A stretch of DNA of 63,770 nucleotides, counting the filler, from Collodictyon triciliatum (Eukaryota), in NCBI GenBank assembly GCA_043381765.1. It is 6 parts of 6 records of this genome, joined end to end, with 100 filler letters (N's around TTAATTAATTAA, not from the genome) between each part and the next. Parts side by side here need not be neighbours in the genome. Positions count along the whole stretch, not along the records: positions 11,296 to 22,495 come from JBHJMP010002462.1; 5 more parts are not named here. One strand, given 5' to 3'. The position numbers and the translations under genes were made by a program. The notes beneath the pieces are model-generated. The model was not told the origin of the DNA. It saw only the letters and a program-made list of their open reading frames with translations, and ran no database searches. Positions 1-63,770 of the stretch are shown here, piece after piece (the stretch's first letter is position 1; every line of letters begins with the position of its first letter).

Positions 1-99
1 AATAATAGTAATAATAATAGTAATAATAATAGTAATAATAATAGTAATAATAATAGTAATAATAATAGTAATAATAATAGTAATAATAATAGTAATAAT
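1..99. repeat. (AATAATAGT)n microsatellite, intronic in the LRR gene
   Basis: Perfect 9-mer tandem repeat read directly. Confidence 0.95.
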
Positions 100-161
100 G
101 GAATGAATACTAATAATAATATCAATCAAACTTTATTGAGATGAGGGTGTAATATGCTTAC

Positions 162-1542
162 TTGGCGCGATATGTCAAGTCTTAATAAGTTTGAGCAATA
201 GCGCCCAATATCAACCAAAGATGAGTCAGAGACGTAGGTCCCATCCAGCCGAAGCTGGTGAATCTGTTTTGTTGGCATTAAGCCAATTATGTAAGACGAC
301 GCAAGAATATCTCCATATATGAAAGTTCAGATAAAATAATGAATATACCCCATCATTCAAGAAGTGAGCTTTCAGGACATTATTTGTGAGTCTTTTGGTT
401 GCCTTCAGTCTCCTTATGAGCATCTTGACCATTAAATAAAAAAATTATGAGAAGATAAGGAAACCAGATGACATTTTTGAAATGTGAACAGTATCAAAGT
501 CTAGGTATCAAAAAGGTAATGTACCTGCACTAAATCAGGGGCCAAACAACTGGTCAAATCGATTTGAACATATCTTTTGATATTGTTGCAGATTGTCTCA
601 AGGCATAAGTCGATCAATGTGTTTGACTTTTTTGACTTTTTTTTAACCAGTTCATAAGAAGATTGACAAAAAAATACACCAATCAATAAAGTTGGCAGCA
701 CATTGAAAGATTTACAGGGTCTTGGCGGATAATCATAACCACACCGATATGGACATTATCAAGTATATGCAAGAAAAGATATGAAAAACTAGAGGATATA
801 TTCTTCCAAACACCTTCCAAATACACCCTAGCGCTGCGCGAATATGCATGTCTCCATCCTTTTCGACGGTTTCAAAAAATGGAGTACCGCCGTTAACAGA
901 AATAGAAGACTGGGTCAACGAGAGTAAATTCTCATTTGTAAGTTTGGTGCCGCCAGGAAGCGTCGTTTTAGTCAGCTTCTCGAAAGACACATACCCTATC
1001 CTCATAATAGACTTCAAATTAAAATTATATAAGAGTAGAATGAAGATATATGTGACCCAAACGAATCCAACAAAGTCTAACTCTTCAAAAAAGAAGCGCA
1101 GAGAAACAAAATAAAACAAAATAAAACAAAATAAAACAAAATAAAACAAAATAAAACAAAATAAAACAAAATAAAACAAAATAAAACAAAATAAAACAAA
1201 ATAAAACAAAATGAAATGAAGTAAAAAAGTTAGGAAGGTCTGTTTTGCTTCCTAGCTTTCTGATTGTATTACATTTGGTATTTATTTCGATGGTTTATCC
1301 TAACATTTTTGTATTGATTCATGATTGATTCTTTTATATCTTCAAAAACAAGTGGAAAACGGAAGCAAACCTTCCTCGTCCATATCCAAGTCAAACAAGA
1401 AAGTCCCATATCTCAGGATGTAAAGCAGTGAGTTTCTCCATTTCTTCGATCTTCCTCGGTCCATGCACTGCGATTCCTCTCTGTGGCACTCGTTTCTTGC
1501 TGGGCTGCTTGCAGTAATGTCCCGTTTTGCGCTCTTTTTCAT
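162..1542 (-). CDS. Leucine-rich-repeat protein, AMN1-like (multi-exon, 3' part runs off window start)
   Basis: Spliced exons read TLIDLCLETICNNIKRYVQIDLTSCLAPDLVQ / MLIRRLKATKRLTNNVLKAHFLNDG / IHQLRLDGTYVSDSSLVDIGRYCSNLLRLDISRQ with GT-AG borders. The LxxLDIS pattern and 'LIDLCL..I..NI.RY' start resemble AMN1-type LRR proteins. Start codon and upstream exons are uncertain. Confidence 0.6.
1106..1210. repeat. (AAAATAAAAC)n microsatellite
   Basis: 10-mer tandem repeat; explains the spurious FYFVLFCFIL ORF. Confidence 0.95.
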
Positions 1543-1903
1543 GGTTTTTTACACTTTGGAGGTCGAAAACTCCCACAAAGCGAGATAAAAGGCGTAAATC
1601 ACGTCAATACGCTTCCACATATTCTGGGAATCAATCAGGAGATATTATTATATTATATGTATAGTTTATATGTGTTATTTTAGACTTGCTATCTCTCTCG
1701 TTGTCAATACAGCTAGTTTTAGGTAATTATATTATATTTTCCACATATAATCCATTCTTGTTTGCGTTGTGCTTTTTGCTTTTGATGTTGGGGCATCTCT
1801 CTGACGGGCAAAAGAGCATAGTGTGAAGGGAATCTGCCAACGCCGCCTTGGCAAGTAGTAGTCTTCGGACTGGTGAGAACCTTACTTACTTTTTCTCACA
1901 GAC

Positions 1904-3404
1904 ATGACGGCTTCACGGAGCGATCCGCATTTTCTTCGCGCACAAAGGATTCCAAAAGAAGTTGTCCAATCCTTAGAGGAAGTGAGCGGAAACGAGTTGG
2001 AGTTCGAGCTCGAAGGAGAAACGTAGGTGACGTGCAATTCACCCTGCTTCATAGATTTTTTTTTTTAAAAAAAACTCAATATTTTGTTCATTTATACTTT
2101 AGGTGCTGCTTTTTTTTTCTTTTCTCCTCTCTCCCTTTCTCTTTATATCCCCCATTTTTTAAGTTAAGAAATAATTATCTACGTCGCCTGTTCATATCAA
2201 AACAAGAAAAAGAAAAGAAAAGCTAGAAACATACTTACCCACAACAGTCACATTATCTTCTTCACTAATTGTATCTCGTAAACATGTTGGCTTCGACCGA
2301 TGGTCCAGTTTCAAGGTCGATATTACAATAGAGCGCAACAATGGCCTCATCTCAGAGCTATCCGATTTTCCGCCTGTTTTCCCAATGTTCCCGTGTGCTT
2401 TCTCAACAGAATCGCATCCATTAACTATATCACTTAACATAAAGTCCCCTCAAGACTTATTGTTGGTAAGATGCAAGGCTTTCCTCGTCCGTGATGACTA
2501 CTCTGTTGTCTGGGATGCTATCCGAAGAAAAGAGCCAGAAGGACGAATGGTGGGCCATCCATCAGTATTGCTTTACATATATTCCTATTTGAACACAGCT
2601 TACAGAAATTAGTACCAAATAGAACAATTACTTGGCGAAAACCTTTTTGCATAATAACTCAATAGTGTAATGCACTAGACCTTTCTTCATCTCCAAAGAA
2701 ATCGGCGAACGTTCACCACTGGTCGCTTTGGATTCGCATGCACATTCAACACGGCCTGCAACATGCGTGCAAAAATATGTACCGCATCCAATCGTGGACT
2801 ATTGCATCTAGTTGTCAGAGTAGAGTACGGATCCGATTCGTACGAGTGCCACTTGCCAGAAATGTGGATTTTCAGCAAAATACCCACACGCATGTCCATG
2901 TTTGAAATGACCTCAGAGGTTTTAGCCAACATGGACATCATCTCATTCAAAGATATCAGCATTGCCTTTTCAGAATCGGCGTACAAGAGGGAAAGAAGAT
3001 TTCGAAAGAATACGCTAGCTACTCTGCCAGGTTGTTTACAGTATTTATTTTTATCCATTTTTTTTTTGGTCGGCATCATCCGTGTGACTAACTTATCTAG
3101 AAGAAAATTTCCATTAATGATTGATTCGGGCATTATGAGCGCGAAAACGTAGCAGAGCGACAGCAACAAACTTTTATATTATTTTGGGTAATCTATGCTT
3201 TTTTTTTCTCTCTCTCTCTCCCTTTCATGCTTAGTGACCAAAGCTAGCGGGGCTGAATATGTCAATCAGTTCATCATGAAAGAGCAATTGAGAGAAGCCC
3301 AAGAAGCTTCCGCCATCACCGAAGGCGCGGAGCAAAACGGGGGATTACGCAGGTCGCAACGGAAACGACGAAGCATCGCAGTTTTCGTGGGTGATTCCGA
3401 CTAG
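1904..3404 (+). CDS. Hypothetical protein (about 4 exons), possibly an Ig-fold DNA-binding protein
   Basis: Open exons of higher GC with GT-AG borders: MTASRSDPHF...ELEGE / TYLPTTVTLSS...EPEGRM / TFLHLQRN...EMWIFSKIP... / ...RRSQRKRRSIAVFVGDSD*. The C-terminal basic cluster looks like an NLS. Confidence 0.5.
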
Positions 3405-4165
3405 TTACTTGGCATTACGATTTTTTTTTGAAAAAAAAAACCAATGCAGTGTCGGTATCTTTCGAGAAAGTATGATTATGTTTCATTAAAGTTACATCTG
3501 GGAAACGTTGGGTTGTTGGTGCATGGCCTACGAATAGAGTTTGCCTTTCGTCCTTGTGTTGCAGGGGATGGGTCTGTCTCAGTGCCCTTTAGTCATCTAT
3601 TCCAGAAAAGTAAATTACACGAAACGTTGATGTCAAATATCCAAATTTGTAAGTTTATACACTACATGGTAATATCAAAACCCTTTTTCTGGATCCGCCA
3701 TAAACCCTAATATAAACAAACTGAACGAATAAATTACAAAAGAATCGCCAATTGCGCATAAGCGATGGAATCAATTAATACGTGATGTTATCCAAATATT
3801 GACATTTGGACGGAATGTTTTCGCTTCATGTCGGGACACATCCGATCAAAACAATCACAATAATCACGATTCGATGAAGCGGATCTCCCCACATATTGGT
3901 CGAAACTTGCAGCCTGTAAGCGACACTTGCATGCACGAAGCAAACAAAAGCAAAGAAGCCGCGGCCAAAGTAGAACGGATCGCGAATACATGCCAGAAGG
4001 ATGATTTGCAAAAAAAAAAAAAAAAAAAAAAAAAAACCAGACGCTGCCTCTGCAGTCTTCTCTTTCAGCACCCAATCATTATTATTATTTTCTTTTTGGG
4101 CGAGGGATAAGTATGTTCTGATCGATCCCCAACCGCCCACACCAAACAGACGCCGAGACAGCACA

Positions 4166-5087
4166 ATGGCCCCGACCCGCAAGCCAACCACCGAGGAAGA
4201 AGACTGGAGCCAGATCCTGGAAAGCAGCCCAAAGTCTTCGTCCCAAACGCACGGCACAACGCACGTGATTGTCGCTGCGTTGACACAACTCCTTGCCCTT
4301 TGTGAGTCCGAACTCTTTTCTTTCTCTACCTTTCATTTTCCGTCACCTCCTTATACTCTTCAACCTTGTTGCAGTCGTCTACGTCTACATCTATGGCTAT
4401 GACGTGAAGGATTATGGAGCCTACCTCGTCGTTGTCTCTGCGTTGTCTGTGTACCTCCTTCAGTTCGCCTACAGCAACGTTTCCTTCAAAGTCTCGGAAA
4501 AGTAGGTTCCATGATACCTTCCAACTTGAAAAAAAAAGGAGAAGCAAAAGGAAAAACAAAAGCAGATCACTCCTCTCCCTTCCTCTCTCTCCACCTCGGC
4601 CAGGCAAAAGACACATACTCAGCCTCTCTAAGTCATATCCTGGCAACCTGTAAGCTGAACACATGAGAACGCATCCTGCAGGGCTGCAATAACCTCACAA
4701 TTCTTGCAACTACCCACAGAGAAAGAAAGGAACTTGGCTACCGCTTCCGATCGCCCGCTGCAGAGGCCCTCTTTGACGACAAAGTCCTGAGCTACACATA
4801 CTACTCCAACAACGCCATTTTTGTAGGCGTCCTTGCCTTCTGCGCCTTCTTCATGTTCCGCACGACGACTTATCCTTTGTATGCACGCCTTTCTCCTGAT
4901 ATCACCACATCACATCACAACCCGCCTCCAGCAAATAATCCGGCAAACTGAGTACGAATCACCATGTCCCTGTGCTAATCTCCTACCTTCTTGCAGCAAC
5001 CTCATCTTCGGGAACCTGATCTCTGCCGGAATCCCCGCTTTCATCTCGACTGGTTCCGACAACCGCAAAGCAGGTTCGCGCCGCTAA
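4166..5087 (+). CDS. SSR3: Translocon-associated protein subunit gamma (TRAP-gamma)
   Basis: Four exons: MAPTRKPTTEEEDWSQIL... / ...SVYLLQFAYSNVSFKV / ...SYTYYSNNAIFVGVLAFCAFFMFR / NLIFGNLISAGIPAFISTGS...*. Matches SSR3 motifs (LxFAYxNVxF, YxNNxxF, terminal STGS) and the four-TM layout. Confidence 0.88.
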
Positions 5088-5406
5088 GCAAAACCCGCCG
5101 CGAAGCAGCGACTTGGATCAGGGATACCAACCAGAAGAGAAAAAGAAAAGAAAAAGAAGAATAAGAAAGAACAGCACACTCCCCTCGAACAGAATGGAAA
5201 CGGAAGCTGTGTCTCACTCTTTCAACTACGGATCTCCACCTACACGATAAAAGAACATAAACAGAAGCTACGCCAGAGTCAAAGCCAAAAGTCGCGTTCG
5301 CACGGGCCTGTTTGCCTTCCCGTCCTGAACCCGTGTGTGTGTCGGCTTTGTTTGGGCGCTCTTTGCGCGTTTATGTTTCGTGCGGCTGCCGACAATCGAG
5401 CGGGTT

Positions 5407-5877
5407 TTACAGGCCGTTTGCGGATTGTGCGCGCTCAATGACGCCCAAGACCTGCACAATGGAAGACTGCGGAATCCCCACAGAGTGTGAGTGTGGGTGT
5501 GTTTCGATTGTGAAAGTAATAAATAAAATAAAATTCAAAGAGAAAAGAGAGAATAAAAAAAGAAGAGAAAAAAAAGATGTGGCATGCCTGACAGGTAAGT
5601 ATGAGTATCTGATGGATATCATTCGTGCATATTTGTGGGTCAACATGTGAACAAATAATACCTTCCACTCGGACAGGCGTGTGTGCAGTTGAACCCACTG
5701 CTCCTGTGCAAAAACGCGCTGGGTGGCAAATCTGATTGAAATAAGCGAAAGCGATAAGCTGAATGATGGAGTTTGGAAAAGACCTTGTTATCTTTTACTT
5801 CTATTATAGATGACTTCATATTATCAAGACATTATTTTCTTCCAACGATACATCTACCTCTGTATCACAAAGGGAAA

Positions 5878-5941
<64 letters not shown>

Positions 5942-8219
5942 AAAGATCGCAGAGGAAATCACGATGGATTCATACTCACGAGACAACAACGACTTGCTTC
6001 ATCTGATCAATCTGTGCTTCTATCAACTTGGATGATATAGCGCGAATAACCCAAGATTCCACTTTGTTACCTTCGACCTGGAGCTCTTTTGCAATCTGCA
6101 AAGATGCAAACAATATCACCTCACGCTCAAGTACAATGCAACACATGCAGACCTTTCATCGCCATGGATTTTTACCATCGACCAAAAGCGCATGAAACAA
6201 AATATTACCGTGTCGAAGGGAAGTTCAGTCTGCTGCGATGAAAGTGTAACCAACGTGAGAAGACGCATCTTATCTTCCATAACTTGTGTGTTGAGTCCTG
6301 ATTTGATATGATATACGAAAAAAAAATTTAGGCGCAGCACAGAACCATAAGAATGTACAGCAGGTAATATCACCTTGTGAAGTAATCCAGGACGCATTTG
6401 CAGATGCAAAAGCAAGATAAGCTCCAATTTTCTCATTCACGAAAATGTTAAAGAGCTCGAATATCTGAAGCAAAGTTCGCATTAAGAGGGAACATAACAA
6501 AGAGTCGTAAATTTGGATATGATGGTTTTCTACCTTTTCTTGTTTCAGTTGCAAGACAGCTTTCAGGTCAAGTAAGCTATCCATCTAAATATTACGACAT
6601 GAAAATGAGGTATTTAACAAAGTTGAACACATATTGCAATAAATATATATTTTTTAAAAAAACACTCGTACTCGCAATAGTAGTAAACTTATATTGAACA
6701 AAGACCTGGAAGACACTTGGTGTGGATATGGCGTGGCGCAAGAGCTGAAGAGCATCGTCTTTGACCTTCCCAAGGGTTTCAGCCGATTCGTTCTTTGGTA
6801 AAAGCGTTGTGGGTTTCAATTTCCGAGTGATTGAATTACAATTTTATGGGGCCTATACAATTATTTTTATGCAAATAGAGCGGGGGGACTAGAACCTCGA
6901 ATGTAGCCAAATACTTGACATAGAGTTCGAATCCATCAGGCTTTAGAGATTCCACAGCAAAGAGTAGTTCAGCAAAAGTCTTTAAGAGCGAGCGTCTTTG
7001 TTCGACAGTGATTCCCCATGATTTCATCCACGAGTCAATTTCCTTTTGTTTGGAATGTACATGTAATTGGGATAGTTTTTGAGTTTGCGCATGAATATAT
7101 CTTAGTTCACATTTACTAGAATCAACATAGAACATTATGACATTAATGTATTATTACACTGGTCTGGGACTTGAACAAATGTACAGCATTGACAAGACTA
7201 GCGTATTTTATCAGTCTCAAAAAGACGTGGTATCGCAACGGTGAGTGGGATGGAATGAGGTTGAACATATTCGTCAAACTGTATGGTTTGGTATTTTAGA
7301 AAAAAAAAAGAAAAAGAAAAGCGTGCCCTCAGATGTCAGATAGTCCTGCGAATCAGCACAAATACAGATAGCTATTGACGCTAAAAAATCTTTACACAGC
7401 GAGTCTAATTGCAGGGCGATCAGCAGGGTTAGATGTGACTGCATCGATGTACTCTGTTGCCATAGCAAGTCTCTGCGGTAAAGCATGTTTTGGTAAGCAA
7501 AGAAAGAAGGATCTCTATAGAAAGATTGAAAGCATATGCTGCCTACATACCTGATCGGCATTCTGTCCCTGAGCAATGATCTCTGCGACAACGCTGAAAT
7601 AGCCTTCAATGTCTAAGTAATTTCATATAAAATCATTTAAACCTACACTGAATATTACAAATAAAATAATCAATAGAAACATAAATGAGTGAATAAAAAA
7701 GCGATTAGGTTTCTCGTTCTCTTCAAATAATATTTCAAGAAAGGAGATGAAACGTTACCCTTTTCAACAGCGCCTGAGAAGATCGTGTCTGTTACAGAAA
7801 GCAAAGTTTTCATCAACTCGGCGGGAGTGCGGATGGACTCATACGTCTTCTGGAAGAAATCGTCGGAGTTCTACATAATTGAGTAGTTTTTAAACGAATA
7901 GCCGTGCTTTTTTTTTTCTCTCTCTCTCTCTCTCCCTCTCTCCCTCTCACTTCCCTCCAAATTACAAAACGTATAGAACGGACATTTCTTCATTGTGCAA
8001 CTAGGACTACACAATAAAGTGGAGCAGAAATATAAACACAACAAACAAGCTCATTTCAGCAATGTAGCGGTCCATCTTTGCATTTCTTCCACACAAGAGC
8101 AGAAACAGAATATACATGAAATGCATGAGATGGATGGGAGTTCAACACACCCGAAGATTATCCACATAGTAGGCCATGTCCAGATACTTTGAGTCGCCGG
8201 GAAGAATGTCGTAGTCCAT
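5407..8219 (-). CDS. EIF3M: Eukaryotic translation initiation factor 3 subunit M (PCI domain)
   Basis: Spliced exons include MDSLLDLKAVLQLK, IFELFNIFVNE, KMRLLTLVTL, IAKELQVEGNKVESWVIRAISSKLIEAQIDQMKQVVVV, RVFAQEQWVQLHTRLSEWK and a last exon SSIVQVLGVIERAQSANGL*. These are characteristic eIF3m PCI motifs. Confidence 0.9.
5874..5943. repeat. (AAAT)n microsatellite in an eIF3m intron
   Basis: Perfect tetranucleotide repeat. Confidence 0.95.
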
Positions 8220-8915
8220 CTTGTAGCTATGTCGGCGTGTCAAGTTTGGACCTAGTTCAAACAGTTCAACGCGTTACTTTGCATGGTCGGAGTGAACTTG
8301 GCACTTGGCACAAAGGCACAAAGGCTGCCGAGCAATAAATGCTCATCAACCTATAGCGCAAGAAAAGTCCTTTGTTTGTTTCCCTTGATCGACCTCATCA
8401 AAATCGTAGAGCCAGGGAGTTCAGCGTCGCCGCGCACTTCCTCATTCTTTGTATTCATATCTATCCTGTGAAATGATGCCCTTCCGGCTTTACTTTGCTT
8501 TGTTCTTTGTTCATTTGTTTGGCCTCGTTGGAATCCCCCGTGATTCTTCCAACCAGTCAGACTCCCGCCTCAGCCTTCTGATCGCCCTGCGCAGCCAACT
8601 TTCTTCATACACGAAGATCGCTGTGTTGATTGAAAGACGGTGACCACTGGATTTTTCTCTGAAAAAACTAAATGTGGAAAATAAAATAAAGTGCTACATT
8701 CCTCATTGATACCACCAATGAAGACCTAATAAAATCAATATCTGCGGTATGAGGCAAATAAGTGATCAAAATTATAGTCGTTCATCGTCGTGGTTGGTGT
8801 TATGTGCTTTTGTGTGTTTCAATTCTACCGTGTGCGGGAATTATATTTCATTTTGCATCGACAAGGGTTGAAGTATATTGAATGACTTTTATTCATGCCT
8901 GGGCAAAAAATGTCA

Positions 8916-10949
8916 TCACCTCCTGAGTTCATCCACCTCGATGTTTTCGGTAAGAAACAAGATTCGGCGGTTGTTTTTTTGGAAGCTCCAATAGAATCGG
9001 AGTGCAAAGATACCGATAGAAAAGAAAGATGTTGATAGTGTGATTCTTGAACCCGCTATGACTTCTCCTTGGAAGGTAAGGTGCCTCTCCTTCGAAAAAG
9101 TGGGTCCTATATTTAGTTTGCACAAAATGGCGATGCAGAAGGACCATAAAACACCAACAATCGAGATGGATGAAAGTTTCCTGTACTTTATAGTAAAAGT
9201 GTCTATCATGATGCACCATTTCACTGTCAAAGCAGTATAGAACCAGAATATAATTCGGTTATCCCATTCACATAAAACACCGGATGAGATAATAGTTCTG
9301 ATGATTAAAAATACTACGTACCAATAGTCAAATGAAAACAGCATATGACGAAATAGGAATAAGTTAGTGGCTGTAATCATTTGGACAAGAAAGAAGATTG
9401 TCCCAAGAACAGCAACGACAACCCCAGTGCACCAAAACGTCGGGCCCAAATCATAACCGACAGAGAGGGGAACCGAAAATAGAATAGATGCAAAACAGAC
9501 GATAACGCCACATGTGTTGTAATACCTAGATCTCATAATCTTTGATAGTCTTTTGTATTTTTTCGTGACGTAAAGGTGAAATATTGTCTGACGTGGGTCG
9601 TATTCAACAATCTTTTCGCGGAGGATACCAATAACCAGATGCCTTTGTGGATCTAGTTCTTTGGTGAGTTCAAAATGAATGTCAACTGTCTTATTTTCAT
9701 CCCGTTCCTCTATGCAATAGTTTATAGAATTCATGTCTTTTCCTGGCGTATTGGAGGAGCATTCAGGTAACGTTGGGCACGAATTATCTTCCTTCACGTT
9801 TGTGAATTGGCCTTTCCAGGATGCAGCTGACCTATCCGTGACACTACCTTTTAGAATGTCCCCCTTCCCAGTTTGGCTCTCATCGATGTGGTAGAAGTTG
9901 GCAAGGAAAACGATATTTGTTGGCTTTTTGAGTACTAAGTGATTAAATATAATTCTCATCAGGTATACCAAAAATGTCGTCAGATTGTCGAGTGCTTGGA
10001 GCCTAGCATCCAGTAGTTCTATATCTGTCGACCTATAGTATATGCTTTCTGTGTGGTAATCGACCAAGTGAAATAGAAGTATCACGATGATAGGGACGTA
10101 TGACACAGCACCGATAAAAGTGGCTATTCTCATGACGGAGTAGTATTTCCCAGCATGTGCATCATATAGAATAAGCAAAAGTACACTAAGTAAGGAGTGT
10201 GCGACAATACAGAAGATTTCGATGCTCGGACCCCAGAGTAGAATAAAGCATATATGGAAAGAGACGACGCTGTAAGCAGCAAACCAAAAATTGAAAGACT
10301 TGACTAGTTCTTTGATAATGTCAATCCGGAGGAAAATGGAGTGGTATATGAGTAGGTTGGTACAGAAAAAAATATTCACGGGAACATATATCCCACTAGG
10401 TATTAGCTGTGCCTCAAAGCAAATAGAGAGTATATTGACATGGCAAATAATCCATAGAACGGTGATGGACAAAGTCATCATCCAGTGTTTATATGTGTAA
10501 AGTATGAATTCAAATATACGGTCATTCCTTATCAGAATCGAGAGCAGCGTCTTTCTTCTTTCAATTACTTTTACGTCTCTTGCTATTCTAAGCTTGATGA
10601 GTGAATGGGCATTGTACACTGGCACAGATTGTTCGTGACCAATGTTGGAGGCAGTGCATTGTCTATTTATGTTTTGATTGGTGTCTGAAATGTTCTGATT
10701 CTCCTCTTTGGATACATCATTGAGGCCAGTCAATTCTCTCGCACTGTTTGAAACGAGTGAGTTCTTTTTTTGTTCCCATGCGTTTCGCCTTTGAATGGAA
10801 ACTGATACACCAATGTCTTCCTCCTCTGAGACGTTGGTCATGAGCCTGACTATGGAAATAGTGGAGTTGTCAAAATGATCATCATAATTTGCTCCGGCAT
10901 GGTTTTGTTCAAAGCCAAAGGGAGTGTGAAAATGAAAAAAAATCACCAT
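8916..10949 (-). CDS. Multi-pass membrane protein with two homologous hydrophobic halves, single long exon
   Basis: 677-aa uninterrupted ORF. Two blocks of about 6 hydrophobic segments are separated by a polar linker and share a motif (IIKELVKSFNFWF / LFRHMLFSFDYWY). True start uncertain. Confidence 0.75.
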   Translation of the reverse strand: MVIFFHFHTPFGFEQNHAGANYDDHFDNSTISIVRLMTNVSEEEDIGVSVSIQRRNAWEQKKNSLVSNSARELTGLNDVSKEENQNISDTNQNINRQCTASNIGHEQSVPVYNAHSLIKLRIARDVKVIERRKTLLSILIRNDRIFEFILYTYKHWMMTLSITVLWIICHVNILSICFEAQLIPSGIYVPVNIFFCTNLLIYHSIFLRIDIIKELVKSFNFWFAAYSVVSFHICFILLWGPSIEIFCIVAHSLLSVLLLILYDAHAGKYYSVMRIATFIGAVSYVPIIVILLFHLVDYHTESIYYRSTDIELLDARLQALDNLTTFLVYLMRIIFNHLVLKKPTNIVFLANFYHIDESQTGKGDILKGSVTDRSAASWKGQFTNVKEDNSCPTLPECSSNTPGKDMNSINYCIEERDENKTVDIHFELTKELDPQRHLVIGILREKIVEYDPRQTIFHLYVTKKYKRLSKIMRSRYYNTCGVIVCFASILFSVPLSVGYDLGPTFWCTGVVVAVLGTIFFLVQMITATNLFLFRHMLFSFDYWYVVFLIIRTIISSGVLCEWDNRIIFWFYTALTVKWCIMIDTFTIKYRKLSSISIVGVLWSFCIAILCKLNIGPTFSKERHLTFQGEVIAGSRITLSTSFFSIGIFALRFYWSFQKNNRRILFLTENIEVDELRR

Positions 10950-11195
10950 ACTGAAGGTTTTTTTTTAATAAATCTCGGTCGTGATTAATAGCCAATTATG
11001 AAGATAACATGTTTTGAATATGAATATGGAAATGGAAATATGAGAAGAGAAAAAGAGAAAAAAAAGAGAAAAAAAAGAGAAAAAAAAGAGAAAAAAAAGA
11101 GAAAAAAAGAGAAAAAAAAGAGAAAAAAAGAGAAAAAAGAGAAAAAAAGAGAAAAAAAAGAGAAAAAAAGAGAAAAAAAGAAAAAAAAAAGAAAA

Positions 11196-11295
11196 NNNNN
11201 NNNNNNNNNNNNNNNNNNNNNNNNNNNNNNNNNNNNNNNTTAATTAATTAANNNNNNNNNNNNNNNNNNNNNNNNNNNNNNNNNNNNNNNNNNNN
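11196..11295. other. Artificial contig spacer (44N-TTAATTAATTAA-44N)
   Basis: Six-frame stop linker at 11240-11251 within Ns. Confidence 0.97.
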
Positions 11296-11488
11296 TTTTT
11301 TTTTTTTTTTTTTTTTCTTTTTGTTTTTTTTTTTTTTTTTTGGGTGGGGGTGGGGGGGGGGGGGGGGGGGGGCTGCCTTTTTTTTATTTTGGTGTATGGT
11401 CTAAACCCGTTCTTACCGTTCATTTATATGTGACTGACCATCATCATTAAAAATCTTCATCATCATTTACAATCCTTCTCGCGAGCAG

Positions 11489-14400
11489 CGATGTCTTTCC
11501 CTGCCGATGGAGTAGAGAAAATGTACAGGAATGATATCGACGAAGTCTCTACATTCCTTCACCGGATGCACAATCGCTCGTTCATGCTCTTCAACCTTAG
11601 TGAGCGCAAATATGACTACTCGAAGTTTGGTAATTTGGTAAGATATATCATATACATTTGTAGAAGCAACATGGCACAAAATCATATCTCGTCTCCATGA
11701 GAGCACAGTTTTTCTTCTTATAATTATAGGCCTAAGATGGCCTTTTTTCAACGCAATTTTTATGTATTATCCGTATTTTTTTTTTCAGGCGCATATTTAC
11801 GTTGGCATTCGAAACTTCTAAGCCATGTTTTTTTTTTCTGTGGCTTTAATTAAATGATAATACAGACAATACCTAATCATCACAAACCCTTGTATATACA
11901 TACATTCAGGTCACAGACTGTGGGTTTCCAGACCATCACTCTCCCCCGCTGGACCTTCTCTTTAAAATATGCAAGGGCATTGACGCACATCTCCACTGCT
12001 CTGATCAGAATGTGGCTGTGATTCATTGTAAGGCCGGTAAAGGGAGAACGGGAACCACAATTGCATCCTATTTAATGTACTGTGGATTGTTCCGGGATGC
12101 AGAGAAAGCACTGAGACATTTTGGTGACCGCCGATCAACGAAAGGGATAGGAGTCACATGGCCTTCACAGAGACGGTTTGTTCATTGGTATTCTAATAGC
12201 ACTATTTCAACCTCTTCTTTGTTAAAAAAAAAAAAAAGAAGAAATCAGCATTCTTTGGGGGAATGTAATCTTTTATTCAAGATTTAATTCCATTATCAAA
12301 ATTACATTATTACTAGAACTCGTCATCAATATATCTGAATAGCTCGACTCATTTTCACTCTTCGTAGATATGTTTATTATTTTCATCAGATATGCTATGA
12401 AGCATATATCCCCCACCCGCTGCCTCTTTTGCTGGGCAGAGTTGTTCTTCGAAACATACCACTTTATGGGGCAGTTTGTGTCCTCTCATCTATGCTTAAA
12501 TAGAAATGTATCTCTTCCAGTTCGTCAATATGTGTTTCTACTTCCTATATTATGGCAAATTCACACATTAATAGATAAAAAAAAATACGCACTCAATTTG
12601 CGATTAGGAGGAACAGTGCCGACCGAGATTGGAAGTATTCTGCGCTGGAAAGCTAGTCTATTCATCCGCTCCTGAAGACGAGAATTTCACCTCAATTCCG
12701 TAATTCTCTGATTTCCTTTATTCCATTCGCGCGCAACTCAAGCGCGTATTTTATAAGGCGGTTTTGGTCTTGTTATTGTACATCCCTTTTTGTGTTGCTG
12801 CCATTTTTTTTGAACGATCTTGTTGATATAACAATATCCATCTGTGCGATCAATTCTGAATTATCAAACGTCACCTAAAACAGAGCAAAGGAATTGTTAT
12901 GAAAAATAATCTAATACAGATCGTACAAAAAGTCCGAACAACCGGTTTTCGCCATAAATGCGGTATTGCGGGGTGATATTTACATACGCTGCTATCACTG
13001 CAGTAAAGGAAAGTCAACGCTATTTTTTCGAGTCCAGTTTCACACTGGGTTTGTATCTAGAGATGACCCAACGTACATACTAAAGAAGGCTGACCTTGAC
13101 GAGGCTTGTAAAGACAGAAAGTACTTTTTATTTCCCCTCTCTTTATTTAATTCAAAAGGAGACAGAAAGTCCTTTGAATCTGTTGACGCTTTTTTTTCTA
13201 CACGTCTATTTTGCTATTCGCCATATAATACGGTGTCTGACTATGATACATTAGGATCGATGACGAATTTGCAGTCGCGTTCGAGTTTAAGCATCTTTCT
13301 CAAGAAGAATCTCCAGTAGAATTGGTGGATAATTTCAATTGGAATTTACACATTGACGAGACAAAAAATGGATCGTATGTATTATTTGCGTTGTGTACAT
13401 TCTCAAGAAAGAATCAACCTTATGAAGCTTCCCAGATGTCGCGGCGTCCTTCATTTTCGTTCATATAGGATTTGCTACTTTCGAAGGCCACTCACGTCGA
13501 ATGATTTCAGTTCCGAATCGCTTTCTGATACTGTGAAATCAGAAGTATTGGCGAGACCAATATCTGTAATCTATTAATAATACTCGATGAACCATACTAA
13601 ATTATATATGTGTACCTGCCTAGTTTGTAATGTATTATATGGCTGTATGTAGTTGACAGAAGCGTCCTTTGAGAAAACATTTCCAAAAGTGAGCTTAAAA
13701 ATTTCTATTTTCTTCACTCTATTTAACTTGGAGTTTTTTCTTTCAATATCTCTTTTATATATTTATTTATCGTTTTCTTGTTTTATATCATTTTTATTCC
13801 TTTTTTCCACCACATCAACCATGTTTTGTGGTGATATATTTATACCAATTTTAGGCTGTATCAACATACCTGGTTGGTATTGGGAGAGTATATGTTGGCT
13901 TTGAAGACGGTTCCCTGTCCCTTCTCAATATCGAGGTTCATCTATATAGCAAATATCCTTAATGAAATAAAAGTGAATATGACCGAGATTCATCACATGA
14001 CAAAATTTAGAATGGAACTGAGAAAGCTATCAAGGCTCACTCCATACGGGTATCATCAATTATCAGGGACTCCCAAGAAATATTCACCGGTTCTGATGAT
14101 GGTTCCATCAAGATATGGGACATCCAAGTAAATTATACTATTGAAGCAATATTTCCCCGAATCAGAAACCTATATGTTCATGTGTAATATAGCAATGGCC
14201 ACCAAGACTCTAAGCTTGGGCCCTATGCGACACAATGACCCCTTTTCCCCTCTTTATTCGAATCAATAGAAGGAAGGGGGTTTTGATTTAAAGTAAAATA
14301 GTAATCATTGTATGTTCACAAAGACATTAGATTTTGTCGAAGCCCTGGATGGTCATTCAGATGTTGTATCGCAACTTATGGTTCATCGCTCGTTCTTATA

Positions 14401-16288
14401 CTCTGCGTCGCACGATGGCACTGTTCGTGTGTGGGATTTGACCATTAAGGTATACCACAAATAGGAGAGAAACGACACAAATATTAGAATAATTTGTTCA
14501 ATAATTTCGCAATGAATGAATATCATATTCAAGTCTAACATGTCCCAATGTCTTGCCATCTAACTCCCTCTCTTCCCAAAAATAAAATAAAAGCAACGGT
14601 ATATCAATTTAATCATGATATGCTCACCTGTGCTGAAAATATCCATCAACGAAAACGTTTTATACGTTGGGAGTACAGATGGAAACATCCGCTCTTACGA
14701 TTTGAAGGTGACTTGGCAACAAAACTGAATTTAGAGAGACAAAGTTTTTTTTATGTATCAATTTTTGTGAAACAGGAATATAGTATTATTATGTCTCGAG
14801 AGCATGGAATTCTACCCAAAAGATAACTCATGAAAAACACTCCTCTTTGAATAGAATAAAGAGGGGAAAAAAAGCTCATAGAAAACAATCCTAATCAATA
14901 TATTTCTATTCGGGCAGGAATCTGACCGGCCTCTTATAAGGAACTACGAGAAGAAGTCTGACTCTCTTCAAAACATCGTTGTTATTAACGACATTCTTTA
15001 CTTTGCCACCGGACCCAAGATTTTCCTTCTAAATACCAACGTAGTTAATTGTTGATTATTATTTTTTTAAAAAAAGAAAAAAGGGAAGTAAAATCGTGGT
15101 GTTTGGTTAATCCACCAGTCAAATGTATTATTTTTAAAAAGAGAATACAAATAGAAGTATGAAAATGAATCCTACTTATTCATCAGACAGGGGAGTGTTT
15201 GTGCCAATACGACTTCCAGATTCCGATAATATCGTTTGAGGTCTACCAAGCATTGATATTTGTCCAGCATTATGATAGAATACAAGTTGTTGATTGCAGG
15301 GTTTGTTCAAATTGATTTTTAGGTTAAAAAATTGATGAATATTACAACATTTCAAAATTACAACATTTGAGGATTTTTTTTTCCTTTATTCCAACATTTC
15401 AAGTGATAAACAAACTTAATATATTCCTAATTATGTAGAATAAGTAAACCCACTTGAAATATTTTCCCTCTCTAACAACTAGCGAGGAGTACGAACCTCT
15501 ATATTTCCCATCAAGGCAGACAGCATTAGTCTCCATGAAGACCACCTCACAATCAGCCAAAGACATGTCTTGAATTCATTCGATATCGAGGTATTGCATA
15601 TATATTCATATATATATTCATCATCAATATTCACAAAGTAATTCTAATATACAAATACCAAATAACTGATCTGGGAGAAGGGATAAAAAAAAAAACAGCC
15701 AAAATTTGAGCTGCAAACTTCCCAAACTTGTGCACCTCATTCATCATTTATGTAATATTGAAAAAAATAAGATCAATATCTAAAATATTATGTCTCATCC
15801 CGAATCAAAAGACCATTACAGGGCCGCGGTTACTCTCCAGTCCACGTAACTCTGGAACAAGCCGCCCGGTGGTTCCTTCTAACCCAGTAGATACCCTGAG
15901 CCAGAGCAAAGTTTTTGAGGAGTATGATGAGGATGATAATGACGATTATGAAACGGATTGGGGGGAGGGCTCTTTGGACTACCTATCGTCCTCTGTTGAA
16001 GCTGGAAGTCGTCAGAGTGTTGGGGAGGAATCTGCCGACCTTGAAAAATCTCGCCGAAAGAAGGCATCCTCTCTCAACAAACTCACCCCTGTCAAAACAC
16101 CACGAACACTATCAAGAACAATAGAACAGGTCGATGATTCTGGAGGAAACGTTAGTCCGCTGGCCGAAAATGCAACAGAGAGGGACGGAAGCGTAGAATC
16201 ACCCACGCTAAGAGTCGAAATATCTTCCAGCAAAGAGGCATCAGAATCCCACAACGCGGCTGAGTCGAGTGGCAATCTTCCTGGCTGA
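11489..16288 (+). CDS. PTEN-family phosphatase + PTEN-C2 domain + WD40 repeats + acidic/Ser-rich tail (5' truncated)
   Basis: Phosphatase domain: AMSFPADGVEKMYRNDIDEV, FNLSERKYD, FPDHHSPP, HCKAGKGRTG, GVTWPSQRRYVYYF. C2 domain: LRGDIYIRCYH...FRVQFHTGF...KADLDEACKD. WD40 exons: FTGSDDGSIKIWD, GHSDVVSQL...LYSASHDGTVRVWD, LYVGSTDGNIRSYD. The terminal exon ends at TGA 16288. Confidence 0.85.
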
Positions 16289-16797
16289 CCAAACTACCTT
16301 AGCATTCACTTTTCTCCTTATCCATCCGAGTACTTCAACTCCGATTAGTTTCAATCACTGCATCATCCTTTTCTATCACCGAAGCGAGCAACCAAGCGCT
16401 CTTCATCAATGCCAAAGAACCCGCGTTATACCCACGTTCCTATTGTGCAAACAATACAGCGAGAGTCCGATGAACTAATCAGTTCTTTTAAGATACGAAC
16501 CCTTTCATTTATATCAGTTCCTGCTGCTCTTCATCTCTTGAGATAATCGGAAAAGAGTTTTTTAAAACAGAAATAAAAAAGATTATCACGACACACCAGC
16601 CATTATCGAAAGAGAGAGAAAAAGGAGTCGGCTCCGTCGTTGATGGAAAGGCAGCAAAGCTCCGCGCCAACCAAGCGCCCGACACCAAAGCCGCACAAGC
16701 AAAGCTCCGGCAGGCTGTTTCCGGCTGCTTTGCTTATGAATCGCCAAACAGGTTGAGCCGTGTCTGGTCGGCTGCGCTTTGAGTCTTCCTTGGGGCG

Positions 16798-19174
16798 ATG
16801 GGCGGAGAACAGTGGGTGGCGGGAATGCTGCTGAATCTCGTTGGCTCAACCACCATCAACTTTGGAACAAATCTGCTAAAGTACTCGCACCTGCTCAACG
16901 AAGGCAAAACAAAGGACGACTCGGCCGAGAACAAAAAGGCTGTCTGGCTCTCTGGTTTGCTTTGCTCCTCCTTTCTTTTCTTTCTTTCTCCTTCTTTCTG
17001 CTTGAATACGCTTTGTCACGCGCCTTCTCGCCTCATTTCTTCGGCCGCCCTTCTTGGCTGTGTAAACACGGCTACGCAAGGCGCCATATTCTGGCCAGAG
17101 ATTCCCTTCTGATCAGCTTTCCTCTGTTTGCTGAGCAGGTTTGTGTCTTTTCATCATCGGGAATGCGTTCAACTTCCTTTCTTTTGGCTATGCTGCGCAG
17201 TCGCTCTTGGCAGCCATCGGAAGCATTCAGTTCATATCCAATGTCTTGTTTGCCGCTTTCCTCTTGAATGAAAAGGTTCTCTTTTTCTTTTTTCTTTTTC
17301 TTTTTTCTTTTTCTTTTTTCTTTTTTCTTTTTTCTTTTACCTGCCTGCTTACTTCAAGGAAAGCTTCGGCTATTTTATTTATCGCCAATAATATATCGAA
17401 ATGCTCATAATCAGTCCATCCTGTGCATTTCACGTAATTGAGTGTTGTACGCGCATCGCATGGAATATTATGAATTGCATATTTACATGGATACTAATGA
17501 GATTCAAGATTACTCGTAAGGTTGTAGAAGGGACTTTTGGCGTCGTTGTTGGAAATACTTTTGCTCTTATCTTTGCTAGTCACGAATCCAAAAGTATTTT
17601 TTGACATCATATCTTTAAGAAAAAATGAAAGGAAATGTCAAATAGGTATCAAAACTGGATTAAAGTAGTATTATATGTTGAGTTTATTCTATTATATCTT
17701 TGTAATTGTATCGAAAGAAAATACTATCACAACGGTTTGATGTTGACTCACTTTACGATTCTAATTAATAAGTACCACATAGACTATTCTGCGGACGAAA
17801 TTCAGGGCATGTTTACTCGCACTCCGTTTCTTGCATATCTTATATTCATATCCATATCGGTGGTCGCATTATCAATATTATATTCAAAAGCAAAAAAGAA
17901 AGTGAAGGTTGGAGACGAATACATAATTGAGCATAAACAAAATTGATCAAGTATCCATGATATTATTCTTTGCTACCAGAATATAATAAATCAAATTGAC
18001 TTGCGTTGCAGGACAACCTTCCTTCCAAACATATGTCATTTATCATTCCTTTATGCTACGCTGGAACGTCTGGAATGATCGGTTCACTTAGTGTTCTTTT
18101 GGCAAAATCAACGTAAAAAATTGAATCATCGAGTAACTGAGCAGTGATAGATTCACTAAACAGAGAGAAAACTCAATAATCTTGCTGTCTATGTGCAATA
18201 GGTCCCAACTAGTCCGAACATCTTTTTCGGGTGACAATCAATTCAAATATGGATTTACATATTGCATGTTATTTGGGTGGATTCTCCTCACAATTTACTG
18301 GGTAATATGATTAATCAAGTAGCCACCACATAAAAACATTCGTGCTCAAAAAGTGTACCATCCCAGAGCGACATTAACATTATTCTTACCAGTTGGATGA
18401 AACCGAATTCTGAAGGAAATTTTTTTAAGGAGCTCTATTTTTTTTTTCCCAATCTATTACTCACTTTTTTCCCTTCCGCTTAATCTTTAAAATGTAGCTG
18501 CAAAGACTTAACGGAGGCCTTCGAAAGTTCCCCAGCATGGTAATTGTACCGGCTCTGCAAGTATTCTGGACGGTATTTTCGATAATTGGCGGAGGAATCT
18601 TCTTTAACGAATTTGCCTCATTCACTCTGTAAACTTCAGAATCCATCATTAATCAATGTGAAGTCAGAAAGAAAATAATACTGGCTATATCAATAAAAAA
18701 AAACTTTCATATAGACAAACATTTTATTTTCTTTTTATCATATCGACTCTTAGTGTTCAATCGATTGGGTTCATATCTGGTGTACTCATCATAGTCGGAG
18801 GTGTTATACATCTTTCAACCCATCAGGATGACCCTATGAACCCCAAGGGTACATCCTTAGATTTTATTGAATTCTTTCAAACAGAATATGTTGACCCAAC
18901 CTCTTTCATGGTAAAACAAGGGAAAGTTTTGTTTCCTAGGTGTTATAAAAAGTACGCGCGCATCATTGCGGTAATCATCCTCTTAATTCGAAAAAAAACT
19001 GATCTGAATTTTTTTTTAACTATCACAGAATTGATTGAATCTCTCAAGATGGAAAACGAAATAATATCTCAGTCGACAGCCCACGAAAAAGCCCCGACTA
19101 ACTATGTAGTTATGGACAAAATGCAATCTCTGCATTCTAGAAATGACTCCAGTAATCCAGAAACCCCTGGATGA
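16798..19174 (+). CDS. NIPA-family (DMT superfamily) magnesium transporter, resembling the plant NIPA8 type
   Basis: MGGEQWVAGMLLNLVGSTTINFGTNLLK, GNAFNFLSFGYAAQSLLAAIGSIQFISN, SVLLAKS, LNGGLRKFPSMVIVPALQVFWTVFSIIGGGIFFNEF. About 8 GT-AG exons. Confidence 0.9.
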
Positions 19175-19671
19175 TACAAAAGAAAAGCATACCACCTTCA
19201 TTTCCAGAGGATTTTACACATAAAAGAGAGGGCTGTTTGTCTTAATGCGCTCAACTTTACCAATCCCATTTTTAAAAGGAATAAAATTTTGTTTAAAAAT
19301 CTGGAAGTATATGTTTCTCGAATATTTATGGAGTATTGGTCAAATCTAAATAATTCTACAAGAAAAATGACGAATATAAAATTTATTATGCCACACCAAA
19401 ATATCATTAGCGAATTAGCATGCCTCATCATATGATTCGACATATTATTTTATCGTATAGGTAGATTTTATAATCAGACAATTGTGAATCAAACGTGTTT
19501 TCTTTTCATTCCTCAGTTTGCCAAGAGACTCGACCTCCATTGTCGACAAACAATTACTTCATTCCTATAAACAATGTTAAACAGTATTCATCACACACCA
19601 TTATCAAACAACTCATATGGCAGATAAACCCGATGATCATTCAATGCTAATATAATTGATACACAAGGAAA

Positions 19672-21430
19672 TTACATCAGCATCTTGAACGCAATCCAGG
19701 CCAAGTAAGGGTCCTTCTTCTCATCAATGAGCTGTTTAGGTTGTAGAAAGTGGGTATTAATCCGATGGACATAATGCGAGTGAAAATTGCAAAAACTGGA
19801 GGAACTAGCCCGTCCATGACTCATTGGTTGATTGGTTGATTGGTTGATTGGTTGTGTTATGGTATTTATGCTCACGATGTCTATCGAAAGCATACCCTCC
19901 TTACGGATTCCTCTCGAATTTTAAGCTTTTCAAACATGTTCATCGAAGTATGGTTGTTGATCGATTTCAACATCTTCAACTCATGGGCAATAGTGTCGAT
20001 GGACTTTTTTTGTTCTGCAAGGACATTTTTCAGGTAGTTTGGCTAGGATGATAAAAGTTAAAATTTTGACAAAAAGGAAAAAAGAAAAAGGAAAGAAACT
20101 CCCCCTTAACCATATGATGATTGAAGCGACAAATGTAGGTTGCTTTGCGTAATTAGATGAATATGGGCCATCTTTGAATCGAGTAGATAATTCCTTACTG
20201 ATGATTCATTAGGATTTGCTGGTCTCAGAAATGGCATCCACGAGGCAGCGTAGTTATACTTGCGACCAATTCTCAAGAACCCAACCAGACTCAGTCGCCC
20301 AGTTTTGGGTTCTGAATGTTCTCTAAAGATATTCTTGGCCTAGTTGATTGATATTCTCGCGTTAGTCTTGCTTGTTTTTCTGTAAAATTTCGATATATAT
20401 ATACATATATATGGCTAGACTTTTAGATGAAAATAACTGGAATAGAATCAACCTGTTCTATACTGCAAGTCGGATCTGCAAAGCGCACAATTCCAACAAA
20501 TTCGGAAAAATCTAATTCTCCATCACTGTATATATCACTTGCAGAAAAAAGCCTGGAAAGATACTGGTCCGTTGCTGGGCTTTCTCGTTCTGATTCTTCG
20601 AGAACAAGCCCGATAAACCTATCAAGCATCCAGTCCAAGATTTTTATTTAATACATATAAAAAGGTAAATAGTAAATCAGTTAACTGTTTGACTAATCAA
20701 ATAGTTTATTGAAGTGAGATTGGCGGACATTGTCAGTTCCATCAACTATGATTTTTTTATGTATTTGTTTCAGAAGGAAATATAAAGAGATAATTAGAAA
20801 AGTTACTTATCCAGCGACACAACCAAGATTTTGTCAACAAGTTCTTCACTTGTGTCCGACTCGTTGTGCTTCGTTCGATTAAGCGCTCCTCCAGATCTGT
20901 TCGCAGCCCTTCAATTACACATTAGTTTGACGTCATAAGGTGGGATTCTTGGAAAATGAATCAATCCGCTCCATGGTTCGATAAGCTATCCCATGTAAAC
21001 TACTTACGTGGCCAGAGCTAGACGAGACGATACTTTGGAGGAAATTCCAGACCTAGCTCCCAAGTCAAGCATTCATAATGATTAAAATGCATAGGTTCAA
21101 GATTTTAATTAAACATGAACTTATTTCGATTTTTAGACCTTGGTATCGTTTCAGATGAGCTTTCCACTCCCTGAATGAATCGGGATATCTCTTCTGGTGA
21201 CCTGTCGTTGAATAATATCCGACATGTGTCTACAGCCCTCGAGAACGATATGTAGGTCACACCGACTATTTTTTCTGGGATAGTGGGCCCCACAAACGAC
21301 GTTTGAGTTAAGTGTAGGCAGTGCCTGTTTTCAATCTGTAATTTAGAATAACACAGAGAATACGCACGAGTGGAGTGATTTTCCGTTGGTCAAACATAGG
21401 AAGGAAGTGAGCATTCAAGAGCAAAAATAA
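19672..21430 (-). CDS. C-terminal part of an EF-hand-containing protein (5' end in N gap)
   Basis: Exons YISFSRAVDTCRILF..., YLSRLFSASDIYSDGELDFSEFVGIVRFADP (EF-hand loop DIYSDGELDFSE) and a last exon ...KDPYLAWIAFKMLM*. Confidence 0.65.
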
Positions 21431-22028
21431 NNNNNNNNNNNNNNNNNNNNNNNNNNNNNNNNNNNNNNNNNNNNNNNNNNNNNNNNNNNNNNNNNNNNNN
21501 NNNNNNNNNNNNNNNNNNNNNNNNNNNNNNNNNNNNNNNNNNNNNNNNNNNNNNNNNNNNNNNNNNNNNNNNNNNNNNNNNNNNNNNNNNNNNNNNNNNN
21601 NNNNNNNNNNNNNNNNNNNNNNNNNNNNNNNNNNNNNNNNNNNNNNNNNNNNNNNNNNNNNNNNNNNNNNNNNNNNNNNNNNNNNNNNNNNNNNNNNNNN
21701 NNNNNNNNNNNNNNNNNNNNNNNNNNNNNNNNNNNNNNNNNNNNNNNNNNNNNNNNNNNNNNNNNNNNNNNNNNNNNNNNNNNNNNNNNNNNNNNNNNNN
21801 NNNNNNNNNNNNNNNNNNNNNNNNNNNNNNNNNNNNNNNNNNNNNNNNNNNNNNNNNNNNNNNNNNNAAATGGATAATGCACTCGATTAAAATTGAAAGG
21901 AAGAATGGAAAATGAGGAAAAATGCTACGTATGATGACACGTAGACGCGTATTTCAATATCGAGATGTAAATGATTATTCATAATTGTTTTTTTTTTTAA
22001 AAAAAAGAAAAAACATAAAAAACTGTAC

Positions 22029-22337
22029 CGTATAGGTCCTTTGAACTAGGCCGTCTTTTTTTGCCCCTGGAGTTTGCAACAATCTTGGGATTTCCTTGAC
22101 TATCTATATTGATTACCTTTTGCTCTTAAAATAATGAGAAGAAAAATAAAACCAAACATCAAAGAATGTAGATTAAAATCACAGCAGTAGATTGGCAGCA
22201 CAGACTATTTGAACCAATACCAAAAAATATTTTTTTGCGGCTCGATGTATCGATCATCCTTCGGGGTGGAAGGCCGAGGATTTCCATTATGCAAGCCAAC
22301 TGCTCAACTTCGTTTTCACCAGGAAACAGCGGATATC
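22029..22337 (-). CDS. DYRK-family (class 2-like) dual-specificity kinase, two internal exons of the C-lobe
   Basis: [39 protein letters not shown] / [24 protein letters not shown] is the typical DYRK2/3/4 subdomain X-CMGC insert sequence. Confidence 0.9.
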
Positions 22338-22369
22338 CTGAATCAGAGGACGGTGGATAATTATGTTTA

Positions 22370-22495
22370 ATAACAATAATAATAACAAAATAATAACAAA
22401 ATAATAACAAAATAATAACAAAATAATAACAAAATAATAACAAAATAATAACAAAATAATAACAATAATAATAACAATAATAATAACAATAATAA
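22370..22495. repeat. (AAAATAATAAC)n / (AATAATAATAAC)n microsatellite at contig end
   Basis: Tandem repeat read directly. Confidence 0.9.
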
Positions 22496-22595
22496 NNNNN
22501 NNNNNNNNNNNNNNNNNNNNNNNNNNNNNNNNNNNNNNNTTAATTAATTAANNNNNNNNNNNNNNNNNNNNNNNNNNNNNNNNNNNNNNNNNNNN
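22496..22595. other. Artificial contig spacer
   Basis: TTAATTAATTAA at 22540-22551 within Ns. Confidence 0.97.
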
Positions 22596-27828
<5,233 letters not shown>

Positions 27829-28644
27829 CGCCTGGCCTAACCGAGAGAAAAAAGCTTAGAAAATAAGAGAAAATAGAGGAAAAAAGGGGGAAAAGGGAAA
27901 AGAGAAAAAAGGAAAATAGAGGAAAAAGGGGAAAAGGGGGAAAAGAGAAAAAGAGAAAAAGGGAAAGAAAAAGGAATAAAGGAATATAAAAAAATGAAAA
28001 AGGATTTCACAGGGATCAGCAGAATAAGGCAGCGAGCGACCGAGAGACACACAATTCCAAGTGTCAAACACGGAGAAAATGACACCGAACCAGATAATTT
28101 GCTTGTCAAGAAACACCACGCAAACAATCGCACCTACTTTCAGTGATATTCAATAAAAACAGCTTGAAAGAGAAATTTGGCTTCTTATGATTGAGATATG
28201 TATATTGTGACTTCATTTAAAATTATAAACGTAATTGTGTCAATTGTAATGGCTTTTAAAACATAATATTATTAATTCCATAAATAGATACAATCTAGAT
28301 GGCTACTTTCAATGAGCAATTCTGGCAAGCGCAACAAAGACCAACAAAACACAGCAAGCCCAAGATCTCGAATGAAACCAAACAAAACAGAGCCAGCAAA
28401 GCCCCAAAAACTCTGTCCGCAACATCCACCAAGGCGAGAGTGGAGAAAGCATTGCCCACTGGAAAAGACAGGATTTTTTTTAGTCCTAAATGAAACAGAT
28501 GGGAGTGTGCGTGTGCCTGTGCCTGTTTTGTCCGTTTCGTGTGGTTCGGTGTTTTTTTTTCTTCTTTTCTTTCTTTCTATTTTCCACCTTTTTTTCTTTT
28601 TCTTTCTTATCCTCGAGAGTGCTTTCGCCTTCGTGCGTGTTATA

Positions 28645-31600
28645 ATGGCTGAAATGCAGGACAAAGATTGTATGAGTGCGACCTGGTCAAGTTGGAAGCG
28701 AAAGCCTACCGGTATGTCTCTTTCTTTTCTTTCTTGTTGTTTCTACTTGTCAAAATGAGCGAGACTCTGTCTCGTTCAATCGTTCTGGAAAGAAACAATT
28801 CAAATCTTAATGCATATCGAGTGCACAGCGCCTATATTGCTTTTATAATAAAATCCCATTAAAAAAGAAAAAAGAAAAAAGAAAAAAGAAAAAAGAAAAA
28901 GAAAAAAGAAAAAAGAAAAAAGAAAAAAGGAAACAAATCTATCAATTGTAGCAAAGCGAAGCACATCGAGTCCACCGAAATGGTTGAGCGCATCACATCA
29001 GCCCACCTCGAAACACATTTCTTCGCCGAACTCACAAAAACAAACTTTGACTCGTGACAACGAAGTATCTGCGGAATCGTCCTCTGCAAAACAAAATGAT
29101 ACTGCCTTGGATTCACCGCGTAATCTGCCACTGTTTCAGCTTGTCAAAATCATCGGCATTCGCACACAACACCAAAGTTTGGATGCTCTTTCATCACTGC
29201 CATTGCCATTGCCATTGCCATTTGTACCTGCAAGTGTGCCTCTGAATCATATTCCAAGCAAAAGAAACACAACCTCTGGGATGTCCGCTGCTGATATTCC
29301 TTCGATAATGTCTATGGCAAGAAGTCAAAGTATGATCTATTTACTTTTTTTTTCAACTCCAAACTAAGTCCTATTCATTTCTCAAGTATCTGCTTATTAT
29401 TCGTTTTTCGGTTTTCATCTATTTCTTGACTGCCTCATTTTTGAATCTATGATTTATTTAATTTTCAGTTTGCTTTATTTAATGAGGAATTCAATATGCT
29501 GTATTAAAATATATCAATTTCTTACCCGCATAATATGCGCTTTTTTTTTCTTCTTAATATTGAATGGTATATTTCCTCTTTGTGTGTTACATGACTGTCT
29601 TAATTAGGCTCTATCTCTCTGCCACAAACCAACGTGCCAGAACGAAAAGTTCGTGTTATGATTGCTTGTATCAGCGACCATGTTATTCATCGCTACAGTG
29701 CTGTGTATTTATCGAATGGTGAGCTCTATTCGAATATCAACCCTTTGCTGATTTTCCAAAATTCACATATTCTAACTTTATATTGCCTGAACCCTCTCAT
29801 CTTGTTTGATTATCACAAGAAGACCTCTTTTCTGTCTTATCTTTTTGTATAAACATATTTTTTTTATCAGTTTTATGAAGCGCCATCCATTTCAATTTTT
29901 TTAAATATATATGTACTTACGATGTAAAATTCAGATTATCTCATGTTCCGCTTTATTGGTGCCAATGGATTCCCCGTCACTAGACATTTTTCTTGGTTCA
30001 GGGTATTACTTCTTACATGTGCTATTTAACAATATTTTACACCCATAACCATTCCTATTAATACATTATTTGGTATCCATTACTAGAATCAGACCAAAAA
30101 AAAATAAAAAGAAGAAAAGAAAGAAGGGTGTGTGGTTGTTTCGCCTTATCAATTAATGTTAAAATATCAGAATGCATCGAAACGTGTCACCTGCATGAAC
30201 TTTCGACCAGGAGCCGATTGGTTTATGGTCTCGACAGTTGATGGCTCCATATATTTGTTCCCTACTCGGCTGATTTCAAATTACATGACAGCCATCGACG
30301 AAGATGATGAAGTTCCTTACACACAAATTCAACGGAAATCTCAATTCCAGACGCACACTGCTTCACCTGCTAATATCGCCCAAGCAGCTTCGACAACACC
30401 TATTCTATTTAAGACCTCCGTCCGTCCGTATGTCCATTCATCTCCCTCTTTTAATACAGATTTTTGGATTCTTTAAGAAACAAGAAGTTCATGTCCAATT
30501 GCTCCATGAACAAACAATTTGAACCATTTTATTGTTTCTCTTCAATTACTACAATTCGATATGATTTACTAGGAACTATGCACTTACCGACGACGAGAGA
30601 TTGCATGGACAGGCTTTTGGAAATCAGACGATTGAGAAATGGTTCCCACTTCTTCTCTTCCAATATATTATATCCAAACACTCCTATGAATTCCAATCGT
30701 TTGTAGTAACTTTGAAAGAAGTATTAATTTTTCTTTAAAAAGAAAAACGCACTTTTCCCAATTAAAATTCTTTGAAAATACATCACCATGAAGCGAATTC
30801 ATCCATATATCGAGCAAATGTTAAAATCGAAAACACTTCTAAAAAAACTGGTTTATTTTGCTTAGGAAAGTTCCGTCACTTCTCAACTTTTCCAAAACTT
30901 TTCAAGGGCCTGAAAATAGGGTTGATACCATCACAATTTATTTTCATTCTCTTTTCATCATTTGAATAAGTTTGAATAATCCTTTACAAACCAGGCTCAG
31001 AAGAACTTCACTAAATTCTAATACATTCCATTTGCTTCAACAATCGGGTTTCAAATACAGCCACCACGAAGACAAATAATTTGGAATTTATCGGACTTGA
31101 CCCACGTTCCACCATCTTCAGAGAGAACATGGGGGGCTGTGACCTGTTGTTGGTGGAAGACCCAAACTGGGGAAGATTATGGTTTTTTTTATATCTAAAA
31201 TGATCAAATTTATCGTAGAATGAAATCATACCGTAATTTGGGAACTGGCTTTGTTTCGACTCATCAAAGAGAATTCACCGTCTGAATTTTTCTCAACAGG
31301 CATTCTATCTAGTGATGATGGTCATATTGTTCTCGCTTGCCTATCAGTCCAGCTTGAAATTACTCTTTGTGTCCTTGATACCCCCATCACGCAAATGGAC
31401 ATAATCTCTGATCCAAAGTGCAATTATCGAGTTCGTCCATATTTTGTTTATTCGATAGGCCTGATAATTTTTTTTTTTATAAATCAAAAGAACGAATGAG
31501 AGATATGAGATCATTTATATTATCCTCTTTTTTTCATTAAAAAATACCGCGGGATATCTTTATTATATTCAAAAAGAAAAAATAATGCTTATGTGCAACC

Positions 31601-33655
31601 ATTAGTTTAATTTTATTCTCTCTAGTTTCTCCTTATACAATCGGGCCGAGGACTAAATTACCGCCTCTTGTTGGAAGGCGTTATCTGCGGGCGATATGAC
31701 AATATCCTACACAGCCCAACAAAACCTGTCTTTGCTTTGTCTCAGCTACCCAGCTTCGCGCAAGTTTGTCTCTCATATATATCATATAATGGCATCGGGG
31801 CACCTTGACTTTGTGATTTCGGATTTGAATATTAGATTCTCAAACTAATGAAATGCAAATTTTAGAAATGTATCATAACTAAGCAAGAAATTCATAGACA
31901 GCCAGTATTTGGTACATATTGAAATACAATTTATTTTGAAAATATTAATAATATCTGTGCTGTCCAATAAGCTTGGTTACTGGACGGTTAATAAATGTTC
32001 ATAATTTCTTTCCTGCATGAACATGAAAATTGGTAGGCATATTCAACCATAGAGAAGAAAAGCTTGATATTTACGATGAAGACTTTAACAAATTTGCCAT
32101 ATTCTCCTATCGCCTACCCCCAAGTACCGTCGCATATCACTTGACCGAGCGATTCATTTTTGGTATTGTAAAAGGTTAGACTACAATTTTCCAATTGTAC
32201 CTGTAATGGTTTTCATAGTTTATTATTTGCAGAAATCTAGACGTGATGTAAGATATACGCACCATTCGATAATTTGGCGCATGTTGTATGTGTTTGAGTT
32301 TTGTAAATTCAATGTCTCCCTCTAGGAGAAAAAAGAAGTCGATTGGTGGTAATATCAAACATTCTTGCAGGATCATTGGGAGAGCGTGATACCAAGACAG
32401 GTAATATAAGTTCTTAAAAGCATTCTTTTTCTTTCCTTTTTCAACGCTTGTTAGGAATATAAACACTATCTTATTTCATAAATTTAATTACAAGGAAACC
32501 AAACAGGAAGGTCCCAAAACCGTTCGGTCTTACAAGAAATCACACTTCCAGAAGATCAAGTAATTGTTGAAGCATTCGTTTCTCTGTTAAGCACGGCTGT
32601 CAATATTTTTACATCCATTTTATGAGTTTTTCTGCTTTAATATTAGTTGTTCCTCGGGTTCTATCGAATAGCAAAGAAGCCACGAAATAAGTAACGTTAA
32701 ATATGTCCAAAGTCACTTATATTTTACTTTATATAGTAGACCATAAGTAACATTAAAACAGCCATAATGAACCTTCTGAATAATTCAGTTTGAATCCTTA
32801 AAAACAAGCGCTAACATAAAAAAACAGGGAAACTACTCAAGAACGTCTTGTTTTGGATGGTGTATATGTGCTGATGACAGATGGATTATACGAGCTGAAA
32901 CCTCAAGTAATGAGCAGTGTTTTTCTTTCTTTTAGATTTTCAAAACTAGAGCTCGCCTGTTGTATTAATTTCATACTTTTATTTTTGGCTCCTACGGTAT
33001 TCACCTTTTTCATCCATAAGATATGCATCAAGTATTTTTATACTAATTTCCTCATTCAATCATATTTGCAGCGCCTACCTGAGCATGTTTTTCGTAAGCT
33101 TGTGCTGGATGGATTTGATTCCGATGCAGAGCTGTTTGGAAAGTCTGTCGGGGTGAATGCATCTTTTCTAATTGAGGAGTTGGCTGATGACTACTTTTTG
33201 CAGGGAAAAATACCGCGTTCATTACAGTTTTGTTATCTCATCCCATTTTAATTTTCATCAGAAGTAATACAGACGCAATTTTTTAATCATCTTTTTCAGT
33301 ACTCATGCTTGAATTTCCTTTATGGTTAACATCAAAAAATACAATTTTATTTAGGCTATACGAAAGATCGAGCGTTTCGAGCGTAAAGCTTTTGGTCAAG
33401 TTCTTGGAAATAAATCGTGATGAGGATGTCATCGGTGTTCTTAAGAAGTTAATACACGAGCATCGAGGTTCTCTTTTGTTTCTGAACATAGTCTATTCAT
33501 CATGGCCGGTATAAATTATCACCGCCAAACCACATGCTAAGAACTTTTTCTTTTCAATAGAATCAAAGTCTGATAGGAAAAGTCTCTTCCCCGACTTACT
33601 AATCATGATTTACACGTCTCTCATTCTGATGCAGTCTCCTGATTCCATTCAATCG
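28645..33655 (+). CDS. Large uncharacterised protein with N-terminal beta-propeller-like and C-terminal helical regions (3' truncated)
   Basis: Many GT-AG exons. Propeller-like: VTCMNFRPGADWFMVSTVDGSIYLFP, GILSSDDGHIVLACL, LDGVYVLMTDGLYELKP. Helical: AELFGKSVGVNASFLIEELADDYF, RLYERSSVSSVKLLVKFL. Start uncertain. Confidence 0.6.
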
Positions 33656-33700
33656 GTATGTCATCCTAAATTTCAGTCTCCTAGATGTTCTTCCTTTGTA

Positions 33701-33703
33701 ATA

Positions 33704-33786
<83 letters not shown>

Positions 33787-33787
33787 A
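33701..33787. repeat. (AAAT)n microsatellite at contig end
   Basis: Perfect tetranucleotide repeat. Confidence 0.95.
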
Positions 33788-33887
33788 NNNNNNNNNNNNN
33801 NNNNNNNNNNNNNNNNNNNNNNNNNNNNNNNTTAATTAATTAANNNNNNNNNNNNNNNNNNNNNNNNNNNNNNNNNNNNNNNNNNNN
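33788..33887. other. Artificial contig spacer
   Basis: TTAATTAATTAA at 33832-33843. Confidence 0.97.
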
Positions 33888-34133
33888 AAGTCCTTCCAAA
33901 TCACAGCTCTATAAAGCATAATATCACCAATAGGGAGCTATGGATAGGCACACGCGCGGCAAAAGCTGGCAAAGTCTCCCAACAATTCACACTTTGCAGC
34001 AACGGTGATGAATCCATTGAGCACACATATGCGCAACGTCCCTTCGCTCGAAACCTGCGCGAAACAGCCGGTGAGATTCTTCGACTGACACTCAAGACGG
34101 CTGCGGCTGTTTGTCCAATCCAGGCGATTTTTT
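33888..34133 (+). mobile_element. Decayed non-LTR retrotransposon fragment, family A (zf-RVT region)
   Basis: Close reverse-complement copy of about 39026-39268. NITNRELWIGTRAAK...DESIEHT is present, with the Cys codons mutated. Confidence 0.88.
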
Positions 34134-34139
34134 TGGTTT

Positions 34140-35745
34140 CTTTTCAACAGTTTATTGAGAGAAAACAAAGCCGAGGTAACCGCCTTCGCCTCTAGGACAA
34201 GCAATGAGCTGTGGACGAGACAGTGGAAAACCCCGGATTGTGTGGTTGGAGATTTTGTGTTTTGGGTGGAAAGAAAATAGAAAGGAGAGAAAAGGTTCTC
34301 ACATGCAGACTATTCTACCCGACGTGAATCAGCTCCAACGCGATTTCTGGTTGTATTTGAGACTGACAGAAGAGCGGATAAAGTTGTCGGGTTGATGAAA
34401 GTACACACATGGCAGTTACTTCTCAAATCGATTCCGACTAGTCCTTTCAACCGTCTATCTCAGACAGGGTTTACATCCTATTTCATTCCACTGGGTGAGT
34501 CTTTTGAGTGGACAACGGGTCACTTTCCTTGCGTTTCTTGCTGAGCGACTCAGGCAGAAAGCGATACATCGTTGTTTGTCTGGAATTATCGGAAGTGGCG
34601 CTTGACCGTCCCCTGGTTTCGGGACCATGCGTAGCCGGCAGTGAACTTTGCTTAATCGGAGTATGAATACGCGTTTGCGGTTTTAGTAACATACGCTCCT
34701 GCTTGCTCGGACTTTCTTTGGTGTGTGAAGTTCCAAGCTTGGATTCGATTTGTGCTGTTTGTTCTTGCTCCTTGGTTCTCGGTGCGACGGGCTGGGGCAG
34801 GTTAAACGGACTATCTTTGGTGGGCGCTGGTTCTTATGTTGCCTTCGCTTTGGAGTATCCTTTTCAGATATGTAACGAAGACTGCCTTGAGGCCTCCTTT
34901 GTTTAACCATATTCACGTCAGTCTGAATGGGTAGTTAAAGGATTTTTTTGTTTCGGGGTTTGGAGATGGGGTGCTCTTGGGTCTTGCGATGTGCGGGCTT
35001 GTCCAGTATTGGCGGTGGAGGGCTCGAGTGCGAGGATTCTGAAGAGGAACCGAGATTTCCTTCCATATTGTCGTCGCTGTCGCTGTATGCGCGTATCTGC
35101 TGTGAGTCTTGCGGGCTCAGTTGTTTCCTGGCCTTGGCTTCCTTGACCCCGTTGCTGCTTGTCTGCTTGGCAATTGCATTCTTTTGCGGGGCTTTTACTT
35201 GTCGTTCGTTGTTCGCGGCTGGCGGACGCTCTTCGTGGATGCACTTTGGACATTTTTTTCCCGTGACCGTAAACTTTGCAGGGGGCTGGTTCTTGTGACA
35301 AAGAAGCTTCACTATGGCCGTGTCTGTGAAGAAGCATTTGTCATTTTTATATCTCCACGTGGGTCGGTCTGAACGGCTTCAGCTCCTCGCGAAGGAGTTG
35401 CGGCCACACGTCCAGCGGTAGTTGGTAGAGCATCACCGAGGTCTCTGTTGGTTTACTTCTGCTGAAGCTGCTCATAATATCACTCAAACTTACCTGCATC
35501 AGCTCTAGAAGCTTTCGGGCGTTTTCTGAATTGCAGAAGGCAATCAGGCAAAGGTCTTTGCTGTCCGGTAAGCGCAATTGGATGGACTCTTCCCAAAGTT
35601 TGTTCGCTTTCAAGAAGGAGGCGAGTGCATCTGTGAGTCTGCGGGCCTTGTTCTTGTTATAAACGACTTGCTCGACATCATGCAAAAATACTTTCCGCTC
35701 AGACAGACTTGCAGGCGGCTTCCTTGCATGTATCTTCGTGGATTT
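34140..35745 (-). mobile_element. Decayed ORF1/gag-like reading frame of a retroelement, with putative 3' UTR
   Basis: GC-richer, intronless, broken into consecutive ORFs (35347-35685, 34935-35312, 34683-34916, 34483-34692). It has an RRM-like 'VMLYQLPLDVWPQLLREELKPF' segment then a basic disordered tail, and lies among LINE remnants. Confidence 0.45.
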
Positions 35746-35794
35746 GCATGCTACTTGGGGGTTTCCGTACTGGAATAGGAAACAAATAACCGTA

Positions 35795-36200
35795 CCCTAC
35801 CGCTCAATATCTCCAACAGAGCTGTGGATAGGTTTGCGCGTAGTCCATGCAGCAACGACCTCTCCAGAATGCACAATATGCCATAGTGGAGACGACTCTA
35901 TCGAACACACATTTGTGAAGTGCTCTCTTGCTCAAAAAGTGACATAGTCTACCCAAAAGTTGCTCTCTGAGCTTGATTATCCTCCCAAACGACTCAACGC
36001 ATCCGACATCCTGTTTGGCCCACAATGATAAATGACCCACGACTCTAGAATACTCTAGACAGTCACAAGGGGACATATGCTGTGGTCCTTATTGAGTTTG
36101 CGTGCATTATCTCGCTCTAATGATTCACCCGAACGAGAAATCAATGTATCCAGGCTTGAAAGCCTCGTGCAATATATCTTCCCTAAAAAAATTTGCTGAA
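35795..36200 (+). mobile_element. Decayed non-LTR retrotransposon 3' fragment, family B (zf-RVT)
   Basis: ELWIGLRVVHAATTSPECTICHSGDDSIEHTFVKCSLAQKV followed by stops; nucleotide paralog of about 41100-41500. Confidence 0.88.
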
Positions 36201-36558
36201 ATATGCCCATATTGTATATTATCAACGGCAAGTTCAGGAATGTGGGAATATACCGTGAAATATATTAGACATTCAATACGATTTAAACCTAGGAATACAA
36301 CAACTTTGTATTAAATACATTTCCTCGTCCTTATTTTATATAAAAACTAAAAAAAATACCACTTCGTATGTGGCATCCTATATTCGCTGTATTTTTCTGG
36401 TGTCATATAATTTGGATTTGAAGTAGATTTTCCAACATTAAATTTCGTAAGATGCTTGACTCATGCTTTATTGATCCACTTAATAACTTTATTAAGATGG
36501 AATTTTGTTGGACGCACAATCTCTCTTGTCTGATCCTGATGATAATGGAATTGCAAAT

Positions 36559-37983
36559 TTATTCATTTTCTTGTTTTGAATTTAGAAGGTTTATCATTAT
36601 TGTAACATACTTTAATACTTTGTCTACATCAAAATAATTGCGATCCCCCAACAATCCATAATACGGGAATTCTAACAATCTTGATAATGTTGCATAGCAT
36701 ATTACTACACCACCAGGTCTATCAGGAGATATTGGAGAGGCATCGTGTATTTCAATTACACCTGTGTATTTAGAGAATAACATGTTCACTAATCCTGCTC
36801 CATGATGACCGATAATTACTTTGGCTGACCGAAATAGCTTGATTGTTTCTTCCATTTTCATTTCGTCATATTTAACAACCAGATATTCAGGCTCGTATAC
36901 TTTCTTTAAAGCCATGACCATGTCATCTGTGTTAAAAACAGCTCTAGATTTTTTCCTATGTATAACAATCAGAGTATTTTGATTACCCTGCTGCAGGTTT
37001 GGAGGAACTTGTGCACTCGGATTTTGGATTAAAGTTTGGACGTTATTATTATAGGCCAAATCAAGGTGCTGCCTCAATAATTTTAACTCAGGTAATTGTG
37101 GAATAGCGCAGTGGGGAATTGTGGGTATTATGACCTCTCTGAAGACATAGCGGCACGACTTGAACCTATCAATGTCAATTATTCTACTTTTCTCTATTCC
37201 CATTATTTTAATGGCAAATTTTATGAAATCTGCCAAAGGTTCAATTAGAACCTTTATTTTTGAATCTTCTCTCAATTCTTTCGGTAATATGAACCAATGT
37301 GGAATGGTTTCGGTCCAAAAATGGTAATACGCTATATATCCATACTTACCTATGGGTAAAACAATAACTCTATCGTTGTGAGTTACATTTTTAGTTTTCC
37401 ACTGGCATTCAGAAGTTGGTATCGAAACTTTCAAGTTAGTCTTCTTACCCAAGTATTAAAGGTATTGCAACCTCCAGAAAAAATAAAATTGCCATCTGCT
37501 ATAAGTAATTCATGATTATGGGCCATTACACTGGCATTTATCCCTAGAGATATCCAATATTCTCCAACAGTGCTTAGGAGAGGATAATTGTTTCCTTTGT
37601 AAAGTCCCAGACCATTATTTTTAACGTCTTCGTAAGGTAGTTTCAGATGGCTCCAATACGGCTGCAAGTCACGTTCAATCACGTGTGTCGTAGAATTAAA
37701 AAAATACAGCCCAAGGTACTTAGGTAGTAAGTGAATACCTTCAAATTTCAATGACCCACTACAAATTGTCTGGCCATCGACATATTCCTAAGAAAAATGC
37801 AGACGTTACCATTTGATCGAGTATTATCGGTTAAGGAGACGTCGGTAACTATACCTTGACAGAAATCTCAGAATTTTTTCCGTCAGAAAAATCTAATTTA
37901 AACTTGTTCTTATAGCAGTAGGCATCCAAGGATGAATTAACTAAAAACAATATTTGAAGAATAGACCAGCCTTTCATTACCAT
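36559..37983 (-). pseudogene. Glycosyltransferase family 61 / DUF563-like protein with a 1-nt frameshift near 37455
   Basis: Signal-peptide exon MVMKGWSILQILFLVNSSLDAYC..., intron 37788-37854, then YYHFWTETIP and IIGHHGAGLVNMLFS...VIEI. The frame breaks at FSGGCNTFNT/LGKKTN. Could be a sequencing error rather than a true pseudogene. Confidence 0.7.
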
Positions 37984-38749
37984 ACAATGCCAGGTATAAT
38001 GTCTAAACGGAATATAGAAGGGATATTAAGAATATCGCGATATGCAGACCATTTTTCTGGTTATTTCAAAGCCCACTTGAATTTATAATACTTCCCTCTA
38101 TGTCAACATAATCTAAATGAGTTGATGAGTTCCATTTAGAAAAAAGTCTGAAAAACTTGACTACTTGATAGTAACCATAATTTCATATACTTGTTGATGG
38201 CACGAATGTAATTGACTCGCAGAGATCTACGATTCGACATGTACTCGACAATTTTGAATATATTAAACTCTAAGTACGATCTTCAGGGCGTCTGGTATGC
38301 CTTTACTGGAAAGTTCCATATCTCTCGCGGGGTGAGGCCGCGTTTAAAAATAATCTCCAAGTATATATATGTCATAATATTTCCGAAATATCAGAATATC
38401 TGAATTTGAGGAGAGAAGGATGGCTGTTTGTTCATTCGACCTCGGAGAAATTGGCCATGAATCGAATCCAGGTCAGAACTCCCTATAATTACATTTATTG
38501 AGAGTCATGTTGTAACAACTGGACACCCAAGTGCGTCCTTGGAAACTTTGATCTAATTCTAAGACCCATCTCGGAATTCTCCAAGTATGTTCTTAGAATC
38601 AGTCCAAATAACCACCGTGGACCGCTCCAGGAACGTTCTCAGAAACCTCCCCTGAACCCTATGTTCAGACGATATTTAACGAGTCCGTCGACTCTTTAAT
38701 AGATTGAGAATCATAAAGCAAGCCTATGGCAGAATAAAAGGACATCCCC

Positions 38750-40765
38750 TTACACAAGGCGAAGTTGAATATCTTTCTCAGCCTCTTTCCACATTTCTCT
38801 TTTCACGGGGTCGGAGTAGTAGAGAACGTGCAGGTGGCGAAGGAAGCTATCGAGGAAAGAGATTTGTATGATGTCATCCAGTCTATTATTAGGAATGTGT
38901 GGCTGGTTGTTGAGTCTAGCTTTGCGTGAGTATATGCGTGCTATCCACATAGTCCATAGCAAATGGCATCGCGTCACTGCCCAGGGTGTTTTTGCATCTG
39001 GACGCAGCTGTTGCAGACGCCCAAATATCGCCTGGATTGGACAAACAGCAGCAGCCGTCTTGAGTGTCAGTCGAAGAATCTCACCGGCTGTTTCGCGCAG
39101 GTTTTGAGCGAAGGGACATTGCACAAATGTGTGCTCAATGGATTCATCACCGTTGCTGCAAAGTGTGCATTGTTGGGAGACTTTGCCAGCTTTTGCCGCG
39201 CGTGTGCCTATCCATAGCTCCCTATTGGTGATATTAAGCATTAGAGAGCGGTGATTTGGATGGACTTGCGGGGTTCGTGCTTGTATCCAGCTCGCGGTGA
39301 GCGGGGTGTAGGTGATGCCCAGTGTTTCTCCCCATCGTTGATGTTTTGAATTTCTGTAAGGTGTCGGCGGCGATATTTTGTATCGAAAGAATTTGGAGTA
39401 GGCCATAGCCATCGAGAACTGNNNNNNNNNNNNNNNNNNNNNNNNNNNNNNNNNNNNNNNNNNNNNNNNNNNNNNNNNNNNNNNNNNNNNNNNNNNNNNN
39501 NNNNNNNNNNNNNNNNNNNNNNNNNNNNNNNNNNNNNNNNNNNNNNNNNNNNNNNNNNNNNNNNNNNNNNNNNNNNNNNNNNNNNNNNNNNNNNNNNNNN
39601 NNNNNNNNNNNNNNNNNNNNNNNNNNNNNNNNNNNNNNNNNNNNNNNNNNNNNNNNNNNNNNNNNNNNNNNNNNNNNNNNNNNNNNNNNNNNNNNNNNNN
39701 NNNNNNNNNNNNNNNNNNNNNNNNNNNNNNNNNNNNNNNNNNNNNNNNNNNNNNNNNNNNNNNNNNNNNNNNNNNNNNNNNNNNNNNNNNNNNNNNNNNN
39801 NNNNNNNNNNNNNNNNNNNNNNNNNNNNNNNNNNNNNNNNNNNNNNNNNNNNNNNNNNNNNNNNNNNNNNNNNNNNNNNNNNNNNNNNNNNNNNNNNNNN
39901 NNNNNNNNNNNNNNNNNNNNNNNNNNNNNNNNNNNNNNNNNNNNNNNNNNNNNNNNNNNNNNNNNNNNNNNNNNNNNNNNNNNNNNNNNNNNNNNNNNNN
40001 NNNNNNNNNNNNATGCTTTTGAGGTAGGTGAGAGCCCTTCATGTTGTGGATGAGGGTCGATAGCATGAGTTGGTTCCATAGCCTCGCTTTTCCGATGTCT
40101 GAAAGATGGAATCTTTTCCAAGAGGCGATTATGGACTTGATATTGTTGACCAGCTTGTCCCACTTTTCTGTGCAGCCGCTCCCAAACATTATACCCAGGT
40201 ATCTGAGTGCGTGGTTTGGGTATTTCCAGTCGATGTTTTCTGGTAGGATTCCACCATCCTGTAGGCCGAATAGGATACCGTCTGTTTTGTTGAAGTTTAT
40301 TTTACCTCCGACTGCAAGTGTGTATTCTTGCATACACTTATTTGCCAGGATAGCGCCTTCAGGGTAGCGAAGGATGAAGGCTATATCGTCGGCATATTGC
40401 AGTAGGAACTGGTTGCGGATTTTGTTGTTGTTTCTGAAGTGGATTGCAAGGCAGTCGGCGACAAAGTTAAAGAGAAGCGGCGCCAGAGGGCATTCTTGAT
40501 AGACGCCGCTTTGTCTCTGGATTATGTCGGTAGGGCTGTGCGCAGTCAGAACCCTAGTTGCGGCGTTGTCGTGTAGCTTCTTGATAGGTGTTTTAAATTT
40601 CGAGCAGAATCCTCGATTTTATAGGATGATTTCTAGGGCTTCATGGTTCACATAGTCATATGCTTTCTCAAGGTCGTAGAATATCATGATGCGTGGGTCT
40701 TTGGAGACTTGATATTCCATGTATTCCTTGTTCACGAGCCATACATTCGTGTCAATTTTCCTAAC
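38750..40765 (-). mobile_element. 5'-truncated non-LTR retrotransposon ORF2 (reverse transcriptase + zf-RVT), family A, L1/Tx1-like
   Basis: YDLEKAYDYVNH, SGVYQECPLAPLLFN, LQYADD, GGKINFNKT, RYLGI, CTLCSNGDESIEHTFVQC. In-frame TAA near 40620; internal N gap 39422-40012. Confidence 0.92.
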
Positions 40766-40989
40766 AATCCTGTGTATTCTGATATAGAATAGTCAATCTG
40801 AATATTCTCGAACCTAAAGGTATCATAATGATTAGCCATGAATTCAGCTTACGTGACCTGGTAGCCTGCACCTTCAACAGACACGAATCATTACTTTCAA
40901 ACAATATGCGAACTAATTCGAGCTTCAAATTACATCTTAATCTTTTCCTTTCCTTGGATTGAACTAGTGAAAATCATCAACCAGAATCC

Positions 40990-41800
40990 CTTTCAAACCG
41001 GAGAAGATGAGCCGTTCGGCCGAAAATATAGGCATTATAGACCCGCCGATAGTCAGAAGCTGGAAGGAAGCCCGTATACCTCAGCTACTCCCGAAACACC
41101 ACGCCCTACTTCTCAATATCTCCAACAGAGAGCTGTGGATAGGTGCGCGCGTAGTCCATGCAGCAACGATCTCTCCAGAATGCACCATGTGCCATAGTGG
41201 AGATGACTCTATCGAACACACATTGGTTAAGTGCTCTCTTGCTCAAAAAGTGACAGAGTCTACCCACAAGATGCTCTCTGAGCTTGATTATGCTCCCAAC
41301 CGACTCAGCGCATCTGACATCCTGTTTGGCGCACAATACCAAAAGACCCACGACTCTAGAATACTCTGGACAGTCAAAAGGAGACATACACTTGTGTTTT
41401 TGGAGTGTGCGTGTATTCTCTCGCTCTAATGATTCACCCGAACGAGAAATCAATGTATCCAGGCTGGAAAGCTTCATGCATTACATCTTCCTGAACAGCC
41501 TGCTGAAACACGCTCGCATTCTTCGCTACTCTGACCGCAAGCGAGGAGAGATGTGGGAATGTGTCGTGCAATATCTCCCACAACACTTACAAATTCTGTT
41601 TTCCCGCACAACCAATCAGCCAGTTGAGTCGCCCACCTGACCAACTCGCTATCACTGATTTCTTTTCAGTGCTACCCTTTCCACAGTAGTGTCTTCTCTT
41701 ACTCACTTGAGTTTGCTCTCTACCTATGCGCTCCCATCTCGCCCCGTTGTATGGCATAACCTCGCTGCGTTTTGAAGCGAGTGAAGGAAAAATAAAACTA
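40990..41800 (+). mobile_element. Non-LTR retrotransposon 3' end, family B (zf-RVT, ORF end, 3' UTR with AATAAA)
   Basis: SWKEARIPQLLPKHHALLLNISNRELWIG...CTMCHSGDDSIEHTLVKC. Frameshift near 41390, ORF ends at 41640, AATAAA near 41790. Confidence 0.88.
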
Positions 41801-42410
41801 CGTTTCGGGTTACCACTGCTCTCCTGAATAAGAATTTACTTTCTTGTCGTGATGATAACAACAGCATTATACATAGTCCATTCAGGTCTCGGCTTTCTAT
41901 GTTCTATCCAACATATATTACAACTAGAGCTTGGTTATCCTCACTCAGGGGTGAATAGATCACCTCCCATTGAGCTTCACTGGATAATGCATGTTGATTG
42001 CACATGCTGATAAATGTCAAGTTTTAACTAGTGCAACGAAGGAGTTCCCGTTGTTGACTTTTATGAAAGAGAAAAAGTTGACAAAATACCTGAATTTTCA
42101 ATAATTTAGCAACACGAAATCATGTATTAAATCCTTAATACTTTCAAGCGGCCACCTAATATTGGCATGCTACACACGATTGAGTGATTCCGTGACTTAT
42201 TACCTATTTCTCCGGTCTGTCCATCTATCTCAGATGTAACATCTATCCCCCACTTGATCTGCATCTAGGATGAGGATTACTAGTTTTTTTTAAAAAAAAA
42301 TTCTTTCGGAATTGCAAGCAATGTGCTGCGATAAAATTTCTATATTGACATGTAGAATAACCTTCTCTTGTAATTTGGTAATTGAATAGGAAAACAAGTA
42401 GGATAAATCC

Positions 42411-43873
42411 ATGGCCCTTGGCATCTTGTTGTTACTTTTGTGGTGCATCACATCCAGTGCGTGCTTGGAGATGGATGTGATAAATATCCATTCTGAGAAA
42501 AACCCAAATACCTATAGCATGAAGGTATACATATTGAAGACTATGATAAATGCAGAGCTTCCCAAATGTTAAAAAATGTTCCAACTCGCTCACAGGAATA
42601 TGTCGATTATTACCGAGCCAACGGAGCCACTTACAACCGTGAGGGACTTAACATGTTACCTGAGTATGACGAATTGTATTGGTTTTCTAGCTGTTTCTTT
42701 TTTGTTGAACCTCTACTAGATGAGGATTGGAGAGGGAGACCTAGGGCAGGCTTCCAATACTCATGGATATATAAGAAGTACATGAAGAATCAAGAGTGGC
42801 CCACAGCTGGTATGCTGCAACGTGATGCAAGTGGAAACTTGATAAAACTAGAGAAATTTTCACCCTTTATAATGCACGAAAGAGAGCATTGGATAAATTT
42901 ACACAATGAAACGCAATTCTTTCTTCATGATCGAGGAAGTGAGGTATTTGTAACAGACTCCAAGAGTGTGTTTTCTGCAACGTGTCGATATCAATTATCA
43001 ATCATGGGATTTAATCACGCCAACATTAGTGTCTCCACAACGAAATGTGTCACGAGTGCCAACTATGACTTAAATGGAGAACGTGTTATTGTTCTTCCGT
43101 TGGGAAAGTGGGGACAAGTCAATTTTTATCACATATGGGTCGATACGCTTATGCACTGGTTCACCTTACCAGATAATATTAAAAATGATGAATCGATAAA
43201 GGTGTTGATAGATCGGCGTACACCTTTTTCCAAGTATGCCCTCGAAGTTATTGGAATATCAGAACAGCGTATAATTGAGTTTGATCGAGGAAAAGACTGC
43301 TCATTATCATTTAAAGAGATTATATTGCCAACGCTGCCTATTTGCATGAAACCTATACTACCTCAAATGACGTTGTTAAGACATCACTTCGGGGTAAGAG
43401 AGTTCAACTTTACTCATTACAAACTTCCCTTTCGAAGTCCCGCGATTTCATTCTCGTCATTTTTTTCATCATTAAGTTCAAGTGTTATGATAGTTTTGGA
43501 TCGTCGTCAGTCCAGACCTGTCAATAACACGGATGAGATGGTTTCTGTGCTCCAATTTAAGTTCAAGGATAAATGGATAGTACAAAAATATGACCATGAG
43601 CCAATGGAGGACACCATTAGATTTTTCAAAAATGCCAGAATAATAATTGGGCATCATGGTGCCGGACTGGCAAATATGCTATTTTCATCTTCGGCAGGCA
43701 TCATAGAAATACATGATACCTCATTTAGACCCGATGGTATAATTGACTGTTACTCTGTAATGGCAAAAAAGTTACAATTTCCTTATATGGCTATTTCAGG
43801 ACACAGAAGTTTTTACGACATCCCTAAAGTGATGGAGTATATTGAAAGGATGATTGCAATAGTCACCCAATAA
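42411..43873 (+). CDS. Glycosyltransferase family 61 / DUF563-like protein with N-terminal signal peptide
   Basis: Exon 1 42411-42524 (MALGILLLLLWCITSSAC...), intron 42525-42595, exon 2 in frame with NFYHIWVDTL and IIIGHHGAGLANMLFS...IIEI (the HGAGLxN motif of GT61). Confidence 0.82.
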
Positions 43874-44634
43874 CGTACATTACCTACGCTCCTGACAGAG
43901 ACATTGTGAGATTTTAAAAGCTCCATCCAAACAACACGAGACCCAAGAATAAATAAAAATTACACAATGAAACTTTTCTGAAGAATATTTTTGTACGGCA
44001 AGGCGCCATGGATATACTGACCTCTATACAGTTATTATAACTAATTCATTTAATCGAGATGTAGTTATTTTAACTGTCGAAAAGCCCTCGTAAATGAGAT
44101 GACGATTAAACAAAATTGAGAAAAATGTTCTGAGGACGCAACGCAATCCTCTATTTCAGAATAGAAATTTACAGAGAATTATTGACGATGAAAAGATAAC
44201 CTAATAAAGGTAAATCAAGAGTGAAATAGTATCGCTATAAGAAATCTTTAGCACTTTCTCTCCTTTATTCGCTTCAAGGGAAGGAAAGGATCCAAGATTT
44301 TTTTACAGTCTAGCGTAGTTGTATGCGCCTTCGTTGAAAGCAGTGACCTGTATCGGATAAGGGTGCATATCGGTTTGGTACGGAAGCTGGATTCAAGGTT
44401 CATCACTATGCATTCGAAAGAGTCAGGAATAATTACAATTCTAAAGAGCTACAGCTACCGGGAGCTCTGACCTGGATTCGATCCGAGGCCAGATTTTCTC
44501 TCCGGAGGCCAATGACCACATGGTCATCCAGCCCTCCTCAAATATTTAGCATAATAATCATATTTTACAGAAAAAGCTTTGTACGCTTTAGGGTAGCAGA
44601 ATCAACTGCCTTCTTTTTTTCCTTTATTCAATTC

Positions 44635-44791
44635 AAAATGCAGCGAGGTTATGCCTTACAAAGGGGCGAGACGGGTGCGCATGGTAGAGAGCAAACGTGA
44701 GTAGGGGAAGACACTACTGTGGAGATAATAGCACTGGAAAGAAATCAGTGATAGCGAATTGGCCAGAAGGGCGTCTCAACTGGTTGATTGG
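44635..44791 (-). mobile_element. Solo diverged copy of the family B retroelement 3' end
   Basis: Reverse-complement match to 41612-41772 (e.g. GCAGCGAGGTTATGCC, GAAGACACTACTGTGGA, AGAAATCAGTGATAGCGA). Confidence 0.85.
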
Positions 44792-45079
44792 CTATGTGGG
44801 TAGCAGGGGTTGGATATGCTGTGGGAGTTTTTTTTATTCTAAAAGTCTTAGCTGTTGAGCCCGTCTCAACAATCTTTCGTTCAACCATCAGAAGTAGTTC
44901 CAAAGTAGGTGGGGATGTGTGGGAGATAGAAAAAGAAAAACAGGGATATTTAAAAAGAAAATAAAGGGAAAAGAGAGGTCCTTGAGGCTTGATAAGAGAC
45001 GCATGGATTTCTTTTGGGGACGCGTGATAGTGTCCCGCGAGTATGAGAAAAAAAAAGGAAAAAAAAGGATGGGTGATAT

Positions 45080-45179
45080 NNNNNNNNNNNNNNNNNNNNN
45101 NNNNNNNNNNNNNNNNNNNNNNNTTAATTAATTAANNNNNNNNNNNNNNNNNNNNNNNNNNNNNNNNNNNNNNNNNNNN
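45080..45179. other. Artificial contig spacer
   Basis: TTAATTAATTAA at 45124-45135. Confidence 0.97.
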
Positions 45180-45212
<33 letters not shown>

Positions 45213-45219
<7 letters not shown>

Positions 45220-46520
45220 CATCGATTGTTGGGACCTGTTGTGATTTCAATATGTAACATCTTGCACACAGATAAGTGTCAGAAACCAAATTATGACACA
45301 ATAAAACCGTACCGTTGATTTTGTGATAGTCATCCACATTCTTTACAATCGACTTTAGAGGTGTTTTCACATTTCGATAGTCTAGTTTTACAGACTTTAG
45401 ATTCTCAAACTCAAGACTTTTTCTATTCTCCATCTGAAAGTCTTTGTTTAACTTTTTCCATTAGAGAACTAACGAGTTTTCAAATTTAATAAAACGTTAG
45501 TCAATTAGCCGATTAGATAAAAACAACTGCATAAAATCAATTTATGTAAAATCAAGCATCTACCGAGACTCTCAAAATGTGCACATTGCGGCAAACAAAC
45601 ACACAAAGTTTTTTTATAAGTGATTTGAGACAAAACGCTGAGAGCCGATTCGGCGAGTTCGAAAGGACAGCCGTGTAGCCATTGCGACTGGAAGTCAACA
45701 TATCGGCCCCAAACAACATGATTGCCGCCGCAAGTGTGGATAATATGCTTTTTTGAGATGCATGTTTGGTGGCAGTTTATAGGGTGGGTTCTGTCTGGGC
45801 CAAGGCAAGGGCTTGTTTGTATTTTTTGAATTTTAATGATAATATTACATAAATGAAAAATAAAATATAAGTTGATTACATGTATAGTATGAGACTATTA
45901 AGTTTTTTAATCTTAATTATATATACTAACCATACTATTGTATTATTCAGGTTGTTTCTTGGATTCACCGAAGCTAGCTTTCATCAATCCAGATTTAATT
46001 TGATGGTTGTCTGCGCAATAAACTGCTATGCATGGGTACACTTTCGTTGTATAAAAAGTGGTATGGTCAGAAAGGGATAAAGCCAAGTTCGTCACAACCT
46101 TTGGAATAAAGTTTATTCGTTTACAGGCTGAATGAGAAAGGAAGGGAAAGGAAAAGAAAAAAAAGAAAAAGAGAAAGAAAAAGAGAAAGAAAAAGAGAAA
46201 AGAGAAAGAGAAAAGAAAAAGAGAAAAGACAAGTGAATCACAGCAACTAATACTGGGCACTATAATCACGATTATCTTGCTGCCCGTTGGTCGGTAGCTG
46301 GAGCTCGATAGGTCTTTTTTATCCCCTTTCTTATTCTTATATTATTATCATTATCATTCGTTTCAAAGAGCTTGCTCCGTCTTATTCATAGGTTGTTGTA
46401 CTCACGGGTTGGTGGCAGCTAGCGTCTTTATCGTCAGTGTGTCTCGGTGCATAAACTGTATTGCAAGGGATGTGGTAAAGTGACCTTTTCGCTCTCTGCA
46501 TTGGCTGCATCGGCCTTCCT
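45213..46520 (-). CDS. Possible 5' part of a hypothetical spliced gene
   Basis: Several open segments with GT donors (e.g. gtgagt at about 46404) and ORF MENRKSLEF...TIDER. No recognisable domain. Confidence 0.25.
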
Positions 46521-46868
46521 GGTTTGCGTACGGTCAGTTGGCATTCCACGGGGCAGGGCTGTGGCGCCGGTCTCCTGGTAGGCGGTCTCGTCCCTCTCAG
46601 GATCCCTCTTTCCGATCGCTTGCGTGTTTTTTTTCTCCGGTTTCAGAATGCGGTGGGTTGAGAGAAGGAAAGAAAGTCAGTGTAATGATATTATTTTCAG
46701 AATGTCCTTTTTTTCTCCTGTGTGCTTGTTTCTGAGCGAATGAGACTTATTCTTATTCATTGCATTTTTTTTTCATCGCTCCATTCAAGTCTATCTCTCA
46801 GCGTGATAACCACGTTTATCCGCATTGTATGTGATGTATAGAATAGATCAACCTTAAACTTTTTCACC

Positions 46869-47013
46869 CAAACAAACAAACAAACAAACAAACAAACAAA
46901 CAAACAAACAAACAAACAAACAAACAAACAAACAAACAAACAAACAAACAAACAAACAAACAAACAAACAAACAAACAAACAAACAAACAAACAAACAAA
47001 CAAACAAACAAAC
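46869..47013. repeat. (AAAC)n microsatellite
   Basis: Perfect tetranucleotide repeat. Confidence 0.95.
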
Positions 47014-47088
47014 CCGCAAACAAACGTTGGAAATTTATTTTTGCTATCAGTGTAAACACCGCTCTCTTGAAAACCGCCTCCTCGGCGC

Positions 47089-50000
47089 TCATTCGTCTGC
47101 TTTGGCAATCTCTTCGATCTGGACTGGTTCTTCGACCAGGGTGGCTTCTTGAGCTTGAACTGCTTCCTCGACTCGAACTGCTTCCTCGACTTGGATCGAT
47201 TCTTCCTCGACCTTGACGGACTCTTCGACTTGGATCGATTCTTCCTCGACTCGAACTACTTCTTCGACTCGAACTGCTTCCTCGACTTGAACTATTTCCT
47301 CGACCTTGACGGACTCTTCGATCTGGATGGTTTCCTCCACTTGGATTGATCCGGTCGCTTCGGCCTGGACACTCTCCTCAGACTCGACCAGCTCCTCGAC
47401 TTGGGCAGACCTTCGCTTCTTGGAGGACTTGCCACTGCCTGAATCAGCGCTCGGGACAAAAGGAGTGTACTTCTCGTCCAGAAGCTCATCCACAACAATC
47501 TGGCCGCTCCTGGAGTTGACATACGGGATGGTTTGTTCCTGAGGGATGACATAGACACCCAGGATGGTTTCCAGTCTCTCGCCGAGGGATCCATGGATTC
47601 TGCTCTCAAGCTGCAAGCACAGGTGCAGTGAGTCAGGATTGACATAATCAGGGAATTATGGGGAGAACAAAGGCCTTCATGAGGCAAGTGGATAAAGAAA
47701 TACCTCCGCGTCCTTGGCAAGAACAGGCTTCGAATCGCTCATCTCAGCGAGCTTCTGTACTCGGGCCTCAATCTTTCCAATCTCTGTGCGGCTCTCCTTC
47801 TCAGCAATGTCGATCTTGGACGTGGCCTCTTCGATGAACTTATTCACACGCCTATTTCAAAGAGCAAGGAAAGGAAGAAATCTGGCTTAGCAAAACTTAG
47901 ATGAAAGTTAGCATAAAATATATATATTCTTGTAGGAAAAAGACGAAAGTAGATTTAGCTGACGGGCTACACATAATAAGGAACAAGTTTGTAGCGATAT
48001 TAGAGTTCCTACATGAAGAGGGGGAAAAAAAAGAGTGAAAGGGAATGCATGTGCGTACTGTTCCAATAAGGACTCTGTGGTTTTGAATTCAGCCGAGCGC
48101 TTATCAACAATCTCCCCAACGATCTCGTTGAAGGATTCCGTTTCGTGAATCTTGCTAACGGTGGCCTTGATCTATATTTCAGGAGCATGATGTCAGTGAG
48201 CGTACGTCAGTTCATTGTGGGATGGTAGAATAAATGACGGAAAGAACTGAATATCTTGAACACATAAGCTAAGACACTTTTATACACCCACTTCATCGTT
48301 GATTGCAGCAGTCATGTTTTCTTTCGAATCGCTAAATTTGCGGCTGATTTCTGTATTAAGTGTGTTGGAAATTTGTCTAATCTAGATGTAATAAAAGCAT
48401 GTGAGTGAATGCATGTGCGGAGTAAGTCGCCTGGCGCGCCTCACTTTGGTGAACTTCGAAGATGTAAACGAATACAGATTATCTTTGAGTGAAATTCCTT
48501 TGTTTTGAATAAAGGAAAAATCTTTAAGAGGAATTACTCTCTCTTCAATACGGCTTGTTATGTTGGCTTGAAGGGATTTGATGTAGGACTCAGATTCGAC
48601 ACGGTCACGAGAAAGACTCTCACTGACAAACTGGTCCAAATCATGCTCGAAGCTCTTTGATTGCAGCTCAACCTCTTGACTAATATAAAATACATGAGCT
48701 AGGGTTTCATGAATACATCCAACGTCGTTAAACGCAAATATCAGTCACATTTTGATTCTTCCCCTTGTAAACGATACACGTCAGCTAATTGGAAAGGGAT
48801 TTTGTTATTTTTTTTTTGAAAATAAAGAAAACATACCCAAGCTCCTTGAACTTTTCTTCAATCTTAGAGCGCATCGCATCAACAGCATCTCCCTGAACCG
48901 TGTTCCATATTTCTTCGGGTGTGCGAATGTCCTCCTTCGTCGCCTTTTAAAAGAGATATCTCCTTATTAGCTATTTATTGACAAGTAAAAGGACTGCAGT
49001 TCCTTATTCCCAAAGCCCTTGATATACTCGGCGAGTAGAAAAGTCAATAGGTCTAGGGCGTGGATAATAATAATAATAAAAAACAAACAAACACATATAT
49101 CGTTTCAACACACCATATTTTTCTCGATGTCATCGAGTTGCTCGTCAATGGTTTTGTTAAACTCATCAAGTTTCATGCGATAGGTTTGGTCGACTTCTTG
49201 GACCTGTAACAAACAATTGTAAATTGGTTGTCGTGTCATGGCTTCGGAAATGAACAGAGGATTCTCAATGTGATTTATTTAGATTTTTCCAGATCGACGA
49301 TCAAAAGGGTATTTTACTCGGAGTATGGAAATTATAGACATACACGTTGTTTGGTAGACTTTTCGAACTCATCAAGATCATTCTCGTAGAATTCATGGAT
49401 CTGCATATGACAGCAGAGTGAGTGACTACAATGATAGATACAACATAGTTTCTTCAAACACATGAAACTATTCCAAAAGGAATTCCGTACACGAAGGATT
49501 GCTTCGGCATCATTGATGCGGTTATCCGTTTCAGGAATATGCTAGGATTGCCAGAAGTAATTGCATTTGTCAATGATATGATCAATGTACTATCATAGAA
49601 GATAATTCAAATGGATTTTGAAGGGTACTGAGGATAAACTTGACTAACCTCATAGTATTCTAGTACAGTTGTTTTCCTAGAAAAGTTGCGAATGTCGAAT
49701 TAAATAAAGACTTACAACTACTATCATTCTCAACTGAGCGAAAAACTTACAAGGTGTCCATAATACAACTGCAAATTGGGAATAGCTATTAAATTCATAC
49801 TCTGTGAAGGGTTCTGCGGTCGATGGTTTTGTTGATAATTTTTTCTTCAGAGTTAGTAATTTGCTGTTATTGGTGTTATTACAAGGAAAATGGTTCACAT
49901 ATTCGAAAAGGAAAATACCCGAGTTGATCGTGAATCCCTGGATAGTTAAAAAAAAAAAAAAGATCTTGTAAGAAGTTTGGACGTATGCATTTAAGCAAAG

Positions 50001-50294
50001 GGAGAAGAAGAGGGAGAATAAAACGAACTGTTCTGACGACACTGGAGAGTCCAAGTCCCAGGGCGAGAATAGTCACGAGAATGAAGCCAACTTGTTGAAA
50101 ATTACTGTTCGAGAAGTGAAACCAGCGTGATGAGTGAGTGTTTTAAAATCGGAGCATGGAGCACAGAAGGTTCCCAATTTGTAGTATATTTCAGTCGTCG
50201 AACCAGATTAGAGAGAGGGGCTGCAACAGTTTCCCTGTGAACAAACATTTTAAAAGAAAAGATATACTTACAGATCTGCTGTGTTTGACATCAT
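47089..50294 (-). CDS. Membrane-anchored coiled-coil protein with acidic (V/I)xVEE-repeat C-terminus
   Basis: About 11 short exons: MMSNTADL / NFQQVGFILVTILALGLGLSSVVRT (TM) / heptad-rich E/K exons / last exon with IQVEE-SVKVEE-AVRVEE repeats. Confidence 0.7.
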
Positions 50295-50529
50295 TGTTGG
50301 GTGCCGCTTGTGCGTGAGGGCTGCAAAAGTATATTCATACTCTCTTTAGCAAGAAAATAATTGTACCGAAAGTAAAGTAGCTCATGGTTTCCAAAAGGGA
50401 AAGAAAAGAAGATAAAGAAACTTTCAATATTCCGAAAGAGTGAATATAACCAATAAGTCCTCACAAAATGGGGTCTTCTACGCGAGGGTAAAAAAAAAAA
50501 AATTGAGTAGAAAAGAAAAATATAGACAA

Positions 50530-50725
50530 AAAGACAAAAAGAGAAAAGAAAGAGAAAAGAAAGAGAAAAGAAAGAGAAAAAAAAGAGAAAAAAAAGAGAA
50601 AAAAAAGAGAAAAAAAGAGAAAAAAAAGAGAAAAAAAAGAGAAAAAAAGAGAAAAAAAAGAGAAAAAAGAGAGAAAAAAGAGAGAAAAAAGAGAGAAAAA
50701 AGAGAGAAAAAAGAGAAAAAGAGAA
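50530..50725. repeat. Polypurine (A/G) low-complexity repeat
   Basis: GAGAAAAAAA-type units. Confidence 0.9.
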
Positions 50726-52809
50726 ATGAAATGAGGGAGGTTCGCCGATTAAGAAGTGAGCCATTCCCAGCCTCGATGCAGGAAAGAAATCTTCCACGGC
50801 CAAACACCTCTGTGTTCTTTGTGCGAACCGCGTGTTTGTGCATCCCAACGAGCAAGTGCGTGGGGATGCCTGTCGTTTGATTCAGCTCTTGAGCTTGGCA
50901 AATGCTGTTTCAAAAATTCAAACAGTGGCTTTGTCGCGACGCGAGACTTTTCCCCAAGAAACGTGCTTTGGGCTTGGCTCTAAGCTTTCAATCAGAAAGC
51001 ACAAATATGGAGGATTTCCATGTAGACAAAGCATCATGAGACCAAAAATACAAATGATGTGATACCATACTTTTGTACATTTGTGGAAAATATAACAATC
51101 TGAATTCAAGGTTATATGTAACTGATTTGAAGCTATCCATGCGAATAAAACGTGTGCGTCTTGGTCGGACTCATTTAATAGAGATTAATCTTGAATGCTT
51201 CGGTGGGCGCAGCACCTGCGTTGTGTGAAATGCACAAAACGACACCTTGACCACGAATAATACATCAAATGCAAAAGCGAATATATCTTTCCCATTATAT
51301 AAGTCTGCTAATTGACCTGATACAAGACGCTGTCACGAATAACCCTTTAGCTGTTGTGTTCCTCTCCCCTCAGCGAACCAAGAGGGAAGGTGATGTTGTC
51401 AAATAGGATTCAAACAATAGATTCGAAGCTAACAGCCCGACTACATCAGGGATATCACATCCCAAACTCTCTGAGACACAACGACGGATAGCTTTGGTTG
51501 TTCACATTTACCCACCAATACTCTTAAAATGTTTTATTTGACTATCTTATTTGATGAATAACTGACTGAGGAAGGATGAATACAAGTCGAAGGAAGAAAT
51601 GCCGAAAAAATTCAGATGCAAAGCTGCATAAAATGAGAGACACAAACTCGTGTTATTTCAAAAAGTAGTATATGAACACCATACTATTACTTCGCTTCAC
51701 CAGTATAGAAAAGATGCCGCGTTTCCCCGTCATATTTTGAATTATTATTATTATTTTTAATATTCAAGAGCTCGGATAGGGAGATGTTTCATGAATGGCG
51801 TCGGTTGACCATAAAATTTTGCAAACAAGAAACAAACTAACAAACTAACAAACAAACAAAAACCATGGGCACGTTTTTTTGCAAAGGATTATTCAATTTT
51901 CTGCTAATGGCAGGCAGCACGATTTTGTAAATATTTATTCAGGATTGAATCAGTGACCCAAGACAAATAGCCCAACAGCATTCTGAGCACCTTTCATTTT
52001 TCTCTTCTAAATCGCATATAAGATAAAGCATCAGATGGAAGGAGAAGCGAGAAAAGAATTCGTGAATGTGTGAACGTGTGAATGCTTCCTACCACCCTTC
52101 ATTTTAATCAGTTTCTGAACAAGCGAAATAAAATTAGAATATCCAAGGGTATATATCTAAGCCCACAGTTTTGCGTTGAATAAAATCAATTCCCGAGACA
52201 CCTTAACTTCCTGGCATATCGAATATGGTGTTTTTTAACCTCTCTGAGACGGGTTCATGCATATGACATATGCCTTATATCAACCAAATAACATTCATAG
52301 CATGATAAAAAATTATAAACATGGTTAATTAAAGTTGTGAAGCTAGGGATACCATTAAATAAATCAGATAATATAAAAATGACCAATTATATGCGATGAA
52401 AGAATAATGTTAATTATTACTAGAATCAATTCATTTGTCTTGTTTACAAGAACGAATAAATGCTCACCCAGAGACTTACCATGAAAATAAATGTAAATTT
52501 AAAGATGAAAATTATACATCAACTCAAGCAGACAATCTTGTGAAGCCATTGGTGATAGGAAAACATCTGATCATATATTTCGGGAGGGGAACCAATACCG
52601 CATGCAAAATCAAGTACTTTTATTTTTGTTTAATTACTGCAATTATTCAGGAGAGCACCCCACCCAACCCTACATCACCAACGACTACTGAAGTGCGAAG
52701 GAAAATAGTGGATAAAAACATCAAAATAAAGGAAAGTAAAGATGCAAAGAAGTATTGCCATGACGAAGCAATCCAAGGGGGTTTAAATCATTAAAGATGC
52801 AGCCATCAC

Positions 52810-54472
52810 CGTGGTCGTCTCGCGATAGAGTATAATAGATTGGATACATCCATATCTGAAACGATTGTCCGATTTGTTAGGCTTCGATACATAATAGTTA
52901 GAATACAAAATAGGACTAATTCGGAATTCATACCGAGCCTCGTGGGCATCTGCTTACGTTCTTCAGTAACTCCAGATTTCAAACTTCTCGCCTAATGAAA
53001 AAAAGACCAATATTTTAAAACTCTAGGCAAGAACGAACCCTTGAAATTATGAGATGCACGCACCAACAGCAAACTTTGGTATCGTTGGAAGTTTTCTTTC
53101 TGGTGAGCCTCATAGACGTGGTATCGTCGTGGATGTGGTTTTGAATTTATCTCGTCAAAATGGCCTTCATATTTACTTATTCTTTGGTGGATTGCTGCTT
53201 CTTTTGATTTGGACTTCATATCTCGCTGTAATATTATTTCAATTGAACGAAGAGTGTAAATCAAAAAACGGTATATAATCGTCGCTGTTTACCAACCTCT
53301 TTGTCATCTGCGAGTATCCTGGATTCAATATCCTTTGTATACTTTTGATAAACATCCGCCTTAGCCTTTGATGAATAGTGGCCGTGAGAGGTAGTTTTTC
53401 TTTATTTAACTTGTAAATAGTTATCTCATTTCTGCAAAAAAATAAATGAAAACAACCTTCTGCCTTGATAAAAATTGATTTCTGTCATCCTCTTGATATT
53501 TTACAGGAGACTCTATTGATTTTTTTCAAAAGAATAAATTTTGTTTGTTATAACTGAGATTTATCATTTTTTTTTTGTTATGAATACCTGGCCTATCACA
53601 GAAACCTTGATAACTGCATGGTTTACTGGAAGGAGTGGACAGAATAGGAATCTATAGGAATTTAAATGATTTCTTTTTGAAAATTGTGCTAAAGCAAACG
53701 CAAAAAACTATTACATGCGGATAAAAAAAGTTGAATACTTCATGAATAGGGGATAGCGTAGTGATTGAGTATTCTTCATCGACCGAGTAAGGTGTCATTG
53801 TCCGTATGTGAGTCACTATTTTCTACAGCATTTCATTTAAAAAGCTTTCAATTTTGTGAGGGAAGGTATTTGAATTGCGGGCATTCGAACAATTAAGGAT
53901 GAGACATACAGGATATAACTCTATTTGAAATATATACCTTTTCAGAACTACTAACCGCATATATTAGATTAAGTATTTACATTTCGTTATTAGCGATTGG
54001 AAAAATGTATCAATTTTTAAAATAAATCGGAGCATCAAACCCACAAAACACTCGTACATACACACATCCCTTTGAGCCGAAAATCAAATATCTTAATACC
54101 AAACACTATTTATGCTAACAGATCGATGGGATTATGATTCAATCACTCAATCAATAACTCAATCAAACAGGAAAGAAACAAATAAAAGAGAGAGTGAAAA
54201 TACCTAGAGTCATTGTTTCCATGAAGCATGCTTCCAGACAAAGAGGTGGGACTAAACGAAGCGTCCCACGCGTGTGAGCCTTCATGTGTTGGAGTGACTG
54301 CCCTGTGATGATACTGTGGCCAACCCGAAAACCTCTTGCAGGAAGGATATTCCGCTCGTGCAACTGCAGTTGAACACTCGCCCAAAACCGATGCTGGAAG
54401 GATGTACCCCGGTTTTCTCGTGAGCGCCGCCGATTGTGCCCGAGGCCGACGGCCGTGTGCGATCAAGTCCAT
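52810..54472 (-). CDS. Hypothetical spliced protein
   Basis: Mostly frame-compatible GT-AG exons (not every junction checked): MDLIAHGRR...GNNDS / SSSEK / KIVTHIRT...PIHE / IPILSTP... / ...KADVYQKYTKDIESRILADDKE / RDMKSKSKE... No recognisable domain. Confidence 0.4.
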
Positions 54473-55408
54473 AACTGTGTAAAAGGGCGCCGATTCGTAT
54501 CATGATGTTTTCTCGTTAAAATCAGTTGGTCTGGTCTTTGCAACACTTGTTTCCGTGCTTTGTCTTCGGCCGCTGACAGATACTCCAACACCGCGGTCAG
54601 GAAAATACAGCGCCTGTGCCTCTGGGTTTCCGACGCCTATCAAGCAAAGAAATGCGGTTGTGAGCAAAAGGAAATACCTGATAAACCCAGAAATAGTTAA
54701 ACGACCACAGATATCTATATATAACTAGTAGACGACAAGCATAACCACACTTGTATAATATGTATATGATATATTATTTATATATATGTAAGCTCCGCTT
54801 GGTCAGTTGTGTACGTTGAGCCGAGAGAAGGTTAGCATCTCCCTCGATAAGGACGAGAGAAGTCTTTTGACTTATCTTACACATCAGTTTAGGCGAGGCT
54901 TAGGCCTTCTAAACCCCTTTTTTTTTCTCCATTTTTTTGGATCTGAGCATTTCTTCTTGAGCGGCAACCTCTTCACATCCCTTCCTCGACAAGTGAGAGT
55001 CAAAACCACGCGCTGGACTTGGCTCGTCACTGCCTCGCGATCGTGTCGCTGCTCTGTGGCGGAGCTTATTCCAAAACCACGCTTCTTTTTCCTCTCAACC
55101 CCACATTTTTTTCTTAATATTTTTTTTTAAAAAATCTTTGTCTTCTCGCTTTTCCTAAAGATTTCTACTCTTTTTGTCAAAGACCACAGCCATCCTTGAT
55201 TTTTCGTTTGATTTTTATTTTATTTTTTTACTCTCCCACCTTTTGAAAACTTTTTTTTTTAATATTGAATTATCCTTGATGCACTGTGGATAACTCAATA
55301 TCATTTTTTTTTTATTATTATTATTATTTTGTTATGTTCGCCAGTATTTACACTCAAGTAGTTTTTGGGTTATACAGTCGAGCATCGGCCCACAGAGACC
55401 ACCAAGAT

Positions 55409-56213
55409 ATGGCCACCTTCTTCTCGCCCATCACAGCAAACGTGGAAAAGATCCAATACACCCCCGATGACATTCCGCTTGTCGAATTCCTCGACTGTTG
55501 CAGTCAGATCGTGACGTTTGTTGGTTCGTTATGAAAAATGGTTTAAACCCCAAACATGCTCCGTGCATATACTACGCCTGTCTACTTTTTCCTCTCAATT
55601 TCGATAATCCGAAAGACGAACTTCCCGTAGTGTCATAATTGATGTTACTGTCTGTATGCGTGCCTTAGATGTCCTCGGTCCGACCACTTTTGCCATGGTT
55701 CGTGCGGACATGAACGGAAACATAGAGGTGCTGATATCAATACATCATGCTAAAGCTATTCCACTCTTTTTTTTTTTTTAAAAAAAAAAATCAACCCCGA
55801 AGGAATGAAATGATTCGAATCGTAATTTTCAACCAGGATCAATTATTTTCTTGCGTTTGTTCAATAAAAATAAACTATTCGCGTATATACGACTTTATCA
55901 AAGTGCATATTACTGTCATACCATTGCAAATCGGTGATGCTTGATGGCCGCCTATAAATCCGTTACTTTTATATCCCACTAACTAATTGCTTATGTGGCC
56001 TCATACTATTAACAATTCATCATTATTTTTTCAGCAAATATGGAAACCTTAATGAAATTAAAAGATTCATAATAATTAACAGAAACTGAGACGACACCAA
56101 GCCAGTAATCCGACACAATTTACCACTATCCAAAATCTCATCCAAAGCGAAATCACAAACAAGACGACTAAAGTCAGCGGGTCAGCTACGGATGCACTTC
56201 TCTGGTTGAAGAG
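55409..56213 (+). CDS. GLTP: Glycolipid transfer protein (3' truncated by contig end)
   Basis: MATFFS...IPLVEFLDCCSQIVTFV / DVLGPTTFAMVRADMNGNIE / KLR...SATDALLWLKR are the GLTP signature motifs (DxxGN, ATxALLWLKR). Confidence 0.9.
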
Positions 56214-56242
56214 GTTGTTCATGGAAAATAATGATGAAAAGG

Positions 56243-56351
56243 AATCATAATAATCATAATCATAATCATAATCATAATCATAATCATAATCATAATCATA
56301 ATCATAATCATAATCATAATCATAATCATAATCATAATCATAATCATAATC
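56243..56351. repeat. (ATAATC)n microsatellite at contig end
   Basis: Perfect hexamer repeat. Confidence 0.95.
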
Positions 56352-56451
56352 NNNNNNNNNNNNNNNNNNNNNNNNNNNNNNNNNNNNNNNNNNNNTTAAT
56401 TAATTAANNNNNNNNNNNNNNNNNNNNNNNNNNNNNNNNNNNNNNNNNNNN
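56352..56451. other. Artificial contig spacer
   Basis: TTAATTAATTAA at 56396-56407. Confidence 0.97.
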
Positions 56452-56514
56452 TTTTTTAAAGTTTATTTTTCTCCCAAATAAGATTAAAAAAAAAATTTCC
56501 CCACTCTCTCAAAC

Positions 56515-56555
<41 letters not shown>

Positions 56556-56566
56556 ATTTTCTTCAG

Positions 56567-59500
56567 GTCTTACAGTATAATCACCAACAGCCAAGTTCTG
56601 GACCAGGGCCTGGTCAAAAGATTCTGTTCTGCTTTTAGCAAAATCACCGAAACACCTTCATCGAAGGCGAGCTCTGCACAAGCGTCACCACAAGCATCAC
56701 CACAAGCATCACCGCAAGTATCACCTCAGGCATCACCGCGAATATCTCCGCAATCGTCTCCACAATCGTCTCCACAATCATCTCCGCATGCATCGCCACA
56801 AAACCTATCACAACCCTTGGTTACTTCCTCGTTATCCGCGACACAAAGCATACCATCACAAACCCAACCAAAGAAATCACCAGTCAACTCTCCAGTCTCA
56901 TCGCCGCCATACCAGAGCAAGTATCAACAACCGATACCAACGCCCTCTAATACCTTACAGACTGGCTCAACAATATCTTCTCCCACTGATGTAATGACTG
57001 ATGTGTTTCCGGAATCAAAGGCTGAGCGAGGAGCTATTTCACCAAACAAAAATTCTGATAATTCTGTGCCGATCAGCCCAAATGCCGCCGCAGATTCTGC
57101 GTCCACAGTCTTCAAGAAAGGCTCAGTATCGCCAGCCCATATGCCAAATGCAACCACTCAACCAGCCTCTATTCCTTCTCCACTCTCAGAGGAGCCCGCA
57201 TCATCAAATTTTCAGCAAACCGTTTCTCCGACTCTCTTTAATCGGTTCAAGAGGGAACTAGACAGTTCTACACCAAAATCCAAGGGTTCTGTTCACTAAT
57301 TTTTTTTCATCTTCAATACTTATGACCGTACAAATGATTGCTTTTGGAAAAAAAAACATCAGATACAAACAATGCATCATTTTTATTCTTCTAGTTGTGT
57401 CCTATAGTGTATTGTTTGTACTAAACTTATGGTTATATCGGTCAAATTTATGTGCGAATTACTTGTGATTTACCTTCCTTCAGCCTTGGAGTAAGCCGTT
57501 GCCTTGCATACTAATATATATGAAAAATTTACACAACCTCCAAAAATCGAAAACATTCTGAATTCATCTTTTCTAATATATATAGTCTCCCGACTTTGTT
57601 TGGTAATTCCATCACAGGATTGGGCAAGACTACGACAAGCAAAGGAAATTTCATAATTGTCTTCAACCTTATGACGATATGTGACATCTTAATAGACCTG
57701 GTTATTTTTTTAAATATTATTTCACTCCTTGTGTCACTTATATTTGTGTCTCTCTTATTGTTTATCAATTCATTTATAGTATTGATATTGATAAAGAAAT
57801 TTATTGGTTGACAATTGGGGATTCTTACGCGTGTATGACAAGCGGACTTTTATCATGATGTATCATTTCTGCACTTATATTGATTCGAAGTAGCATATAA
57901 TTATATACATATATCATTTTAGGCTGAAAAAACTCCGAAGGAAGACATGGTCACCATCACTCGTGAGCTCGCCGCGTTAATGTGGTCACATATAATACCC
58001 ACTCTACCTGAACTGAGTGCAACACTTTTAAGCGGGGATGTTCAGAGAGATTCTCTAGATAAAAATGACAATCTATTGTACTGTTTGTTCTCACTTTTCC
58101 ACAAAAATGAAAATGAACCTGGCTCCGGTGTTGCGGGTCAATACTCCTCGCCAGTATGGAAACTCCTTCTGGCGTTGCAAGACTTTGACGCTTCAATTCG
58201 ACCTCGGCTGTTATGCTGGCTTCTGGAAAGTACTATTTACACGATTTCGAATGACATTTTGGCACAAGTGCACTTAGTTCTATAAGGAAATTAAGTTTAA
58301 ATATTTATTTTTAGATGGTTACATATATGATGTGTTTGTGTTTCATGATAATTTTTTTTTCACCCTGGTTCGGAGAAACCCCTTCGCGGACACTTTTTCT
58401 TACCTACCTTCCTCGATTTTCTATGGCCAACGTTAATATGAACATAGAGAAGGAGCCAGGTGTAAAAAACCGTCCGTATATGAACCCCTACATAGGATTG
58501 CTTGCAGAATACTCTGATATCGATAAGAATAAATTATTTGCCGATGATTTAGAGGTAATCTTGTAGTAAATGCCAACCCACTCCACCCTTTATCATGATT
58601 TTGATACATACTCATGTAAAATGTTATTTTAAAACTTCATATTCTGATTCAAAGCTCATCCAAGGCTGTAACATTCATCCATGAATAAATAGGTTGTTTT
58701 TGACAGGAGTCCAGCCCTGTTTAGCTCATTGATAAACAGATCTATAAATGAAATGCACGAGTTTGTCTTTGGGAATAGTCCCATTATTCGGATGATATGC
58801 CTCGCATGTGACCCACAGGTGTTAATAAATCATAAGATAACTCGAGCTTGTCGTCTCTTTTTTTCTTCCTTTTTTTTTTTTAATAAAAAAAACATTTAGA
58901 GCCAGTTTAAATCATGGATCTAAAACAAATAAAACAACATGAATTCGATGTCACAGCTGCCAGTGGTCAAGCTACGACTTACTATGAATGAGACCTCACT
59001 TATCGGTCCATCCCTTAAAGCCATCGCATGTGATTATTTATCACTTCGGTGTTATTCCTGCATTACCCACATTTTTATCTTCACACATGTGATATTATAT
59101 TTTCAGTGTTTTTTTTTAAAATAAACCAATAATAATCACATACACATGATAACAGACGACAGCTTCGGGTGGGAGATTTATGCACAAAATGTTTTTTGGG
59201 AGCTGGTCCGGTGCGAAGCTTCCGAGCAGCCTTCTATGACAAACCAGATATATGACATCCTCCTCTCTCTGCCACCTGAAGAAAGTAATTCACCGAACTA
59301 TCATGAAAATATGCTATTATTGAGAACAAGTTTCCCCGTATTTTTATGCTGCCGATGGATATTTCTGTTCATATGCCAATGAGACTTTTTTTTTCTTTGA
59401 AGATAAAAGGGGGAATGCATATCGACATATTTTGAACCCCACGAAAGTCCAGCAATTAATTCTTTATCCGTACAATAGAGACATCAGCCAACTTGTCCAG

Positions 59501-60484
59501 AATATCGTTAATATTGCGAGACAAAGTTCCGCAGTGCGCGCAGATTCACCAAATTCTTTTACTTAATACCGAGAGCGTGAATTTTGCTGGATATCTACTC
59601 TACTCGTGGGCTCAAGCGAAAACCAGCGTGACGCGCGAGACAGAGGTTGCTGTGAAAGAGATATTGGGCCGGTATTTAAAAACCAAGGACAACATGGACT
59701 CCGTTGTTGTATGTCTTCGGAATTTGAGCTACTTGAAGGACCTGCTGAAAAGGAAATCCGAATATGTCCTTTTGAGCAGTATTACAATTATCTCAATTTA
59801 TCTGAATATCATGAAATATATTTATTTATTAAATAAGCAAGAATTTGTAAATTTGTATCAAAAAATGGTTTATCTTGAGCGTAATCATAATATATCTAGA
59901 TTGTTTATCAAACTTAGAAAGACTGTTGCTTCACTGCTGCTCTTATGAGCTAGCAATTGATTTCATGAGTGTTGTGAATATTGACTATTTCTCTCTATCA
60001 ACCATCAGAATTTTTGAGTCCAGATACATCACAGTTGGTTAAACAAACTCAAGAAAGCAATAGCAGTCTGTTTGGTTTTGCAGATGCACTTTCGTGTGAC
60101 CCAAGTCTCGGTAGTCCGAAATACATGTTCATCTTTTCGCGCTTCAAAATAGAAGCCATGAGTTATGTTTGTTTCCTTTTCATATTTTAATCGTTATCGT
60201 ACGCCTTGTTTGCAATTAACTCTTGATTTCTCTATTATTACTTGATTCTTTTTTTTTTTCTTGATGCACAGAGATCGACGATTTTTTTGACGGTTCTGCA
60301 GTAAACTCGGTTGGTTGTATTGCGGCATAATACATATTTGTGCCTCTGAATATTGTTGCACAGTCTGCACTAATTACATCTACAACTCAGTCGATGCTCA
60401 CTTTTCCATATTTCTTTGATACAGGATGAGATTGCGACCAAATCGCCTGAACCGACCCTGAAAAGATTGAAGCGCTCTTCGTAG
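56567..60484 (+). CDS. INTS3: Integrator complex subunit 3 (SOSS-A), C-terminal half preceded by an S/P/Q-rich linker (5' truncated)
   Basis: LLYCLFSLF, LLALQDFDASIRPRLLCWL, IIRMICLACDPQ, DSFGWEIYAQNVFWELV and NFAGYLLYSWA align in order with the INTS3 C-terminal motifs (SLDWETFEQxxxWQL, QFTTSILRHW). Ends ...LKRLKRSS*. Confidence 0.72.
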
Positions 60485-60890
60485 CCGGGGCGATTTGACC
60501 ACCACAGTTGCGATTCATTGTTCGTTTTTTGTTTTTTGGTCTTTGAACTTCTTCGACTTTTTTCTTCTTCTACACACAACGACATAAACTATTTTTCAAA
60601 AAAGAAAAAAAAGATATTTCATGAGCCGTTTGTCAAAATACGAAAGAAAAATGAATCGGTTTTCAGTGCGTGCAAATGTGTAGCGAATTAATATGTCTCA
60701 TGTCCCGTTCTCGTGGACAAGCGTCAGCATGGTACGCATCATTCATTATAAAGTTGAAAATTTAGGAAAATGCAGTATTTTTTTTTATTTTATGTTCGTA
60801 GTGTTTTAGCAAAGTCAACGAATGTATACTTTCATGGAAGGATTGTGTGGATTGAACAAAGTTTTGAACGAAATCACTGATAGCACCCAT

Positions 60891-63205
<2,315 letters not shown>

Positions 63206-63646
63206 CGGGTGTGCGAGAAGAACTGCTTTTGGGGTTGAGTCTTGTTGAGAGGTTGTCGAGAAAAAAAAAGAAGAAAAAAAGATTCCTCCTCTTGTGAGGA
63301 TAGAGTGCAACTCATGGCGCTGCGTTGCTTTGCCCAAGAAAAAAAAGGGTGCGGTTTAATGCTTGGTCATGACGTTCAGGGGGTTCGGCTGTTGCAGAGA
63401 GGATACGGGCTGGCACTGCTGACAAAACATTGGGCGAGCTTATCCTTGGCGTCGTTTATTATTGTACTAAGGGACATTATTATGGATGAATAGAATAGAA
63501 GAATTTATTTCATTTGGACGTGTGGGTGGACTGGCTCAGATTTAGATGGGCTCACGCTTCCAAAAAATGTCTCATGCAGTTGGTTGGTTTTGAATAATAG
63601 GCAACCTCCAACCGGACGAAGAAATGAATTCTTCCAGACACAGAAT

Positions 63647-63770
63647 GATCAAAAGATCAAAAGATCAAAAGACCAAAAGACCAAAAGACCAAAAGACCAA
63701 AAGACCAAAAGACCAAAAGACCAAAAGACCAAAAGACCAAAAGACCAAAAGACCAAAAGACCAAAAGACC
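63647..63770. repeat. (GAYCAAAA)n 8-mer tandem repeat running off the window
   Basis: Three GATCAAAA units, then GACCAAAA units. Confidence 0.95.

Follow-up and report, generated by a model that had tools for sequence, protein, structure and literature searches.

Evidence for a single Collodictyon gene joining a PTEN-like phosphatase-C2 module to a seven-repeat WD40 propeller

The window, meaning the whole stretch of DNA analysed (63,770 nucleotides from Collodictyon triciliatum), contains sixteen GT-AG exons on its plus strand between positions 11489 and 16288, which read as one stop-free frame closed by a TGA ending at 16288 (Table 1). This frame encodes, in order, a PTEN phosphatase domain, a PTEN-type C2 domain, a linker, seven WD40 repeats and a 158-residue acidic and Ser-rich tail. 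The introns, all GT..AG, measure 75–272 nt, and with a maximum of 272 nt there is no intergenic gap inside the gene. The loose RNA end before 11487 corresponds letter for letter to a first coding exon on another contig (C11743) and, with the basic N-terminal motif encoded there, the full product comes to about 811 residues. A start at the Met at 11491 was therefore ruled out, 11489 being an exon acceptor. A short alternative last exon with its acceptor at 15822 was likewise discarded, as the RNA uses 15812; RNA runs past the stop codon, to at least 16563.

Table 1. Coordinates of the PTEN-C2-WD40 gene and adjoining features.
Feature	Position	Strand	Remarks
Contig joint, N44-TTAATTAATTAA-N44	11196..11295		
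First coding exon, 36 codons + 1 base, basic N-terminal motif	G000:C11743, L024 278-170	minus	outside window
Exon 1 (second coding exon), start of PTEN phosphatase domain	11489..11637	+	79% identity to P0009 36-88
Exon 2	11910..12175	+	FPDHH loop 11925-11939; P-loop HCKAGKGR 12024-12047; TI-loop GVTWPSQ 12150-12170
Exon 3	12368-12473	+	within phosphatase end/PTEN-type C2 stretch 12368..13120; RNA joints
Exon 4	12608-12699	+	within phosphatase end/PTEN-type C2 stretch 12368..13120; RNA joints
Exon 5	12920-13120	+	Pfam PTEN_C2; exons 3-5 = phosphatase end and most of C2
Exon 6	13255..13374	+	codons 1-12 = last C2 strand, then linker start; aligns to P0009 310-348
Exon 7, linker	13469..13565	+	G-S-I-C-(Y/F)-F motif crosses exon 6/7 junction; RNA-supported end
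Exons 8-9, WD repeat 1	13653-13688, 13855-13935	+	RNA joints in X1, X3
Exon 10, WD repeat 2	14011..14127	+	Pfam WD40; RNA joint into exon
Exon 11, WD repeat 3	14324..14449	+	Pfam WD40; 57% identity to P0009 458-504; without RNA cover
Exon 12, WD repeat 4	14594..14707	+	acceptor inferred
Exons 13-15, degenerate repeats 5-7, one each, all phase 0	14918-15040, 15187-15300, 15483-15590	+	RNA joints
Exon 16, 158-residue acidic/Ser-Thr tail and stop	15812..16288	+	29 D+E, 40 S+T

The closest relative of the encoded protein is the orthologue P0009 of Diphylleia rotans (66% identity over 504 residues), a single transcript-derived ORF that aligns from its Met1 to repeat 3 with one gap of one residue and that human PTEN matches with an E value of 2.9e-48. 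The host is therefore a diphylleid (CRuMs) and not an amoeba, an amoebozoan affiliation being ruled out by the homologue ranking. CRuMs are placed as the sister group of Amorphea in a passage of a recent preprint (10.1101/2024.05.15.594285). The PTEN-C2-WD40 fusion occurs in three Diphylleia genes. The paralogues P0010 and P0017 are complete ORFs with the whole propeller. A further paralogue lies intact on one contig of the Collodictyon genome itself (C2212), where its 15 introns sit at corresponding positions, one of them requiring a GC donor. The host, for its part, is a deep-branching freshwater flagellate.

Twelve of the 15 introns were seen in RNA contigs, the others being 13121-13254, 14128-14323 and 14450-14593, none of which was found in these contigs. 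The RNA evidence consists of partial contigs, none of them spanning the whole gene. One of them, record 3 of run X1 (422 nt, depth 4.8), begins at exon 6, and joints of equal depth continue to exon 10, linking the last C2 strand with the WD repeats. Over the stretch 13100-14100, where the preliminary description had looked to RNA for a decision, the joints from exon 6 to exon 10 are thus spliced, and intron 13121-13254 is the part not seen. Runs X1 and X2 belong to one study, possibly the one from which the genome itself came; the coverage of X3, an independent run, is limited to the WD-side joints and the tail, and nothing from run X4 was placed on the gene. A match of X2 at 14252-14290 was rejected as spurious, of low complexity. 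Also to be set against the fused reading are one X1 contig that retains intron 15041-15186 and the early ends of both D. rotans isoforms of the orthologue, at positions matching intron read-through.

Could the main product instead be a short PTEN-C2 protein made by retention of intron 7, with a stop after three codons and the propeller exons serving as a minor isoform or a separate unit? D. rotans P0001 (383 residues) ends two residues past the position that matches window intron 7, as read-through of that intron would, and cDNA 5' ends fall inside the propeller and the tail. Against this, the adapter ends (14940 in X2 and 16017 in X1) lie in mid-exon, downstream of the point where C2 is joined to WD, every contig found at introns 7-9 is spliced, the intron sizes leave no intergenic gap, and the propeller is 61% identical over 118 residues in the orthologue. 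A short main product is thus highly improbable, and the RNA joints, together with the orthologue ORF and the intron sizes, rule out two neighbouring genes. Frame, splice signals, RNA joints and homologue ORFs agree on one gene and one protein, as first proposed, so that the PTEN-C2 and WD40 parts almost certainly form a single fused protein.

Pfam was run exon by exon on 14 single exons, eight of which returned no family or a weak chance match only. PF10409 (PTEN_C2) was matched with an E value of 1.2e-12 on 12921-13118 of exon 5, bearing out the PTEN-type C2 domain described before; it directly follows the PTP domain, as in the PTEN module, and the Pfam C2 of P0009 ends at residue 321. The active site is intact and lies where it had been reported, with HCKAGKGR (CX5R) and FPDHH (providing the WPD-loop acid) aligning to the corresponding loops of PTEN. 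The basic N-terminal motif, which in PTEN binds PI(4,5)P2, aligns in the orthologue to PTEN 4-15. Exon 2, carrying the catalytic loops and an intact TI-loop Gln, is the best-conserved part of the gene (85% identity to the orthologue). In a tree with a 100/99 split, whose canonical side comprises three motif-typed rows and two TPTE2 rows but not human PTEN, the gene stands apart from canonical PTEN/TPTE, on the side of tensin and GAK/auxilin. This placement would suit a catalytically silent scaffold, comparable to auxilin and the vertebrate tensins with their PTEN-like domains, a reading we regard as the most improbable of all, given that CX5R, WPD-loop Asp and TI-loop Gln are intact in the best-conserved part and that GAK, as represented in this tree, has the degenerate CLDGRAA. 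Judged from its sequence, the phosphatase is very likely to be active.

The residues around the active site point to its substrate class. Lys125, Ala126, Lys128 and Thr167 are PTEN-like and the VSP-type Gly126 and ET pair are absent; Ala126 and Thr167 are given as D3 determinants of PTEN in a study that, in the portion consulted, also has the TI loop helping to set specificity, TI-to-ET being the only change tested there (PMC6182344). Position 168 is occupied by Trp and not Ile (TW in place of the canonical TI pair at 167/168), a replacement found in 3 of 215 aligned rows, all from the orthogroup of the window gene, and Lys125 is replaced by Met in the paralogues. The PTEN identity first assigned holds for the D3-type active site with Ala126 and Thr167; by the tree, however, the enzyme does not belong with the canonical PTEN orthologues, and it carries Trp for Ile168. 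It is likely to be a D3 lipid phosphatase.

Seven tandem repeats of 36–42 residues make up the propeller; the earlier minimum of four was too low, and the GHSDVVSQL repeat then singled out lies in the exon at 14324-14449. Pfam WD40 matched two exons at E 9.9e-7 and 3.2e-7 and one more at E 0.13, only two repeats passing the cut-off, and exons 13-15 are collinear with P0010 and with P0017, whose model is seven-bladed. This AlphaFold model, made for the paralogue P0017 and not for the window protein, reproduces the expected PTEN and C2 domains (TM 0.86 to PTEN in Foldseek) followed by a seven-blade propeller of 28 strands; with a pTM of 0.55, a linker pLDDT below 50 and few propeller rows in the alignment, it does not fix the domain arrangement. 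A search with the propeller region found no specific family: apart from the orthologue, its 13 matches among 440 candidates were WD40 proteins of a generic kind, and no result ties the propeller to the myosin heavy chain kinases. The top natural Foldseek matches of the P0017 propeller are the phosphodegron binders beta-TrCP/FBXW11/Cdc4/Fbw7, at only 11-15% identity. These matches, together with Trp168 in the TI loop, the paralogues' Met125 and a clade outside canonical PTEN, could speak for an active phosphatase of shifted specificity (for D5, another phosphoinositide or a phosphoprotein) to which the propeller presents substrate in the manner of F-box/WD40 or kinase-WD40 proteins. Such a shift is unlikely when the remaining determinants are PTEN-like, and the F-box-type matches are generic WD40 likeness.

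The acidic, Ser-rich tail of the preliminary description is confirmed in exon 16 and holds four CK2-like S/T-x-x-D/E sites. Its composition would fit a propeller acting mainly in cis, one that shuts the enzyme down by binding either the catalytic module or the phosphorylatable tail, as the tail of PTEN does. This is rather less probable than a shifted specificity, for the paralogues keep the propeller and lack such a tail, and the P0017 model has no confident packing of propeller on phosphatase. Taken as a whole, an active phosphoinositide 3-phosphatase positioned by the partners of its propeller is the reading we moderately favour, activity and targeting both being inferred. The N-terminal motif and C2, as in PTEN, would dock the protein on anionic membranes, removal of the 3-phosphate from PI(3,4,5)P3 or PI(3,4)P2 would fall to the Cys/Arg/Asp site, and the loosely tethered propeller, probably a localising or partner module in the main, would bind proteins that set where the phosphatase works, the job done in sister proteins by PH-C2, SH2-PTB, kinase-J and voltage-sensor modules. 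The fusion protein is probably a site-specific specialist, because standalone PTENs of canonical type are encoded in the organism as well (FDDHN and GVTIPSQ, on C3676 and C1691). The genome further encodes a PI3K that carries a Ras-binding domain; both of its Pfam matches lie on C1201, minus strand.

The direct PTEN-C2-WD40 order was also found in Carpediemonas membranifera KAG9390257.1 and records P0052 and P0143, and amoebae show the order PTEN-C2-PH-(C2)-WD40; the JGI automatic name of two records reads 'WD40 repeat protein/protein-tyrosine phosphatase'. The fusion, earlier taken as outside any established class, is undescribed in the literature searched and yet no one-off, being present in several protist lineages. 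That literature included few subscription journals, and some genome paper or its supplement may mention the fusion; it contained no paper on DDB_G0289979, and in the portion of an Entamoeba review consulted the WD40 passage is the legend of a kinase figure (PMC6563779). The window gene and the amoebozoan PH-PTENs have in common a G-S-I-C-F motif after the C2 domain. A FastTree tree gave amoebozoan PTEN-C2-PH as the sister group (88) and a quick tree grouped the gene with these proteins plus GAK (97), but the careful (100/99) tree does not recover this sister relation. The eight direct fusions did not come out as one clade, nor did the AU test reject such a clade (p 0.24). A diphylleid-only propeller profile scored nine PTEN-linked proteins at 5-58 bits and 13 unrelated WD40 proteins at 15-64 bits (best single domain); the scores overlap and therefore give no signal of a common propeller origin across lineages. 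Tentatively, and with the chances somewhat against it, the gene may belong to an unrecognised and ancient PTEN subfamily with the G-S-I-C-F linker as its hallmark; the subfamily's PTEN-C2-WD40 ancestor would predate the split of CRuMs, Amoebozoa and metamonads, amoebae later adding PH-C2, some losing the propeller, and animals and fungi apparently losing the subfamily. If so, the PTEN family would gain a further deep branch next to PTEN, VSP, tensin and auxilin, and the propeller's partner would point to an old control site for PIP3/PI(3,4)P2 in phagotrophic cells.

The fusion is a new and little noticed architectural variant of the PTEN-like family. What aims a PTEN-family enzyme is the module fused to it, and most of the modules recognised come from animal and plant proteins. 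A form that is apparently active and probably aimed by a propeller, kept in duplicate in CRuMs and with echoes among metamonads and amoebae, enlarges this repertoire and is relevant to how phosphoinositide signalling was organised before the split of animals, fungi and amoebae. All its parts are familiar, the chemistry implied is not new, and PTEN domains readily enter into fusions (partners among the homologues include PH, LIM, FYVE, EF-hand, SH2, kinase and a second PTEN domain); the surprise is therefore moderate.

Human PTEN (PDB 7JVX, 1D5R) shares with the window protein the basic N-terminal motif, the HCKAGKGR-bearing PTP domain and C2, but has FEDHN in place of FPDHH and lacks both the Trp168 of the window protein and its propeller, set between C2 and acidic tail. 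The amoebozoan PTEN-C2-PH proteins (Dictyostelium DDB_G0289979, and those of Stenamoeba, Vermistella and Balamuthia, with WD40) have a DHH-type phosphatase and the linker motif, and five of them also a propeller, whereas the window gene is without a second C2 and Pfam scans of its exons, the orthologue and the paralogues found no PH domain after the linker. The Carpediemonas protein, P0052 and P0143 agree in domain order and in a related linker motif but have CLAG(R/K)GR as active site, and their propellers are no closer to the diphylleid ones than those of unrelated WD40 proteins. Tensin, auxilin/GAK and VSP/TPTE likewise join a PTEN-C2 module to a lineage-specific targeting or control module; the same scans found no SH2, PTB, kinase or J domain, there is no voltage sensor (the N-terminal exon encodes 36 residues only), and the active site is intact and not of the VSP type. 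Finally, the Dictyostelium myosin heavy chain kinases combine a catalytic domain with a C-terminal seven-repeat WD40 domain for targeting; the enzyme is unrelated, and the likeness is one of architecture.

The gene is carried by contig C2462, which starts at position 11296 of the window, a stretch chained from contigs via N-TTAATTAATTAA-N blocks. The three forward frames and the splice signals revealed 16 exons, separated by GT..AG introns of 75–272 nt, and the spliced frame contains no internal stops. GC content is 0.36–0.50 in exons, mostly higher than the 0.24–0.39 of the introns. When 14 exons were run singly against Pfam, exon 2 matched DSP/PTP families, exon 5 matched PTEN_C2 and exons 10 and 11 scored as WD40 above the cut-off; taken one exon at a time, the later repeats have degenerated too far to give a score. 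The first 36 residues are encoded by an exon on contig C11743 that ends in the correct phase, and a 104-nt loose end of an RNA contig before 11487 matches this exon. A microsatellite in the intron after it probably caused the assembly break.

A closer view of the C-terminal half shows that exons 8 and 9 together form one WD repeat and exons 10–15 one repeat each (36–42 aa), with a phase-0 intron at every boundary. The preliminary description had proposed at least four WD40 repeats; they are real, and their exact number is seven. An AlphaFold model of the Diphylleia rotans paralogue P0017 (29 alignment rows, mean pLDDT 78.9, pTM 0.55) places PTP-C2 at residues 1–321 and 28 strands at 380–646, which can be read as seven predicted blades, an N-terminal strand closing the ring. 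The linker is poorly defined in this model (352–389 with pLDDT under 50). Regulation in cis is an unlikely role of the propeller. Foldseek placed PTEN, VSP and auxilin on top (TM up to 0.86), followed by generic propellers at 11–18% identity, and the propeller sequences themselves gave no signal of a common origin of PTEN-linked propellers. One phase-0 exon per repeat is also seen in the paralogue of this genome (locus L011, contig C2212). Single blades could therefore be skipped in frame in both genes; none of the window joints in the run contigs skips a blade.

Contigs of four sequencing runs (X1–X4) were compared with the window. X1 and X2 belong to the same study, and their RNA label is only a guess, yet the presence of spliced joints marks both as cDNA. 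A separate study supplied X3, a freshwater metatranscriptome, and no X4 contig was placed on the window. Joints were found for 12 of the 15 introns, and the contigs of X1–X4 hold none for introns 13121–13254, 14128–14323 and 14450–14593. Record 3 of X1 (422 nt, depth 4.8) starts at exon 6, and joints of equal depth run on via exons 7, 8 and 9 into exon 10; from depth and length we infer that they form one record. Exon 6 aligns to residues 310–348 of P0009, the longer isoform of the D. rotans orthologue, whose Pfam C2 ends at 321. It thus opens with the last C2 strand, and the contig bridges C2 and the WD repeats. This contig and the single frame bear out the earlier proposal that both parts belong to one gene; within 13100–14100, where an RNA check had been suggested, every intron but 13121–13254 has a joint. 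A simple transcript picture is opposed by cDNA ends at 14940 and 16017, whose tag we take to be adapter sequence, and by retention of intron 15041–15186 in one contig; no record among X1–X4 covers the whole gene.

The top match was D. rotans TRINITY_DN3434 (85% identity over exon 2, 66% over 504 aa), which makes a diphylleid the most likely host. P0009 extends from Met1 through repeat 3 and is gap-free across two of the three junctions that have no RNA joint. The ends of both isoforms of the orthologue fall where translation would stop if window introns 7 and 11 were read through, so that they are probably intron-retaining assemblies. A regulated short form is possible, and that a short isoform should dominate is very unlikely. 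The ORFs of two more D. rotans genes, P0010 and P0017, are complete and stay collinear along the entire propeller (39–41% identity over 632–644 aa). Their orthologue in this genome lies intact on C2212. Its 15 introns sit at corresponding places, and one of them requires a GC donor; the intron after the C2 DKR motif (L011 6996–6891) best fits GC-AG. As these paralogues share the architecture, the fusion is older than a gene duplication within diphylleids. Only in the window gene is there a long acidic tail, with an additional intron.

Two sets of matches, the best 120 of 337 (among 5630 candidates) from a word search with P0010 and the best 150 of 3051 at E 1e-30 from a full HMMER search, were screened using Pfam and a propeller profile; since only top-ranked matches were covered, the counts are lower bounds. 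Direct PTEN-C2-WD40 proteins were P0136 of Carpediemonas membranifera and, from other records, P0052 and the P0143 cluster, two members of which bear the JGI name 'WD40 repeat protein/protein-tyrosine phosphatase'; P0191, with a propeller score of only 4.6 bits, may be another. A PTEN-C2-PH-(C2)-propeller order was seen in Stenamoeba, Vermistella, Balamuthia, one MMETSP record and one ENA record. In Balamuthia mandrillaris (P0021/P0133) the propeller is inserted within a split PH domain, a layout that may be genuine or may come from a faulty gene model. P0018, P0135 and P0139 (including Amorphochlora amoebiformis) carry tandem pairs of complete PTEN-C2 modules. The view that a WD40 fusion is not an established class stands as regards description, none being found in the available open-access text, but the architecture recurs in other lineages; the sequences themselves have been deposited publicly, and both domains are named in one automatic annotation.

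In a careful PTP+C2 tree (52 rows from 233, 317 columns, LG+G4), whose bootstrap is not fully settled, FDDHN-type PTENs and TPTE2 split from a large group with a DHH-type loop at 100/99. This group, its backbone unresolved, contains tensins, GAK, amoebozoan PH-PTENs and the diphylleid clade (100/95), which adjoins the amoebozoan PH clade in quicker trees. Forcing all eight direct fusions into one clade was not rejected (AU p 0.24). A short motif 20–60 residues after C2 occurs in seven of the eight direct-WD rows, with a variant in the eighth, in 17 of 33 PH rows, in none of 108 other DHH rows and in two of the 27 rows in the canonical bin, where both had been placed wrongly, being PH proteins; the pattern was composed after the positives were seen, and the count leaves out 15 near-duplicates, rows with incomplete C2 and rows with fewer than 40 residues after C2. 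A model of P0020, a PH-type protein (32 rows, pTM 0.75), predicts an ordered element at the motif (352–359) because its pLDDT is about 92; the diphylleid model gives about 57. The boldest reading, a tentative one, is an ancient PTEN subfamily that the linker marks and in which the C-terminal modules were swapped. Two further DHH-type PTEN-like genes of this genome (L013 and L015, on C1953 and C1347; DHHPPP loop, HC[L/V]AGKGR) are similar to P0155 by eye.

Other genes are listed in the table. The next gene starts about 500 nt past the stop; it is spliced (joints 16953–17138 and 18112–18202) and encodes a NIPA-type magnesium transporter, with a Pfam E of 1.9e-4 that does not reach the cut-off. 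The frame of about 680 codons, which lies on a different contig from the PTEN-C2-WD40 gene, matched no Pfam family at 1e-3 and has hydrophobic stretches resembling membrane segments. The zf-RVT domain is probably a remnant of a non-LTR retroelement. Long intron-free WD40 frames (700–2400 aa) occur on C1313, C1613 and dozens more contigs, unlike the otherwise intron-rich genes of this genome. Both frames scanned are largely WD40 arrays, one also with Ephrin_rec_like repeats (E 2.4e-61), and it seems that a family of large repeat proteins or surface proteins has expanded here.

Positions of genes, frames and repeat exons in the window and on other contigs
Feature	Position	Strand	Location
PTEN-C2-WD40 gene	11489-16288	+	window
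WD repeat exons of this gene	13653-15590	+	window
WD repeat exons of paralogue L011	6350-4555		C2212
NIPA-type gene	16798-18301 onward	+	window
Intron-free frame, about 680 codons	8919-10964	-	window
Glycosyltransferase-61 frame	36562-37455	-	window
Glycosyltransferase-61 frame	42518-43870	+	window
zf-RVT domain	40971-41426	+	window
Long WD40 frames L027; L028	2-4660; 4992-9998	-; +	C1313, C1613

Architecture, splicing and conservation are directly established and the catalytic motifs are intact; a silent scaffold is most unlikely. The genome also encodes a PI3K with a Ras-binding domain and standalone canonical-type PTENs. The protein is probably an active D3 phosphoinositide phosphatase, which the basic motif and C2 would dock and partners of the propeller would position. 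A shifted specificity, with the propeller presenting the substrate, is improbable. According to PMC6182344, the D3 specificity of PTEN is set by Ala126 and TI167/168, and A126G or TI-to-ET moves it to D5. Among 215 rows, Trp168 was seen only in the window protein and its orthologue. The putative D3 phosphatase shares Ala126 and Thr167 with PTEN, but position 168, Ile in PTEN, is occupied by Trp.
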